This document shows, piece by piece, positions 1 through 64,000 of a DNA stretch of 64,000 nucleotides. Source of the DNA: Rhodosorus marinus CCMP1338 (lineage: Eukaryota; Plantae; Rhodophyta); assembly GCA_029953675.1 (NCBI GenBank), contig JAMWBK010000004.1, positions 1,860,001-1,924,000 of the forward strand, in the 5' to 3' direction. The position numbers and the translations under genes are program-made. The notes under the pieces are model-generated. The model was not told the origin of the DNA. It worked only from the letters and a program-made list of their open reading frames with translations, and made no database searches. Position 1 is the first letter of the stretch. Each line of letters starts with the position of its first letter.

Positions 1-1811
1 TAGGGCCACCGCTATAAGAGAGAGGTTCTGGTTCCTTTCCGTAGGTCATTCGGCCATCAACGGGGCGGAAGCACTCAGGGAAGCCCGTGACGTCTAGTCG
101 CTTGCAGAAGAGTCTGAAGTTCTGCCCTTCTTCTCTGATGAGCACGCGACACAACGTGTTGTCGCTGCGGAGCAATAGAAGAGCATTTTGATGAGAAGGC
201 ACTTGAAACCGCGTCGCCGACAATATCTCCAGATTCTTGTCTGCCCACGAGAGAAGAATCGGCTGTTCAAGCTTAGCAGAAACCAAACAAAAAAAGGATA
301 GCAGAAGGAGCTAGACCCAAACCGTACACACCTTCATCGTTCTCGACGAAATTTTCCAAGTACAACTGGGAGAACGGTCCTGAACACAAGCGCTCGTGAT
401 GGCTGATCAAGCTTATCCTGTTCCGGTACACAAAAGCAAGCACAACAGCTGTGCGAACAAAGCGGTTCGGCGATCGCTTGAGTACGATGCCATTAATAAA
501 TACAGATTGGCCAGTAGGAGTAGACGGGGAAATAGTTACAAACCTTCAGACACCCCAGGGTCCAAGAACCTCTTGTTCGTCATCGAAACCACCTGCATGT
601 ACCCGGCATCGACGACTCCCGATTGTGTACAAGAAAGCTCGTCCGGTCTATCTGAGCGGGTTTGCAGTATAAACCACTGCTCGAATGAAAGATTCGTAGC
701 GTTCCGCGTGCAAGCGAGCAAGGATAATCCATCGGAGACTACAACGTCGTCGTATCCTGTTGAGTTGACGAGGAAACCGATTACTGAGTGGTTAGGTGCT
801 TAGCCCCATCGTCGCGTCTGAGATTCTCAACGTCCTATGGACTTTCCACTTCCTTCGGGTTGCGGGCAGGTGGTGGATTCGACTGAGTATCTCGGCGTAT
901 TCTCACCTAGCTGTACAATCAAACCTACATCTTTGCAATCAAGTCGCGAGAAACGGGATCCTTGCCTAGGTGGATCGACCTGTGTCTCCGTCACAGTGTA
1001 CAGACCCTGATTGTCTCTCTTGAGAATGCAGACCCAAAACTTGCAATCCTCGGATATCAAAGTAACGATTCGGAAAGTTCCGGGGAGGTTCTGCAAAGCC
1101 ATTAACTTCGAGGGTCTAAGCTGCTTGCCTGGAGACTGCGTAAAAGCGCTTGTACCACCATAACCTGCGCCGGGGGAAACATGGAACAAAACACAACGGG
1201 TACAACAAAAGCCCACACGGATACCGTTAGGAATGCTTTTCGTCTGCTTTCGGCTAGTTGAGTCTACTCTTTGCCATTAGCCTCCGATAAAATGAGTAGA
1301 GCAGCTTACTCATCTTCAAAAGTCGGTATGAGCCAGTAGATTGATTCAAAACGCAGCGCAGGACAACCCAGCCGCCGCCGCGAAAAGTCACGAAAATATC
1401 ATCCGCGGTGCCCAGATACTTGCCGGGGACAACATCGATTGAGATATAGTCTGTACAGCGAATTCTACAGAGCTCTTCAACTCTGCCGTCGTCATTTTCC
1501 GGGTCCAATCCAGGCTGAGACCAAGAACCCTCGTTCAGAAACCTGGCGACGACCAACAACCCTTCATCTGTTATGTACACTGCCTGGGGTTCAGGACTAT
1601 CTACAAACCTTCCACAAACAATATATTCTTTTATCTCAGACGCTTTAAGTTTTCCCCAGGAGCCCAGTCGGGACCATGAACTAGAAGTCCGATCTGGCGG
1701 ACCGTCCCCAATTCCAGCTGGTTCGATATTTGCACCTCTTCCACCATTTCTGGAGTTTGACAACGTCAGCAGTTCTCTTGGATTCCTTGATGCCCATAAA
1801 TCCATGTCCAT
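1..1811 (-). CDS. Hypothetical multi-exon protein, 3' end unresolved at the window edge; weak resemblance to DDB1/CPSF160/SF3B3-type beta-propeller N-termini
   Basis: ATG at 1811 with an in-frame stop just upstream. ORFs 1254-1811, 827-1216 and 536-721 join in frame through GT..AG introns with CTAAT/CTAAC-like branch points. Beta-strand-like segments (LLVVARFL, DDIFVTFRGGGWVVLRC). The family assignment is pattern-level only. Confidence 0.45.
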
Positions 1812-3916
1812 GGTTCATTCAACGGTTCCAAGCGGCGGAACACCGCACCAACCACCACGAAAACAGCAACCGCCGTGGACGCTCAGAATCTCTTGCCTTG
1901 CAAGCTTCTTGAAAGCCGCCGGCGGTTTTCACACTACCCATCCACCCATGGCCGCAAAGGCCTAGAAGAATCATATTTCTTTTAGAGTTTTTTCTGCTCA
2001 GATCCTTTTTGGACAAGCCGATGAACAAGAAAGCAAAAGAGCGATACCAATTTTACTCACCCCCCTCAGCTTGTACTAAGACACGCTTTCGTAAACTCGG
2101 TCCGGAACTGTTCGGAACGAGCTGAGGGTGAAAGATGCGTTCTTGAACAGAGTAAGGATACATCTGGACAGCACCGCGAGATGCTGCCTACCATGCAGGA
2201 GGATCGAGTAGCGTTGAGCCTGAGCGAAGCACGACAGCGGGTACAACAAATTTTTTTTTGGGGTTTGACCGTGAATGGATTGTATGGATTGCATGAATTG
2301 TCTACAGACGAAAGCGCTCTCTCACCACAGTAGCGCTTGAGATTCAGCCATATCGAGAGGGTTGAAGGATCTCATTGAGTGTCCCAGGGAAGGGCTTCTC
2401 CTGGTACGACTGAGGGTTTGCATATTTGATATTGCGCGGAGTTAAATGGAGCTTCTAATCGAAGCAGAGCAGTGTACCGGGCGATGAAAGAAAAGTCCAC
2501 CAGAGAGTCTAGGACCACAAACTTGTATAGTCTGCGGGCGATGTATTGTCATGTTTCGCCCGCCTAGATAAAGACCCCTCACGAACAGAACCTAACTTCA
2601 AAGGATAACTGCAAGAGAACCAGCGCAGAACGGCTTAGCTTCTCACTAAGCAAACTGAACTTAGTCATATCGCACGTTTAGAAACGACAGACCAGAAAAC
2701 CCATACTCCAAGTAGCACAAACCGGCGCTGACTGTTTCATGTAGTTTGCTCACAAGCCAGTTCCAGAAATTTACTGCAAACTCGACATCCAGGTTACTAG
2801 TGTCCGAAGCTCATCAAAGCGCCGAGCAAACTGGCTGTACGACTCTCCCAAGTTCAAACACTAACCTGCACTCGCAGTGCTCTTATCAGGCTCGACGAGC
2901 AAACTGCCGCGGCTCTGCTCCTCAGCTCAATGATCGTCTGAGGTGTGTGCCCACCCCTATCTGTCAATACGTGTTCACCAGCCCCCACCAAGTCTGGCGG
3001 GTACAATAGTACTATTGATCACGATAATTCCAAATACTCATTATTTGGAACCTCTTTCCCAAACTTTGGCTCAAAAATGAATTAATATAATAAATTACGA
3101 TTCATTATGGAAGTATAGACTAAAACATAGCCAAACATCCACGCCGATTCGATGACCAAGCATGAAAGGTCAATACGAAATCTTATTTGTCAAAAAAAAA
3201 ACATAGATCAGGAAATCTCATCGAGCCTCAATAAATTGCACATACTTTACCATGCCTATAAATAACAACCATAACCACCCCCAATCGTCTATTTTATTAC
3301 AATAATCTCGTTTTATTGGATTTCATTGGAAGCCTCCTACCCCTCCCACATCAACGTCCCACATCAAAAATATCATTATACATAATAGTAAAAGCGTTTT
3401 AGCCGTCAGCACCATTGACAGTTAGACGCGACTTTCGCCATGAATTGCCGAAGAAAAAATTATATCCCAAACATCAATTCCTGTCCCAAAAACAAACTAC
3501 TCATAGAGGAAACGTACGAATGTTTTTTTAGGGGGGGGGGAGTACGCAAGCGTTCCAAAATCCAATATCAACTTCAATAACCCCCTATGATAATAACAAA
3601 AATTCTCAAATAATAAATAATACAATTAAAACAATTAGGAATTATGATTTTGTATGAATGGAAAGAGAGGGTTAGCATAATCTTATGTTCTATGTTGTAG
3701 GAGGGGGGAGGTTGATATGAGTTGATATGGTTTTAGATGGATAATGTAGTGTATTTTACTGTCTATGGAATGATATTAACGATGTAATTTGGTGTTCGCA
3801 TGTTGAGAGTGGATCGGCGTCTTCTGGTTTTTTTTTCTCTTGCTGGAAGATGAAGGCCACGTCTAGTCTGGTCGCGTTAGGGCGGACTTACTGCTTCAAT
3901 TAGTGAATTCGGCTTT

Positions 3917-4175
3917 GGGGGGAGGCGAGGGAGGGAGGGAGGGAGGGAGGAGGGGAGATTTGTATGGGTATGGGAGGGTAGAAGGAGCGGGTTAGCCATT
4001 GGTTAAGATTGTTTTTGAGCAGTGTTGTGAACTTGTGTCTTTTTTTTTTTTTTTGATGGGCTTGTTTGTGTTGTATATAGCTCTGTCGCAGCCTGTTGGA
4101 TGTTGGATGTAAGAACGTGCGATTGGTTTGGTGGGTGGGTGGGTGGGTGGGTTGGGGGGGGGGGGAAGGGGAGGG
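3917..4175 (+). repeat. G-rich tracts: (GGGA)n at about 3929-3947, (GGGT)n at about 4133-4152 and a G12 run; G-quadruplex-forming potential
   Basis: Read directly from the sequence, 40-300 nt upstream of the RING gene ATG at 4213. GTAAGA at about 4109 and TTCTAG at about 4203 suggest a 5' UTR intron. Confidence 0.7.
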
Positions 4176-4212
4176 AGGTGGTGTTTTCTTCCTTTTGTTC
4201 TAGTTGTAACTT

Positions 4213-5271
4213 ATGGCTGGGATAACTCATCGGAGTAGGATTCCGGTTGTGCCGGAGACTGAGGGAGGAAGGAGTCCCGAGGAAGACAGTGTTCCTGGAC
4301 CGGGACCTGGGCCTGGACCGGGAAGGGTTGGACCTGTGGAGGGCTCTGGAGGAGTTGACAGGAGGGAAGTAGGAGTTTCTAGGACCGTGCATGTGGTGAA
4401 TTTAAGGGGAAGAGTTGTTTTGGGAATGCTTTTGGGGTTCTTTGGGACTCTGGCGGTCGTTGGTTTGCTGGTTAATGGATATCGGTCATCTGTGCCTTAT
4501 GCTTCGTTCCTCGCGTTTTTCACACTTGCTTTGTTAACGAAATTGATCATTGGCGATCAGTCCCAGACCCATCGGAGGAATGGATATGTGCAGAGGCGCT
4601 ATATTGGAGGAATGGGAGGAGGCGGCAGACTAGTTGGTACAGAGAGGGTTCAGTATAGCCGCTTGAATCAGCGCCTTTCCCTTGTGGACCGCGACTTTGC
4701 GCCCGGAGATTATGACTTACTACTTGAGCTGGACAACAATAGCCAAAGATTTAGGACATTCCTTGAAGGAGCGTCAAAGGTGCGACCTGTTATCGCTTAA
4801 GACAGTAATCGAAACCCATTCTGAAAGTCTCCAAAATGTTCCATGATTTAGGATGTGGTTGACCGGTTGCCAAGCTACATATTTAAGCCCGAGCCGAACT
4901 CCCCTCCAAAGAGCTCAAATTCTTCGGCTGGTGATGTCAGCGTAACAAAAACAGGCTGCACAATCTGCTTGGAGGAGTTTTCCGCAGATCAGAATATTCG
5001 AATTCTTCCTTGTTTGCACCAATTTCACGTGGATTGCGTGGGTAAGGCTTCCGACCTTGATATTGGGTTGTTATGCAGTGTCATATTGTCCGGACGCAGC
5101 TCATCTTCTTGTTAATCTTTTTTCTCTTTGATTTTCAATCAATCAACAGACCGTTGGTTGTATCAACGTGCCAAATGCCCGGTGTGCAAGTTTATGATCG
5201 TTGACGTGGAAGAGGCCATACCGTCCTGGACGGAGACACAAACTGTATACGAGAATCCGAGGGAATGCTAA
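4213..5271 (+). CDS. Membrane-anchored RING-H2 E3 ubiquitin ligase, SDIR1-like (3 exons)
   Basis: Two hydrophobic helices (VVLGMLLGFFGTLAVVGLL, FLAFFTLALLTKLII), the motif RLSLVDRDFAPGDYDLLLELD, and spliced C3H2C3 CTICLEEF..LPCLHQFHVDCVDRWL..KCPVC. Stop at 5269-5271. Confidence 0.85.
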
Positions 5272-5842
5272 CTCTGTAGACATGTTCGGCGTCTATCTTA
5301 CTACCCGCCGCTAGTCGTCAATTAGCTCTTGCACATATGTAACGGATGGCGGAATGCTTGGGTTGGAATTACATCGCGCGGCCCGGCTCAATACCTTTAC
5401 AGGGTGGCCTGACTGACCCTGGAACTGATTTGCTAGACTTCGAACCCTATGTATCCAAGCACACAACAACTGGCGTGTCGAATGGCGAACTGATCTGCCA
5501 GTGGATTTGTTTGCTTGGGTAGGTAACTCCAGAAAGTTCCCTGCTCAGTGGGCATGTTAGACGCTAACACCGTATTTCTGCAAGCGCCACTGCTTGAACC
5601 ACTGTAAACTGTATTGTTACTACGAGATTGACCCAACCCAGGTTCTCTCCAGCAACTGTTTGCAAGCAGAAATCGACGCCGATCAGGACCTTGCCTCAGA
5701 AAACTAGTGCATTCCTTGCTGGTACTGCTTGAGCATCAGGAGGACTGATGTACATTAGGCCAAATCGCCTCTATAGGACATAATTAATTTATTTTCGGCT
5801 CGTACTTCCAAAAAGCTTTCCCATCTCTGCGGTAGCACGGCC

Positions 5843-8800
5843 TCAGTACTGTCGACTTCTGGTTGTAGGAATGGCGCAAGGTTTCCTGAGCGAGCTAATG
5901 CTCATTCTGCTGCCGACTGATCGCACCGAACCTTTGTCACTCTCATCGTCCGCACAGTTCTGAGCAACAGATTTCGACGATGAAATCGTAGGTCTGGTTA
6001 ATCGTTCCAATCCCGAAATATTGATTTGCTGAGATGACCTTCTCCCTACTGGAGTTCCTTGACGGACTGACGACCGGTTAGCCAAACTGCTCAGTTTCTC
6101 CTGGTACAAATCTTCAGAACCCAAACCCCTACCGAACTGCTTCTGCACAACGTCACACGTGGGAACCGGTTGTTAGTTTCACGGGGGTAAGGACCAGCAA
6201 AAGAAAGCTGAGCGGTCTAACTGCTTACCGAAGCATGGCGCGGCCTTGGAATCGAAGACTTCGTCATAGCGTAGTTGGCGGTCATCACCGACGATGGGCG
6301 CGTTGACTTTGGCGGAGGAAGTTGAGGCTGCTCATCATTATCCACTCGATTCAGCTCCGCAAGGATGGATCTCGTTGGTTGGTGGAGGGGGGGACTTTGG
6401 CGGGTACTAGAAGAGTCGTTTCTGCCGCCTACTGCTTGCTCTGACATCGCTGCTCGTTCGAGTATTTCGATGCGCTTGTTCGCCTCGTTCAGCTGCTTCT
6501 GAAGCTTTGCATTCTGATCGGAGTACCTGGCGACGTCCTCACCCGCTTTTTCCGATTCTCTAAGTTGCCTAGTGAGAATATGAACCTCTTCCTCCAGGCC
6601 TTGCTGAATTTTCTGCGCCTTGAATTCAGCTTTGCTGGAAGCCTGTGCAGTCTGAGAGTTCGCAAGTTGGAGTTGCTGCTCCAGTTTCGCGCTGTGATTC
6701 AAAATAGCCTGCTTCTCCTTCGTCAATTCGGCTAACTGTGTAAGCATCTTCCTTGATTTCGAAGAATCAAGATTCTGTCGAGCAGCTCCGAGCTCAGCTT
6801 TCGAAACGCGGGAGGCAAAGTTGAGACTTGAGAGCGTTTCAGAGCCATCGCTATCGGATGGACTGATGTTTACGAACATAAGCGTCTTCGCATCTCCCCC
6901 GAGCGCCGGCTGCAACAAGTAGGTTAACTTCGAATTCCGGAACGGGATGTGAGAATTATTCGACAGTATCGACGAGAAGACATCTCCAAGAGCGGAAAGT
7001 GACTTGTTAATGTGCTGGGCCTCTTTGAGACGATCCCCCGTGGCGTTTGTTCTCGACAACCGTTCAGATCCGGCCAGATCAACCTAAATTGTCAGTTCCA
7101 GAACACATCACAGCGTACGGAGAAGGCAGGACGGTACTTGAGTTCGGGATGATGTGGATAGTCCTCCAATGAGCAGATTCTGCTTCCAGTGCTATTGAAT
7201 TTGACTCACCATGTACATTTTTGCTTCAACTCGATCCCCATTCAACAAGTTCGTTCTCGTCACGTTGATGATTACGACGAGATGGCTTCGACTCGAATGT
7301 TCGTTCATGCATGTAGCTCCTGAAGACCTGTTCCGGGAACCAATCGCCATGACCTCCCAGACCTCATTTACGCTGTGGACTTCAATGCACCTCAAATTTG
7401 ACACGAAATTCTCGTTGGAGCCTTTCTTGATCTCCAGCTTGGGTCCGCTCGTGTTCAACAAGTCGTGCAGATTTTCATTGTATATTTCCAGCATCGATAT
7501 TGAAATAGATGTTTCAAACCGATCGGAGGCCTCTCGTGACGTCTGAAACAGTTCCTCCAGTGCTCGATGGTTGATTCCCATCTGCCCTCTCTCTCCGTTC
7601 ATGGTGTAGGTCTTCCCAGACCCCGTTTGTCCGTACGCGAAGATGCAGACGTTGTATCCATCCAATACCGAAGTAACAAGCGGTGAGATGTCGTCATAGA
7701 CAGCCTCTTGACTGTCCTCAGGACCGTAGACTCGATCGAACTCGTAGGTCTTTCCACCATCGATGGTGATAACTTGCGGCACACTTCCGTCTGATCTCTT
7801 CATGGTATCTTCTCGATCAGGAAAATCAACAATACAGGACTCAAAGGAATCTCTCGGTGGTCTGCAGCGACAGAATACACGGACATTCCCCCGCAGCTCC
7901 TGCAGCTGATTGAAAAGCTTTCTTCTCTGCTGAAGCTCAGTCCACCACTTCTCCCGGGCGTCTTCCAGTTGCTTTTCAAGCGCGTCCATCTTCTCGCGTA
8001 TTTTTATATCAAGCTCCGGCGTGGTCATGGTAAGCTCCTGGCTGAGGCCGTCAGGGGAGCAGGTCTTCTCATCAAAACTTTCGTCGAGGTGATGTTCCAT
8101 CTCTGCCGACAGTGACAATCCGTCATCCCCATCGCTCGCCGCCAAGCCCTTCCTAGGATCCGGCGTCTTCAGAACAGCGGGCGCTTGCTCCACGTTAACC
8201 TCCTCCTCTCCATAGGTTCCGCTCCGACGCTTCAGCTCGGATTCAAATACAATCTCTCTACTCTGCTCATCCACGAGGAGATATCTGTAATCCGAAAGGG
8301 CCGTATTCGTCGTTAAGAACTCCAGATACCAGTCACCAGTAAACCCTTTAACCTCGTCGACTACTCTTGACATCCGTAAGGCCCGCTCCGTGTTCCATTC
8401 GCCGAGAGGTTCACTAGCTCCACTGAAGTATATTGTCTGAGCACTGCTGCTGAAAAAGTGGTGCCTGAAGCTGAATCTTTTTATGGGATGGTCTACCACT
8501 TGACGATCAAATACTCTTTCGGCAAAGTGCTGGTCCCTTAGGTACTTCATGGATTCCTCTCCGTGGCATATTTGTGGAGAAGGAAACAATCGAGCTTCGT
8601 TCTTTGACTGCCAATCGAGGTTTGCACTGTCAGGAAAGAGCCACCCTCTTTGGAGGTCTCGATTCTCGACAAAGGCTTTCTTGACTTGCATGGAACAGTT
8701 CCCAAGGTCTGCACCATGTCTGAGGAAGAAACTGATCACGTTTCCAGTTGGCATGTCAGATATTTCAAAAACGAATACTCCATTACTGGTGAAGTTGCAG

Positions 8801-9033
8801 TCCTTGACCCTGGTCAAAAACGTCGACCCTCTGTCTCCAACTAGCTGAACGTAGACGTGTACTTCCTTGCCATGCCACGCCACATCTCCCGTTTTCACTG
8901 TTATTCGATAAGCTTGCTTTCGGTTGCGGGGTTTTAGCGACGCTTTCAGCGAGGAAGACGTCGATGCAGATGAAAAAGAAAACGATTCCCTCGTCATAAT
9001 AGGAGTAAAAACCTCAGCCATCTGTCCAGTCAT
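5843..9033 (-). CDS. Kinesin-14 motor with N-terminal PLAT/LH2 and CBM20 (starch-binding) domains (3 exons)
   Basis: PLAT: [24 protein letters not shown] (about 8910-8585). CBM20: [39 protein letters not shown] (about 8484-8210). Kinesin-14 neck [20 protein letters not shown]-loop GQTGSGKT, switch I NEHSSRSH, switch II DLAGSER (after intron 7209-7084), [10 protein letters not shown], then a C-terminal coiled coil and S/R-rich tail. Confidence 0.92.
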
Positions 9034-9982
9034 CTTGAGCTCTATCCGTGAACCCCCCACCCCAATCACCGCCACGTCCACAACTGAGTCAGAACAGACA
9101 AGAACCACCCGTGGTCTAATCTCTGGTTTCTCAATCTACGCCAAGTTCCATTTCCACAAAGTTTCGATTTCTCTTCCTGTTCAATCCCTTCAAGATCAAA
9201 GAGAAGGGATCCTACATGAGCATAAAGATGCAGACAATTGACTTGCAAACTATCACCACCACCATTCAGCAATAGAAACCCTATTGCCGCCCATGACGAA
9301 TGAAAAATGGAAGAAAAGGATCAACGCGGTATCCTGCGAAATCTCGAGTCTTAATTTTCATAATAATTTTAGTATTTTCGGGTATGCTTCAGGGTGAAAA
9401 TCGTTCTCGGCGTTAAGATTTTGAATATTTAAATTTGATCGGGTTTGAAATTTTTCGAGCAAAAAGGCTTAGCGGGGGTTTCGATAGGAGAGGACTTGAG
9501 GCTTTTGCTCGCAACGCGAAAGTAGAGGCTTTCGAATTATCTGTCACGGTTTTGAGTGGTTTGATTGTTCATTTTGATGGACTATATACTTCTGCGCAGG
9601 TGTATTTATGTTGCGAAGATGATCGAAGTTGTGCTCAGTTGATAGGGGCCATTCAGTGTCAGGATCGCCAGTGCTATCTTCCGGGTAGTCCAACGAACAC
9701 GGTACGTCCTTCCTTCTGTGGTATCGACAGATTTATAGTTAGCAACTCGCCGACTTGTGTAGTGGTGAGCGGCAATGCTGCGATGATGCCGCTCCTGAGG
9801 AGAAATGTAAACGTTTGGACGCGTATGTCCCTTAGGCGTATGCCACGATCGCACTTCCCATGCGCATCTTCTCGTCAGCAAGAGGTACGGTGTCGCGCAG
9901 TCAGGGAAGGGCAATCAGGCAGCCTGATTGGGAGAAGCATTAGCCCACGTCTCCCGAATCCCTTCGCCCTCGAACCGAGAAA

Positions 9983-10575
9983 TTGTCAATTGAACAAAGC
10001 TGCGATGGTCTCCGAAGCTCAAAGGCTTCGAAAAAATGTGAGTTCGGGGTGCCTTCGGTAAATTATTTAGGACGCATACTGCAGAATGGTACTCGGAGAC
10101 CGGATCCTGAAAAGGTAGAAGCTACCGCTCGATGGAAACTGCCAACAAGCCCGACGGAGGTGAAGAGTTTTCTGGGTTTCTGCAACTTCGTTCGTGAGTG
10201 CATTGCTGACCAGTCTCGAGATGCGGTCTCTTTTGACCTAGCTAACAAAGCTTGGGAAGTGGCCATGGACCCCAGGTGGGCAAGGCAGCTTTTGATCGGC
10301 TGAAAGCTGCCGTCACTGAACTGTACCTGCCAGACCTTGGGCTCTCGTTTGTGGTCACCAGCGATGCCAGCATAGCGAGTGCGAGCTGTTTTCTAGAAGA
10401 AGCGCAGAGGTCAGGAGGTACCGGTCGAGTTTTTCTCCAGGAAGTTTCACGACACTGGTACATCCTATACCTCCCCGGTTTAGTCGCGGTCGTCGTCTTA
10501 GCGGTCGCTCATTGGCACGTGTACCTGGAGGGGCGGAACTTCTTGGTGCGGACCCCCCCGATCACCATCCGGTAA
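9983..10575 (+). mobile_element. Degenerate Ty3/gypsy LTR-retrotransposon pol fragment (RT C-terminus, connection, RNase H)
   Basis: KCEFGVPSVNYLGRIL..PDPEKVEA..W..P..EVKSFLGFCNF; AFDRLKAAV..PD..SFVVTSDAS; LAVAHWHVYLEGRNFLVRT. Frameshifted and interrupted. Confidence 0.8.
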
Positions 10576-10908
10576 CGTTCTCACCGGCCCAACTGGGTCT
10601 GCCGTCGTGTCAGCTATATTCGCAGCGGACTTCACATGTTGAAAAAAATCAAAGCAAGAGAATCTAAAAGCTTCTTGGAAAGGAATGTGATTGATGAAAT
10701 TGTCCAGACTACACTTCAACGAGGCGGCAGGGTTCTCGGTTGCCTACTTGGTCCTGTTGCTGACTTTTGAAAACCTCAATCGTAGAGTTCACTGAAGAGC
10801 GCTTGTTCACGTTGTATCTTCAGTAGAGGCGCACCAGGAGGTTGCGGTGCTAGCACTAACGACTGCTGCGGCGTAAGATCCGACAGCAGCGATTGCATTT
10901 CTATAAGT

Positions 10909-10925
10909 AACAACAACAACAACAA
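10909..10925. repeat. (AAC)5 microsatellite
   Basis: aacaacaacaacaacaa read directly. Confidence 0.6.
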
Positions 10926-11333
10926 TTTTGTACCTGCCGGTCACAGACTAGCCTTGGGGGTTCGGATAGAATGATTCGATGGAACGGATGAAGCCATAAG
11001 TATCATGCGACCATGCACAGTCACCCCGGCTCGTACATTTCCGCAGTTATTTGATGTTTAAGTCAGGCAGCTCAAAATTGGTGGAACTCGTTGGCGCGGA
11101 TTCCAGGGTACAATCCAATCTCGCGACTCGGCAATGCTCGAAAGTTGTAATATACACGTGCTGTGTGGACCACTTTAGCTGAATATATTGCCCTCAGAAG
11201 ATCAGAAGCAAACATATACACAATAGCACTGCGATCGCGACAGGATATGCTAAGCATCTTATGCTATTTGATTCCCTCAAAATCTCTTAAAGCGTAAATA
11301 CAGCTTTCCAGTTAGCGTCTAGTTAAGAATGAG

Positions 11334-13051
11334 TCAGTCTTCGTCGCCATCGTTATCGCCCAAATCGCTTGAATCTCCTGCTTCCCTTGCCGCTTGGGCA
11401 TTGGCTATCCTTCGCTCAGTTCGCTTTACCACATGGGAGGGCAAGCGGGCCTTGAAATGGTTGAAAATGTCCGCTTCGCCCACCACACCAAAATCTATTA
11501 CTTTAAGGCTCCCAAGCGAGCCGCCTACACTTGCAAGCAACGGATGGTCCATGTCGGCACTGAGATGGACGTCAAAAATTGCCCCGCATCGTAAGCCTCT
11601 TCGCGAGGAGACCTCAACTGGCCGATCTTGCTGAATGTCGAATACCTAAGAGTCACAGGAGAGGTCTCAGCAGCTGAACGGAAAAGGAGTCCACTTCCAA
11701 CTGTACCGGACAACGCATCCGGCGTGCTACGAACCTTCAGCGTCTTGTCCACTGAACCAACGACGAGCAGACCGTCCACATTCGCTGAGAGCGAGCAAGC
11801 GGAGGCGGCGCCCTTGAAAGCCTTCAAGCTCCAAACCGGAGAGGACCCGCTTCCACCTTTGCGCATGTCAAACTGGCTGATGAAACCATCCTCCGTGGTG
11901 GCTAAGTAACTGCTCGTTGGAGCTCCCGTCCGATTTATCCACAGTGCCTTCTCAGCGTCTCCATTAAGAGAAAACCTTGAGGACACGTCTCCAGATCGAA
12001 CATCAACTGTCTGCACAGTTTTGTCGAAGGACGCGCTCAACAACAGGGATTCCTCTGTTGGATGCCAACTGACGGCTTGAACCTTATCCGAATGATGTGC
12101 GAGGGTTTGCACGCACGATCCGCTCTCGACGTCCCACAGTTTGACTGTGTTATCGGCGGCGCCACTTGCGAGATACTCGTTCTGCACTGGATTCCAGGAT
12201 ACGCTCATGACCTACAAACAAGCGCAGAATTTAGTTACGAGGTCAGTTGATCAGACCCTTGATGGGCGTACCTCTCCAGTGTGACTGTCTGGGACAATCT
12301 TTGGAGCCTTCTTCTTCTTCTTTTTGTTGCTCGTTGAGACTTTGCCCCTTTCCACATAGTGACCTCCAAGAGAAACAAGCGGCTCTAAAGAATCCACATC
12401 ATTCAAATCCCATATGTCGATACCATACAAAAAGGATCCAACCGCTGCAAGGTTTCCCCGAGTGTACCCGAGTGTAGGATGATAACTGCTCCAAGCTACA
12501 CAGAGCGGGAATGCAGGAAGAACAGTTTCGTGATGGAGGTAGAGGTTGGGCTCGTCGTCATCGACATCTTCATATATGTATACCTCCATTTGCGAGATAT
12601 CTTCACCCGCACGAAGCGCAACGAGGGGCATGTCGGTATCCCTACAGAGTACGGATCGAAAATTAACTGGAAAAGTCAATAAATTCCTGATCATCGATTG
12701 CCAGAACCATATTTCAAGACCAGAAACGCCAGCTAACCTGTAAGTCATATCGTCGAGCTCATCTTCGTCATAGACTTCGTCCTTGTCCTTAATATACGGG
12801 TCATCACGGTTGCTCTTGTGAAACTTCAATCCATCCAGATCATCCGCCAGAACATCTGCAATCTCCACCTTCTCACTCTCCTCGTCTGGCTCTTCATCCA
12901 TTTGAACTGCCTCTGAAGCCTGGTCTGCTTCGGCGGCTTCGGCAGCTTCGGCAGCTTCGGCGGCTTCGACGGCTTCGACGGCTTCGACGGCTTCCTCTTG
13001 AAGCTTCGTCTTTGAAACTCCCTTCGGAATCCATGCTGAAGCACACAGCAT
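11334..13051 (-). CDS. PWP1: Periodic tryptophan protein 1 (WD40 ribosome biogenesis factor)
   Basis: N-terminal MLCASAWIPKG, acidic linker, LYLHHETVLPAFPLCVAW, GNLAAVGS..IDIWDL, LASGAADNTVKLWD, HHSDKVQAVSWHP..LLSASFD. Confidence 0.92.
12927..12994 (-). repeat. Coding 9-bp tandem repeat encoding (EAV)3(EAA)4 in PWP1
   Basis: gcttcggcg/gcttcggca/gcttcgacg units read directly. Confidence 0.85.
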
Positions 13052-13902
13052 CTTGCAAAACAACTAGGCTCGCAGGTGTTGACCCCTTAAGCCTCCTCCG
13101 TCACCTCGGGAAGTGCCAACTCAGACCACCCACAAATATAACAAAAACGGCCCACTTTGACTAAAAGAACCACGGACTAGCGAACAGCTGTTCTGCTCTT
13201 AATCCAGATACATCACGAATTCCACAGTCACAGGAGACAATAGACAAAACATTCCTCAAGGCAGCTTCCTTCCCAGGGCTCATATATACCCTTCACCATC
13301 CGCATGAAATCCCGATCGTCGTCAAGGAAATTTCTGTTCGGCCATGATAGCACGAAACATTGAAAAAACGAAAACTTTTGTTGGCCAATGAATTCTGGCT
13401 GATGATACCTGTATTCAGTCAATCATGAAAAATGGAATTGTTTTAGGGGTTTGGTTCAACTGAGGATTCTGAGGGAAGAATGGCAGTGGTACCTAACGTA
13501 GTTGAAGGAACCTAACTGTGTCAGATACTAACTGTATCAGAGACATTTTCATCATTGCTGGCCCCCTGCATCACAAGATAAAGCTGGGCAAACAGACAGA
13601 GCTATCCCTATCCAGAAAATGAGAGCACAGAATAAGTGCTAAGGTGCGTTTCTGGGGTTGTTCCAGTGGACGTGGACGAGACGGTATTCTCGATGAGCAA
13701 CGACCCTGTAGCCTCCCCTCACAAGCTGAAAAACCATAGCGCGTCAGTGCGCTGCAGCTGGAAGCCAGCTCTGATTGTGTCATAGCGCTTTCAGATCGAT
13801 CTCGCTGACATGCTTCCATACCCCGTTGAGGGAACTTCTGTTCACGTCCAACTCTTGTCCCGCGTTTGTTCTTCGTCTTACTTCATATTTTAATTCTTCA
13901 GT

Positions 13903-16234
13903 CTAGTTTCTTATCGATTGTGAAATCACCTTGAAGACGTCGCCTTGAGCATAGTCGTTGTCAAGCATGGAGACAAGATAATAGGTATCTGCAATGCGGT
14001 TGATGGTCTTCGATGAGTTACTGTCGAGCCCATAATGGCTGGCGAGGCTCCTCCAGATCCCGAAGGCCTCATCGCTCCATGCCTTGAAGCTGACTGGGTC
14101 TAGAACCCATGGTTGAAGGATCTCTTGATTGGGGAATATTCCCCATGTTACAGTTGTAGCGGAGTCCATCGTGTTGGACATAACCATATCCGTCTTGCTG
14201 GACAGCGCAGATATAGTGACAGTTGGATACTCCTTCGCAGACTCTATCAACGCGTCCAGTTGATCTTTCGGTGCAAAGAACTCCACGTACGCTTTCTGGT
14301 AAACCAGTCTGCAGTTCTCCAAATAACGGTACAAAACTGTTAGAACATCTCGTCAGATAGTCAAGACTTTTGAACAGTCCTTACCCTTTCTTGGCTCCCC
14401 AGCCCAGGACTGGATCTGAAGAGGGAACTCCGTTCGCACGGGCCTGAGCATTAATCGGCAAAAGGCCCAGCTTGCACATCCACAGCAGCTGAGACTTCAT
14501 CAGCGATGCCTGTTCATATAGTCCATCCTTCTCACACCACGGGAAATTCGCCCGCTCCTTCGAGTAGTATTTGGCGAACATGGCTTGCACTGCGGCAATG
14601 GAGTCCAACTAGAAACGGTAACCACGGCTCTACAGTGAGCAATTTATCTTGGGTGCCTTGCGATCCATCCGTCTGCTCTGGATAAGACCCTCACCTCTCC
14701 ATAGTGTTCAAGAAGCTTCTTCGCAGCTTCTGGCGTAACGTCCCCGTTGTTAAGGATGTTCTCCTTCGGAGGATCCGAGAACATCCGAGCCGTCCCATTT
14801 GTCCACTGAATCTCCGGATACTTCTCCCAGTTGGTTGTGCGGTATAGATACGACTTGAACCTGTTCGCCCAGTAGATCGGCCTTACCTAGAACCAACCAA
14901 AGAACAACGAGAACACAACGCTCGCTTGTTTAGAACGACTGAGCGAGCAATGCCATGAAGATTAGAAGATAGGTACGGTTACTAACCCTCTCATTTCGAC
15001 GAGGGTCGAGTGTGGACTGTCGGAACGGTAGTGACCGGATTGCTTCGGTGGAGGATACAAATCCAAGTCCGTCGACCATTGCCATGACAGTGTTTTCCGT
15101 ATTCAATGTGTAGAAGTGGATCCCAGGGCAAAGCCCAGATTTCAAGATTTTTGTGCACATGTCTATTCCGTAGCGAATTCCCAGATCTTTGACTGCCGCA
15201 TCGTCATCCTTAACCTTCTCAAGGGCCTCACTGAGTTCAGAAGGTACTGCAGTTTTGCAAAAACCTAGCCACAGAACCGTAATTTGGTTAGCTTTGAACC
15301 AATTGCCCGGTACTTGCGTTCAAAAGTCCATACCGGTCATCCTCTTGAACCCGTTGTAGTTCATCAGTGGAAGGATTCCAGGCAAGATGGGAACCTTGAT
15401 GCCCGCGTCGCGGCATTTCTTCACGAACCCAAGGAACAGGTCAACGTCGAAAAACATTTGTGTGATGATCACATCGGCTCCGGCTTCAACTTTTGCTTTC
15501 AAATTCGCAAGCTCTTCCTCGTACGATATCTTCCCGGCGAGGAATCCATCTGGATGCCCCTCTGGATACCCAGCCACCGTAATACTGAAGTAGTCTCCGT
15601 ATTGCTGTCTGATAAACTTGACCAGGTCAATGGCATGCTCAAAACCGTCCACAGCAGCCTTCCATTCCTCACCTGAGGTCGGACATAATGTATTAGTTTT
15701 CGCAGACATCCGGCGACTTCGTGAACTCTGTCAGCCTACCTGCTGGAGGGTCACCACGGAGAGCAAGAATGTTGTGGATCCCCTTTTCCTTGGACTCCTT
15801 CAGAGCTTCCTTAGCAACACCTGCAGGCATATTTGTACACGTCAAATGCATCATGCAGTCCAAGCCCTGATACTTTTGAATATTTGTTGCAATGTCCATT
15901 GTCAGGGTCGCCGTCGACCCACCCGCTCCCCAAGTAATATCACAAAAGAGGGGCTCAAGACTGGCCATACGGTCGATCCTCGCATGGAGGTTCTCCACAC
16001 CGGCCTGCACACAAAAAAAACCCGGTACAGCCGAAATCGCTTTTTAACACCGATAAACCGACCACGCTGTTGAGTGCCTGGAGATCGCAAAAAGCTTACC
16101 TCAGTCTTCGGAGGAAAATATTCAAACGAGAAGAATGTCTTTCCCTCCTTCTCCTTCTGAGCGATCTTGTCGCAGACCCTCGGAACCTCCCTTAAGTTCA
16201 CATCCATATTCGAATCCGTTGCTGTTTCGTGCAT
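13903..16234 (-). CDS. MTHFR: Eukaryotic two-domain methylenetetrahydrofolate reductase (start at 16234 or 16207)
   Basis: FSFEYFPPKT, DITWGAGGST, MHLTCTN, NILALRGDPP, VAGYPEGH, ITQMFFD, IHFYTLN, VRPIYWANR, VYQKAYVEFF, VTWGIFP. Confidence 0.95.
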
Positions 16235-17239
16235 AGAACAAAAAAAACAGCTCTCATCACCCCTTCGAAACTAGGGAACCTTGGATTGTTCTTGTTTAAG
16301 CTCCTGGTCCAGAATTCCCATCGCCAAAACTCCAATCAAACATTGTCAACCCCCTCCAACCCTCCCCCCCTCAACACCGGCCAGCCGCTCGGCATACAAA
16401 CAATCCAATGAACGCTCCACAATCCCCAAACACAACTTAATCCCAAAAACTTCTAAAATATTAATAAAACACTAGGCCCTTAAGAAAGCGCGTCGCTTAA
16501 CGCTGGGTATGAAGATCCATATTTCAATTAAAAAACCAGACGGGTGGCAGATGATAATTGGAACAATCTGGTACCATCGGATGATGATTGATTAATATCG
16601 ATTGAAAGACATGTGTTAATCCATAATTGGATTTTTATGAATATTGCCGTCCTAAGCGGAACTACCGTGCCGGTGTTCTTTTATTTTGTAAATAAAATGA
16701 AGATGTTCTGATTTATTTACGTTTTATTTATATGATTGTTGAGAATTAGCTAATTAACATGTGCCAAGTGTCCAGCAGGGTATTGCCAAGAGCTTTGGAG
16801 AAAGAGGTGAGTTAGACTGGCACTGATCTGAAGGCCATTGTCTGGCCGACAGGGACCAGCATGGATTTGAACAGGAGGGCAGTGAGTCTCTGATTACGTC
16901 AGACGTACCTAAAATTTGTGAAAAAGCAACCCTTTTGTGGTGTATGCTTTGAGAGAGGTTGGGTCGGGCATTGAAAGTCTGGGGTGCTTTAAGATTTGAC
17001 GTCAACACCGCCCTCCGTTCCAACCCGGTGTGCGTATCGGTGAAGGATCTTCCTCTGCGATGGCTATCCCATGGCTCTGTGGCCGACGTGAGGCTTTGCA
17101 ACCGCTGAGGTAGTTAGCGTAACTTGGGAATTCTTCCGTGAGAGGTTACCGGCGAACGCCGAATGCATAAAGGAAAGTAGAGGCATTGGTGCAGTGTAGT
17201 TTTGTATCTCAGAATTCAAAAGCGGCAGCCCAACCATCG

Positions 17240-18050
17240 GTGTTGCCACTGTGGCCAGAGAGGTCAAATTAAGAGAGACTGCTGGAACGCCAGCGCTGAT
17301 GGAAGACTGATTACCGCACTCGCCTTGGTGGAAGAATAGGATAACCCGGTGACCAATGGGACTGATGTAGTCAGTACCCATATCAGAGAGGCTCACCGTT
17401 CGTTCAACATCGTGCAGGACAGCGAGCAAACCCTAGGTGGTCAGCGAGTCCTCTATGCAGAAGGGATAGAACGAAACAATATTTCAATAGTCCAGACAGC
17501 CACATGTGGAGCGCTGGTTGTCATTCAAGCGAACGCATCATCCATAAAACACCACAGAAGGATTCTTACTATATCCCAAAGAGAGGTCCTGCCTACTGTT
17601 TGAAATACATCAATGACAGTGGTGGTGGACACCTAGCTCCGTATGACCATGACACCCAACGTCATACCAAACTAATGCATGCGGATGAGCGTGTCATAAA
17701 GGATATGCTGAGTGGGTCATGTCGGACTCGTGAAGAGTTGAAGGTAGTTCGTACACGGACAAGGACTCCTGGATCATACCACAGGTGTGATATAATACAC
17801 TCTGACCTCTGTGGGCCGGTAACGCCAGTAGCCAGGGGAATTTCAAACCCCATCTTATAGAGATCTGCTAAATAACAGTTTGTTCAACTACAAAGATTCC
17901 TTCGCAAACAAAGTCTGACGACGACTTTCGAGCCTGGTGAAAGTCGCTACGATGAGCAAAAGGTCCCACAACGACTATGCCCTGGTGAGCTAGTCCAACA
18001 AGAGATCACCCACTGTACTCTAATCATTCAACTCATAGCCCACCGAGCAC
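17240..18050 (+). mobile_element. Degenerate Ty1/copia retrotransposon fragment (Gag knuckle, protease, GAG-pre-integrase, integrase start)
   Basis: CCHCGQRGQIKRDCW (CCHC knuckle, H to Q) at about 17243-17290; protease-like STHI..F..LGG..LYAEG; LMHADERVIKDML; DIIHSDLCGPV at about 17790-17825. Order matches copia. Boundaries approximate. Confidence 0.75.
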
Positions 18051-18448
18051 CAGCAAGCCAGCCCTCAGTAGAGCGATTGTTGTCTGCCGAGGAAGTCAAA
18101 AATTGCACCGGACAGTGCAAAAAACTGGGCTAGGTGGAAACAAGCGTTCCATTTCGTCTCTTCCAAAAGTTTGATAAATGCAGACTCGGAACAAACCTAC
18201 GTGAACATTCAGCACTTCTTTGAGCCTTCCCCCCCATCGTTTCTGTCACCGAGCACTGTGTCCTTGTACATATTAGGACAGAGTAGCTGCCCTGACTGTG
18301 CAACGCTTGTCTACTGGGGAACCTAAAAGGTCGAGAAGGGATCAATCTTGTAATCCATGCAGACCACATAGTTCTGGAACAGAAGACGGCGACCAAACTG
18401 CTCTGGAGGGTTATGGACGGCTTGTCCTGAAGCTGTCTTCACTCAAGC

Positions 18449-20366
18449 ATGAGCGTTCGAGTCCTCGTGGTTGGTGGTGCTTTAGGTACGCGTTCAACAG
18501 CTTTTCGCCTGCTTTTCTCTATAGATTCCGTAAGAACTAAACAAATGTACTCTCTCTCTACCCGTGACCGTGGATTGGCCGTCACATTCAACAGAGTTTA
18601 GCACTCTGGTGGCTAAAGTTGAAGCGGTTGTGAAGAAGAACGGCCCTTTCAGTTTCGTTCTAATCGCTGGTGACATTGGCGCATCAAGATTATCCGACCT
18701 GAAAGAGAATAAGCTTCCAATTCCAGGCTACTTCGCAAGCCAAAGCTTTGAAGCGGAGGCCGGTACCGAATTTAAGGAGAGCAACTTGACGTTTGTTGGC
18801 GAAGCTGGGAAGAAGGAGATCGAAGATCTGAGCGTTGTGTTCATTGCCGGTGGATATGATGACCCCTCAGAGAAGTATCGAAAGGATCCAAAAGAGTTTC
18901 CGTTTCCGCTGGAAATTCAAGCTGCCATGAGGACTGCCGGCGCTTTTGGAACTGGGCATCAAGGAGTTGACATACTCGTGAGCGGCGACCAACCGTTGGG
19001 GATTAAGTTGAAGCAAGAGAGTCTTCCAACCAGCGGATCAATGCTCGTCTCCGCGACAGCTTTGGTACTGAAACCTCGGTATCATTTTTGTGGTGGCAAG
19101 CCCGAAGTCTACGCTTCCTATGGCCCGTTCGTCGTTCCCGGCTCGGACCACGCAACGCGTCTGTTTAAGCTGGGCTCACCAACCCCTGCACCTGGCGTCA
19201 AAGAGCGCTGGCTATATGCGGCGGCTGTAAAGCCTTTGAAAGGAATGGATCCGAATCAACTGGAAGGAAGCTCCTCCTCAGCCAATGTTTATCAGATCAA
19301 CAAAGCTGGTACTCCACGGCCAGGCTCAGAGGTACGTCAAATTGCCCTTACGCTAGCTCATTGCAGCTTCGCTCAGGGCGAACTCTATTTTATCCTGCCC
19401 GGCTTAGCCGACAGGAGGTTTCTTCTACAACATGCCACCGAAGAGAGAAGATCGAAAACGGAAGGCCAACGGGGACAGGGCCGGCTTTCGCAAGAGGTTT
19501 GAAGGACACCCCGTCGATGCCAAGTGTTGGTTTTGTCTTGGCAACGAGAAAGATCTTCACTTGGTCATCAACGTAGGGACTAACATATATCTTGCACTAG
19601 CCAAGGGCGGGATTAACACCGAGCATGTGCTCCTGATACCCATCCCTCACGTTCGATCGACTCTGGAATTGTCAGCGGAGCACTACGCTGAGCTGGAAAA
19701 GTTCAAGTCAGCTCTACAAGAAACCTTCAGGAAGAATTTTGACTCTGACTTAATGTTTTTTGAGAGGGTCGTGAACCCACGAGGTACAATTTGGAAGCAG
19801 TCGACACTGCTGGAAGGCAGTACTCTGAATATTCTATGACTTCTCTTGTGCAGGAGGGGAGCTTCACAGCCATACACAGATTCAGGCCATTCCCGTGCCG
19901 CGCGAGACAAGCGCAGTCGCATCTGTGAAGCTGGGCGAGGAAGCGCAGAGGTCGAAATTGAAAATACGTGAACTTCCAAAGGGAAAATCCTTGAGGCAAT
20001 TTGTCAAGGAGGAGTCCGATGAAGATCATCCTGAGTACTTCTATATCAGACTTCCGGACGGAAAAGAAGCGGTACAGGTACGCATTTTTAGCAACCAGTC
20101 ATTCTCGAGTACGTGAGCGCTGTCTGAAGCTCGAGAATTGTTCTGACGCATTTCAGCTTATCAGCGTTGACAAGAAATCGGAGTCGAGAGAGGAAGGCCT
20201 ACCGATTCACCCCATGCAATTTGGTCGACGCTTCACGGCGGCACTTCTCGGTAGAATGAATAGATTGGATTGGAAGAGATGCGTGAAACCCACAGATCTC
20301 GAAGCTCAAGACGCGGACAGGTTCCGCAATTTGTTCGCTGAGTTTGACCCCACACAAGAGGAGTAG
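18449..20366 (+). CDS. CWF19L1: CWF19-like protein 1 (Drn1; debranching-associated splicing factor)
   Basis: MSVRVLVVGG..VEAVVKKNGPF..AGD (pseudo-metallophosphoesterase), VDILVS..P, LKPRYHF, HATRLFKLG, ERWLYA; CwfJ C-terminus CWFCL..HLVINVG..YLALAKG..EHVLLIPIPH, FFER, PEYFYI, QFGR..DWKRC. Confidence 0.9.
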
Positions 20367-20559
20367 CCACATGCTTTCGGAAGCCGCGGGGAGGATGGTA
20401 CGGTCCCCTCAAAACGATGCGGATATCATGCGAGTTTTGCGGGAAAAATTCGAATGACCACGATTCTTGCGATAAGGTTGTTACTACGAGTGTTAGTTAG
20501 ATCATGACCAGGATTGCGGGATCGATATTTGTCAGCTTACGGCCTTTAGCTGTGGTGTA

Positions 20560-21750
20560 AAGTCGTCGGACAGTAAACAGGCGTGCGTTGCCAGTTTTGT
20601 GTGAGGTGGTGGCCTCTACAGTTGTTACTAAACTCCCCATCCACAAGGTTTTACGCTTGTATTTGATTTACCTCGTAAATACCGGACCAAAAAGTCCTTC
20701 CCAATTGATAATAATCCTGGCCTTCCGCCGTGAGCAACATAATTCGAAAGCGGTTCTAGAAGACTGCATATCATCAGTAAGCGGGGAAAGAACCCAAACA
20801 GGTCACCCTTCTGCGTACAGTTAGCCTTGGCTCCCTGAGCGACTTCTCATTTTTCATTCTCCGTTTCTCCACCTATTATTACCTATGTCACATTAGTTGT
20901 CTCGTTTTTCTTCCTTCATAGGACGGAGAGAGGGAGATGTACAGTGTTCAGAACAAGTGGCCACTTCCAAGGGCTTTGAAGCGGTGATGCTTTACCTCTA
21001 GTTCATTTGCTGGTGTAGGTGTGGCAACCTTTGGTCGATCCCGTTTCGCTGCTTGGGCAGTACATCCAATCGTCTCCTGAAAGTGCGAACGTCAGGCAAT
21101 CAGCTCGGAAGTTCGCTGCCAGTTGTTTTCGCATGACCAATACTTACGAAGTGGTCATTTTCTGCCTCCCTACTCATCCGGACAAGGAGCAATGCCTCGA
21201 CGAGGTCCGCATCAGAAACACCCTGCAGAAATCTGGACGTCTCCGGGGAAATAGAGTTCTTGTGCTCTGCAAGCCCTTCGACGAGGATACCATTTGAATC
21301 TTCCACGTTCCTATCCGCGTGTAGTTCGTCCCCGTTTCTGACTCTAGAGCTTAGTTCTGGCCAACGCGAATGATCTATTGACCTGATCTGATTTATTCCG
21401 ACCTTTTCCAGCTTCAATGTTTCGTTGCCCTACAGAAAGCAAGAAAACGTCTCTTCTTAGCGGGGGGGCGGAGCATTCGAGTTGGCGTTGTCGACTTACT
21501 CTGACTATCTGCCATGCCTGTCTCCGCATTAACGTTCTGGTCCTCTTGTGTCCACATCTACGGGCGAGTGCGCTAATGTTGCCCACCAGGTTCTTTGCTG
21601 ATCCATGTTCGAGCGCGTTCATAGCGCGAATTGAGTTCGACGCTGCTAACGAGGGATGCAGAACAGGAGAGAGGTCGGTTTCAGTCGAAGAGATCAGGAG
21701 CTGTTCTAGTCAGAAGTACATGTTGATCAAGTTTCTCCATACCCATCTAT
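20560..21750 (-). CDS. Hypothetical multi-exon protein, model uncertain
   Basis: Open frames 21344-21622 and 21100-21417 can be joined by GTAAGT..AG introns, and a sense-strand G-rich tract lies upstream (21830-22200). No recognisable domain. Confidence 0.3.
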
Positions 21751-23510
21751 CTGATCCTCGCGGTCGATACCCGACCAGGAGGACACCAACAGTATCAAAT
21801 TTACCAAGCCTGAACGATGCAACTCCACTCAGTGCCGCTCCTCGGGAGCCCAAGAGATCCGAACAACACCCACGAAGCTACCCCACTCCAAACTTCCCCC
21901 TGTTGAGCCTGTACTCTCAGCTCCCCCACCCCTGGATCCACCAACCAGTCTATCGAATACCTCAAAACCCCAAACCAAAACCCAACCCGCCCACCACCGC
22001 CTCTCTCCTTGGACCGTCCGAAACTGCTCTGCGTCTTCCCTATCAACAAACTACCTTCCAAACAACTCCCTCCCTTTTCCCACATCAACACGTTCCCTAC
22101 CCACCCCTCCCCCCTTCCCCACCCCCTCAAGTCCTCCCCAACATTCAATAAGAGAATCCCATAGCCCGCCAAAACACCCCCAGGCGATTTCCTCAAACCT
22201 GAGGCGTTCTACATCAATTCATCCCGAAAACAAACGCCACGAGATTTTTGTAGAGTCTCTTACCCCCCGTCCTCACCCTTCCTCATCAAAATTTGCCATT
22301 CGTTTCATCTAGTAACTCGCGTCCGAGTATCTCACCTCACAACCTTCCCACCCCTTTAGTCCAATTTTTCATGACCCAAAAAAAAGAAAAATGTAAAAAG
22401 GGTAAATTATTTCCAAAACACTGAAATAGAATCGCGCGGGCTTCACCGTTTCTTCCTACTCCTTTTTTTTCGTTGTTTTTCGACTCAATCCCATGCGTTC
22501 TACGTCGGACACCCGGGACTCGAAAGTACGGAAAACGATGCGAAAAACAGGTTTTTCGTTTGGCAAATGGTTTTTCCTCGGTGATCGTTGACAGTCCCAA
22601 TGTTTACATTCATCAGGTGCACCCAAGAACGTAATTTTTATATAGAAAAACAGCTTCTCAATCTTTTTCTCGTTTTGATATGATTGATCTGCTCCGTATC
22701 ATCCCGCGCGCTGCTTTTAAGGCAAGTTTTTAACCCCTCTTTTACGACGTGATGCATTTGCTGTGGATCGGAGAAATAATTTCCCATATCAAATATTGAG
22801 CTAACTTAGGACGATTTTTACCCGTAGCGACGGTGCGGAAATATTTCAAGAGGGAGAGTAATCAAAGAAATTTGGGCCAAGATGATCTACGGATTGATTT
22901 CTATTTCGAAAAGCAGACTCCTTCTCTTGATCTGTTCAGGACCAGCGAAAAATACCTAAAACTAGCACATAAATTCATATTATGTAAATTATTTGCCTTT
23001 TTAGTTTAGATATTGGCGAAACACTGTCTAAAAAAAGTAAGAATATCACGTTCCGATTGGATTTTCAACGATGATCTCACGTGATGATTGGCCAAGTACG
23101 GAATTGTTATAACAAATAAAAAATAATCCCGCGAAAGTTAACTTATCAGAGACGACTATTTCAATTTGATGATATTGTAACATGGTAATTTTATAAGTAC
23201 GCCGGGGTTTTCCCGCCCAAGAGGTTCGTGGAAAGGGGATGGCAGAGGTGGGAGCAGGAACAGGCTTTTGAGGCGACTGGAAGTTGCCATGTGGAGAACG
23301 CGGAGGAGGGGTAGAGCGTGGAAGAGTATTGAGTGAACTTCTTCACTGTGAAGGAACGATTTAGAGTTTGATTCCTTTTTTTCGTTTTGAGACGAGACGC
23401 CTAGACGCCGTGTGTTCGATATTTTCTTTCCTCTTTTGCTCTTTTTTCTCGTCTTTTGGTGGGCTTGTTGTTCGTCTGTTCTTTGTCTTGTGGTCTGTGG
23501 TTGGTTCGAG

Positions 23511-24255
23511 ATGGATACGGAGGACCTTAGGCTGCTTCAAGTTAAGGCTGGAGTTGTCAGGAGGTGAGATTGGGAGTTTCTTTTCCGGGACTGCATGGAA
23601 ACAAACGTTTGGGTGGTGAAAATTTTATCCGGGAGGGATTTGGAGCTCTGACAACGAGTTCTTGGAATTTCATTTCCTGAGTAGGACAATGAAGGAAGTC
23701 GAAATGTACGAGAAGGAGCTGGAAATGAACCTTTCAAAAGTGCAAGAGTTGAAGAGAAATGGTGCTGACTCGTCAGATATCAGACAATCGGTAGGTTTGT
23801 CATCACACGAAAAGAGCTAAACCCTCAATTCGACATCGGGGTCTTCTGCGGCCTTTGAAATCAGTCTACGAAGCAACAATCTGCGGACGAGGCCCCCACT
23901 TGCTGGTGTTCCACAAGATACCAAAGCATGATCTCAGTCTACGAAGATAAAGGCGCTTGCTGAGCCGCCTTTTTACTTTTTCGCCATTCTCAGGAAAGAG
24001 TGATGGCTGAAACAGAGGCTATGATACCAGACACAAAGAAGAGACTTTTGGGGGCTGTAGCGGACCTGCAGAGCTTCGTTGTAAGTATCGTTGGCGTTCC
24101 CGTATTACCCCTTCCTACTACCATCCTACTCAACTCCATCACCTCTGGACTTGGGACAGGAAACGTATCCGGACGGGAATGGCGCCTCAACCGGTCTTGA
24201 TGTCCACCAATTGCTCCTGGACGCGACGTCTCGCATGGCACCACTTCAAACGTGA
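23511..24255 (+). CDS. TBCA: Tubulin-specific chaperone A (tubulin folding cofactor A), 4 exons
   Basis: Spliced: MDTEDLRLLQVKAGVVRR-TMKEVEMYEKE..DIRQS-ERVMAETEAMIPDTKKRLLGAVADL; matches the KTGVVKRL..YEKE..MMIPDC..RL pattern. Confidence 0.9.
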
Positions 24256-24561
24256 GGTAGTGGTTTATGTTGCGGGCTGTTGAGCTCCAAGCTGTAAATA
24301 GTTCCTGCTATGTAAAAATACGCACTGGGTGGAGAAAGTTCAAGTCGTCAAAAACGTCACCTTGCGAATATTGAATGCGATTTGCTTTGTCCGTGGTTAC
24401 AAGAAATCTATTCGAATATCTAAAAACCTAGGGTGCACCCCTGGGGGCACTATGGACTCGCCTGCTGAGCTTTTCACTACGACTTTACGTGTCGTTGGAC
24501 GAGCGTCGAGGGTTGACACTGGGCACCAGGTTAAAGGCGTAACTGGATGAGGGTCAGTTTA

Positions 24562-26180
24562 TTACAAAGGGAGCTTAAAACTAACATTTACGTCAACGGT
24601 GTTAGCAATTTGTACTATTTCGGCAAGCTTCACGGCTTTCTTCCCCGCCTCGTCAAGATCGTCTGCCGCGATGATGCGAAGCCCAGAATCGAAGATCAGC
24701 TTCTTGGCCTCGTCGACTTTATTTCCTTGCAATCGTACCACTAAAGGTACTCGAAGCTGAATCGTTTTCGCTGCAGTAATGATTCCCTGTTTAAACGGAC
24801 CACTGAGTTTAGTTGAGAAACCACTGGACCCACGTAAAAGCTTTATAAGGAGCCAAGCGTACCTGGGCAATAACATCGCATCGCATTATTCCTCCAAAAA
24901 TATTCACAAGTATGGCCTGGACTTTCGGATCGTCATTGAGAATCGTAAACGCCTCAGTTACTTGCTTGTCCGTAGCTCCTCCCCCCACATCAAGAAAGTT
25001 CGCCGGGTTTCCCCCGTGGAGTTTAATGATGTCCATTGTCGCCATAGCTAGACCAGCGCCATTCACGAGGCACCCAATGTTCCCGTCAAGCCCAATGTAG
25101 TTCAGCCCAGCTTCGGCAGCACGAACCTGCACGTGGAAGTGAGGAGTTGCACTTGATTAGAGAAACGAGACTTGAGAGCACTTGACGTGAGCCGGGTGCC
25201 TTGACCGAGAAAATACCTCGCGAGGATCCTCCTGCGTTGTATCTCTCATAGCAAAAATGTCTGGCTGCCTGAAGTCTGCGTTGTCATCGAAGTTGATCTT
25301 CGCATCGATGCAAACAACCTCTCCTTGAGGAGTCTCGATCATGGGATTGATCTCAACGAGAGTCGCGTCCTTTTCAATGAACAATTGATAGAGCTTCTTC
25401 ACCTGCTCGGCACATTGTTTCTTGGAATTCCCATGGAAACCCATAGCTTCAGCTACCGCGTCCGCAACTTCCGGCGTTATCCCTTCTGCAATGTTTACTG
25501 GGATGTTTTTGATTGCATTGGGATTGCTCGCCGCAATGTCCTCAATGGAGGAACCCCCCTAAGCGGACCCATTCATTTTCTTAGAATTCGTAACATTCTC
25601 CAATAGGGTTATGGTAAACTCACTTCGCGGCTGGCGATGATTGTCGGTCCCTGAGATTCACGATCATAGAGGATTCCTAGGTACATCTCGCGTCTCATGT
25701 ACATTCGCTCCGTAACTAGCACCTTGGACCAATTAAGTGCAAAGGCGGACAAAGCGTTAGTCGACAATTGACTTTGAAATCCGTTCATGCCGGACCGAAC
25801 CGTACCTTCGAGCACAGTTTCCCACCAGCACCGGTTTGCTTGGTGACCAAGTTCTGACCAAACATCTTAGAAGCAATATCAGCCGCAGTTTTTGCATCGT
25901 AGCAGAGGTGTACGCCAGACTTAAAACCATTTTCGAATGTCCCGAGCCCTCTTCCGCCAGCGAGCACCTGAGCTTTGACGACAATATCAGTGCCATCTCC
26001 AAGCGACTTCGCCGCAGCGAGCGCCTCCTCCTTCGTCGTCACAGCTGTTCCACGGGGAACTCTAATCCCATAGCCGCGCATCAACTCCTGTGACTGATAC
26101 TCGTGCAAATGAAGGAAACGCGCCTGTCTTCCATAAGGATTGCTAGAGCGCACCCGCGTCGCAGCTCTCAAAATATTCAT
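24562..26180 (-). CDS. SUCLA2: Succinyl-CoA ligase beta subunit, mitochondrial
   Basis: Presequence, then [105 protein letters not shown] versus GDP specificity not determined. Confidence 0.95.
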
Positions 26181-27370
26181 ATCCAAAATAAAAAGATACT
26201 GCCAAGCTGTAAGTACCAGACCTATGCAGATCTCCGCTCCCTACAGACAACAGGGACAAATGTCGTCCTCAAAACTAATCTGACTCCAATACAAAAGATT
26301 TCTCCTCGTTCTACCTTTCCGACACTCCCCAACTCCTCCCCAAACCAAGACAGATCCACCCCATATCGCGCATCGATCATCCGCACATCCTCCATAGTAT
26401 TGCTATCGAAAACCCTTCACCAACCGACAATGCATATTTTAAGTATCTTTTCATCCAAAAAAAGAACCAATGCTCAATTTACTTTTAAATATACACAATT
26501 ATTAATATACTGTTCTATATTAAGATATAGCATTCCTTATTTTCGTTAATCCGTCAGCCATTGAAAAAAAAATTCATTCATGATTTTTGTCCTAAATTAT
26601 TTGTTAATTTTTACTCCTCTTAGCTTTTTCTTCTCATCTAACCCCTAAACACAATCCGAAAGAAGAGATACAGAAAGAGCTAGCTATATTTTAGGGGTAG
26701 TTAGGTTTCTTATTTATAGGTTGAGTAATTCTTTTTTTTTACATTTGTGGAAAACGAAACGTTTATGGTCGGAACTAGCCCCTTTGATTCTCGGCTTCAG
26801 TACTTTCAATATGCCGGCGATCAGTCGGTGATTACCCCCCCTACAGTTCTCCTATTCGAGAATGCGTATCAGGAAACCGAAAATGTGGCGTCTGGGACAT
26901 GGGACACGGGACACGCCGTCGGGGGAGAAAGACAAGTGGTAGGATGGGTGCTAAAACTCGCGTCACTAGCAATTTTCTTCACTTGATCGAATACTACTAA
27001 TGCTAGTTAGCTATTTTATGAATGATCTAGTCTTGATCCAATGATAAATTAACCACCCAGCATACCCCCACTCCGCTAGCTGTTTCGGACCACCGTTCGA
27101 TGATTGAAAGACTGTGAAGAGACAAGCAGAAACAATGCTTAGCTTGCTCTAGAGATGCAGAGAGCTGTCGGCTGTAACACAGGGTTCACATGGATTCCAT
27201 GGCCCCAGCGAAGATAACGCGTTAAAGCCGAGCCCTAGCCAAGGCGTTGAGTGGTGAACATGGACCGTTGAATTTATTCCACGAGGCGGGTACTGATAGA
27301 AACGCGGTGGGGGGCCTCTGACGCGGCTGCTCGTAATTTCTAGGTGGAGGTTACTCCCGCCGTTGAATTT

Positions 27371-27955
27371 ATGTCGCTTGGACTGACAAAGACCGCAAGA
27401 TCTGTACTGCTCGAGCACTTGGACGCGACTAGACGAGTTGCAAATTCGTCGTCCAGGCTGGACTCTACGTCGAGGCGAATTGGAGATCTACTTGGCGCAG
27501 CACAGAACAACGCGCAACGCCTGAAGGATATCACTGAAGCGGAAGATGAGATTTGGTTGGGTTCAACGGGGTTAGAGAGCAACCTCATTGCTTCCCACGT
27601 TGCCCGACTGGAGAAGCTGTTCGCTGAAATTTGGAATACGCTTAAGGAGATGAGGACTTTATTCGCAGATATACGGAGCGAGGTGGATGACTTGATAGCA
27701 CACAGCTCCGCGTCTCTTGATGAAACGTTTAGTATTTTTCCATCTCCATACGTGTTTCGCGAGCGCTTGGAAGACACAAAGAGGCTCTACGGCGATCGGC
27801 TGGCTCACCAAGAAGCTGTACTTGCGGACCTTACCAGCTACGAGTCACTGGACGCTGTGGTGAACCTCTGGAAAAATTCGGAAGCTTCGTTTTCCAGCCT
27901 AAAGCGCTGGTTTCTAGTCGCAGAATCGGTGCATGAGCTGGTGGTAACCATGTAG
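27371..27955 (+). CDS. Helical protein resembling C1orf109/AIRIM (CK2S family)
   Basis: Single-exon ORF. Patterns GLESNLIASHVARLEKLF..TLKEMR and PS..FRERLEDTKRLY....QEAVL.DL....LD.VVNLW parallel the C1orf109 and plant homologue patterns as recalled, not searched. Confidence 0.5.
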   Translation: MSLGLTKTARSVLLEHLDATRRVANSSSRLDSTSRRIGDLLGAAQNNAQRLKDITEAEDEIWLGSTGLESNLIASHVARLEKLFAEIWNTLKEMRTLFADIRSEVDDLIAHSSASLDETFSIFPSPYVFRERLEDTKRLYGDRLAHQEAVLADLTSYESLDAVVNLWKNSEASFSSLKRWFLVAESVHELVVTM

Positions 27956-28011
27956 ACCAACCGCAGACAAGACGACAAAAAAAGAGTTTTCGCGTTGTTG
28001 TTCGTCTTCTG

Positions 28012-28748
28012 TCACAGTTTTACAGCTCCTCGTGCAAAGCGCGTTGACACGTGTCTCAAAGGATCTAGTAACTCATCGTATCCATTCAAAGCCGCAAGCC
28101 TTGAAAGCCATCCGAGAACATTGGGAAATTCTGAGAAGTCATAAATGTTCGCGATGTGCGTTTGGTCCAAATCCACACAAACGAACAGATCAGCAATACT
28201 TAGCTCGTCCACGAGGTAATTCCTAGCGGAAAGATGGTCGTCCAGTACGTGGAGGGCACCAGCAAAGCTTTCCATCTCGCCTGGTCTAGCTTTTCGATTT
28301 AGCAGCTTCTCCGAAAGAACGACGCGCGTACCGAGTCGCGAATTTGAATGTGCCCAGTGAAGCCACTGATTCACCAAAGCTCGTTTCCGGGTATCAGGAG
28401 GATAGATCGCGTGTAGATTCCTGCTTTCACATACGTACGCCATAATCGCCGCAGCTTCGCTAAGGATAAAACCATCGTCTGCAGCAGCGGAAAGGTGGAA
28501 GGTTTATTAGTGAGGGAAACGCTCTTCAGTTTTTCCAGCTAGGTCGGCTGCACCCCTTTCAGGCGCCGAGAAAGCACACCATCTATGACAGGAACCAATC
28601 CATTCGGATTCAGCTTCAGGAACCATTCAGATTTGTTCTCAACCTCTCTCAGATTCACTTTCCGGAATTCGTAATCGATGTTGTTACTGGCCAGCAGGAT
28701 CCTCACCGCCCGAGTAGGCTGTGACAATGGGCTTCCATAGACAATCAT
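28012..28748 (-). CDS. GSTT: Glutathione S-transferase, theta-like (2 exons)
   Basis: YGSPLSQPTRAV, LNPNGLVPVID-DGFILSEAAAIMAYV, RALVNQWLHW, LSARNYLVDELSIADL, FPNVLGWL. Confidence 0.9.
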
Positions 28749-28809
28749 CTTCCAATCCTATCTTCAGATAATCTGTTGAGCCTGGTCAGCTTCAGCATTC
28801 CTCCGAAAG

Positions 28810-29100
28810 CTCCTGGGGCTAACCTGCGTCTCCAGAAGAAGGGCAACGATCATACACCTACTCATGCACAGAACGGCTGGAAGGTAGTTTGAAGGTAGCT
28901 GGAATCTCCTGCCGATCCTCTTCCTCCCTGGAGGCCTGGTAACTATCGTATACCTACTCATGCATAGAACTGGTGGACGGTAGTTGGAAGGTAGTTGCGC
29001 ACTCCTACAACTCCTCTTCGTCACGAGAAGCCTGGCAACGACCATAGACCTACTCATGGACAGAAATGATGATATGTAGACGGAAGATAGTTGGGAAAGG
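28810..29100. repeat. About three diverged copies of a 96-bp tandem repeat immediately upstream of the GST start
   Basis: Core ACCTACTCATG recurs at about 28856, 28952 and 29048; GGAAGGTAG/GGAAGATAG recurs at the same period. Confidence 0.85.
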
Positions 29101-29934
29101 TCCATAAAAGCTCAGGGTTAGTGGAGGAAGGACTTTTCAGTCCGTAAGATGTCTACTCAGCTAGGAAAATGAGGAGACGGTAAACTGAGCGTATCTTGGG
29201 AAATGCGCGTCGAGTTGATCTGGACGGTCCTCTAATGGCTTTGGATACCTGAGCACATTCGATTGTTTCTTCAAGAAGCTCAAACTGTCGCTGGACAGGT
29301 CGAAAGGATCGACCTTGGGGAGGACCCCTTTTCTGTGGTGCGCGATACTGCTGATGCGCAAAACGCAAGCAAATCTACTTTCCAAAAAAATTCAGTCCCA
29401 AAGTATTTCCATGTAGATCATATAAAGTCCTCTGAGACGTATTTGTTTGTGTGCTTAACGCCTCTCTGATTCCCCTCCGAAGAACGCCGCTACGACCCGG
29501 TACGAAGGCGCATGGCGCTTTTCATCGCTTCTGTACGAACGGACTTGGAAATTTGCAGAATGTCATGCAACCCATGCATCGGGGTTGGAGTACTGAGTCT
29601 GTTTAACAATTAGCATCCCCCAAGCGTTGCCTGGTGCAGTCCTAACAGCACGGGCAATATCACGTTGCCTCGTGCGGAGATTCAGACATATCCGGAAGAT
29701 ACACGCGGCGGGGCTATTTCTAAGCAACAATGGTCTGCTAATGACATTCACACACCAGAGTTTTCGTTAGCCATTGTCGAGTTCTACGTAACACGCCCAG
29801 GTCTATTCAAGGTTCACCTTCCTAGAACACAACGTGTAGCAGGTAGGGTTCATTAGAGTCGTGCTGAATCGGATAGTTTTTCCGATAAAAGCCGTTTTCG
29901 GACCAGAGAGTACATATACAACTCGTATGTTTGG

Positions 29935-31613
29935 TCACCCCTGCTTTAGCCTAGACTCTGGAAGCAACACCTCAGTGAGTCGATCTCCGATCAGCCCGAC
30001 CATGTAGAGCGCTCCCCAGCTCAGCGAGCTCCAGAAAGCGAACATTTGGAAACTTGAGAACAGCAACGGATCGTTGGGCGTCGCAATGTTCTTCAGAGCT
30101 ACCATAGAAGATGCCATGGTCATCAGCGGCGGTGCGATGTACTGCAAACCAATGGCAGGTAAGTAGAAGTGCACGGTGAAAACTCTCTGCTCCAAGAGAA
30201 CCGCATTGACTGTTCCTTCCCCAGAAAGTAGTTTTTGGGCTTGTTCCAGACCGGTGCTCAAGTAGTCCCGCATTCGAACTCTGAAAAGGCTCAGTCGAAG
30301 CAGACACGATAGTATGAGGAGCGCAAGACGGAACACTCTTAGCTGCCCTTGGGCGAGCTCTGAAGTCAGGAATTCTCCCAGCAACGGTTTGAAGAACAGA
30401 AGGGATACGGCCAGCGGGAGAACTGCATCAATGCATAGAGCAAAGAAGGTGACCTTCCTGAGAACAACAGCTTTGCTAACGCTGGCGCTCTTAGCCGATT
30501 CCTCGTCGTCCTCATCGTCTTGTTCGTTGATGTAAAACTTGAAAAACCAATGCGAGAACCTCTGAGAAGGAAGAAGTACCGCTGCGGAACTGAGCCCACA
30601 CAATAACGCGAGACAAATTCGGATCAGTCTCCCAATGTCCCTACTTATTCTCGTGGTTTCGAGCAAATCATTGGCCTTCATCCAATCCTCGAGGCTGGAC
30701 TGGCCAAACTGTATCCCTTCCTCGACGTTGAGATCAAGGATGAGGTTGGATGTCGAAGGTGCAGTTGCCAGAAGAGCAGAAAGAATAGACAATACAACCA
30801 CGACTGCCGCAGCAATGCCTTCATTTGACCCAAACCCGAGGTGTACTACAAGGCTCCCTAACGACCCGAGACAGGTGATCATGCAGCCGAGGGCGAGATG
30901 ATGAGCAGTTTCCATCACTTCGAACTGCACAGGGAAGAGAAGAACACTCTGAGCTCATATCTACTGATGGAGGAGTAGCGACTAGTACTAAAGAATAGAG
31001 GAAATTGAGATGGTCTGACATGGACAAACTCACTTGGGTGAACGCCCTGAGGAGAACCTCCACAGACCAAACAACTAGGAACGCAGTGAACACTATCAGA
31101 ACCTGGTCATACTCGTACATAAACTTCCTCTCGACTATTCTGAAGAATTGCTTTCGTGGTGAACAGTTTGCATGTCGGGAAGCAATCGAGACGTTGAAGG
31201 GGTAAGAATTGGGTTAACGACAATACAGTGACCGAATTGAGCAAAACGTAGCGATTCGAATTCGAATTTCAACATATCCGAAACAGGTTTTCCAAATAGC
31301 AGCTACGAGTTAGAATTCTTATGATGTTTACAATAACGCTCACCTGATCGATGTTTTTCATTACCATCGGGACGATCCTCAGAGCATCCTTGGCGGAGTT
31401 CTTCTTCTTCTTGCGATTCTCCTTCGAGGACGACCTACCAGCGTCCGTACCCAGACTCCTTTCTAAAGACCTTTTTATGTGCTCCTGACTCGGCTCCACG
31501 AGGTACGGGATTCCATAGTACCATCGCTCAAAGGGTCGGATGATCCCTCTCAACCTCGACAGTACAAACAGTGTCAGAACCCCAGCTAGCAACGTCGGGG
31601 GAAGCAACGCCAT
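29935..31613 (-). CDS. TMEM161: TMEM161 family multi-pass membrane protein
   Basis: MALL..LLAGVL, ERWY..YLVEPSQEHIK (cf. HPTEEEL), EYDQVLIVF, many TM helices, FYLPAIGLQYIAP (cf. LQYLAP). Confidence 0.85.
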
Positions 31614-31796
31614 ATCACAGCCTCTTCTTCCCCTTCACAGCAAAAATAATAGCAGTACTAAAACACTAAAATAACCTAAAACAAAAGAAGCTTCCCCCAC
31701 AAGGCCCGCCTCCGAAGTTCCATTGAGAACCCTGGTCCGCATCCCCATTGCCCCAACGAGATTATTGTCTAACAAGTAGACTAAGCATTCTTCAGA

Positions 31797-32014
31797 CCAA
31801 TTAAGTTTGGTTATACTAAAATAGCATCAGGCCAACTATATTATCAAATATAATTGGTTGTTTAGATCTTATACAGTTGAAATATATCCAATGAATACGC
31901 TTTAACGCTAATATTGTCCTAGTTAGACCAATTGATACGCTTATGTCGAGATGTACGTATATAAATGCATATAGGGATACTTAATTGGTGTCTAGTTAGT
32001 TTCTAGTATCCAAT
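31797..32014. promoter_or_regulatory. Cluster of six CCAAT/ATTGG boxes in an AT-rich promoter upstream of TMEM161
   Basis: CCAAT at 31797, 31888, 31928 and 32010; ATTGG at 31853 and 31984. Confidence 0.55.
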
Positions 32015-32389
32015 AGATTCCAAGGTTAGTCCGCATAAGATACTTAAGGGCGTCCAAATTCGTTGGGCCGCACTACTAGGATGAGCTTGTAACTGGTAAG
32101 GAAGAGGGACGAGGTAATTTTTTTTTGGAGGGTCGTATCATCCTGAGATGAATCCTACGTATTGATTCTGTTTTTAATGTTAGCGACCGGTTCCATTTTA
32201 AGATTAGATCAGTTTTTTCAAAGTTCCAGTACTGATCGTCCTCCAGCTTGAGGGGTTTAGTCCCATCGCATGGATCCCCCTGCTGGCTCTGGTTTTCAGG
32301 GCTTGGCTGACTGCTCTGACCGTCAATATTGCGCGTCATGGCTAGAAGGCTTAAGGATCTAGAGCGCCGGCCAAGAGAAGGAACGGCAC

Positions 32390-32960
32390 CCCACAGCTCC
32401 AGGTGCTGATTCTACAGCAGGAGCGAGCCTTCGCAGAATCGATGGACCATTGGCTGAAGTATGGAATGCTCATGGTTTCCATGCACATCAACCCGAATGA
32501 CGAGAGTTCCCCGAGGGTCGACGAGTGATCGAAGTTGCGTCGACAGCAAAAGACTGGTTTGGGAGTTCCATGTTTCGTCGAGGGCAAATGCTCATTTCTG
32601 TAACAGTTTCACGCTAGTACCAGCTGAAAATCCTTTCAAGTAGGAAAACGAGCTGTGATGTTCTGTGTTTGGACCCAGGAGCGTTCTAGTCTTGAATTTC
32701 AACGGGACTATGTTCAACAGCATTGTGACCAAACAAGTGATTTCGTTTTTACTAAGAGTTCAGCTGGTCGAAGGATTGCTGAATGACAATATCACTCCCC
32801 TTCCGGTCGCAACTGCTCGCTTTTCGAACACACGAAGACGGCAAAGGCCCTCGTATGTTAGCTTGTTTTCATCGTCATCATGTAACCTTCTCCGGATTTC
32901 TCTTTCGCTGAGAGCTCTGTTCAATATCTCCGCAGAAACTTGAAGAACTATAAATTGTAC
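32390..32960 (-). pseudogene. Decayed coding segment with a MATH/TRAF-like pattern downstream of the B-box gene
   Basis: One protein-like frame interrupted by in-frame stops at 32762 (TGA), 32594 (TGA) and 32414 (TAG): GLCRLRVFEK..GVILSF..CLVTMLLN..ETWNSQTSLLLSTQLRSLVDPRGTLVIRVDVH. Confidence 0.4.
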
Positions 32961-33380
32961 ATCGTAGTAATAGTCAGCTACTAAATTTCCATGTCATAAA
33001 TATTGTTAGTCGCTCATTCACCATCTTAGATGGGATCCTTGTAAATGTTGAGCGATTGACTCCTGTAAGTTCCTTCCGACTAAACTCCGTGCAATAAATA
33101 TTGTTAGTCGCTCCGTCCCTTGGGGCCCGATGGCCGGGTTCTATTTTGCGGGCCACTGACGCCGTTGAGTTCCTTCCGACTTAACTCCAAACCATTCTGA
33201 CTGTCGTTGCTCCTTGGACTCGATGCCTGTGGTGCAACCTCGGAACCATCCGTGCCATTCAGTTCTTTCTGACTAAGATCAGTACGATTGGATGTATCCA
33301 CACTCCCAGAGCTTGCGAGCTTCGTTCTGGGTTCTGATCCATTAGCTCCATCAAGCTCTTTCCGAGTGGACTGCAACATT
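32960..33380 (-). repeat. Four to five diverged 93-100-bp tandem units (xRKELNG motif); later units frameshifted
   Basis: TRKELDG, SQKELNG and SRKELNG are 31 aa apart. GTTCCTTCCGAC occurs at about 33169 and 33069; TAAATATTGTTAGTCGCTC at 33095 and 32997. Confidence 0.8.
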
Positions 33381-33858
33381 ACTGAAGAGGTAAAATCCAT
33401 CCTCTCAAACCCGAAATACTCAACCATGGCGGATGAAATCTTCACGCACTTTTCTGAAAAATAATGTCTACAACCACCACAAACGAAAGAGGCGAACTCC
33501 TCGCAATGGTACTCTGCAGGCATCGACGTACACCGAGCACAATGAATCGTTGAGACGCAACCTTCCTTTAGCTCCCTATGTAGCGTCTCGCCCGAGTCTC
33601 TGCAGCCCTTGTGCAACTTTTGGTGGGCAAAAAGACGGGTTAGGCTAAAGTACTTGTTCTTTCTTGCCGTGTAAACAGAAAGTCATTTCTGATGTCGCTC
33701 ACCTGTGAGAGGCTGCACAATCTGCAGATGCATTTAGAAGTCGCCAAACACCAGAAGACCGCCTGGGCCTTCTCACATCCGTCACAGAGTGCTTTCGAGG
33801 TTTTCAATTTTGACCCGTGATGCTCGACAAGGTCCAGCTTCAGCTCCAAACCCTCCAT
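33104..33858 (-). CDS. Double B-box zinc-finger protein (about 222 aa, 2 exons)
   Basis: Intron 33702-33617 joins CDGCEKAQAVFWCLATSKCICRLCSLSQ to LHKGCRDSGETLHR, completing B-box 1. Second, degenerate box CARCTSMPAEYHCEEFASFVCGGC. Confidence 0.7.
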
Positions 33859-35049
33859 ACCGGCTCTCCTACATGCCAGTAACGGGCCTTGGAAGGCTGC
33901 AGCCGCACACCCTCAAGCTTTTCCTGACTTCCTATGTACTCTCTACCATGTCAGTCCACATGGCAAAGCATTCAAAGGTACCTACACCACACCAAACCCC
34001 CTTCAACCAAACTATAGCTCTCAGAAACCCTACGAGAAGCCCTCCGCTTTACTAGTAGATCGTCGGTCTCCTTGATCATCATAACCGGAGCTCGACCTTT
34101 CCTTTTCTGAAACCGCCGCCCGGCCTCCGAAGTGTATCCAGAGGGGTCCAAAGCACCAACCCCAATCATGAAGTTTGCACCGTTCAATTCATTTCAGTTG
34201 TGAGATCATGGAAATTCTTCTCGTAAAACATATAATACTTTGACCTTCGGAATCAACCATTGGTTTACCTTCGGACCAATCCTCTTCGAAAGTATCGCTT
34301 TTCTACCAATCAACGTTCCGAGCAAGTGCTGCGCGTTGCAAAGTATCTGTTATATCATATTGACATAATAAAATCAAATGTTATATCGTATCGTCTTATT
34401 AAATAATTACAGGAACATATCCAGAACGGAACGCCTCTCTGTGTTTTAGATAAATTTTAGCCGAACAGTATCTTCAATTTGATTTGAAAAGAAGAGAAGA
34501 GCCCAGGATTCTTTTGGTTTCCTTTTTGGGGGGCGTTTTCGATGTGCAGGGGTTCATGGGGTTCAATCATAATAAATTCCTGGTGATTGAATATTTGATT
34601 TTGTGTAAATATTCATCATTTATTCTTTAGAATTCTTTTTTGTCGAGTTTTGGGGAAATAGCAGATCGAAAAAGGGGGTTGGGGTGTCTTTGGTTGGTTT
34701 TGGTAGTTCGCCGGGGGGGGGGGGAAGGGGTTTCGGTTAGGTTTTGAGGAACAAGGCCTTAGGAAGGAATCCTCCCATCCACTCTTTTAGCGATGCTGTT
34801 CCTTATCGAACTTTCCGTATTTCCCGGCCCTTCTCCGCCACCCTGTCTGAATTCCCTAGTTGCTTACTAAATGTCCAGTTTGGGTTGCGCAAGCACAGAG
34901 TTTGATCGCGATAGGAGCTGGGACCGATACTTTGTGTTTGGTTTCCAGATCCTTTTTCGATGAAAAAGCGTTATGAAAAGTTGGTAGAAACAAGCCTTGA
35001 AAATTGTATGTAGCTTAGATCAACATGTGGACTGCGCCAAGTTTGTGGC

Positions 35050-36110
35050 GGAGGCGTTCGGAATGACCTGCGTCCCGGATTCCTCGCTGAGATCAGCACT
35101 GAAGCGGTTGGCTTAAGCTCTGCGTAACATTCCCGCCCTGGGCTTGTTTGATCGCCAGGGCTCTAATAGACCGATGATGAATAGAAGGGCATCGCCATTC
35201 CTATCCTCGTGATAGGCAGTCGTGAAGGTGCTTTGTTTCGACGGCATGGTTTCTAGCCCACGAAATGCACAGACTGTAGGTCGGTCGTGAATAATTAAGG
35301 TCAATATCCCTTTCCCAAGTTCAACGAGGGGTACATGCGAAAGGCTTTCTCAATGGCGGTCCAGCAACAGGATTCTCAGATCAGTTGCTCAAGAAAAAGC
35401 ATTGCGTATTGATTGTCTTAGCCACAGCATATCCAGTTGGAGTCCTGGGTGTGCCAGTGCTGAAGAGTGATTTACGTCAAATTCCGTTCGGTATTTGGGC
35501 ATCGCAACACAACAACCGAACTCCCAGGGGCTGCCTCGATGGTTCCTTGAGAGGAAAACTCCACACAGGACTGTCTTTGGTCAGGTCGGAACGAATGAGG
35601 CGAGCGAGAAGGGGTGGGTGGTAGAAAGTAGCGAATTTCACGCGTTCTTTGGTTTAAAGTAGTAGAACGCGTTTCCACACAACTTGAAGAACAGCTGGCT
35701 AGGCTTTTCCTGTAGTCGTCGGGGGCTCGGAAACTTGACCGGCAGCAACTTTTTCCAATCCTAAAAGAATCCGCACGGCGGCCTATCAATGATCGATCCT
35801 CTGCAGGTTGCTCGATGCAACGCATGGGCACTACGCGTGCTGTGCTCAGTCCTTGATTTATGTTCGGAAAATCCAGTCTTCGAAGCCTGTTCGGCAATGG
35901 CCGAGCGATGTCACTGCGTAGACACTTGTGGGAGCAGGAATGGATTACTTAGACCCAAAGCTTGGGTTTGGCTGGATAAGGAAAGATCGAAGCAGTTTCC
36001 GAAGTTTGGCGAAATACAACGGAGGTCACGTATTTGGAACACATTCCATACAGTTTGAAAACCACCGGGGCTTCGTTAGTCACCAGCGACCTTCGATTCG
36101 GACGGCTTGA
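35050..36110 (-). mobile_element. Highly degenerate Ty3/gypsy-like RT-RNase H fragment
   Basis: RT-like FKLYGM..VIHSCSH..LPNRLRRLD; TREIRYFL; RNase H-like CDA..GI..PTGYAVAK..WTAIEKAFRMY..LFTTD..SRL..VY*SPG. Multiple stops. Confidence 0.55.
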
Positions 36111-36499
36111 TCAAGAAGGGCTTTGATCTGTAATAGGTTCTCGGTTTACTAGACTGCAAATCTGCTATGAACTAGAACCACGTCAGTCGGTTGGAGCAAG
36201 TTTGCAGGTTCTTAGGTTTTCCGACGCAATTTACGCCAGCCTTAGTCGTGCTGTGCTTCTGTAAGCAACGGATATCAGATCCTGGGTGTTCTCCAACATA
36301 TTAGCACTTAACTGCTCACAAGCTAGAAGGCCGTGCTCTCCACCCGTCTTATAATGTAGAGTGCACGGCTATCGACGGGCGGAGCTCTTAGTGAGCGGGT
36401 TTCGAAATCTTGGATATACTAACTCGGAGGATGAGCGCTGTCTCAGAGCCATCCACAAACATCCTGCGGCTCGGGAACACACATGCAGTCTGCAGTAGT

Positions 36500-36800
36500 A
36501 GTCTCCGGAGAATCGTGCGGCACATTTTTTTTTGTTTTTTTTTCGTCCTCGCTGGGCATCTCTAGTCTCACGCAGCTTCTAAAAGAAGGATCCCCCTTTG
36601 AACAGCTAGACGCTTCGAGTACTGGTGGTCTGACTCAGCATCTGCTTGACCCGAATCGATTTCCTTGGTACCGACGTTCCGGAGAACGCCGCTGAAATGT
36701 TTTCCGGAGAATGCCCCTGAAGCATCCTGTCGGTGGCTTGCGAGGTCGGTCTGTACTCCCAAAGGATACTAAAAAATCACCGGAGACGCAGGCTATTTCC
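36500..36800 (-). mobile_element. Possible integrase core remnant
   Basis: QDASGAFSGKHFSGVLRNVGTKEIDSGQADAES resembles SDxGxxFxSxxFxxFLxxxGIxxxxSxxYxPQSNG. Weak. Confidence 0.3.
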
Positions 36801-39177
36801 AACCTTCGTATGCTCCCCTTTCAGAACAGCACATCTGTACAGTACAAAGCTCCACAGGCCGGAACCCAGGGATGACTAGTTTGAGACGCAGGAGTCCATA
36901 TGCGAGTTCTAACTGTTCTTCACTGAACGTACGGGACGTAAGGAAATGACAGTATTCATAGAAGAAACAGCGCTTCTATTCGTTAACGAATGCAAAAACC
37001 CAGTCCCTTCCCGCACAGCACTCTGCTACAATTCCGAATTGAGTGCCGTGCCTCTGCTGTCTCTCCAGATCTCAACGAATTCCAAGTTCGTCCCTTACAA
37101 AAATAATTTACAAAGGATCTTGTAAAGTTGTAACTAAATTGAAGAAACGCTGGATATTCTTATCTCAATATTACTCTATTTTTAAATTCACATGCGTTTT
37201 ATGCGTTTTTAATTCTTAGTAAATAGTTTATAATAATGTCGCTGCGGCCCCGAAATGGGTAAAAATCTATTGGGTTTGAACGTATTATATGATAAGAATA
37301 CATATTATAAAAATTAGTGCTCAGCGTCAAGCATAGCTGTGCCTGTGGTATAAGCAACTGCGGGAACGTCGACGAGACACATTTGCCGTAGTTCGTGCCT
37401 CCATGCACTCCAAACATTTGGAAACAAATATGGGCAGAGCTTGGCTGGGCCTGTCCAAAAAGCTGACGAGAGCCGAAGAAACTCCGATCGAGAGTCTGTG
37501 CTGCCGTGCTTCACCAAGTTGAGAGCCGCAGAGGAAAGCAGGCCGTCGATAAGAGCCGCGCAGATCTCCTTGTTGCGAGTCAAGCAATTTGAACTGGGTC
37601 ATAGGGATTCGTTACGGGCATCAAAAGAGGAAAGACTTTATACGGTACAGCTCTCGCTGAGCGGCTAATTACACGCACATGGGTAGAACCGTTTCAAGAC
37701 GTCTCAACCAGACCAAAACAACTCATTGCTCCAGATTCCGGTATTTCGATCGAACTGAACTGACACCCTTGAACAAACACAACGCTTTCTTTATCTATCT
37801 AGTCCCACCAAACGAAACCACAGAGCACAGTCTGGGTGATGCACCAAATCGGATCACCACGTCAATGACACACGCTCATTCGCCTGTCCACACACAGAAC
37901 AATCGCTCCGTCTTAAGACCTTTCAGCGACCCTATTATTCGTTCCTGCAGGTCGCACATGTCTACTCCGAAGCTACCTGTGATCGTGGGGATCTGTTCAC
38001 CCGCTTGTGGAGCAGCGAAACCCAGCACTCATTCACCAGCTAGATGAGAAAACAATGCTGGTTCGACTAACGATTAAAAGCATCATGCATGCGTTTGCAC
38101 AACCTTGCTGTCTACCCCGAATTCTATCAGTGATCGTGCCGAACGGTTCGGGTTGTCTTGGTGGAGCATCTGAAACGCAACGACGCTCACCCACACAGCG
38201 AAAGCTGAACAGCGTACGCCCTACTCCTAAAACGGTTATAGCCCATTCTACTTGTGTTTTATCCGTTTTGGGCTCAACACGACAACAAAAAAAAGGGGTC
38301 CTTGTTTCTCTTTTTGAGGTTGTGCCCCTTTTGACAAAGCACTTAACAGATTTCACATCAGAGACAACTTCAAAAAACAAAAACATAGCTTCTCACTGAG
38401 TAGTACGCACACAACAAGCTACCGATGAGCCTGACTTTTCTGTGTTTCCCTATTTCTGTCACGTGCGCTCAGTTTGGTACCTCGAGCTCAGCAAGAGCGG
38501 AACTGGAAAACCTGCTGACGGCGATAGATCAACAAGTTTCTGAAGCCTTGAAGATGCCACCTCGATCGGTTCTCATGAAACCTTTGACCGAACAAGCATT
38601 GTCGTGTTTCTGCATATGATCATCTTTGCCCTCTCTCTTTCGACCCTTAGGAATGAATTTGTTTTAATAGCCTTCTACTTCTCACCAGAACAAAAAAAGT
38701 CCATGAAAAAAGGCTCCAAAAACCCATACTCAACAAAACCAAACCGGAATTTCTTTCTAATGATGAGGAGGTGAACGTCAGGAAGTGGACTTTGGGAGTG
38801 TCAGGGGGTGTTTTTTAGTAGTCGTTGAATAGGAAATTTGAGATTTTTTGTTTTTTCGGTTTTGGGCGGGTGTGCGTATTTAGGCGCTTTTTTGAGGGTT
38901 GTTGACCAGAAGAGAATATCAGGAAAAAGGGATTTTGAGAGTCTGCTGTTGTTTTGGTGGTTATGTTCATTGTTGGGAGAAGAGAGGGAAGTGTGACTAT
39001 ATTAGTTTCTTTTGGGTTTGGGAGCTGTTAGAAGGAGTGAAAGGTCGGGGAGGGTGGGTGGGAGTGGGGTAGAATGCTTGGTGCTGTTGTGTTTGGTTTG
39101 GGAGAGTTTTAAGTTTGGTTAAGTGTTTTTTGTGGGGGGGGGGCGGGTTGGGTTAAGAGGAGGAAGGTTTTCGAAGG

Positions 39178-40637
39178 ATGACGGACCGTCTTGCTGAGTT
39201 GAAACAGGTGAGAGAGGACTGGTTTTTGGTTTTGCTCTGTGTTCTTTTGTTGGTGGGTGGAGGGTGCTTCTTAACAGGGCTGAATTTTTTTAATTATTTT
39301 TTTGGTTTTGGTTTGGTGATGGTTAGGATGCAGAACCTGAGGTTGCCGCGGGGTCTTATGACGACGTGGATGAGGAGGCTGAGGTTGAGCAGTCGGAGAT
39401 GTTGAAGAAGTTTAACCGCGAAGTAAGCTGTATTCTGTTTTGAGGTCCAAATCTCCTTTAGTTGGCTGGGAGAGCTTTCATCAGCTGGATTCTTGGAATC
39501 TGACATTCGTTCGCTCGGTTTTCGATGATAGGCTGAGGCTATAGACACTGCTCTGGACAAAATCGATGCTTCTGTCCAGTACCTCGATCAGCAGGCCGAA
39601 ACTGGGGAACTTGAGGAAGCGAAAGCTCAGCATGTACTGGCCCAATGCAAGACGAAATGCGAAGCGGTCAGAGCTCGATTGAAAAGGATAGCCGATGAGA
39701 ACAAGGATCTGAAAGAGAGGGTCCTGAGTGGAGACGAGAGTCTCTCCGCTGGGGAAGTTCAGATCAGGATTCAACAGAGTCAAAAGCTCGCGGAGAAGTT
39801 CAGGGATACCACTCGATCACTTGAAGCTGGAGATGAGCAGCAGACGCAGAGATCTACTGCAGCTATCTATAGTAAGCCATTCCCTGTGCTCGGAGCTAGC
39901 GCCTTCAAATTTCGAAGGCTTGCTGTCTAACCGAAGCGGGGTTGCTTTGTCTAAACCTTAGGCGAAATTAGGGATGTTAATCCGGACGCGACAGACGAGG
40001 AAATCAAGGAAGCGATCGAGGCCAACGATTTCCGAGCCATCCTCGGATCTGAGCAGGTCACAATGCAGAAGACTGAGCTCGCACAGAGGGTGGAGGAACT
40101 CCAAGAGGTACTGCGCTGCCCCGTTCCGTGAAGGGATGCCGCGAAGTAGTTCTCCGACAGGCCTATGCAAGGCAAAGGCTCAGATAGACTAACTTCCTTG
40201 TCATTCTCCATCGGCAATGATCAGAGAAATACTGCTTTGCAATCGCTTGAGCAAGACGTTGTCCAACTTCACCAGATGTTTATGGATATGCAGATTCTTG
40301 TGGAGAACCAGGGAGAGCTGCTGAACCAGATCGACTACAACGTGCAAAAGGTAATCATGAACGGAAGCCTGCCCAAGCGGGAACGGATTTCCCCATCACA
40401 ACCCTCCGAAAGGCTCTTTTTTGTCTCACAACAAATCCCATCCTTTTTTGGTGGTTTTCCTTCCGTAACATCCAGACAAAGCACAATGCCGAGGTCGCTG
40501 TCGAAGAGATTGAGGAAGCGAGGAGGCTTCAGCTTTCAGCTCGAAAGAAGAAGATGTGCATTGTCATTATCGTCGTGGTCATCTGCCTCGCTATTTTGTT
40601 CGCGATTTTGGGTCCGCTTGTTTTCAACCAGTCTTAG
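39178..40637 (+). CDS. Plasma-membrane-type Qa-SNARE (syntaxin 1/SYP1-like)
   Basis: MTDRLAELK N-peptide, Habc helices, VNPDATDEEI, SNARE motif LEQDVVQLHQMFMDMQILVENQGELLNQIDYNV, C-terminal TM KKMCIVIIVVVICLAILFAILGP. Confidence 0.93.
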
Positions 40638-41521
40638 CCCCCTCTCGTCGCTGCCACAACATCAAGTTTCGACCAGGAGACCAACACTCAGCAGCCTCGA
40701 TCGATCGTATTATAATTCTCCACTTTTGTTTTTCTGTTTTCGTCTTTTCGCTCTTTCGGAGTTTTTCCTAGTCTTTCCTAGTCTTTCCTTCTCTGATACC
40801 AGCAGACAGAGAGACTTTCGAAAGCCCAGGAGAGAATAGAAATAGTACAGCGCTAGGAAAAAAAAGCCCTGTGGGTTTTGAAAGTTTGATATCTCAGAGG
40901 AAGCGAGTGGGTGCGTGGTTTTTAGCTAAGGAGAAGAGCGGTTACCAGGAGGTTTTCACAGCTCATACACATACGCACATCAGCTTGCTTCCGTGTTGGA
41001 ATAAATTAATCCAGCAGCCAAAAAAAGTGTTTTCCGGATTATCCGCTTTTGGCTTTTGGTTTCTTTTCTCTCTAAAGTGCTGGTTCAACTTGTTCAAGCA
41101 GATGCTTGAGGAAGTAACCGATTTTGGTTTGGTGCTGGGTATACACTCCGAGAAGGGATAAAGCAGAGGATAGCTCAGTTCTTGTTCCTGGGGCATGGAG
41201 GATGATGCCACCTTGCAGATAGACGATGGGCTTGGACTAATCTATCAGAGCCGGCGCGAGAATCCGGTCTTGTTCGAGCTTGGAACCATTCTTGATAACT
41301 TGATATACAAATATCGAAGGCTGGAGGCTCTGAGGTTCCACAGTCTTCGTCGACGCGAGATTTGGCTTCTTGGGTACACCTCAGCAAGACCATCTTCGCC
41401 AAAAAGCGCGGCAGAATCTAGAGCCGCTATTTATTATTTCCTCGTTATGACCTTACCAAACGATCTCAATGAACGCTTTTGTAGTTTCCTCTAACTTCCT
41501 TTATATCACAATGCCTCAGCC

Positions 41522-42256
41522 TTAAGTCTTCGGCTTCTCCTTCTTCTCCTTGAAGAGCGCGAGAAGTGAGACACCCGCGACCTTCACGACCTTGAATCGT
41601 ACTCCGGGGATATCTCCCACGGAGTGTCCCTTACGACCGAATCCGGCAAGAAGCACCTCATCCTGTATGGAAGAACAAAACCGCGTCAGGTTTCTTAGAC
41701 ACGAGCAATTTGTGTAAGGTGGTAGTGTTCTGTTGCTTACGTTGTCGTCAATGTGATTAAGAGAACCATCCCTCGGAACGAACGCTGCGATCTTCTTTCC
41801 GTTCTTGATCAACTGAACTCGAACAGACTTACGGATGGCAGAGTTAGGCTGCTTGGCCTCAATACCAATTCTCTCCACCACAATTCCTAACGACATCCGA
41901 GCAAATAGCAGAATGAACATCAACACCGGACAAAACCAGAAAACACACTAGCACACACACTAGTCGCTAATGCCTCACAGTCCCACTCCACTTACCCTTC
42001 GCGTGAGACGCCCCAGCGAACGGATTCGCCTTCATGGCCGACGCCGAATGCTTCCTGGCATACCTCTTGTTATGCCACTTCTGATCCCGACGATGATTCC
42101 TCAGTTTGCGCGCAGAGCGCATACCCCTCGGCTTACTACAAAAGACACACAACGTACAATTCAGAACCAGAGAAGCCTAAATCCAAAACAAAAAGTACAG
42201 AAACCCCCCCCCCGAGAATGATTCCAGCAAAATAACTAAACTTACCAAGAACCCAT
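41522..42256 (-). CDS. RPS23: 40S ribosomal protein S23 (uS12), 4 exons
   Basis: [77 protein letters not shown]. The 11-nt first coding exon ends at a GTAAGT donor. Confidence 0.97.
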
Positions 42257-42892
42257 CTTGATCCTAGAAGATAAAAACAAACAAACACTCACACACAAAC
42301 TCCCAAAAAAGATCCGGGCTCAATACTCCCCTTTACTCCCTCCCAACTCTTCCCCACCCTCTCCAAACCTAATGCCTCTTCCCAACTTCCTCGTTCCCTT
42401 CCTCACCGAAAAAAACTCCCAAAAAATTTCCCAAACAAGCAAGTTTCCCGTCGTCCCTCGAAATCCACTCTTCTAAAAAGAAATACAATTACTTTTGGCC
42501 ATGTTGTGGTCAGACCGCCGTGATTTCGGCGGTCACGACTGAAGCTGCCATAAAATTCAATAAATACAATATTTTATTAAGCGAATGATGTTTATACACG
42601 CGGCCTTATTTTTTTTCAGAGTGACGCGTGTTTGTTTTTGCTGGGTAAATAGAAATTGTAAGTAGAGTATGATTGGTTAGAAGTTTATGTTTTTGGAAAT
42701 AGTTTTGAGGGATTGATGTGGGAGGGCAGGGGGCGGGGTTTGTTTATGGTTGTTGAAGTGAGAGGATTGGATGGTGGTGGAGGAGATTTGTTTTAGAGAG
42801 CACGGTTCTTACAAATCTTTACAAAGTCTATATTAGTTGATAGTTGTCTTTCCCGCGCTTCGATAGGCTTCTTCAGCATCTTCTTTGTCCAG

Positions 42893-45800
42893 TTAGTCCT
42901 CCCAAGCCTGGTCGGGGTCAGACATGTCGGGGGCAGAGAAGTTGCCTCCGTCTGGTGAGCTCAGAGGTACGTCCTCCATTTCTGGGTTCACTAGACCGCT
43001 AGCATCTCCTTCCAGAGGTGCGACACCGTCCTCCGCGTCTCCCTTCAAGTCCGGGTCGCTTTGTTCCAGACTTGCAGCGGCTGCCCCTGAGGTTGGAGTC
43101 TGATCAACATCATCCATGGCGGATGCTCCATCCCTGGCTTCGCCTAATTGGCCCATTTCGCTATCAGACCCAAGTCCGTCTACTACATTGTCTTCAGTAA
43201 ACTCCTCTCCACTTTCATCGTCGTTCATCCGGAGATCCGGTTCGTCCTCTCCTGCTCCCTCAATCTCGTCGATTTCTTCTTCAATCTGTTCATCATCAAC
43301 GTCGCCATCCTCAATTTGTGCACCGGCAATATCTTCTGCAATATCTACACCACCTACTTCCTCCTCAACGATCTGTTCATCGTCAATTCCGTCATCAGCG
43401 CTCTGTTCAATGTCCATTCCATCCTGGTTGATCGACTCTTCGCCGGCGAGCAGCTCGTTGATACTTTCCTGTGCATCTCCTTCATCATTCTCGTTGTCAT
43501 TCTCATCGGCTTCATATTCAGATCCTTCTCCGTCCTGGTTCTCGCCGGCAACCGCTTTCTCGGCTAGTTGCAAATCAGTTCCACTGGCGTCCATCTCCTC
43601 TCCGATCTGCTCGCTCCCGGAGCCCACTTCTTCGTCCGCAAACTCTCCCGTCTCCATTTCGTCAACCTCACCACCAGCGCTATTACTGTCAAGTTCTTTG
43701 ACCACGGGTTCGTCTACGTCATCCTCTCCGACAACGTTCTCATCTTCCAGCTCAATCTCCTCCTCTAGCTCGATCTCCTCAACATCTTCTTCAGCGTCCA
43801 TATCCTCTTGGTCTTCGTCAGGCGCTTCTTCATCTTCGTCTTCGTCCTGCTCATCCTCGTCTTCCTCAGCAACCTCCTCCACCTCTTCAACTTCTTCGAC
43901 CTCCTCAACTTCCTCAACTTCGCCTGGCTCTGATTCACTCTCTCCGTCTTCCGCTTGCTTCTCTGCAATCTCTCCTTCTTCTGCATCGCCAGCTGAGCGT
44001 TGCTTTCTGGAAATTCCGCTCGCAAAGAAAGCAGGGCTCTCGGCCTTGTCTCCCAGGAACGGCTTCTTCGAGGCTGGGTCCAAATCCGAGTCCTCCGCGC
44101 TCAGGTCGGCCCCAACAGACACCTGAGATTTGGATAGAGTCTCCGGCCTCGATCTCTTTAGAGATTTCGACCCCGAGAAGTCTCCCCCTTCAACGTCGTT
44201 GTCTGAGTTTGACACCGGAACTGACCCATTACCATCTTCTGCTACTTCGCCATCACTCTCGACGAGCGTCTTCGTTTTCTTCAACCCCTTCTTGCGGCCA
44301 TTGTCATCAGTCTTCTGCTCGATGGTCTTGTCTTCGTCCTCTTCGGCAGCATCACCACCCTCGAGCCTCCGCAAGTACTGGGCATCAGTTAACCTGCAAG
44401 GTGTAGAGAACTCGTCACTCAACCACGTTGAACTTCCGACAACACGGAGGTCCGCTTGAACCTTTTCCGGACGATTGCATACCTATCAATATCGTACAAG
44501 TGCTTCTTCGCTGCTGCACGCCTAGGACCGAGCTCCTCAAGAACCTGATCTGCGCTAAATTGATCAGGTTTTCTGATCAGGTCAGGGTCAATATCAGTGA
44601 GCCAGTCCGGCAGCTCTTCTGCTTCCATCAAGCTTGATTGATTGTTGATCTCGATTTTTCTCTCGTCATCCACCTGCTTGAACACTTCGATTTCATGCTC
44701 TCCTCGGGACAGTATCTGGTTCAGTTCCTCTGGAGTGGGAAGCTCTTCTTTATCCTGGTCTTCACCATCGTCCTGCTCGCGCAGCAGATCCCGCAACCGA
44801 GCTTGCCTCTCGGAGTCCTGGAGAGCTCACTTGTGTTAGGACCGAAACTAATTCACTGTAGCGCTGTTCACGCACAGTTTACCTTGGACTTCTCGTCAAA
44901 CATTCCAGCCTCGACAATCTTCTGCTCGAGCCCACGCTTATAGTTTGCCCTGTCCAGGACGTTTTGCTCCACAGAGTTTGCAGTTATGAACCTCAGAATT
45001 CGTACTTCGCGTTGCTGTCCTATTCGATGCGCTCGGTCTGCTGCCTGGAGGTCAGCTTGAGGATTCCAATCGCTGTCGAAAATGATGACGGTGTCTGCGG
45101 TTTGCAGGTTAACACCCAGACCGCCGGCGCGGGTCGTAAGCAAGAACACATGATACTTTGTTTCTGGACCGTTAAACTCCTTGACAAGCGCGCTTCTTTC
45201 TTCCGGCTTCGTGTTTCCATCGAGTCTCAAGAAAGGAATGTCGCGATACCGCAATAAGCGCTCCTGCGGGGCCAAGAGCAACGTGAGGTGTGAGTTCTTT
45301 AGGGAGAGCGTCCTAAGGTTCACCGCTCGCAACATGTTCCAGTGGAATACCAACCTGTAAGTCCACGACTTTGACCATCTGGTTGAACACGAGGACTCGG
45401 TGGTCGGTCTTAAGAAGCTTGAGAATGCATGCGTCTAGCATATTGAACTTTCCGGAAGATCGCCAGAGCTCGGGGCCGTCGTCCACATTATACGAATACT
45501 CCACGTGAAACAGGTACGGATGATTCACAATCTTCCTCATTTGCATGGCGGGGTTCGACAACTTATCATAGCAAGTCTTCCCCTGCTCGTTCGTAAACAG
45601 CACTCGTTCCTGCTTCACAATACGAGCATAAGTGTGCTGCTGCCAAGCGGACATGTCGCAGAGGATGATATCCTCTTGTTTGGTAGGTAACTGCTCTCCC
45701 ATTTTCAAAACGTCCGATTTCAACCGCCGTAGCACGAAAGGCTGAAGTACTTGGTGGAGACGACGGATGATGAGAAGAGACTCCTCCTCGGATAAAATCT

Positions 45801-47628
45801 GGTTTGATTGCTGCTCCCCTTCCGGCATGTTCTCGAAGGGAGCCGAAAACCAAGTTTCAAAAGTATCACAACTCTTAAACACTTTTGGAAGAAGGAAGTT
45901 CAGAAGAGCCCATAATTCGCCCAGAGAGTTCTGCAGGGGTGTTCCAGTCAAAAGAAGCCGGTTTCTGCTCGTGTACTGCTGCGCTAGGATCGTGCTCAAC
46001 TTAGACTCATGATTCTTAATACGGTGCCCCTCATCTATAATAATATACTGCCAGCTGATCTGGCCCAGTGAGCCCTTTCCACGCAGGACGTACTCGAAGG
46101 TTGCCAAGCAAACGTTCACGGTGTTCTTCTGCAAATGGTTCTCGTAGAGAGTGCGCCGATGCTTCTTGTCTCCTGCATACACAATGTACTGAAGCTTTGG
46201 TGCCCATCTATCAAATTCAGATTCCCAGTTGTTCATCGTGGAAAGCGGGACTATGATTAGATACGGCCCAGGATTCTGCTTCTTCTCCACAAGATGACAT
46301 ATCAACGCAATGGTCTGCACGGTCTTGCCTAGACCCATCTCGTCAGCAAGAATGCCGTTCAGGCGATTGTTGTAGAGGGAAACCATCCACTGAAGCCCCT
46401 CCCGCTGATATTGTTTGAGTGTTCCAAATTCCAAGATCGTTGGCTGGTCTGTGACCGTTTCCGCCCTCGCGTGTGCGATTTCTTTGTACTTCCTGCTATC
46501 GTCATCCATCTCATCTTCATCCACTGCATCCCCACTCTCAAGTCGTTCATCTTTAAGCGTTTTGCTGAGCTCTTTCAGATACGAGTCAGTCTGACTCAGA
46601 ACCTCTAACAATCTTGCGTTCTTCGTTTCTCGTACTAACTCCAAGTAGCCCTCCTCGTCATTCTCCCTAAGCATTTGGATACGTTTCTTCTCCGCTTCCC
46701 GCTCCGCACGATCGGCAATTCTGGCAACATCGTCATGGTGCTTCATTACTCCACGGTTTACGTTCCTGATTTGTCGCCGGGTAGAGTCCCTATACCTCGT
46801 GAAGCCAGTAATGTGATTGTTCAGCGCATTAATCCACTTAGCCTTCGCATGCCTTCTCTCAGCCTCCTCTTGCTCGAGAAGCTTCGTTCGTGTTCGGTCC
46901 ACCCGTTCCAACTCCCTTTGAAGCGTTCGAAGTGCCCTTTCTCTGTTTCGACTACCGAACCTCCCGTCCCTGTCCGCCAGGGCATGCTCGGTGTGTATCC
47001 TTGCGCGGAGGGCGCGTTGCTTGCTAAGCATATCCACAGAAATGTGTTCCAGGAGAGGTGTTGAATTGGATTTCGGATCACGACCTCTGCTTGCGTAGTC
47101 CTCCAACATGTTCTGTCTCTCCTCTAGAAGAAGCGATGAATCGATGGCAGTGGGTTTCCATTGGGAAGGATCTGGCCTACGAACGGGTATCCGCGCATCC
47201 GCGGGTAGGAGGAAGGGGTTCTCTTGGGCTCCCGTAGTGCCTTGGTCTTTTGCTCCAGGCCTTTCAGCTTTGACATGCCGGGGCTTTCCAATTGTTAACC
47301 CCAGTTCCATTGCCTCAACGAGCTTCTGCGGCATGGGTTGTCTGGCCTTAAGAATCTGATAGATAATCATCTGAAGCTTGATAGCGTGGGCCTGAGCAAA
47401 CGTAAGATTTGACCCCGGAACAGGTCGCGTATGCGCTCGAAGAAGTCGAAGGAGGGTCCGAAATCGAGGATCCTGTAGTGCCCTTTTGTCACCCCATCGA
47501 GCTCGAAGTTCCTTGATTAGGGCCAAAATGTTCATTATCTGCATCCCTTTCAGCGGTATCCGTCTCCGAGCAGCCACCCTGCCGCTGGGACCTCCGGTTT
47601 TCGGAGCACCCACGCGTTCCGCGTTCAT
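42893..47628 (-). CDS. SNF2: SNF2/BRM/SMARCA2-4-type SWI/SNF ATPase (QLQ-HSA-ATPase-SnAC) with a long acidic tail and no bromodomain; 5' exon uncertain
   Basis: [26 protein letters not shown]; [22 protein letters not shown]; [67 protein letters not shown]; Sn[19 protein letters not shown]; [11 protein letters not shown] after intron 44482-44394. Confidence 0.93.
43871..43922 (-). repeat. Coding 9-bp repeat (EVE/EEV)n in the SNF2 acidic tail
   Basis: Translates as [17 protein letters not shown]. Confidence 0.8.
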
Positions 47629-49014
47629 CTCTTCAACGCTTGCAGAACTAAGACCCCTTTACCCACCAAACAACACTCCACAAAATCAGCACAAGCCCTA
47701 CAGAGCTAGGGACAACAACCCATTCTGACTTCTCCACTCTCCAGACAAAGATTAAAAAAAACAGTTTCCTCAACCAGTACTTCAAACTTTCAATACAAGC
47801 GGTACAGGCTTCCTCTCCCAAAGCGGATTTTCTTCCACACCAACCCCAGAGAGACCAACAACCAGAAACCCAAACTACCCGCAGGCCTACGCTCCAGAGG
47901 AAACAGAACCCTTGACCGAAAACTTGCGAAAAAAAACAAAAAAAAAGAACCGCAAGTCTGCTACTGCTTTGCTTGGATGACGATCACTCCTAACGTCCAG
48001 GCTTTGCTCTTCCCTGCTTACTCCCAACTCAGACCTCACCCACATCCCCCTTCCCTTTCCCCACACATCCAGTCTTATAAATGCCAAAGTCAACCTTTAA
48101 TCCTCAGCTAATGAGACGAGATCTGGTGGTTTTGTACTAGCACCAGCAAAACCAATTCAAACATACAAAAAAGGATATTAGTAATTGGTTCGAACGTACG
48201 AAGCAAACCTTTTTTTTAAAACCGACCAGATTTCTAAACTATGATTTTATGATTTCTAAATAAGCCATATGTTTGTTTTTTATTCTCATTATAAGAAATA
48301 ATTTCATAATCAGAGCAATTGATCTTAAATTGTGATATCCTTTTTTTGCCGGGTAAATTGAAGTGGAAGTTTTATTAATAATATGGTGCCATATAACCAA
48401 TGAAGGTCGAATTTCTGTAATATATTCAATTATAATATGACGCGTGGTTTCTATATCCAATGGTAGAGGATAAAATTATCTTATTTCGTAAAGTTTTGAG
48501 GGATACGAGCGTCGATTTTTCCTTTTGTTGGAAGCGGTTTTCAGGATGCGCTCGGGCTTGGGCAGGTGTTCAGAACCCCGGAGAGATCTAGAGCTTCAAA
48601 TGGCGCCGGAGAAAGCGAAAAATCCCGCAAATCCTCTGTCACGATTGAACTGACCTCGCTCAGCATAGTGATGCTACCAGCTTCAGCGTCCCAGACCGAA
48701 AACTGAACCTAACAGGATTTGCCCACGCGGATTGGTCACCGCGTTCAAGCCACCAAAGCGATCTCTTAATTTCCTGGTCTTTCCTTCAAGAATACTGAGT
48801 ATCCACTGAAGTCTGCGACGTAGCTTGCTCGCTGTCCAGTACTGAAACTTTCTAGCGTCCAGCATTGGACGTGCACCACTGTGACCTGCTTCGGAAACGC
48901 TAGGCGGCTGGAAAGTGGGCCATTCAGACGACATTTTCAAAAAATCAGAAGTCAAACTGCCACAGACTGCCGCACTGGCACCGGACACCACTAAGTAAAC
49001 GCAAGAGGCCAACG

Positions 49015-49377
49015 TTGACTATCGTTCGCATCGCTTTCACTTGGGAGTGTGGCCGTATCGTTTCAGAGTCATCTGAAGGTGCAAAGCTACGCATGAAGCG
49101 GGAAGATGGTAAACAGTACGAATGCTTTTGCGAGCTAATCCAGCGCGTTAGCGTGATTCGATTGGATCTGCGCAGAAATTTGACGCTGCTGGAGTATGGG
49201 ATTGGGATACGTATGTGGACCTCCTCGGTTGACAAGTTGAAAGCCGTCAGGATGAGCTGTGAGATGGCAATGAATTTGTTACGAGAAGCAGCAATGTTTG
49301 TACAGTTGAAGGTATCTGAGAGCGTCTCTCGCATGGACGCGGAGAGGATTAGGAGGGTGCTGGGAAATGATTTGTAG
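49015..49377 (+). CDS. Hypothetical protein, probable last exon (upstream exons from about 48546 unresolved)
   Basis: 120-codon protein-like frame with an acceptor-like TTTCAG at about 49065. No known domain. Confidence 0.3.
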   Translation: MTIVRIAFTWECGRIVSESSEGAKLRMKREDGKQYECFCELIQRVSVIRLDLRRNLTLLEYGIGIRMWTSSVDKLKAVRMSCEMAMNLLREAAMFVQLKVSESVSRMDAERIRRVLGNDL

Positions 49378-49419
49378 TCGAGTGCTGAGGACTGTGTTCA
49401 AGATTGGCTCCAACGCACC

Positions 49420-51937
49420 ATGTTCAGAGCAACTACTTCAAGGTTCCCGACCACGGCAGAGGTGAAGAACGAGTCCGGAGTTCCATGGGGAGCTCTGCTC
49501 ACTCCTCTTGTTTCATTTACTCCTGATGAGAGCGGGGTCTTCTTGCAGAAGGCTTCGTCTGGACTGAGTAGACACGGAAGCTCTGGTATGCAAGGAGCGC
49601 CGAAGGCTAGGAACTCTCCAGGTCCTAGTCTCAGGACAAGGCCGCCTGTCAACAAACCAACTGCCGAGGACATTGACCGCTGCAACGCATGCGGAGCATA
49701 TATCTCGAGATCGACGAGAATGGTAGCCGTTTTCTGGAGGTGTAGCATCTGCGGCAAGAGGAACGACTTGGGTGAGAGGTATACGTCGCTTGTGGATGGT
49801 CTCGACAGAGCCTCTTTACAAGAGCTCTCGGCTGATTTCTTCGAAGCGGAGGTGGAAAGGGACCTTGAAAGCAACGGATCTGGCTATATATATGTTATCG
49901 ACACATGCGGGTCTGAAGAGACTGTGCTGCATCTCCGCGACGCGGTAATGGCGTCCATTGAAATGCTGGGCGAGGATGATCTCGTCGGAGTCATGCTTTT
50001 GGGATCAGAAACGATTGCCCTGCTTGACCCTTACCAGTCCAATCCATCGAATGCCCCTCTTTTCCGCCGAATTGGGGTGGTCAAAGGTGACTCATGAATC
50101 TGGCGAGCTTCAACCGAAGTCTACATCGCGAGCGATTCCAAGCTAAAATCTCCCGGGTGTTCGTTTCAGGTGGGAGCTGCCGTGTTAGACTACAAGCTGT
50201 CATTGACCCTAGGCGCTGGCTGAGACCTCTCCGAGGTGAGGGTAGGGCTTGTATCGTTGCAGGACTGAAGCACGTGAATAGGAGTTCCACAAAACGTCCC
50301 CGACGGAATGGAGGCGATGCGAATGAGTCGCCGTGCCTTGAATCTGGACTGAAAGCATTGTTCGAACTATGGGAGGGTGTTTCTGAACTAACCAAGGCCG
50401 TCAGATGTTTCTTGCTCCTTGGCAAGCGGTACCTATTTAAGGGGCTTGGAATCTCAGTACTGCGAGCTTCACAACAGGGGGAGGCGGGGATCATGGTCGA
50501 TTGCGCGGTGCTAGATGACGATGCACGGCCGCCTCTCCCTGTGGCCGCTGTGATGAAGTCCTTCGAACCTCTGGTTAGAAGTACTGGTGGCTCCTTTATT
50601 CTTTGCGAAAATGCCAAGGCAATTCGGGATGAGCTCTGTCTGAGTTTGGAGAAGACGGTAGCATTGGATGGGTTGATGAGAATCCGAACTACAACATCCT
50701 TCAGGATTTCAAGGTGGCATGGTGCAGGCCTCGCACAAGATCCCCAGGTGAGACTGCTTGCTTTGGATCGTAGTATGGAGGCGACACGTTGTAAAATGCA
50801 GTCGATTTCCACTCTGCACTTCCAGACCATGGCATATCAGTTGCGTGCGAATGCCTAACCTGAGTTGGGCTTCCTCCATTTCTCAGGTTGATGACATGTT
50901 TCACATTAACTTGCAAAGCAGCTCACACAGCCTGGCTGTCATGTTTGAGTTCTCAACCTCGGACGGGTTCCTTGCAGCTGATATGCAACCATGTGTTCAG
51001 TTGGCGCTGAAGTATAGGGAGGTCAGGGCTGGCTGGCCCACAAGACGTTTGCTTCGGGTACACACACTCCAGTTCACAACTGATCAATCCGCAGAGCGAG
51101 TACGGAGAGAAGCGGATCCGGAGGTAGTTTTCTCGTTGCTTACGCGCTCTGTGTTGGAAGTAGCAAGGAGCGTTGGACCCGACGCTGCTGCGGAGTCCAT
51201 GAGGACGTGGTTGACCGTTCTTATGACGAAGGGTGAGCATGACCGTCGCTTGCAGAAACCTGGAGGATTCTGTTATCCACTCACTTCTTGACTGACTTCG
51301 CTTCTGCTGACTAGTATCCAACTCAGAGCGTAAATCCAAGAAGAACAATACCGCTCAAGGTACTGCGTTTATCGACCGAGTATCCCGGCTTGTGTACGGA
51401 CTGTGTCAAAGGAGCAATCTTTCCGACCCGTACATATTGAGCAGATGGGAGAATCTTCCCCCGGAATGGCTCGCTGCAGCAGTATATCCGAGAATGTTGG
51501 GATTCACTGCTGGTGAGGATGCCGAGGGCATCTATGGCACACAACCACGAGACCTTCATTTAGCTCTGTCTTCCATGGTCGATTCGGCGCTACCCCTCTT
51601 CATCATAGACGCGTACACTAAGGTGGTTGTCTACCTTTATACACCGTCAGCATCGGTTCACGCGCAAGCTTCATTCCCACCTTCTGAGGACTCTGCTCCC
51701 ATGCAAGTAGTCCGACGGCTCCGACGAAGCAGGCCAATACGTACTCAACTGCTAACTCTCAGACATGGCGTGAAGGAGGACGAGGCTGTGGTCAAGACTT
51801 TTCTAATTGAGGACGATGAAAGAGAAGCAGGGGCCGTTGTACTTAACATGTCCGATCAACCCCAGAATGACCCTGTCCAGGAGCCAGCCTCGGCTTATGA
51901 TCGGTTCCGACGAGAAATTTCCGGCGTGGTCAACTAA
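49420..51937 (+). CDS. Divergent Sec23/Sec24-family protein (zinc finger, trunk, beta-sandwich, helical, gelsolin-like)
   Basis: MFRATTSRFP..SGVPWGALLTP, RCNACGAYI..WRCSICGKRN, YIYVIDT..E.V..L..A..ASIEML..DLVG, and C-terminal LRRSRPIRTQL..FLIED. Confidence 0.85.
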
Positions 51938-52209
51938 CTATATTAGAATAGAACGCAGTAAATTTTGCAAAACCTGATCAGATACTTGCATAGAAATTGG
52001 AGTGCGGGACGAGAACATCAAACGATTGATTTCACGAACTTGGCGTCTGCTGATGTCCGTTGGGCATCCTCAGGCGCCGTTCATACGCTGCCAGCCTTGG
52101 CCACGGAATCATAACCCAATCGATGCACGCCTGACTGCTTGCTATAAAGTCCGTATGCAAGAACTACTCAAGACGACAAACGTTCATTTTGTGCACTGGT
52201 TTTGCTTCT

Positions 52210-52760
52210 AACGTTGTTCCCGCCAAAGATGAGCAGCTTTCACAAGGCTAAGATGCGCTGCGCGAAACAGAGGAGACACGACAACCCAAAAGCTCTCTGA
52301 AGGCCGTTTGCCTAAGGTAGTGGCCCAATCGGTCTGCGAGGCAAACTAGAAGCTTGCGCTGGAGACGGATATCAGGGGGGCAGCTGGGAAAGTGGGAGAC
52401 GGGCTTCGCCTTGCTATATTAGAAATTCCCATGGCTGCGACGTCAAGGTTCACCTTTCAAGAACCTATCCAATGACCCATTTTTGGACCGGGATTTTCTC
52501 AAACTACACCTTTGGACCCTCAACTCTAACTCACGCGGGTCCTGCGACTGGTGACGTCCTTCATGACCTCCCTGGCCGTGACGAACGAACTTGGCGGGGT
52601 GCTTTTTGACATAGTTTCCAAACTTGGGTATAATATGAACTTGAATCGGATAGCAGCTCCAGCAGCCTCCCAACCCTCCGCGAAACCTGCATTTCTGTTA
52701 GGCATCTAGCACCCAAAACATTTGGACAGCTGTCACCTTTGAGACAGCTGTGATTCCGTC
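52210..52760 (-). CDS. Possible small multi-exon gene, model uncertain
   Basis: Frames GFAEGWEAAGAAIRF..SRRTR and QGEARLPLSQLPPDIRLQRKLLVCLADRLGHYL are flanked by GT/AG sites. Weak GxxxG likeness to Yae1/Lto1. Confidence 0.25.
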
Positions 52761-53143
52761 CCTGTGGAAAAAAAGGTAACAGAAAAGTGATCTCGAATAC
52801 CCCTCTCTCCCCCAAAACCAATGAAGCTCCAGATATCAATATTTTGTTAATAAAACTGTACTTTTGGGTTTGCAGCGGCAATTTTTACCCGGGGGAAAAA
52901 CTTCTTGTTTTGCAATGAATGAAGTTATCTGTCATGCGCGATTGGGATATAGCGTGTGGGAGTGGCGAGTAAGCATTGAGGATGAAGGGAGCGTGAGTTG
53001 TATAGTTGTTTGGTGGTGGGGGTTTGGGAGCGGAGTGGGAGGTGCGTGAAATTGAGTTTTATAAGGATAATAATATTATTGTAGTTTGAGTCCGAACTAA
53101 GAAGAGTGCACAGAGAAGTACGTTTGACTCTGCGAGAAAGAAT

Positions 53144-53648
53144 ATGGCGAGTTTCATCACCCGTTTTCTTATGCCGAAGACGACACTTATCGAGAATATT
53201 CGATACGCCCAGAAGAGAAAGCTTCAAGGATACCCGACGCACCGACAATTTCCGTAAGTTCCTCAAGCATTTCGGAGTTAGTTAGGGAAGGAATTGCTTT
53301 TTGAATGGGTTGCTCGTGCGTGGGTAGTTTGTTCGGCGGTTGCGTTACCGCCCAGACAAGCGTTGGCTAGGCGGGGGTTGGGTTTATTGTTTTTCTTCCA
53401 AACGGCCCAGGTCTAGGGCATCGCTATTCGGGATCGACTTAGTGGAGTAGTTGTTCGCGCTTCCATTTAGAAAATTTGTCTTGTCCCACAAGAGCAGTAT
53501 TGACTAGTGTTCTGTTGTTTTTTTGATTCGTGTGTCTAGGTATGATGATTACTTGCTCATGGGAATATTCGCTGGTACCGCCTTTACCGTGGTTCAGTTC
53601 GCTTCCACAGCATATAATCTGATTATGGGAATTAAAAAGGAGGATTAG
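53144..53648 (+). CDS. 72-aa single-TM protein, cytochrome c oxidase subunit VIIa-like (2 exons; absent from the ORF track)
   Basis: Exons 53144-53253 and 53540-53648 (GTAAGT..TCTAG) give MASFITRFLMPKTTLIENIRYAQKRKLQGYPTHRQFPYDDYLLMGIFAGTAFTVVQFASTAYNLIMGIKKED, resembling the plant COX7a-like pattern LIExQRYFQ..GPYD..TM..YN..GI.K. Confidence 0.75.
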
Positions 53649-54684
53649 CTCACCAGCATGGCCGGCTTCAGAACGGCCTAATGAAGGAGCTGCAGAACGT
53701 CAAACTACGATTCGAGTATAGTAGTAGAGAAATAGCTCAAAATATGTTCGAAAGCCATAATTAATTCTGTCTCGTTTGACACAAAAGTGATCTTTGTCTT
53801 TGTCAACTATCCGGACTGTCTTGTGGAGATGAAGATGAAGTAGCAAACGCTAGTTTTGTTTTGGCACACGAAGCGAATGGACGAGTTTCCTACCAACCCC
53901 TGAATGAGCCGACTTCTCACGGACGGAACCGAGTCGTTCACCTTTTCGGAAGGACTCTAGCACCATCGGAGACTTTTCAATGCGCTTCTCCCAGCTCCAG
54001 GTCTTTTATGACAACTCAAGGAGGATCACCCCTCGAAGCCTAACTGCCTACTCAATCTAACCAGCAGAAACTACCAAGCTAGGACAGCATCAAGATCTGA
54101 AAACGTTGTTGTCCCAGCATAGTTTAGTCGAGCAAGGTTAGAACTCCACTTTCAATCATCGCGGAAACTCCCGGGCACCACACCTCATTGAAATCTGTGG
54201 TCTGGGATGAGCATTTTGACCACATGGCTAGCCACCTACGTGTGCCCAGTGCAACCACTCTCAAACTTTGCATCACCGGGAACACTTTCCATTTTTATTG
54301 AACCACTCCTCGCTATGCAAACTTATTAACACCCGCCGTCGACACCAACCAGCACATCGCAGCATGACTAGTTGATACCCGGAAAGTGCATGAGAAACGA
54401 GAAAACAAAGATGCTTGGGACTAGAACACAGGTCTAATTGTATCTGAAGAACATCATCCTCCGACAACAGGAAAAGTCGTAGCTATCAGAGCATGTCGAA
54501 GATCTCTACTACCCTCCCCAGCGGTCGATTCAGGCCCGGCACTGAGTATTTCGCAGGTTGACCACGACGGTGGGAATATGTTCTGCGGGGTGGGTGTAGG
54601 TGTATTGCTTAAGTTGCGACTAGGCTAGAGACACATATTGAAGAAAGAAGAGATTCAGGTGAAGCTGAGTATATTTAATCAAAT

Positions 54685-56581
54685 ATGTCTAACCCACAGC
54701 AGATTCTTCAGAAGAGTAAGATTGCACTGATGGATTGCTCGCCACTTGAATACTTTGGACGAGTGCCTATTTGCTGAATACATCTCTTTTTTGCTCTTTT
54801 GTGTTGTCTGCGTATTTTTTATTCTGTGCTCGGAAACAGTTGAGGAGATTGAATTTGAAATGTCTCGTACGCAGAAGAACAAGGCGACGAGCGGTCATTT
54901 GGTATGGACGAAATTTTCTGTCAGAGCTTCGCTTGTGTTGAGCAGAATTGTAACAGATTTCACCCTTTTTTTCTTGCTCTGCTTTTACGTTAGGGTCTTC
55001 TTAAAGCCAAGTTGGCGAAACTTAGGCGTGAACTGATTACACCAACTGGTGGCAAGGTATGAAGCTGTGAACTTCCTGTTTTTCTTTGGCCCGAAGATTA
55101 AGAAACGGAACCTTCACGTTTCCACAGGGTGGAGATAAAGGGGAAGGATTCGATGTTCCGAAGACCGGTGAAGCAAGGATTGGCTTGATAGGTAAGCCCA
55201 CGAGAGTCATGGCGAGCAGCTGTTAACTTGCTGCTGGTGCCTGTGATGAACCGATAGAATCGGGGCAGTTTGATTGGACACGAAATAGCTTCAAAGAGTT
55301 CTTTTATCCTCTTACGTGGTTCTTGTTTCATAATGATCCTGTCTCCCGTAGGTTTTCCCTCGGTTGGTAAATCCACTCTGATGAACAAGCTAACTGGTAC
55401 TGAGTCTTTGGCAGCAGCATACGAGTTTACGACTTTAACATGTATTCCGGGAGTGATTAATTACATGGGCTCGAAACTACAGCTGCTAGATTTACCTGGA
55501 ATCATCGAAGGGGCAAAGGATGGAAAGGGTCGTGGCCGTCAGGTACGCCCAGGTTTGCAGAAGTGGGAGTGAATGCCTTGGCACTGAGCGAGCGGGACTC
55601 TCTGCGTGTATTCAGGTTATCGCTGTGGCAAGATCCTGCAACTTGATTATGATCACTCTCGATGCATCGAAACCGGCGGTTCACAAGCGACTGATTGAGC
55701 ACGAACTGGAAGGTTTCGGGATTCGACTGAACAAGGAACCACCGACGCTGATATTCCGTAGGAAAGACCGAGGAGGTATAACCTTTTCAAGCAGTGTGCA
55801 GACCTCGCTTACCGCGGAATCCGTACGGGCGATCTGCGCGGAGTACAAGGTTCACAATGCGGTACGTTGAGCGTCATTTTTCGTCGTATGCTTGGCGTCC
55901 GCATTAAGACCCCATGCACTAAAGTGAACGATACTGGATGGACAGGACGTTATTTTGCGGGAGGAGACGACCGAAGACGAGCTCATTGACGTCATAGAAG
56001 GAAATCGCATATACATTCCGGCTCTGTACATTGTCAACAAGATCGACGCAATCACAATGGAAGAGCTTGAGCTGTATGATCGACTACCGCACTACGTGCC
56101 AATTTCCTCGGGACTTGACTGGAATCTTGACGGATTGTTGGAAGAAATCTGGTCGAGGTTGAACCTGATTCGAGTTTACACCAAGCCCAAAGGACAGATT
56201 CCAGTAAGTATCGCTTGCTCTCTTCACGCGGGCTGCTACTGGCAAAGAGCACTCCACCTGAATGGTAAACTTCTCTATTGTCTAGGACTACGGTGCGCCT
56301 GTGATTCTGAGGAATGACGAGAGGCATACCACAATTGAAGCTTTTTGTAACAAACTCCACAAAGCGATCATCAGAGAATTTAAGTACGCTCTTGTGTGGG
56401 GAATCAGCGTCAAATTTAACCCGCAGAAGGTGGGAATCCGTCATGACTCGTCACGATCTCAGCTTCGCATATGTTTTATGTTCTAAGAGAGTGGAGACGA
56501 ATTCCGTTACTTCGTTTCAACTAGGTCGGAAGAGAGCATAAACTCCGCGATGAGGATGTCGTGCAAATCGTTAAGAAGTAA
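54685..56581 (+). CDS. DRG1: Developmentally regulated GTP-binding protein 1 (Rbg1)
   Basis: [80 protein letters not shown] domain ending [10 protein letters not shown]. Confidence 0.95.
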
Positions 56582-58336
56582 GCATTCTAGAACCAATTGC
56601 GGTTTAATCAGATCCAGACGGCATTCGCATAGGGTGGCTCCATTAGGGCGGAGGGTTTTCAAATACCAATGTATAGCTTGAGGAGCGATTCGCCAAAGAC
56701 TTTTCCGATCACGTATTACGCAGGTTCCTCCATGAAGGAAACGGCTGTAGTGCATTTATATAAAGACCAGGATGATGACACAAAAAGCCCGTGCAGCAAA
56801 GAAGGGAATTCTGTATCGCTGCTCGCACCATCCGCGTGGCAACCGAGTAATTCCGTCTGCTTGCCTTTCCCTACCGGATAAACTACTCTTCTTGCTTTAG
56901 CAGGGGCCTTTGGGCTTTCGTGCTCGGAAACCCCTCTTCCCTCATGATTGACTGTTCGTTGCAAACGAGCTGATCGGAACCGAGCTCTTGTGGAATGGGT
57001 CTGCAAAGCGTCGTTCTGAGTCTGACCTGTCGAATCGTGCGTGGTTGCACGCAGTGGTCAGGTCCCGCAAAACGAGCACTGCACGAGATGGAATTTTCAA
57101 ACACTCAACGTCCGAAAACTCCAGAGTGGTGTGAGCCTCATTCTCTTACATCGTAGCGTACAGACTTTCCTTGGGAACAAGAAATCCGTCCCCACCCTCC
57201 CCCCCCCCTCCCCTCACAAACATCTACGACAAGGAGCTCCCACGCATGTATATACATTCCCAACACTAAATCAATCCCCATAGATCTCAAAACAACCCTG
57301 AAGTAATCCTCAACATAACCCAAAACCAAACATATGTGGACACCCACAAACGCTCCACCCCTACCCCCCGGCGCAAAACGGTTACAGAAATCAAAACAAA
57401 ACTACTAGATTTCAGTAAAATCCTCGAATAGGGAGATTGATACTTCAAAATACTTAACCCCCCCCCTTACGAATTTGGTCGACGTCCACAACCGGTGTCC
57501 CTACCAGCAGGACCTCCCCTAAAAATTTTAATTCATTTGTGCAAACGACGATCGTGAATCGTTAAATGCCTCATAAAACAATTCCAAACATGTTTAGCCA
57601 TTTTGTACAGATCTCAACGAAAAATCCTTTCTCTTGTCCCCACCCTACCATCGTATTGCTAAATACTACTTTCATTTACCACACACCCCTTTACTCGCCA
57701 TCTCCACAACGCCATTATAAATATTTCCGTACATTCGTAGAGGTTCAATGAAAGACTCTACCCCTTTATTTCTTCCTAAACTTAAACCCGAAAAGGACCA
57801 ACTTGTCGTCTTTCTTCCCCCCCTTCCCAAGCAATAAGCGTCAGGAAACAAAAAAATAATGCTAATAAAGATTGAACTATTGACTACTAATATGTACTAA
57901 GTGATCTGATTTCATATGAAAATTCAAGAAATACACTGGATTACGTATCAGTTGTCACCCAAGTCATCATCTGGTTGGAAAAAAACACCCGATTTCCTGG
58001 ATGTTGGGACCGGAATAGCTTTGTCGTGGTTGGCAGGTATTGACATTCTGCAAAAAAACTCCCCCAAATCATGGACGGTAAACCTAGGCAAGCATTTCAT
58101 GCTTTTATTTAATATTAGTAATTTAATGGACCTTTTTAGAAAATACGACGAAATATGCAAAGGGTGGATATCTAAACGTTCGATATGGAGGGATAGGATT
58201 TAATGGGGGGGTAGAGAGTAGAGGATTTTGATGGTCGGATTATTAATGGGATTTATGGACTGGGGTTTTTAAGAGCAGAGGGTTTTTGCGGAGGTTGTTA
58301 GTACCGGGTTGGGAAGGGGGTGTGTAGGCAGCTTGC

Positions 58337-58383
58337 GGGGTGGGGTGGGGGTGGGGCTGGGGTTGGGGTTGGGTGGGAGAGGG
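58337..58383 (+). promoter_or_regulatory. Nine-tract G-quadruplex consensus about 75 nt upstream of the SQD1 ATG
   Basis: GGGGTGGGGTGGGGGTGGGGCTGGGGTTGGGGTTGGGTGGGAGAGGG read directly. Confidence 0.65.
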
Positions 58384-58457
58384 CTTTGATTTGCGTTTTC
58401 CTTTTGTGTTTGGAAGATCAACAGTTGTTAGAAGGTTAAACGCGAGTTTAGATCCCG

Positions 58458-60144
58458 ATGGCTGGATTTGTTGCGGGAGGTCTGTGCGGTACGCGTGCCG
58501 GTACGGCGCGTGCGGTAGCTGAGAGAAATGGGTTTGGGATTAGGGCAGATCGGTGCAGGCGGAGGGCAGCGTCTGTGCGCATGTCTGGGACAAATGGAAT
58601 GTTCACACCGAGTGAGAAGAAGAAGGTTATTGTGTTGGGTGGAGATGGTTTCTGTGGTTGGCCAACCGCGCTTTACCTGTCAGAAATCGGGCATGATGTG
58701 ATCATTGTAGACAATCTGTCCAGGAGGGCGATTGATCTTGAACTGGAATGCGATTCCTTGACTCCGATCCAGAGCATGGGCGAGCGGCTTAAGGTACGGA
58801 CGTGGTCTTTCCGGCCAGGTTTTTTTGTAAACTGGCAATTGTTCCTGGAACCAAGATCACTAAATGTGCTCAATCGTCCTCAGGTCTGGAAGCAAGTATC
58901 TGGAAAAGAAATTCCCTTCCACTTCTTTGATGTCGCGAAGAGTTATGAACTGTTGCGAGAGCTGATCGCTAGGGAAAAGCCGGACGCTGTGGTTCACTTC
59001 GCCGAACAGCGAGCCGCACCCTACAGCATGAAGGGGCCGTATCAGAAGAAGTACACTATTGACAACAATGTCAACGGTACTCATAACCTCCTCTGCGCGA
59101 TTGTCGAAAGTGGATTGGATGTCCACGTCGTCCATCTGGGAACAATGGGTGTCTACGGTTACGGAACCAGTGGAGGCGAAATTCCGGAGGGATACATTGA
59201 TGTCACTCTCCCGGGCGGGCGAGAGAGCAATATTTTGCACCCTATGTCTCCAGTACGATCCTTCTTCACGTACAAAAATGTTCTAGACCCACGTGCTCAC
59301 CTGATCGCTTTTGATTGCTGTAACTGGTAGGGTTCTGTATACCACATGACCAAATGTCTGGACCAGCTCCTTTTCCAATTCTATCAGCGAAACGATGAGC
59401 TACGGATTACGGATCTCCACCAGGGCATTGTGTGGGGAACCAACACTCCTTGGACGAAGAAGGACGAGAGGCTGATTAACCGTTTCGACTATGACTCTGA
59501 TTACGGCACTGTTCTTAACCGTTTCCTCATGCAAGCGGCGATGGGATACCCACTCACTGTCTACGGCACGGGCGGTCAGACGAGAGCGTTTATCCATATT
59601 GAAGACACTGCGAAGTGTATTGGACTTGCTATCGAGAACCCTCCGAAATCAGGCGATAGAGTTGAGATTTTCAACCAGATCGCGGAAACGCACAGAGTTC
59701 GGGATCTGGCCAAGATCATCGCCGATCTGACCGGTAAGGATCTACTTGACGGTTCTCCGGGGAGCTGGGAGAATTTCTAACCGACTCCTTGCGTCATTAC
59801 TTGCAGGCTGTGAGGTGAAGAGCGTGAACAACCCGAGGAAGGAAGCAGCGGAGAATGAACTGGAAGTTTCCAATAAGAAATTCAGAAGCCTCGGATACGA
59901 GCCTATTTCGTTGGGCACTGGTCTTCTGGAAGAGGTTACGCAGGTTGCGGACAAATACAAGGACAGGTGTGACGTTGACAAGATCATGCCCTCGTCATTC
60001 TGGAACAAGAAAATCGAAGAGCAGTGCACGGATGATGTGAAGAAGCCAGACGCGGACGATGTAGATGAGAGTCTCCTCAACGCAATCGCCAAGGGCGATC
60101 CGAAGAAAGTCGAAAAATTGAAGGAGGTACTTCGAGGAAACTAA
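58458..60144 (+). CDS. SQD1: UDP-sulfoquinovose synthase (sulfolipid biosynthesis), plastid-targeted
   Basis: Transit peptide, GGDGFCGWPTAL, DNLSRR, VHFAEQRAAPYSM, HLGTMGVYG, YHMTK, TDLHQGIVWG, RFDYD..YGTVLNRF, PLTVYG.GGQTR. Confidence 0.97.
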
Positions 60145-60588
60145 CCGCAAACAATGAAATCCTCTGGCGAGGCTCGTGCTGAAGAAAGAAGATCAGCAAC
60201 AAGACAAAAACACCAGAAAAAGAAGAGACACGGCAACACCGCACCGTATTCTACGTGCTCTGAATATAGCCTATCGGCCAAAAAGAACGACGACGACGAA
60301 AGCCAAGAATAGTTTTTACACGAAGAGAACGAGGGTGGAAGCGGTTTTTTTCGGGGAGTAAAAAAAAGTTTTTTCCTTTTAATCAGTTGAGCCGTCTTGT
60401 CTAGCTCCGTGACTAGGAATCCACCCCAAGATCGTATACCTCGGAGCAGCGAGAAAGCTTCAGACTCACGTTAGATACTTCGAGACGAAGAGCACGCTTC
60501 TGTAAAGCGCTGAGAGGAGAGTGAAGCGTGTCGATCTCTTAACCAACACAACGACAGCACTACCCAGTCGGTACAGAGAGGGGAACCA

Positions 60589-61138
60589 TCAATACCGAAC
60601 GGAGTAGACCAGTGCCTGCTCCCATGTCATCCCCTGGGAACACGTCGTATCTGCAGGTCCCCAATATATCGATCGCTCCATAGGCCTTGGTCGCCATTGC
60701 TTACCTGGTCGTGGAAAATCTATCGCGCCTTGCACTCCAATTCCACTTCGAACCGCAGACCCCACGTTTTTCTTGTCGTCAGAGCGCGGGTGACTGTATT
60801 GGACAGGTTCAGACTGGGTGTCCCTACGAGATCTTGAGACGCAAGGCGATTTCGTCACGCAGTCCTTCACGAAATCAGATCCAGAGAGACACATGACAAC
60901 AGCACATACTCATCTGCTCTGGCGTTTCAAGCACAAGATTCTGGTTCCAATAAGGAAAGCGATGTTGACGTTCTTGCCAACTGGCATTGACCTGAGATGC
61001 GCTCCGTTCTGCACCTTGCAGATCCAGCTGGGCAGATAAAGCCAAAACGTTGCTGTTTACGAAATACACCGAAGATTTGGTTATATACCAAGGCTCTTGT
61101 TCTAGCTCAATCGTTGTGAGCTTTCACCTGCCCCACAT
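60589..61138 (-). CDS. Hypothetical 4-exon small protein (about 110 aa)
   Basis: Phase-consistent GT..AG splicing gives MWGSNVLAL..HRFPYWNQNL..GMTWEQALVYSVRY. No recognisable domain. Confidence 0.3.
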
Positions 61139-61298
61139 AGTTGTTGCAGAAGCGGTCGGTTGATGTGGAAGGAGATTGAAGGAGGCGGAGCAGAGCGTAT
61201 CTGATTGAGGGGGATTCCTGGAAAAGATCGGGGTGTCTCCGTTTTAGTTTTCTGGCTGTCACTTTAAAGCGAAGCTGAAAAAGCGAATTTTGCAAGCG

Positions 61299-62743
61299 AT
61301 GTCGACGGAGAGAAAAGTTCGCTTTGGAGAGGTTGAGGATGTTGCGAAGGGTGAAGCCGGCTCGTCGGAGAAAGTTCGTGATGAGGAGGCGGAGAATTTT
61401 GCCCCTGGTGGGATGACTGCCAAGGAGGCTAGAGAACTGAAGGTTAAGAAACGAGTTTCTGAGGCAGGTCTGGATGATGAAGATGGTGATGTACAGGACT
61501 ATACGACGAGGGTCAGCGGGGAAGAGCACAACCCTCACAATTCCTTAGCGGTAGGTGCGCTGCTTTTGATTCGAGACAACTCGTGCACGGACAAAAGCGT
61601 ATTCATTACCTGTACTGTTTTTGGCATTTCTGCACTAGGAGGTTGATGCAGGTGCTACAATAACTGCTTTCAATATGAGCGAGGAACTAGAGGATGGCTA
61701 CGTAGAGGGAGGAAACTACATCGCGAACGAGTTCGATAGTCACGTACAAAGAGCGCTCCACAGTTGTAAGTTGTCTACACCAAACGCACAGAAACTTAAT
61801 TGTCTACGCGGGCTTTGTTTTGACGAAAACAAAATACATGTCCATTTTGCCCCTGTAGCCTCGGACGAAGATGAGCCCGTTGGAAACGGACGCAAGGCCA
61901 TCCCAGACCACGTCCTGTCGAAGAAAGAGCGAAGAAAACTAATGCAAGATGCCCGGGAGGAGGAGGACAACTGGGTTGACGATGACACAGATCAGAATCA
62001 ACCGGCCTACGATGAGAAACAAGCTCCTCCGCGAAAACGACAGAGGACCGATCCACAAAATAGCGCTGAGGATGAATTTGAAAGTAGGATCAATGGTTCC
62101 ACGAATATTCCGTAGAATTGCCTCGAGTTTGTATGTATCTGACCATACAGGTTCCACCTCTCTCCCCCCCTTCGTAGTTCAAAAGGCACCTCGGTCCGAA
62201 GCAGAACTATCGGCTATTCTTGTGCAGCACCTAAAGCCGAAAGAAAACGTTTTGTCATGTTTGAGAAGACTCGGCGGAAAGGAGAACTCCAAGAATCCCA
62301 CGCTGAAAAGCAAGTTTGATGAGGTGACCGAAGTAGCTGACGAGCTGTTGAATGGTGGTCAGTATACAATCTACCAACAGACTAGGGAACAACTTATGAA
62401 GCTGGCGAAGACGAAGATAGGCAAGTCACTCGACGTTGGAGATTCAGTCAAGCCAAAGCTTGACCTTTGGGAGCTGAAGTAAGCAAGGTCACCAGTGTGA
62501 ACTGGCCATGGCCTCGTGCAAAGGTTCCGTAGGGCTGCTTGTGGAAGGCTGAATCACCCCTTATCATTCCTCGTCTTTTTCAGGTGGGGAGAGGACACGG
62601 AAACCTACGGGCCTTTTACAGCTGAACAGATGTTAGGGTGGCAGCAGTCGGGCTATTTCAGCTCTGAAAGAACCGCTTACGCACGGCGCCAAGGAGCTGG
62701 TGGTCGATTCGCGCTCGCGAGAGACCTGTCCTATTCATCGTGA
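61299..62743 (+). CDS. CD2BP2: CD2BP2/LIN1 (U5 snRNP 52K) GYF-domain protein
   Basis: KVRF N-terminus, EELEDGYVEGGNYI, DNWVD, LKPKENVLSCLRRLGG, EVADELLNGGQYTIYQQTRE, GYF WELK-W....YGPFTAEQMLGWQQSGYF. Confidence 0.88.
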
Positions 62744-63068
62744 AAGAGTGGTTGGTTTCTTTCGTTTTCGAAGGACGGGGTGGAGGACTGGAGTTTGAAA
62801 TCATCGTAGCACAGGTGGCGTACTTTTTTCATGCTCTTTGTGGTACTCTGGAAACCTTGCACGCTTCCCATGGGACCGCCACAACTTTAATACATAACTG
62901 TCTTTAGTTTACATAATTTTGGTCTAGAGATCGTCTCTTTTCAAACGATTGGCACGTATCTCTGTCTTACAAAGACAACCGCTCTAACAAGGGTTAAAAG
63001 TTACCTGTACATTCTCCCAATAGGACCAACCCGGGACCTTATCGATCAGACAATTGGTCCCCCCTGGA

Positions 63069-63646
63069 CTATTCTCCAGGAGAAGAATCTTCGCTGTCTG
63101 TTTCGGAAACCAGCGAATCTCCATCATCGTCGCTAGGGCTAACCTGGTCCATGGCGGAACGCTCATTATTCCCGCTCCTTAGGCTTTCAACCAAATACTT
63201 TGTCTTCTTCAGACGATGTGAGTAGCCTTTGCGAAGAGACGTAGACCTGAAGGAAGAAATTCTTGAAGAATGTCTTCCATGCGCATATGAGAACCATGTG
63301 TCCATAGACTGTGTTCCAGCCTCCGACATCAGCGATTCCGCAGAATCACAAAGTATCCCTTCTTTCACAAGGGGCAAGGCGTTTGAAAACATGGACCTGT
63401 AGATAAGAGCAATCCCACAAAGCTTCATTCAGCACTAGAGCGTTGGTACGATCGAATCTGTCCCATCCAAACTACTACTTACCGACTCCTATCAAACTTT
63501 GCAGCGTTTTCATAGTACGATGCGCTCTGAAAAATCCGAAGCTGCTCCATCTTCAGCTCATGGATTTTTCTGCGGGCAGGATCCGGTGAGCCCGGTCTTA
63601 CCAATGCCGCCAAATCGCTACTTCTCTCGACCATAACGTGACTCAT
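63069..63646 (-). CDS. Hypothetical 2-exon protein (about 165 aa)
   Basis: ATG at 63646. A GTAAGT..CTACAG intron joins ..FDRS to RSMFSNALP.. in frame, with an acidic/Ser C-terminus. Sense-strand G-rich tract upstream (63650-64000). Confidence 0.4.
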
Positions 63647-64000
63647 GTCCAGTTCACACTCCAACTCTGCCCAACCCAAACCCTCCAACTGGAAATCCTC
63701 AAAACCTGCTTCAAACAATACACCACAGAAGCCAAACAGCCACACCATCAATATCTCCCACCACCTCCAAAAACTCTGCTTCTCAAAAGCCTAAAGTACA
63801 ATGACAACGCAAGCCCAGTATTTAAACGACCGCTTACTGCCCACACCACCCGCGTCCTCTTTGTGTCCCAGTCACAACCCTGATCTAAACTATACAAAAA
63901 CCAATCCTCCCTCCCAACCCCCCGGCGCCCACCCACAAAAAACACAAAAGGAAATCTCCAACCTTCCAAACAACAAACCTCAGCAGTAAGCCCTCCTCCC

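What the first reader, a model, noticed from the sequence alone, without database searches (positions are those of the whole stretch)
5843..9033. PLAT-CBM20-kinesin-14: candidate motor linking starch granules, membranes and microtubules
Seen: one uninterrupted exon (9033-7210) encodes a PLAT/LH2 domain, a CBM20 module, a coiled coil and the kinesin-14 neck and motor, so the fusion is not a splicing artefact. All catalytic motor motifs are intact. In CBM20 site 1 (A. niger glucoamylase W543/K578/W590), W is kept (LGEWN), K becomes R (YRY) and W becomes F (IVFES). Established: CBM20 binds alpha-glucan granules; PLAT domains bind membranes, lipids or proteins; kinesin-14s are minus-end-directed; red algae store floridean starch in the cytosol; land plants have a different sugar-binding (malectin) kinesin-14. 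I do not recall a described CBM20-kinesin, but could not search. Inference: a motor or tether that positions cytosolic starch granules, for example around the plastid or nucleus or at division, and couples them to membranes.
Basis: partly seen in the sequence, partly recalled or inferred. Interest (0 to 1): 0.88.

Follow-up and report, generated by a model that had tools for sequence, protein, structure and literature searches.

The report
Red-algal starch-binding-domain kinesin-14 paralogue
This Rhodosorus marinus gene really does encode a microtubule motor (kinesin-14) carrying a lipid/protein-binding PLAT domain and a starch-binding CBM20 domain; it is a shortened, diverged copy of a motor family found in all sampled red-algal classes, which nobody appears to have studied and which could move or partition the starch granules that red algae keep in the cytosol.

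Summary
Window 9033-5843 (minus strand) is a three-exon gene. Its 992-aa product is identical to NCBI 'hypothetical protein NDN08_002338' of the red alga Rhodosorus marinus. Exon 1 (9033-7210) encodes PLAT, CBM20, an acidic spacer, the neck coil and the motor up to just before switch II.

Domain support:
- CBM20 passes Pfam's threshold and its predicted fold matches CBM20 structures.
- PLAT fails Pfam's threshold (13 vs 23 bits). It is supported by an exhaustive HMMER search, a family profile and a confident AlphaFold model.

The gene is not unique. PLAT-CBM20-kinesin-14 is found in every sampled red-algal class (Galdieria, Cyanidium, Porphyridium, Rhodosorus, Agarophyton). One database entry labels it automatically, and the PLAT/LH2 part was tabulated for Cyanidioschyzon merolae in 2006. 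I found no functional study.

The window gene belongs to a short Stylonematophyceae-specific paralogue clade. This clade has lost the family's conserved tail motifs and its basic linker motif.

Starch-granule transport or partitioning is plausible but untested. I rate it a new variant of a known kind, with moderately high interest.

The parts
7210..9033 (-). CDS exon 1 (aa 1-608): N-terminal Ser-rich stretch, PLAT, linker, CBM20, acidic spacer, neck coiled coil, and the motor up to just before switch II
   Evidence: spliced product identical to P0001
7084..7209 (-). Intron 1 (126 nt, GT..AG, phase 0), immediately before V609 of VDLAGSE. The orthologue locus L005 has an intron at the same position
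6229..7083 (-). CDS exon 2 (aa 609-893): switch II, rest of the motor, C-terminal coiled coil, start of the basic tail
6143..6228 (-). Intron 2 (86 nt, GT..AG, phase 0)
   Evidence: exon 3 validated by the conserved motif
5843..6142 (-). CDS exon 3 (aa 894-992 plus stop): Ser/Arg-rich basic tail containing the clade-specific motif [11 protein letters not shown]
8569..8916 (-). PLAT/LH2 beta-sandwich domain (aa ~40-155), diverged
   Evidence: Pfam 13 bits, below cut-off; phmmer hits to PLAT-repeat proteins at E to 2e-18; family profile hits polycystin-1 PLAT at 1e-12; AF2 plus Foldseek
8479..8568 (-). PLAT-CBM20 linker with a predicted helix (aa 156-185). The basic RRxS cluster found in most full-length canonical members scanned is absent here
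8209..8478 (-). CBM20 starch-binding-type domain (aa ~186-275)
   Evidence: Pfam 25.5 bits, cut-off 23.3; AF2 pLDDT 87.4; top 15 Foldseek hits are all CBM20 domains
8395..8397 (-). W213 codon, equivalent to glucoamylase W543 (site 1), retained
8284..8286 (-). R250 codon, equivalent to glucoamylase K578 (site 1), K to R
8245..8247 (-). F263 codon, equivalent to glucoamylase W590 (site 1), W to F
8017..8208 (-). Acidic spacer, probably disordered (aa 276-339, pI 4.1)
   Evidence: (pLDDT falls below 50 from aa 274)
7888..8016 (-). Neck coiled coil ending in the kinesin-14 'RGNVRV' junction (aa 340-382)
   Evidence: aligns to the Ncd neck; Microtub_bd 1e-46; composition run
6793..7887 (-). Kinesin motor domain (aa 383-705, interrupted by intron 1). 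P-loop at 7609-7632, switch II at 7063-7080
6427..6792 (-). C-terminal coiled-coil-like region (aa 706-827)
   Evidence: weak coiled-coil family hits; composition runs
5846..6426 (-). Basic Ser/Pro-rich tail (aa 828-992, pI 10.9, net +13; includes intron 2). Lacks the canonical YAFGSR and RPAQRV motifs

Best explanation
Shown: the gene encodes an internal-motor kinesin-14 with a complete set of catalytic motifs. Its N-terminal tail is a compact PLAT-CBM20 tandem. It belongs to a short, Stylonematophyceae-specific paralogue clade within a PLAT-CBM20-kinesin-14 family found in all sampled red-algal classes.

Inferred mechanism: two chains pair through the neck coiled coil and the post-motor coiled coil. 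The motor heads walk towards microtubule minus ends, that is, towards the spindle poles or nucleus-associated organising centres. The paired PLAT-CBM20 modules provide several weak contacts to the surface of a cytosolic alpha-glucan (floridean starch) granule. These contacts would use CBM20 site 1 (W213, R250, F263). The PLAT domain may add a contact to an adjacent membrane or protein. The motor would then gather, hold or partition starch granules along microtubules, most plausibly at cell division. The basic Ser-rich C-terminal tail may be a second, nucleotide-independent microtubule contact or a regulatory region.

This copy has lost the family's conserved tail motifs and linker RRxS cluster, and it has conservative changes in site 1. 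It has probably taken over part of the ancestral job, or a modified one, alongside the canonical copy NDN08_005066.
For: Kinesin-14 identity:
- Best solved-structure matches are Ncd, KIFC3, KCBP and Kar3, and the alignment starts in the neck helix.
- Pfam Microtub_bd and Kinesin both match.
- All motor motifs are intact.

CBM20:
- Pfam score is above threshold.
- The AF2 model has pLDDT 87.4.
- Its 15 best PDB fold matches are all CBM20 domains: glucoamylases, GPCPD1, laforin, CGTase.
- Site 1 is W/R/F, against W/K/W in glucoamylase.
- Site 1 is fully W-K-W in Galdieria, Cyanidium and the canonical Rhodosorus copy, so glucan binding is the likely ancestral property.

PLAT: supported. The two-domain model has pTM 0.84, suggesting a fixed tandem.

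Conservation:
- The architecture is present in all 32 family members tested.
- The motor tree mirrors red-algal classes.
- Between two Rhodosorus strains, PLAT (90.5%) and CBM20 (85.6%) are more conserved than the linkers (~77%).

Context: red algae, including C. merolae, keep starch granules in the cytosol, and C. merolae organelles segregate on spindle microtubules (PMC8504449). C. merolae has only five kinesins, and one of them is an LH2-bearing internal-motor kinesin-14 (PMC1434745).
Against: - No experiment exists for any family member.
- Site 2 is largely lost here: Y556 to V228, and Y527 to S197 in the HMMER alignment.
- Site 1 has two substitutions.
- In the Florideophyceae-like clade, K578 is T/Q and no Trp aligns at the W590 position. 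The family can therefore persist without a canonical site 1.
- PLAT here is diverged enough to fail Pfam. The canonical 'AGTD' of the PLAT signature motif reads 'HGKE' here.
- The short clade has lost the conserved tail motifs, so it may have changed function.
- The best-studied relatives with a sugar-binding tail, the plant malectin kinesins, localise to the nucleus, spindle and phragmoplast. They have no demonstrated carbohydrate cargo (PMC7094084).
Confidence: 0.42

Rival explanations
1. A cell-division kinesin-14 (spindle, pole or cytokinesis function) in which the PLAT-CBM20 module only localises or regulates the motor. For example, it could dock the motor on a membrane such as the nuclear envelope, or sense glucan or energy status. 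It would not haul granules.
For: - C. merolae keeps an LH2-bearing internal-motor kinesin-14 among only five kinesins.
- Plant malectin-domain kinesins, with similar motors, localise to the spindle and phragmoplast.
- CBM20 also occurs in regulatory or non-transport proteins such as laforin and GPCPD1, which are among the fold matches.
Against: The CBM20 site-1 triad is fully conserved in the early-branching unicellular lineages, which argues for real glucan contact. A division role and granule partitioning are not mutually exclusive.
Confidence: 0.3
2. In this short paralogue the CBM20 (and PLAT) no longer bind glucan or membrane. They have been re-used as protein-interaction or structural modules (neofunctionalisation), while starch-related work, if any, is done by the canonical copy NDN08_005066.
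For: - K to R and W to F in site 1, and site 2 lost.
- PLAT falls below the Pfam threshold, whereas the canonical copy scores 46.6 bits.
- The clade has lost the YAFGSR and RPAQRV tail motifs and the linker RRxS cluster, and has gained its own tail motifs.
- The clade sits on a long stem branch.
Against: - The substitutions are conservative: an aromatic is kept at both stacking positions and a basic residue at the third.
- The short-clade member P0003 keeps W-K-Y.
- The folded N-terminal domains are better conserved between strains than the linkers.
- Both domains are predicted to fold confidently.
Confidence: 0.2
3. A static tether rather than a transporter. The protein would cross-link starch granules, a membrane and microtubules, in the manner of STBD1 anchoring glycogen to membranes, with the motor acting mainly as a microtubule anchor.
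For: - A possible membrane module (PLAT) and a glucan module (CBM20) sit in a rigid tandem.
- The basic tail could give a second microtubule contact.
- STBD1 CBM20 is among the sequence matches of the family profile.
Against: All ATPase and switch motifs are intact and strongly conserved (95.7% between strains). A pure anchor would not need this.
Confidence: 0.06
4. The fusion is an assembly or annotation artefact.
For: None found.
Against: - PLAT, CBM20 and two-thirds of the motor lie in one uninterrupted ORF.
- An independent transcript carries the same fusion.
- The same architecture occurs in more than 30 proteins from independent genomes, transcriptomes and metagenomes.
Confidence: 0.01

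Closest known systems
Canonical red-algal PLAT-CBM20-kinesin-14 family. Examples: Rhodosorus marinus NDN08_005066; Porphyridium purpureum KAA8492972.1, labelled 'KIN-14S'; Galdieria partita GJQ13818.1; Cyanidium caldarium KAK4537423.1; probably C. merolae CMT097C
   Same: Same domain order: PLAT, linker, CBM20, coiled coil, kinesin-14 motor, coiled coil, tail. Same motor clade (support 100/98). The N-module aligns as one unit.
   Different: - The window protein is much shorter (992 aa, against 986-1671 aa and mostly about 1200-1670 aa in canonical members).
- Its stalk before the motor is only about 45 aa.
- It lacks the conserved C-terminal YAFGSR and RPAQRV motifs and the linker RRxS cluster.
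- Site 1 is W-R-F rather than W-K-W.
- Its PLAT is diverged (13 bits, against 37-62 bits in five of six canonical members scanned).
- It has an intron before switch II that is shared only with its short-clade orthologue.
Land-plant malectin-domain kinesins (MDKIN1/MDKIN2; labelled KIN-14E/R, 'di-glucose binding protein with kinesin motor domain')
   Same: Internal-motor kinesin-14 with an N-terminal carbohydrate-binding-type domain. These were the highest-scoring non-red-algal kinesins for the family profile. They grouped next to the red-algal clade in a tree with limited sampling.
   Different: The sugar-binding-type domain is malectin (PF11721), not CBM20, and there is no PLAT. MDKIN2 localises to the nucleus, spindle and phragmoplast (PMC7094084). 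The sister relationship was not tested against other kinesin-14 subfamilies.
STBD1 (starch-binding domain-containing protein 1) and laforin
   Same: A CBM20 is used inside the cytosol to attach a non-hydrolase protein to a storage glucan. STBD1 combines this with a membrane anchor, as PLAT plus CBM20 might. Both appear among the sequence or fold matches.
   Different: Neither has a motor domain. The membrane anchor of STBD1 is a hydrophobic segment, not PLAT (own knowledge). There is no homology outside the CBM20.
Ncd / KIFC3 / KCBP / Kar3 (solved kinesin-14 motors)
   Same: The neck coiled coil joins the motor through the conserved GN junction, and the catalytic motifs are shared. These are the best PDB sequence matches.
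   Different: Those motors are C-terminal, whereas here the motor is internal and followed by about 290 aa. Their tails bind microtubules or other partners and contain no PLAT or CBM20.

Membership tests
Kinesin-14 | Complete kinesin ATPase motifs (P-loop, switch I, switch II) | tested here: met
   GQTGSGKT 468-475, SSRSH 580-584, DLAGSE 610-615. Pfam Kinesin 1e-60 and 3e-31 on the two exon pieces.
Kinesin-14 | Neck coiled coil N-terminal to the motor, joined by the conserved GN junction | tested here: met
   '[15 protein letters not shown]' aligns to the Ncd neck and motor start. Pfam Microtub_bd 1e-46.
Kinesin-14 | Closest relatives are kinesin-14s | tested here: met
   Top PDB matches are Ncd, KIFC3, KCBP and Kar3, ahead of kinesin-1 and kinesin-5. 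The closest named proteins in the database are KIN-14 types.
Kinesin-14 | Minus-end-directed motility | not testable with these tools
   Needs a gliding or single-molecule assay.
CBM20 (starch-binding domain) | Sequence match to PF00686 above the curated threshold | tested here: met
   25.5 bits against a 23.3 cut-off, E=1.1e-5. The family profile hits A. niger glucoamylase SBD 1ac0 at 1.6e-7.
CBM20 (starch-binding domain) | CBM20 beta-sandwich fold | tested here: met
   AF2 pLDDT 87.4. The top 15 Foldseek PDB hits are all CBM20 domains, TM 0.53-0.69.
CBM20 (starch-binding domain) | Binding site 1 (glucoamylase W543, K578, W590) | tested here: inconclusive
   W213 is kept, K changes to R250 and W changes to F263. 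These are conservative changes, and their effect on binding is unknown.
CBM20 (starch-binding domain) | Binding site 2 (glucoamylase Y527, Y556, W563) | tested here: not met
   Only W235 (=W563) is kept. Y556 becomes V228. Y527 becomes S197 in the HMMER alignment, or F194 in a gapped MAFFT alignment.
CBM20 (starch-binding domain) | Binds alpha-glucan or starch | not testable with these tools
   Needs a pull-down or ITC with the recombinant domain.
PLAT/LH2 | Sequence match to PF01477 above the curated threshold | tested here: not met
   13 bits against a 23 cut-off, E=0.17.
PLAT/LH2 | Significant homology to bona fide PLAT domains | tested here: met
   phmmer against 1.84 billion proteins hits PLAT-repeat proteins at E=2e-18 and weaker, and these were confirmed as PLAT by Pfam. 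Five of six canonical relatives scanned score 37-62 bits for PLAT; Cyanidium scores 20.6, below cut-off. The family profile hits polycystin-1 PLAT at 1e-12.
PLAT/LH2 | PLAT beta-sandwich fold | tested here: met
   AF2 pLDDT 85.6. The top 50 Foldseek hits are PLAT domains of lipoxygenases and lipases, rmsd 2.2-2.8 A over about 115 columns.
PLAT/LH2 | Membrane, lipid or partner binding | not testable with these tools
   One lead only. W53 aligns to the position of the engineered membrane-insertion residues of Stable-5-LOX (alignment; the identity of those residues is from my own knowledge).
Canonical red-algal PLAT-CBM20-kinesin-14 | PLAT-CBM20-coil-motor-coil architecture and membership of the red-algal motor clade | tested here: met
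Canonical red-algal PLAT-CBM20-kinesin-14 | Conserved C-terminal motifs (K/R)IxYAFGSR and RPAQRV, and the basic RRxS cluster in the PLAT-CBM20 linker | tested here: not met
   Absent from the window protein and from all short-clade members. Each motif is present in most, not all, canonical members.
Malectin-domain kinesin (MDKIN) | N-terminal malectin domain (PF11721) | tested here: not met
   No malectin hit. The N-terminus is PLAT plus CBM20.

The most novel reading that the evidence does not exclude
Red algae, which store starch in the cytosol, use a dedicated CBM20-bearing minus-end motor to carry or partition starch granules on microtubules. This would be the first known motor whose cargo adaptor binds a storage polysaccharide directly. 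The red-algal CBM20 kinesins and the green-lineage malectin kinesins would then descend from one ancestral glucan-binding kinesin-14 of Archaeplastida, with the sugar module exchanged after starch moved into the plastid in the green lineage.
Probability: 0.15. Interest if true: 0.85.

Novelty: new variant of a known kind. Interest (0 to 1): 0.6.

Why it matters
How cytosolic storage granules are positioned and shared between daughter cells is essentially unknown. This applies to floridean starch, and by extension to glycogen and other non-membrane-bound stores. A motor with a built-in starch-binding module makes the question directly testable. The family is present in all sampled red-algal classes, and C. 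merolae, a genetically tractable red alga with only five kinesins, lists an LH2-bearing internal-motor kinesin-14 that is probably a member. The family also offers a natural comparison with plant malectin kinesins, whose sugar-binding-type domain still has no known ligand. The window gene adds a case of duplication followed by remodelling of the cargo-binding tail and the C-terminal tail.

Tried and rejected
- The word-based homologue search with the N-terminal region found only the gene itself and its strain variant. The exhaustive HMMER search was needed to find the family.
- NCBIfam gave nothing, as expected for a eukaryotic protein.
- Single-sequence PDB searches of the N-module and of the CBM20 piece gave only weak hits (E 0.2-0.4). 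They were useful for residue mapping, not as proof.
- Six literature searches found no functional description: CBM20+kinesin; starch-binding domain+kinesin-14; red algae+kinesin+floridean starch; kinesin+starch binding domain+PLAT; CMT097C; floridean starch+microtubule.
- I tried to name the organism of the PLAT-less CBM20-kinesin P0123. It has no relatives, and its only source is an unnamed JGI transcript.
- I tried to name the organisms of P0030 and P0115. They come from unnamed metagenome contigs.
- I wanted dN/dS between the Rhodosorus strains, but no DNA is on record for P0002. I used per-domain protein identity instead.
- The artefact explanation was rejected.
- A direct sister relationship to malectin kinesins is only tentative. 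The tree contained no KCBP, ATK, KAC or animal kinesin-14 sequences.
Full report
**What is in the sequence**

On the minus strand, an ORF runs from 9108 to 7192, and its first ATG is at 9033. The ORF ends at a consensus donor (ACATG|GTGAGT). A 126-nt intron (7209-7084) ends in TTTAG. The next exon opens with GTT GAT CTG GCC GGA TCT GAA CGG, which is VDLAGSER, the kinesin switch II. A second GT..AG intron (6228-6143) leads to a last exon ending at the stop codon 5845-5843.

The spliced product is 992 aa and is letter-for-letter identical to NCBI 'hypothetical protein NDN08_002338' of Rhodosorus marinus. Rhodosorus marinus is a unicellular red alga of the class Stylonematophyceae.

A transcript-derived protein from another R. 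marinus strain (P0002, about 88% identical) covers M5 to S893 without a break, including the exon 1/exon 2 junction. The domain fusion is therefore transcribed and intron 1 is spliced as modelled. That transcript diverges after S893, so it does not support exon 3. Exon 3 instead carries a motif, [11 protein letters not shown], that is conserved in the orthologues from Purpureofilum apyrenoidigerum and an unnamed JGI sample.

That exon stops at residue 608, so switch II and the last third of the motor lie in exon 2.

**Domains**

Pfam gives these scores on the exon pieces:
- Kinesin: 1e-60 and 3e-31.
- Microtub_bd, the kinesin-14 neck and motor start: 1e-46.
- CBM_20: 25.5 bits, against a curated cut-off of 23.3.
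- PLAT: only 13 bits, against a cut-off of 23.

*Motor.* The best solved-structure matches are Ncd, KIFC3, KCBP and Kar3, and the alignment starts in the neck helix. The P-loop, switch I, switch II and the RGNVRV neck junction are all intact.

*PLAT.* Three independent lines rescue this assignment.
- A phmmer search of aa 36-300 against 1.84 billion representative proteins gave 83 hits. Most were multi-PLAT repeat proteins, with E-values down to 2e-18. Three of them were checked and confirmed as PLAT arrays.
- A profile of the family's N-terminal module hits the PLAT domains of polycystin-1 (1e-12) and coral lipoxygenase (1e-10). It also hits the A. niger glucoamylase starch-binding domain (1.6e-7).
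- An AlphaFold2 model of aa 36-290, built on a 19-sequence family alignment, is confident (pLDDT 85.6, pTM 0.84). Its 50 best PDB fold matches are all PLAT domains of lipoxygenases and pancreatic or lipoprotein lipases, at rmsd 2.2-2.8 A over about 115 columns.

*CBM20.* Modelled alone, this domain has pLDDT 87.4. Its 15 best fold matches are all CBM20 domains: fungal glucoamylases, human GPCPD1, laforin, a maltotetraose-forming amylase, CGTases and the A. niger SBD.

**Binding-site residues**

The HMMER pairwise alignment to 1ac0 (chain index plus 508 gives glucoamylase numbering) gives this mapping:

| Site | Glucoamylase residue | Window residue |
|---|---|---|
| 1 | W543 | W213 |
| 1 | K578 | R250 |
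| 1 | W590 | F263 |
| 1 | N595 | K268 |
| 2 | W563 | W235 |
| 2 | Y556 | V228 |
| 2 | Y527 | S197 (F194 in a gapped MAFFT alignment) |

Across the family:
- Site 1 is the full W-K-W in Galdieria, Cyanidium, two Cyanidium-like metagenomic sequences and the canonical Rhodosorus paralogue.
- It is F-K-W in Porphyridium.
- It is W-K-Y or W-R-F in the short clade.
- In the Florideophyceae-like clade, K is replaced by T or Q and the W590 position has no aromatic residue.

**The gene is one member of a family found in all sampled red-algal classes**

Ten further 50%-identity clusters from the exhaustive search carry PLAT, CBM20 and a kinesin-14 motor. A profile search raised this to more than 30 clusters at 90% identity.

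Named members:
- Galdieria partita and G. sulphuraria
- Cyanidium caldarium
- Porphyridium purpureum (labelled 'KIN-14S')
- Agarophyton chilense
- Chondrus crispus (an N-terminally short gene model)
- Purpureofilum apyrenoidigerum (a 5'-truncated transcript)
- a second R. marinus gene, NDN08_005066 (1395 aa)

One JGI entry is already machine-named 'Kinesin motor domain/Starch binding domain/PLAT/LH2 domain'.

Richardson et al. 2006 list C. merolae CMT097C as a 1160-aa internal-motor kinesin-14 with coiled coil and LH2, one of only five kinesins in that alga (PMC1434745). They do not mention a starch-binding domain. I could not check that sequence directly.

No paper in the searchable library describes a CBM20-kinesin or gives any functional data.

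**Place of the window gene in the family**

I built a maximum-likelihood tree of motor domains.
- All red-algal PLAT-CBM20 kinesins form one clade (UFBoot/SH-aLRT 100/98).
- Its branching follows red-algal classes. Cyanidiophyceae come first, then Porphyridium plus Rhodosorus, then a large clade containing the Florideophyceae.
- The window protein sits in a strongly supported five-member 'short' clade (100/99) with its strain variant, Purpureofilum, P0120 and P0003.
- That clade is sister to the canonical Rhodosorus copy (91/84).

The duplication therefore probably happened within or near Stylonematophyceae.

The short clade differs from canonical members in several ways:
- It has only about 45 aa of coiled coil before the motor, against several hundred residues.
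- It lacks the C-terminal motifs (K/R)IxYAFGSR and RPAQRV, each found in most (not all) canonical members.
- It lacks the basic RRxS cluster (for example AGRRASRRASRRLS) in the PLAT-CBM20 linker.
- It has its own tail motifs: [18 protein letters not shown] and L(E/Q)RLTRPTISS.
- It has an intron immediately before VDLAGSE that is also present in the P0003 locus. Two canonical genes on metagenome contigs are single uninterrupted ORFs.

Between the two Rhodosorus strains, identity by region is: PLAT 90.5%, CBM20 85.6%, motor 95.7%, and linkers and tail about 77%. This is modest evidence that the folded N-terminal domains are under constraint.

The last 165 aa are basic (pI 10.9, net +13), Ser/Thr-rich and Pro-rich.

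**Relation to plant kinesins**

The highest-scoring non-red-algal proteins for the family profile are land-plant malectin-domain kinesins and KIN-14S types. With KCH-type kinesins as outgroup, the red-algal clade sits next to a group made of Mesostigma, KIN-14S, malectin kinesins and one probably glaucophyte sequence. The tree held no other kinesin-14 subfamilies, so this is a lead and not a tested sister relationship. Arabidopsis MDKIN2 is nuclear in interphase, and on the spindle and phragmoplast midzone in division (PMC7094084).

**Mechanism**

Shown:
- an intact kinesin-14 motor with its neck;
- a compact PLAT-CBM20 tandem at the N-terminus;
- conservation of this tandem across all sampled red-algal classes;
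- an intact glucoamylase-type site 1 in the early-branching lineages, with a conservatively changed one here.

Established background: CBM20 binds alpha-glucans. PLAT domains bind membranes or protein partners. Kinesin-14s move to minus ends. Red algae keep starch granules in the cytosol, and in C. merolae the organelles are segregated by spindle microtubules (PMC8504449).

Inferred: a dimeric motor whose paired PLAT-CBM20 modules hold a starch granule, perhaps together with an adjacent membrane, and draw or hold it towards microtubule minus ends. This would most plausibly ensure positioning or partition at division. I give this about 0.4.

Rivals:
- A division kinesin in which the module only localises or regulates the motor (about 0.3).
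- Loss of glucan binding in this particular paralogue (about 0.2).
- A static tether (about 0.06).

These overlap, and binding assays plus localisation would separate them.

**Verdict**

The functional idea is reasonable but untested. It is weakened for this copy by the loss of site 2 and by divergence of the PLAT and the tail.

The gene is not a singleton discovery. It is a remodelled paralogue of an uncharacterised red-algal family already visible in databases. The family as a whole is the interesting object, and its canonical members, or the probable orthologue in C. merolae, are the better experimental entry points.

**Context in the window**

This is ordinary nuclear DNA:
- a RING-finger gene downstream (4855-5115, plus strand)
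- a retroelement remnant upstream (about 9435-10575)
- a WD40 gene (11525-13063, minus strand)
- an SNF2-family helicase (45313-47628, minus strand)

Noticed in passing
L001:49-3426 (JGI sample 3300016906, contig Ga0186579_100370): P0123 is an 1125-aa protein with CBM20 (47 bits, aa 59-139) and a kinesin-14 motor but no PLAT. It falls outside the red-algal clade in the motor tree and has no detectable relatives of its N-terminal part. It may be an independent CBM20-kinesin fusion in an unidentified eukaryote.
   Followed up: partly
Canonical family members, PLAT-CBM20 linker (e.g. P0094 aa 186-197; equivalent to window aa ~156-185, 8479-8568): Most full-length canonical members scanned (15 of 19) carry a basic cluster of RRxS motifs (AGRRASRRASRRLS) between PLAT and CBM20. 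This looks like a basophilic-kinase phosphorylation site or a basic helix. It is absent from the window protein and its short-clade relatives.
   Followed up: partly
L005:4411-4476 and window 7084-7209: The orthologue locus from SRR22824290 has an intron at exactly the same place as window intron 1 (phase 0, before VDLAGSE). Gene callers there split the gene into two 'genes'. Canonical members on two metagenome contigs are intronless.
   Followed up: yes
window 6143-6228 (intron 2) versus P0002 C-terminus: The transcript-derived protein of the other Rhodosorus strain diverges right after S893 and ends about 16 aa later. This looks like retention of intron 2 or an alternative 3' end in that transcript.
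   Followed up: no
window 9435-10575 (+): Overlapping ORFs in different frames with retrotransposon-like sequence lie directly upstream of the kinesin gene. RT_RNaseH_2 scores 26.3 bits, just under its cut-off. This is probably a decayed LTR-retroelement fragment.
   Followed up: partly
window 4213-5115 (+): Two adjacent ORFs. The second has a RING-H2 finger (zf-RING_11, 1.4e-11) that is cut off at the ORF end. This is probably one gene with introns, convergent with the 3' end of the kinesin gene.
   Followed up: partly
window 2500-4500: G+C drops to 0.38-0.43 around 2500-4000. This is followed by a strong positive GC skew (+0.50) and a negative AT skew at 3500-4500. It was not examined.
   Followed up: no
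window 11525-13063 (-) and 45313-47628 (-): A WD40-repeat gene (two ORFs, probably split by an intron) and an SNF2-family helicase (SNF2-rel_dom 1e-96). These are ordinary nuclear genes.
   Followed up: partly
window 8875-8877 (W53) in the PLAT beta1-beta2 loop: The aromatic residue in 'TGDVAWHG' is conserved as W or F in most family members. It aligns to the position where Stable-5-lipoxygenase carries its engineered replacements of membrane-insertion residues (the identity of those residues is from my own knowledge). This is a lead for membrane binding by the PLAT domain.
   Followed up: no
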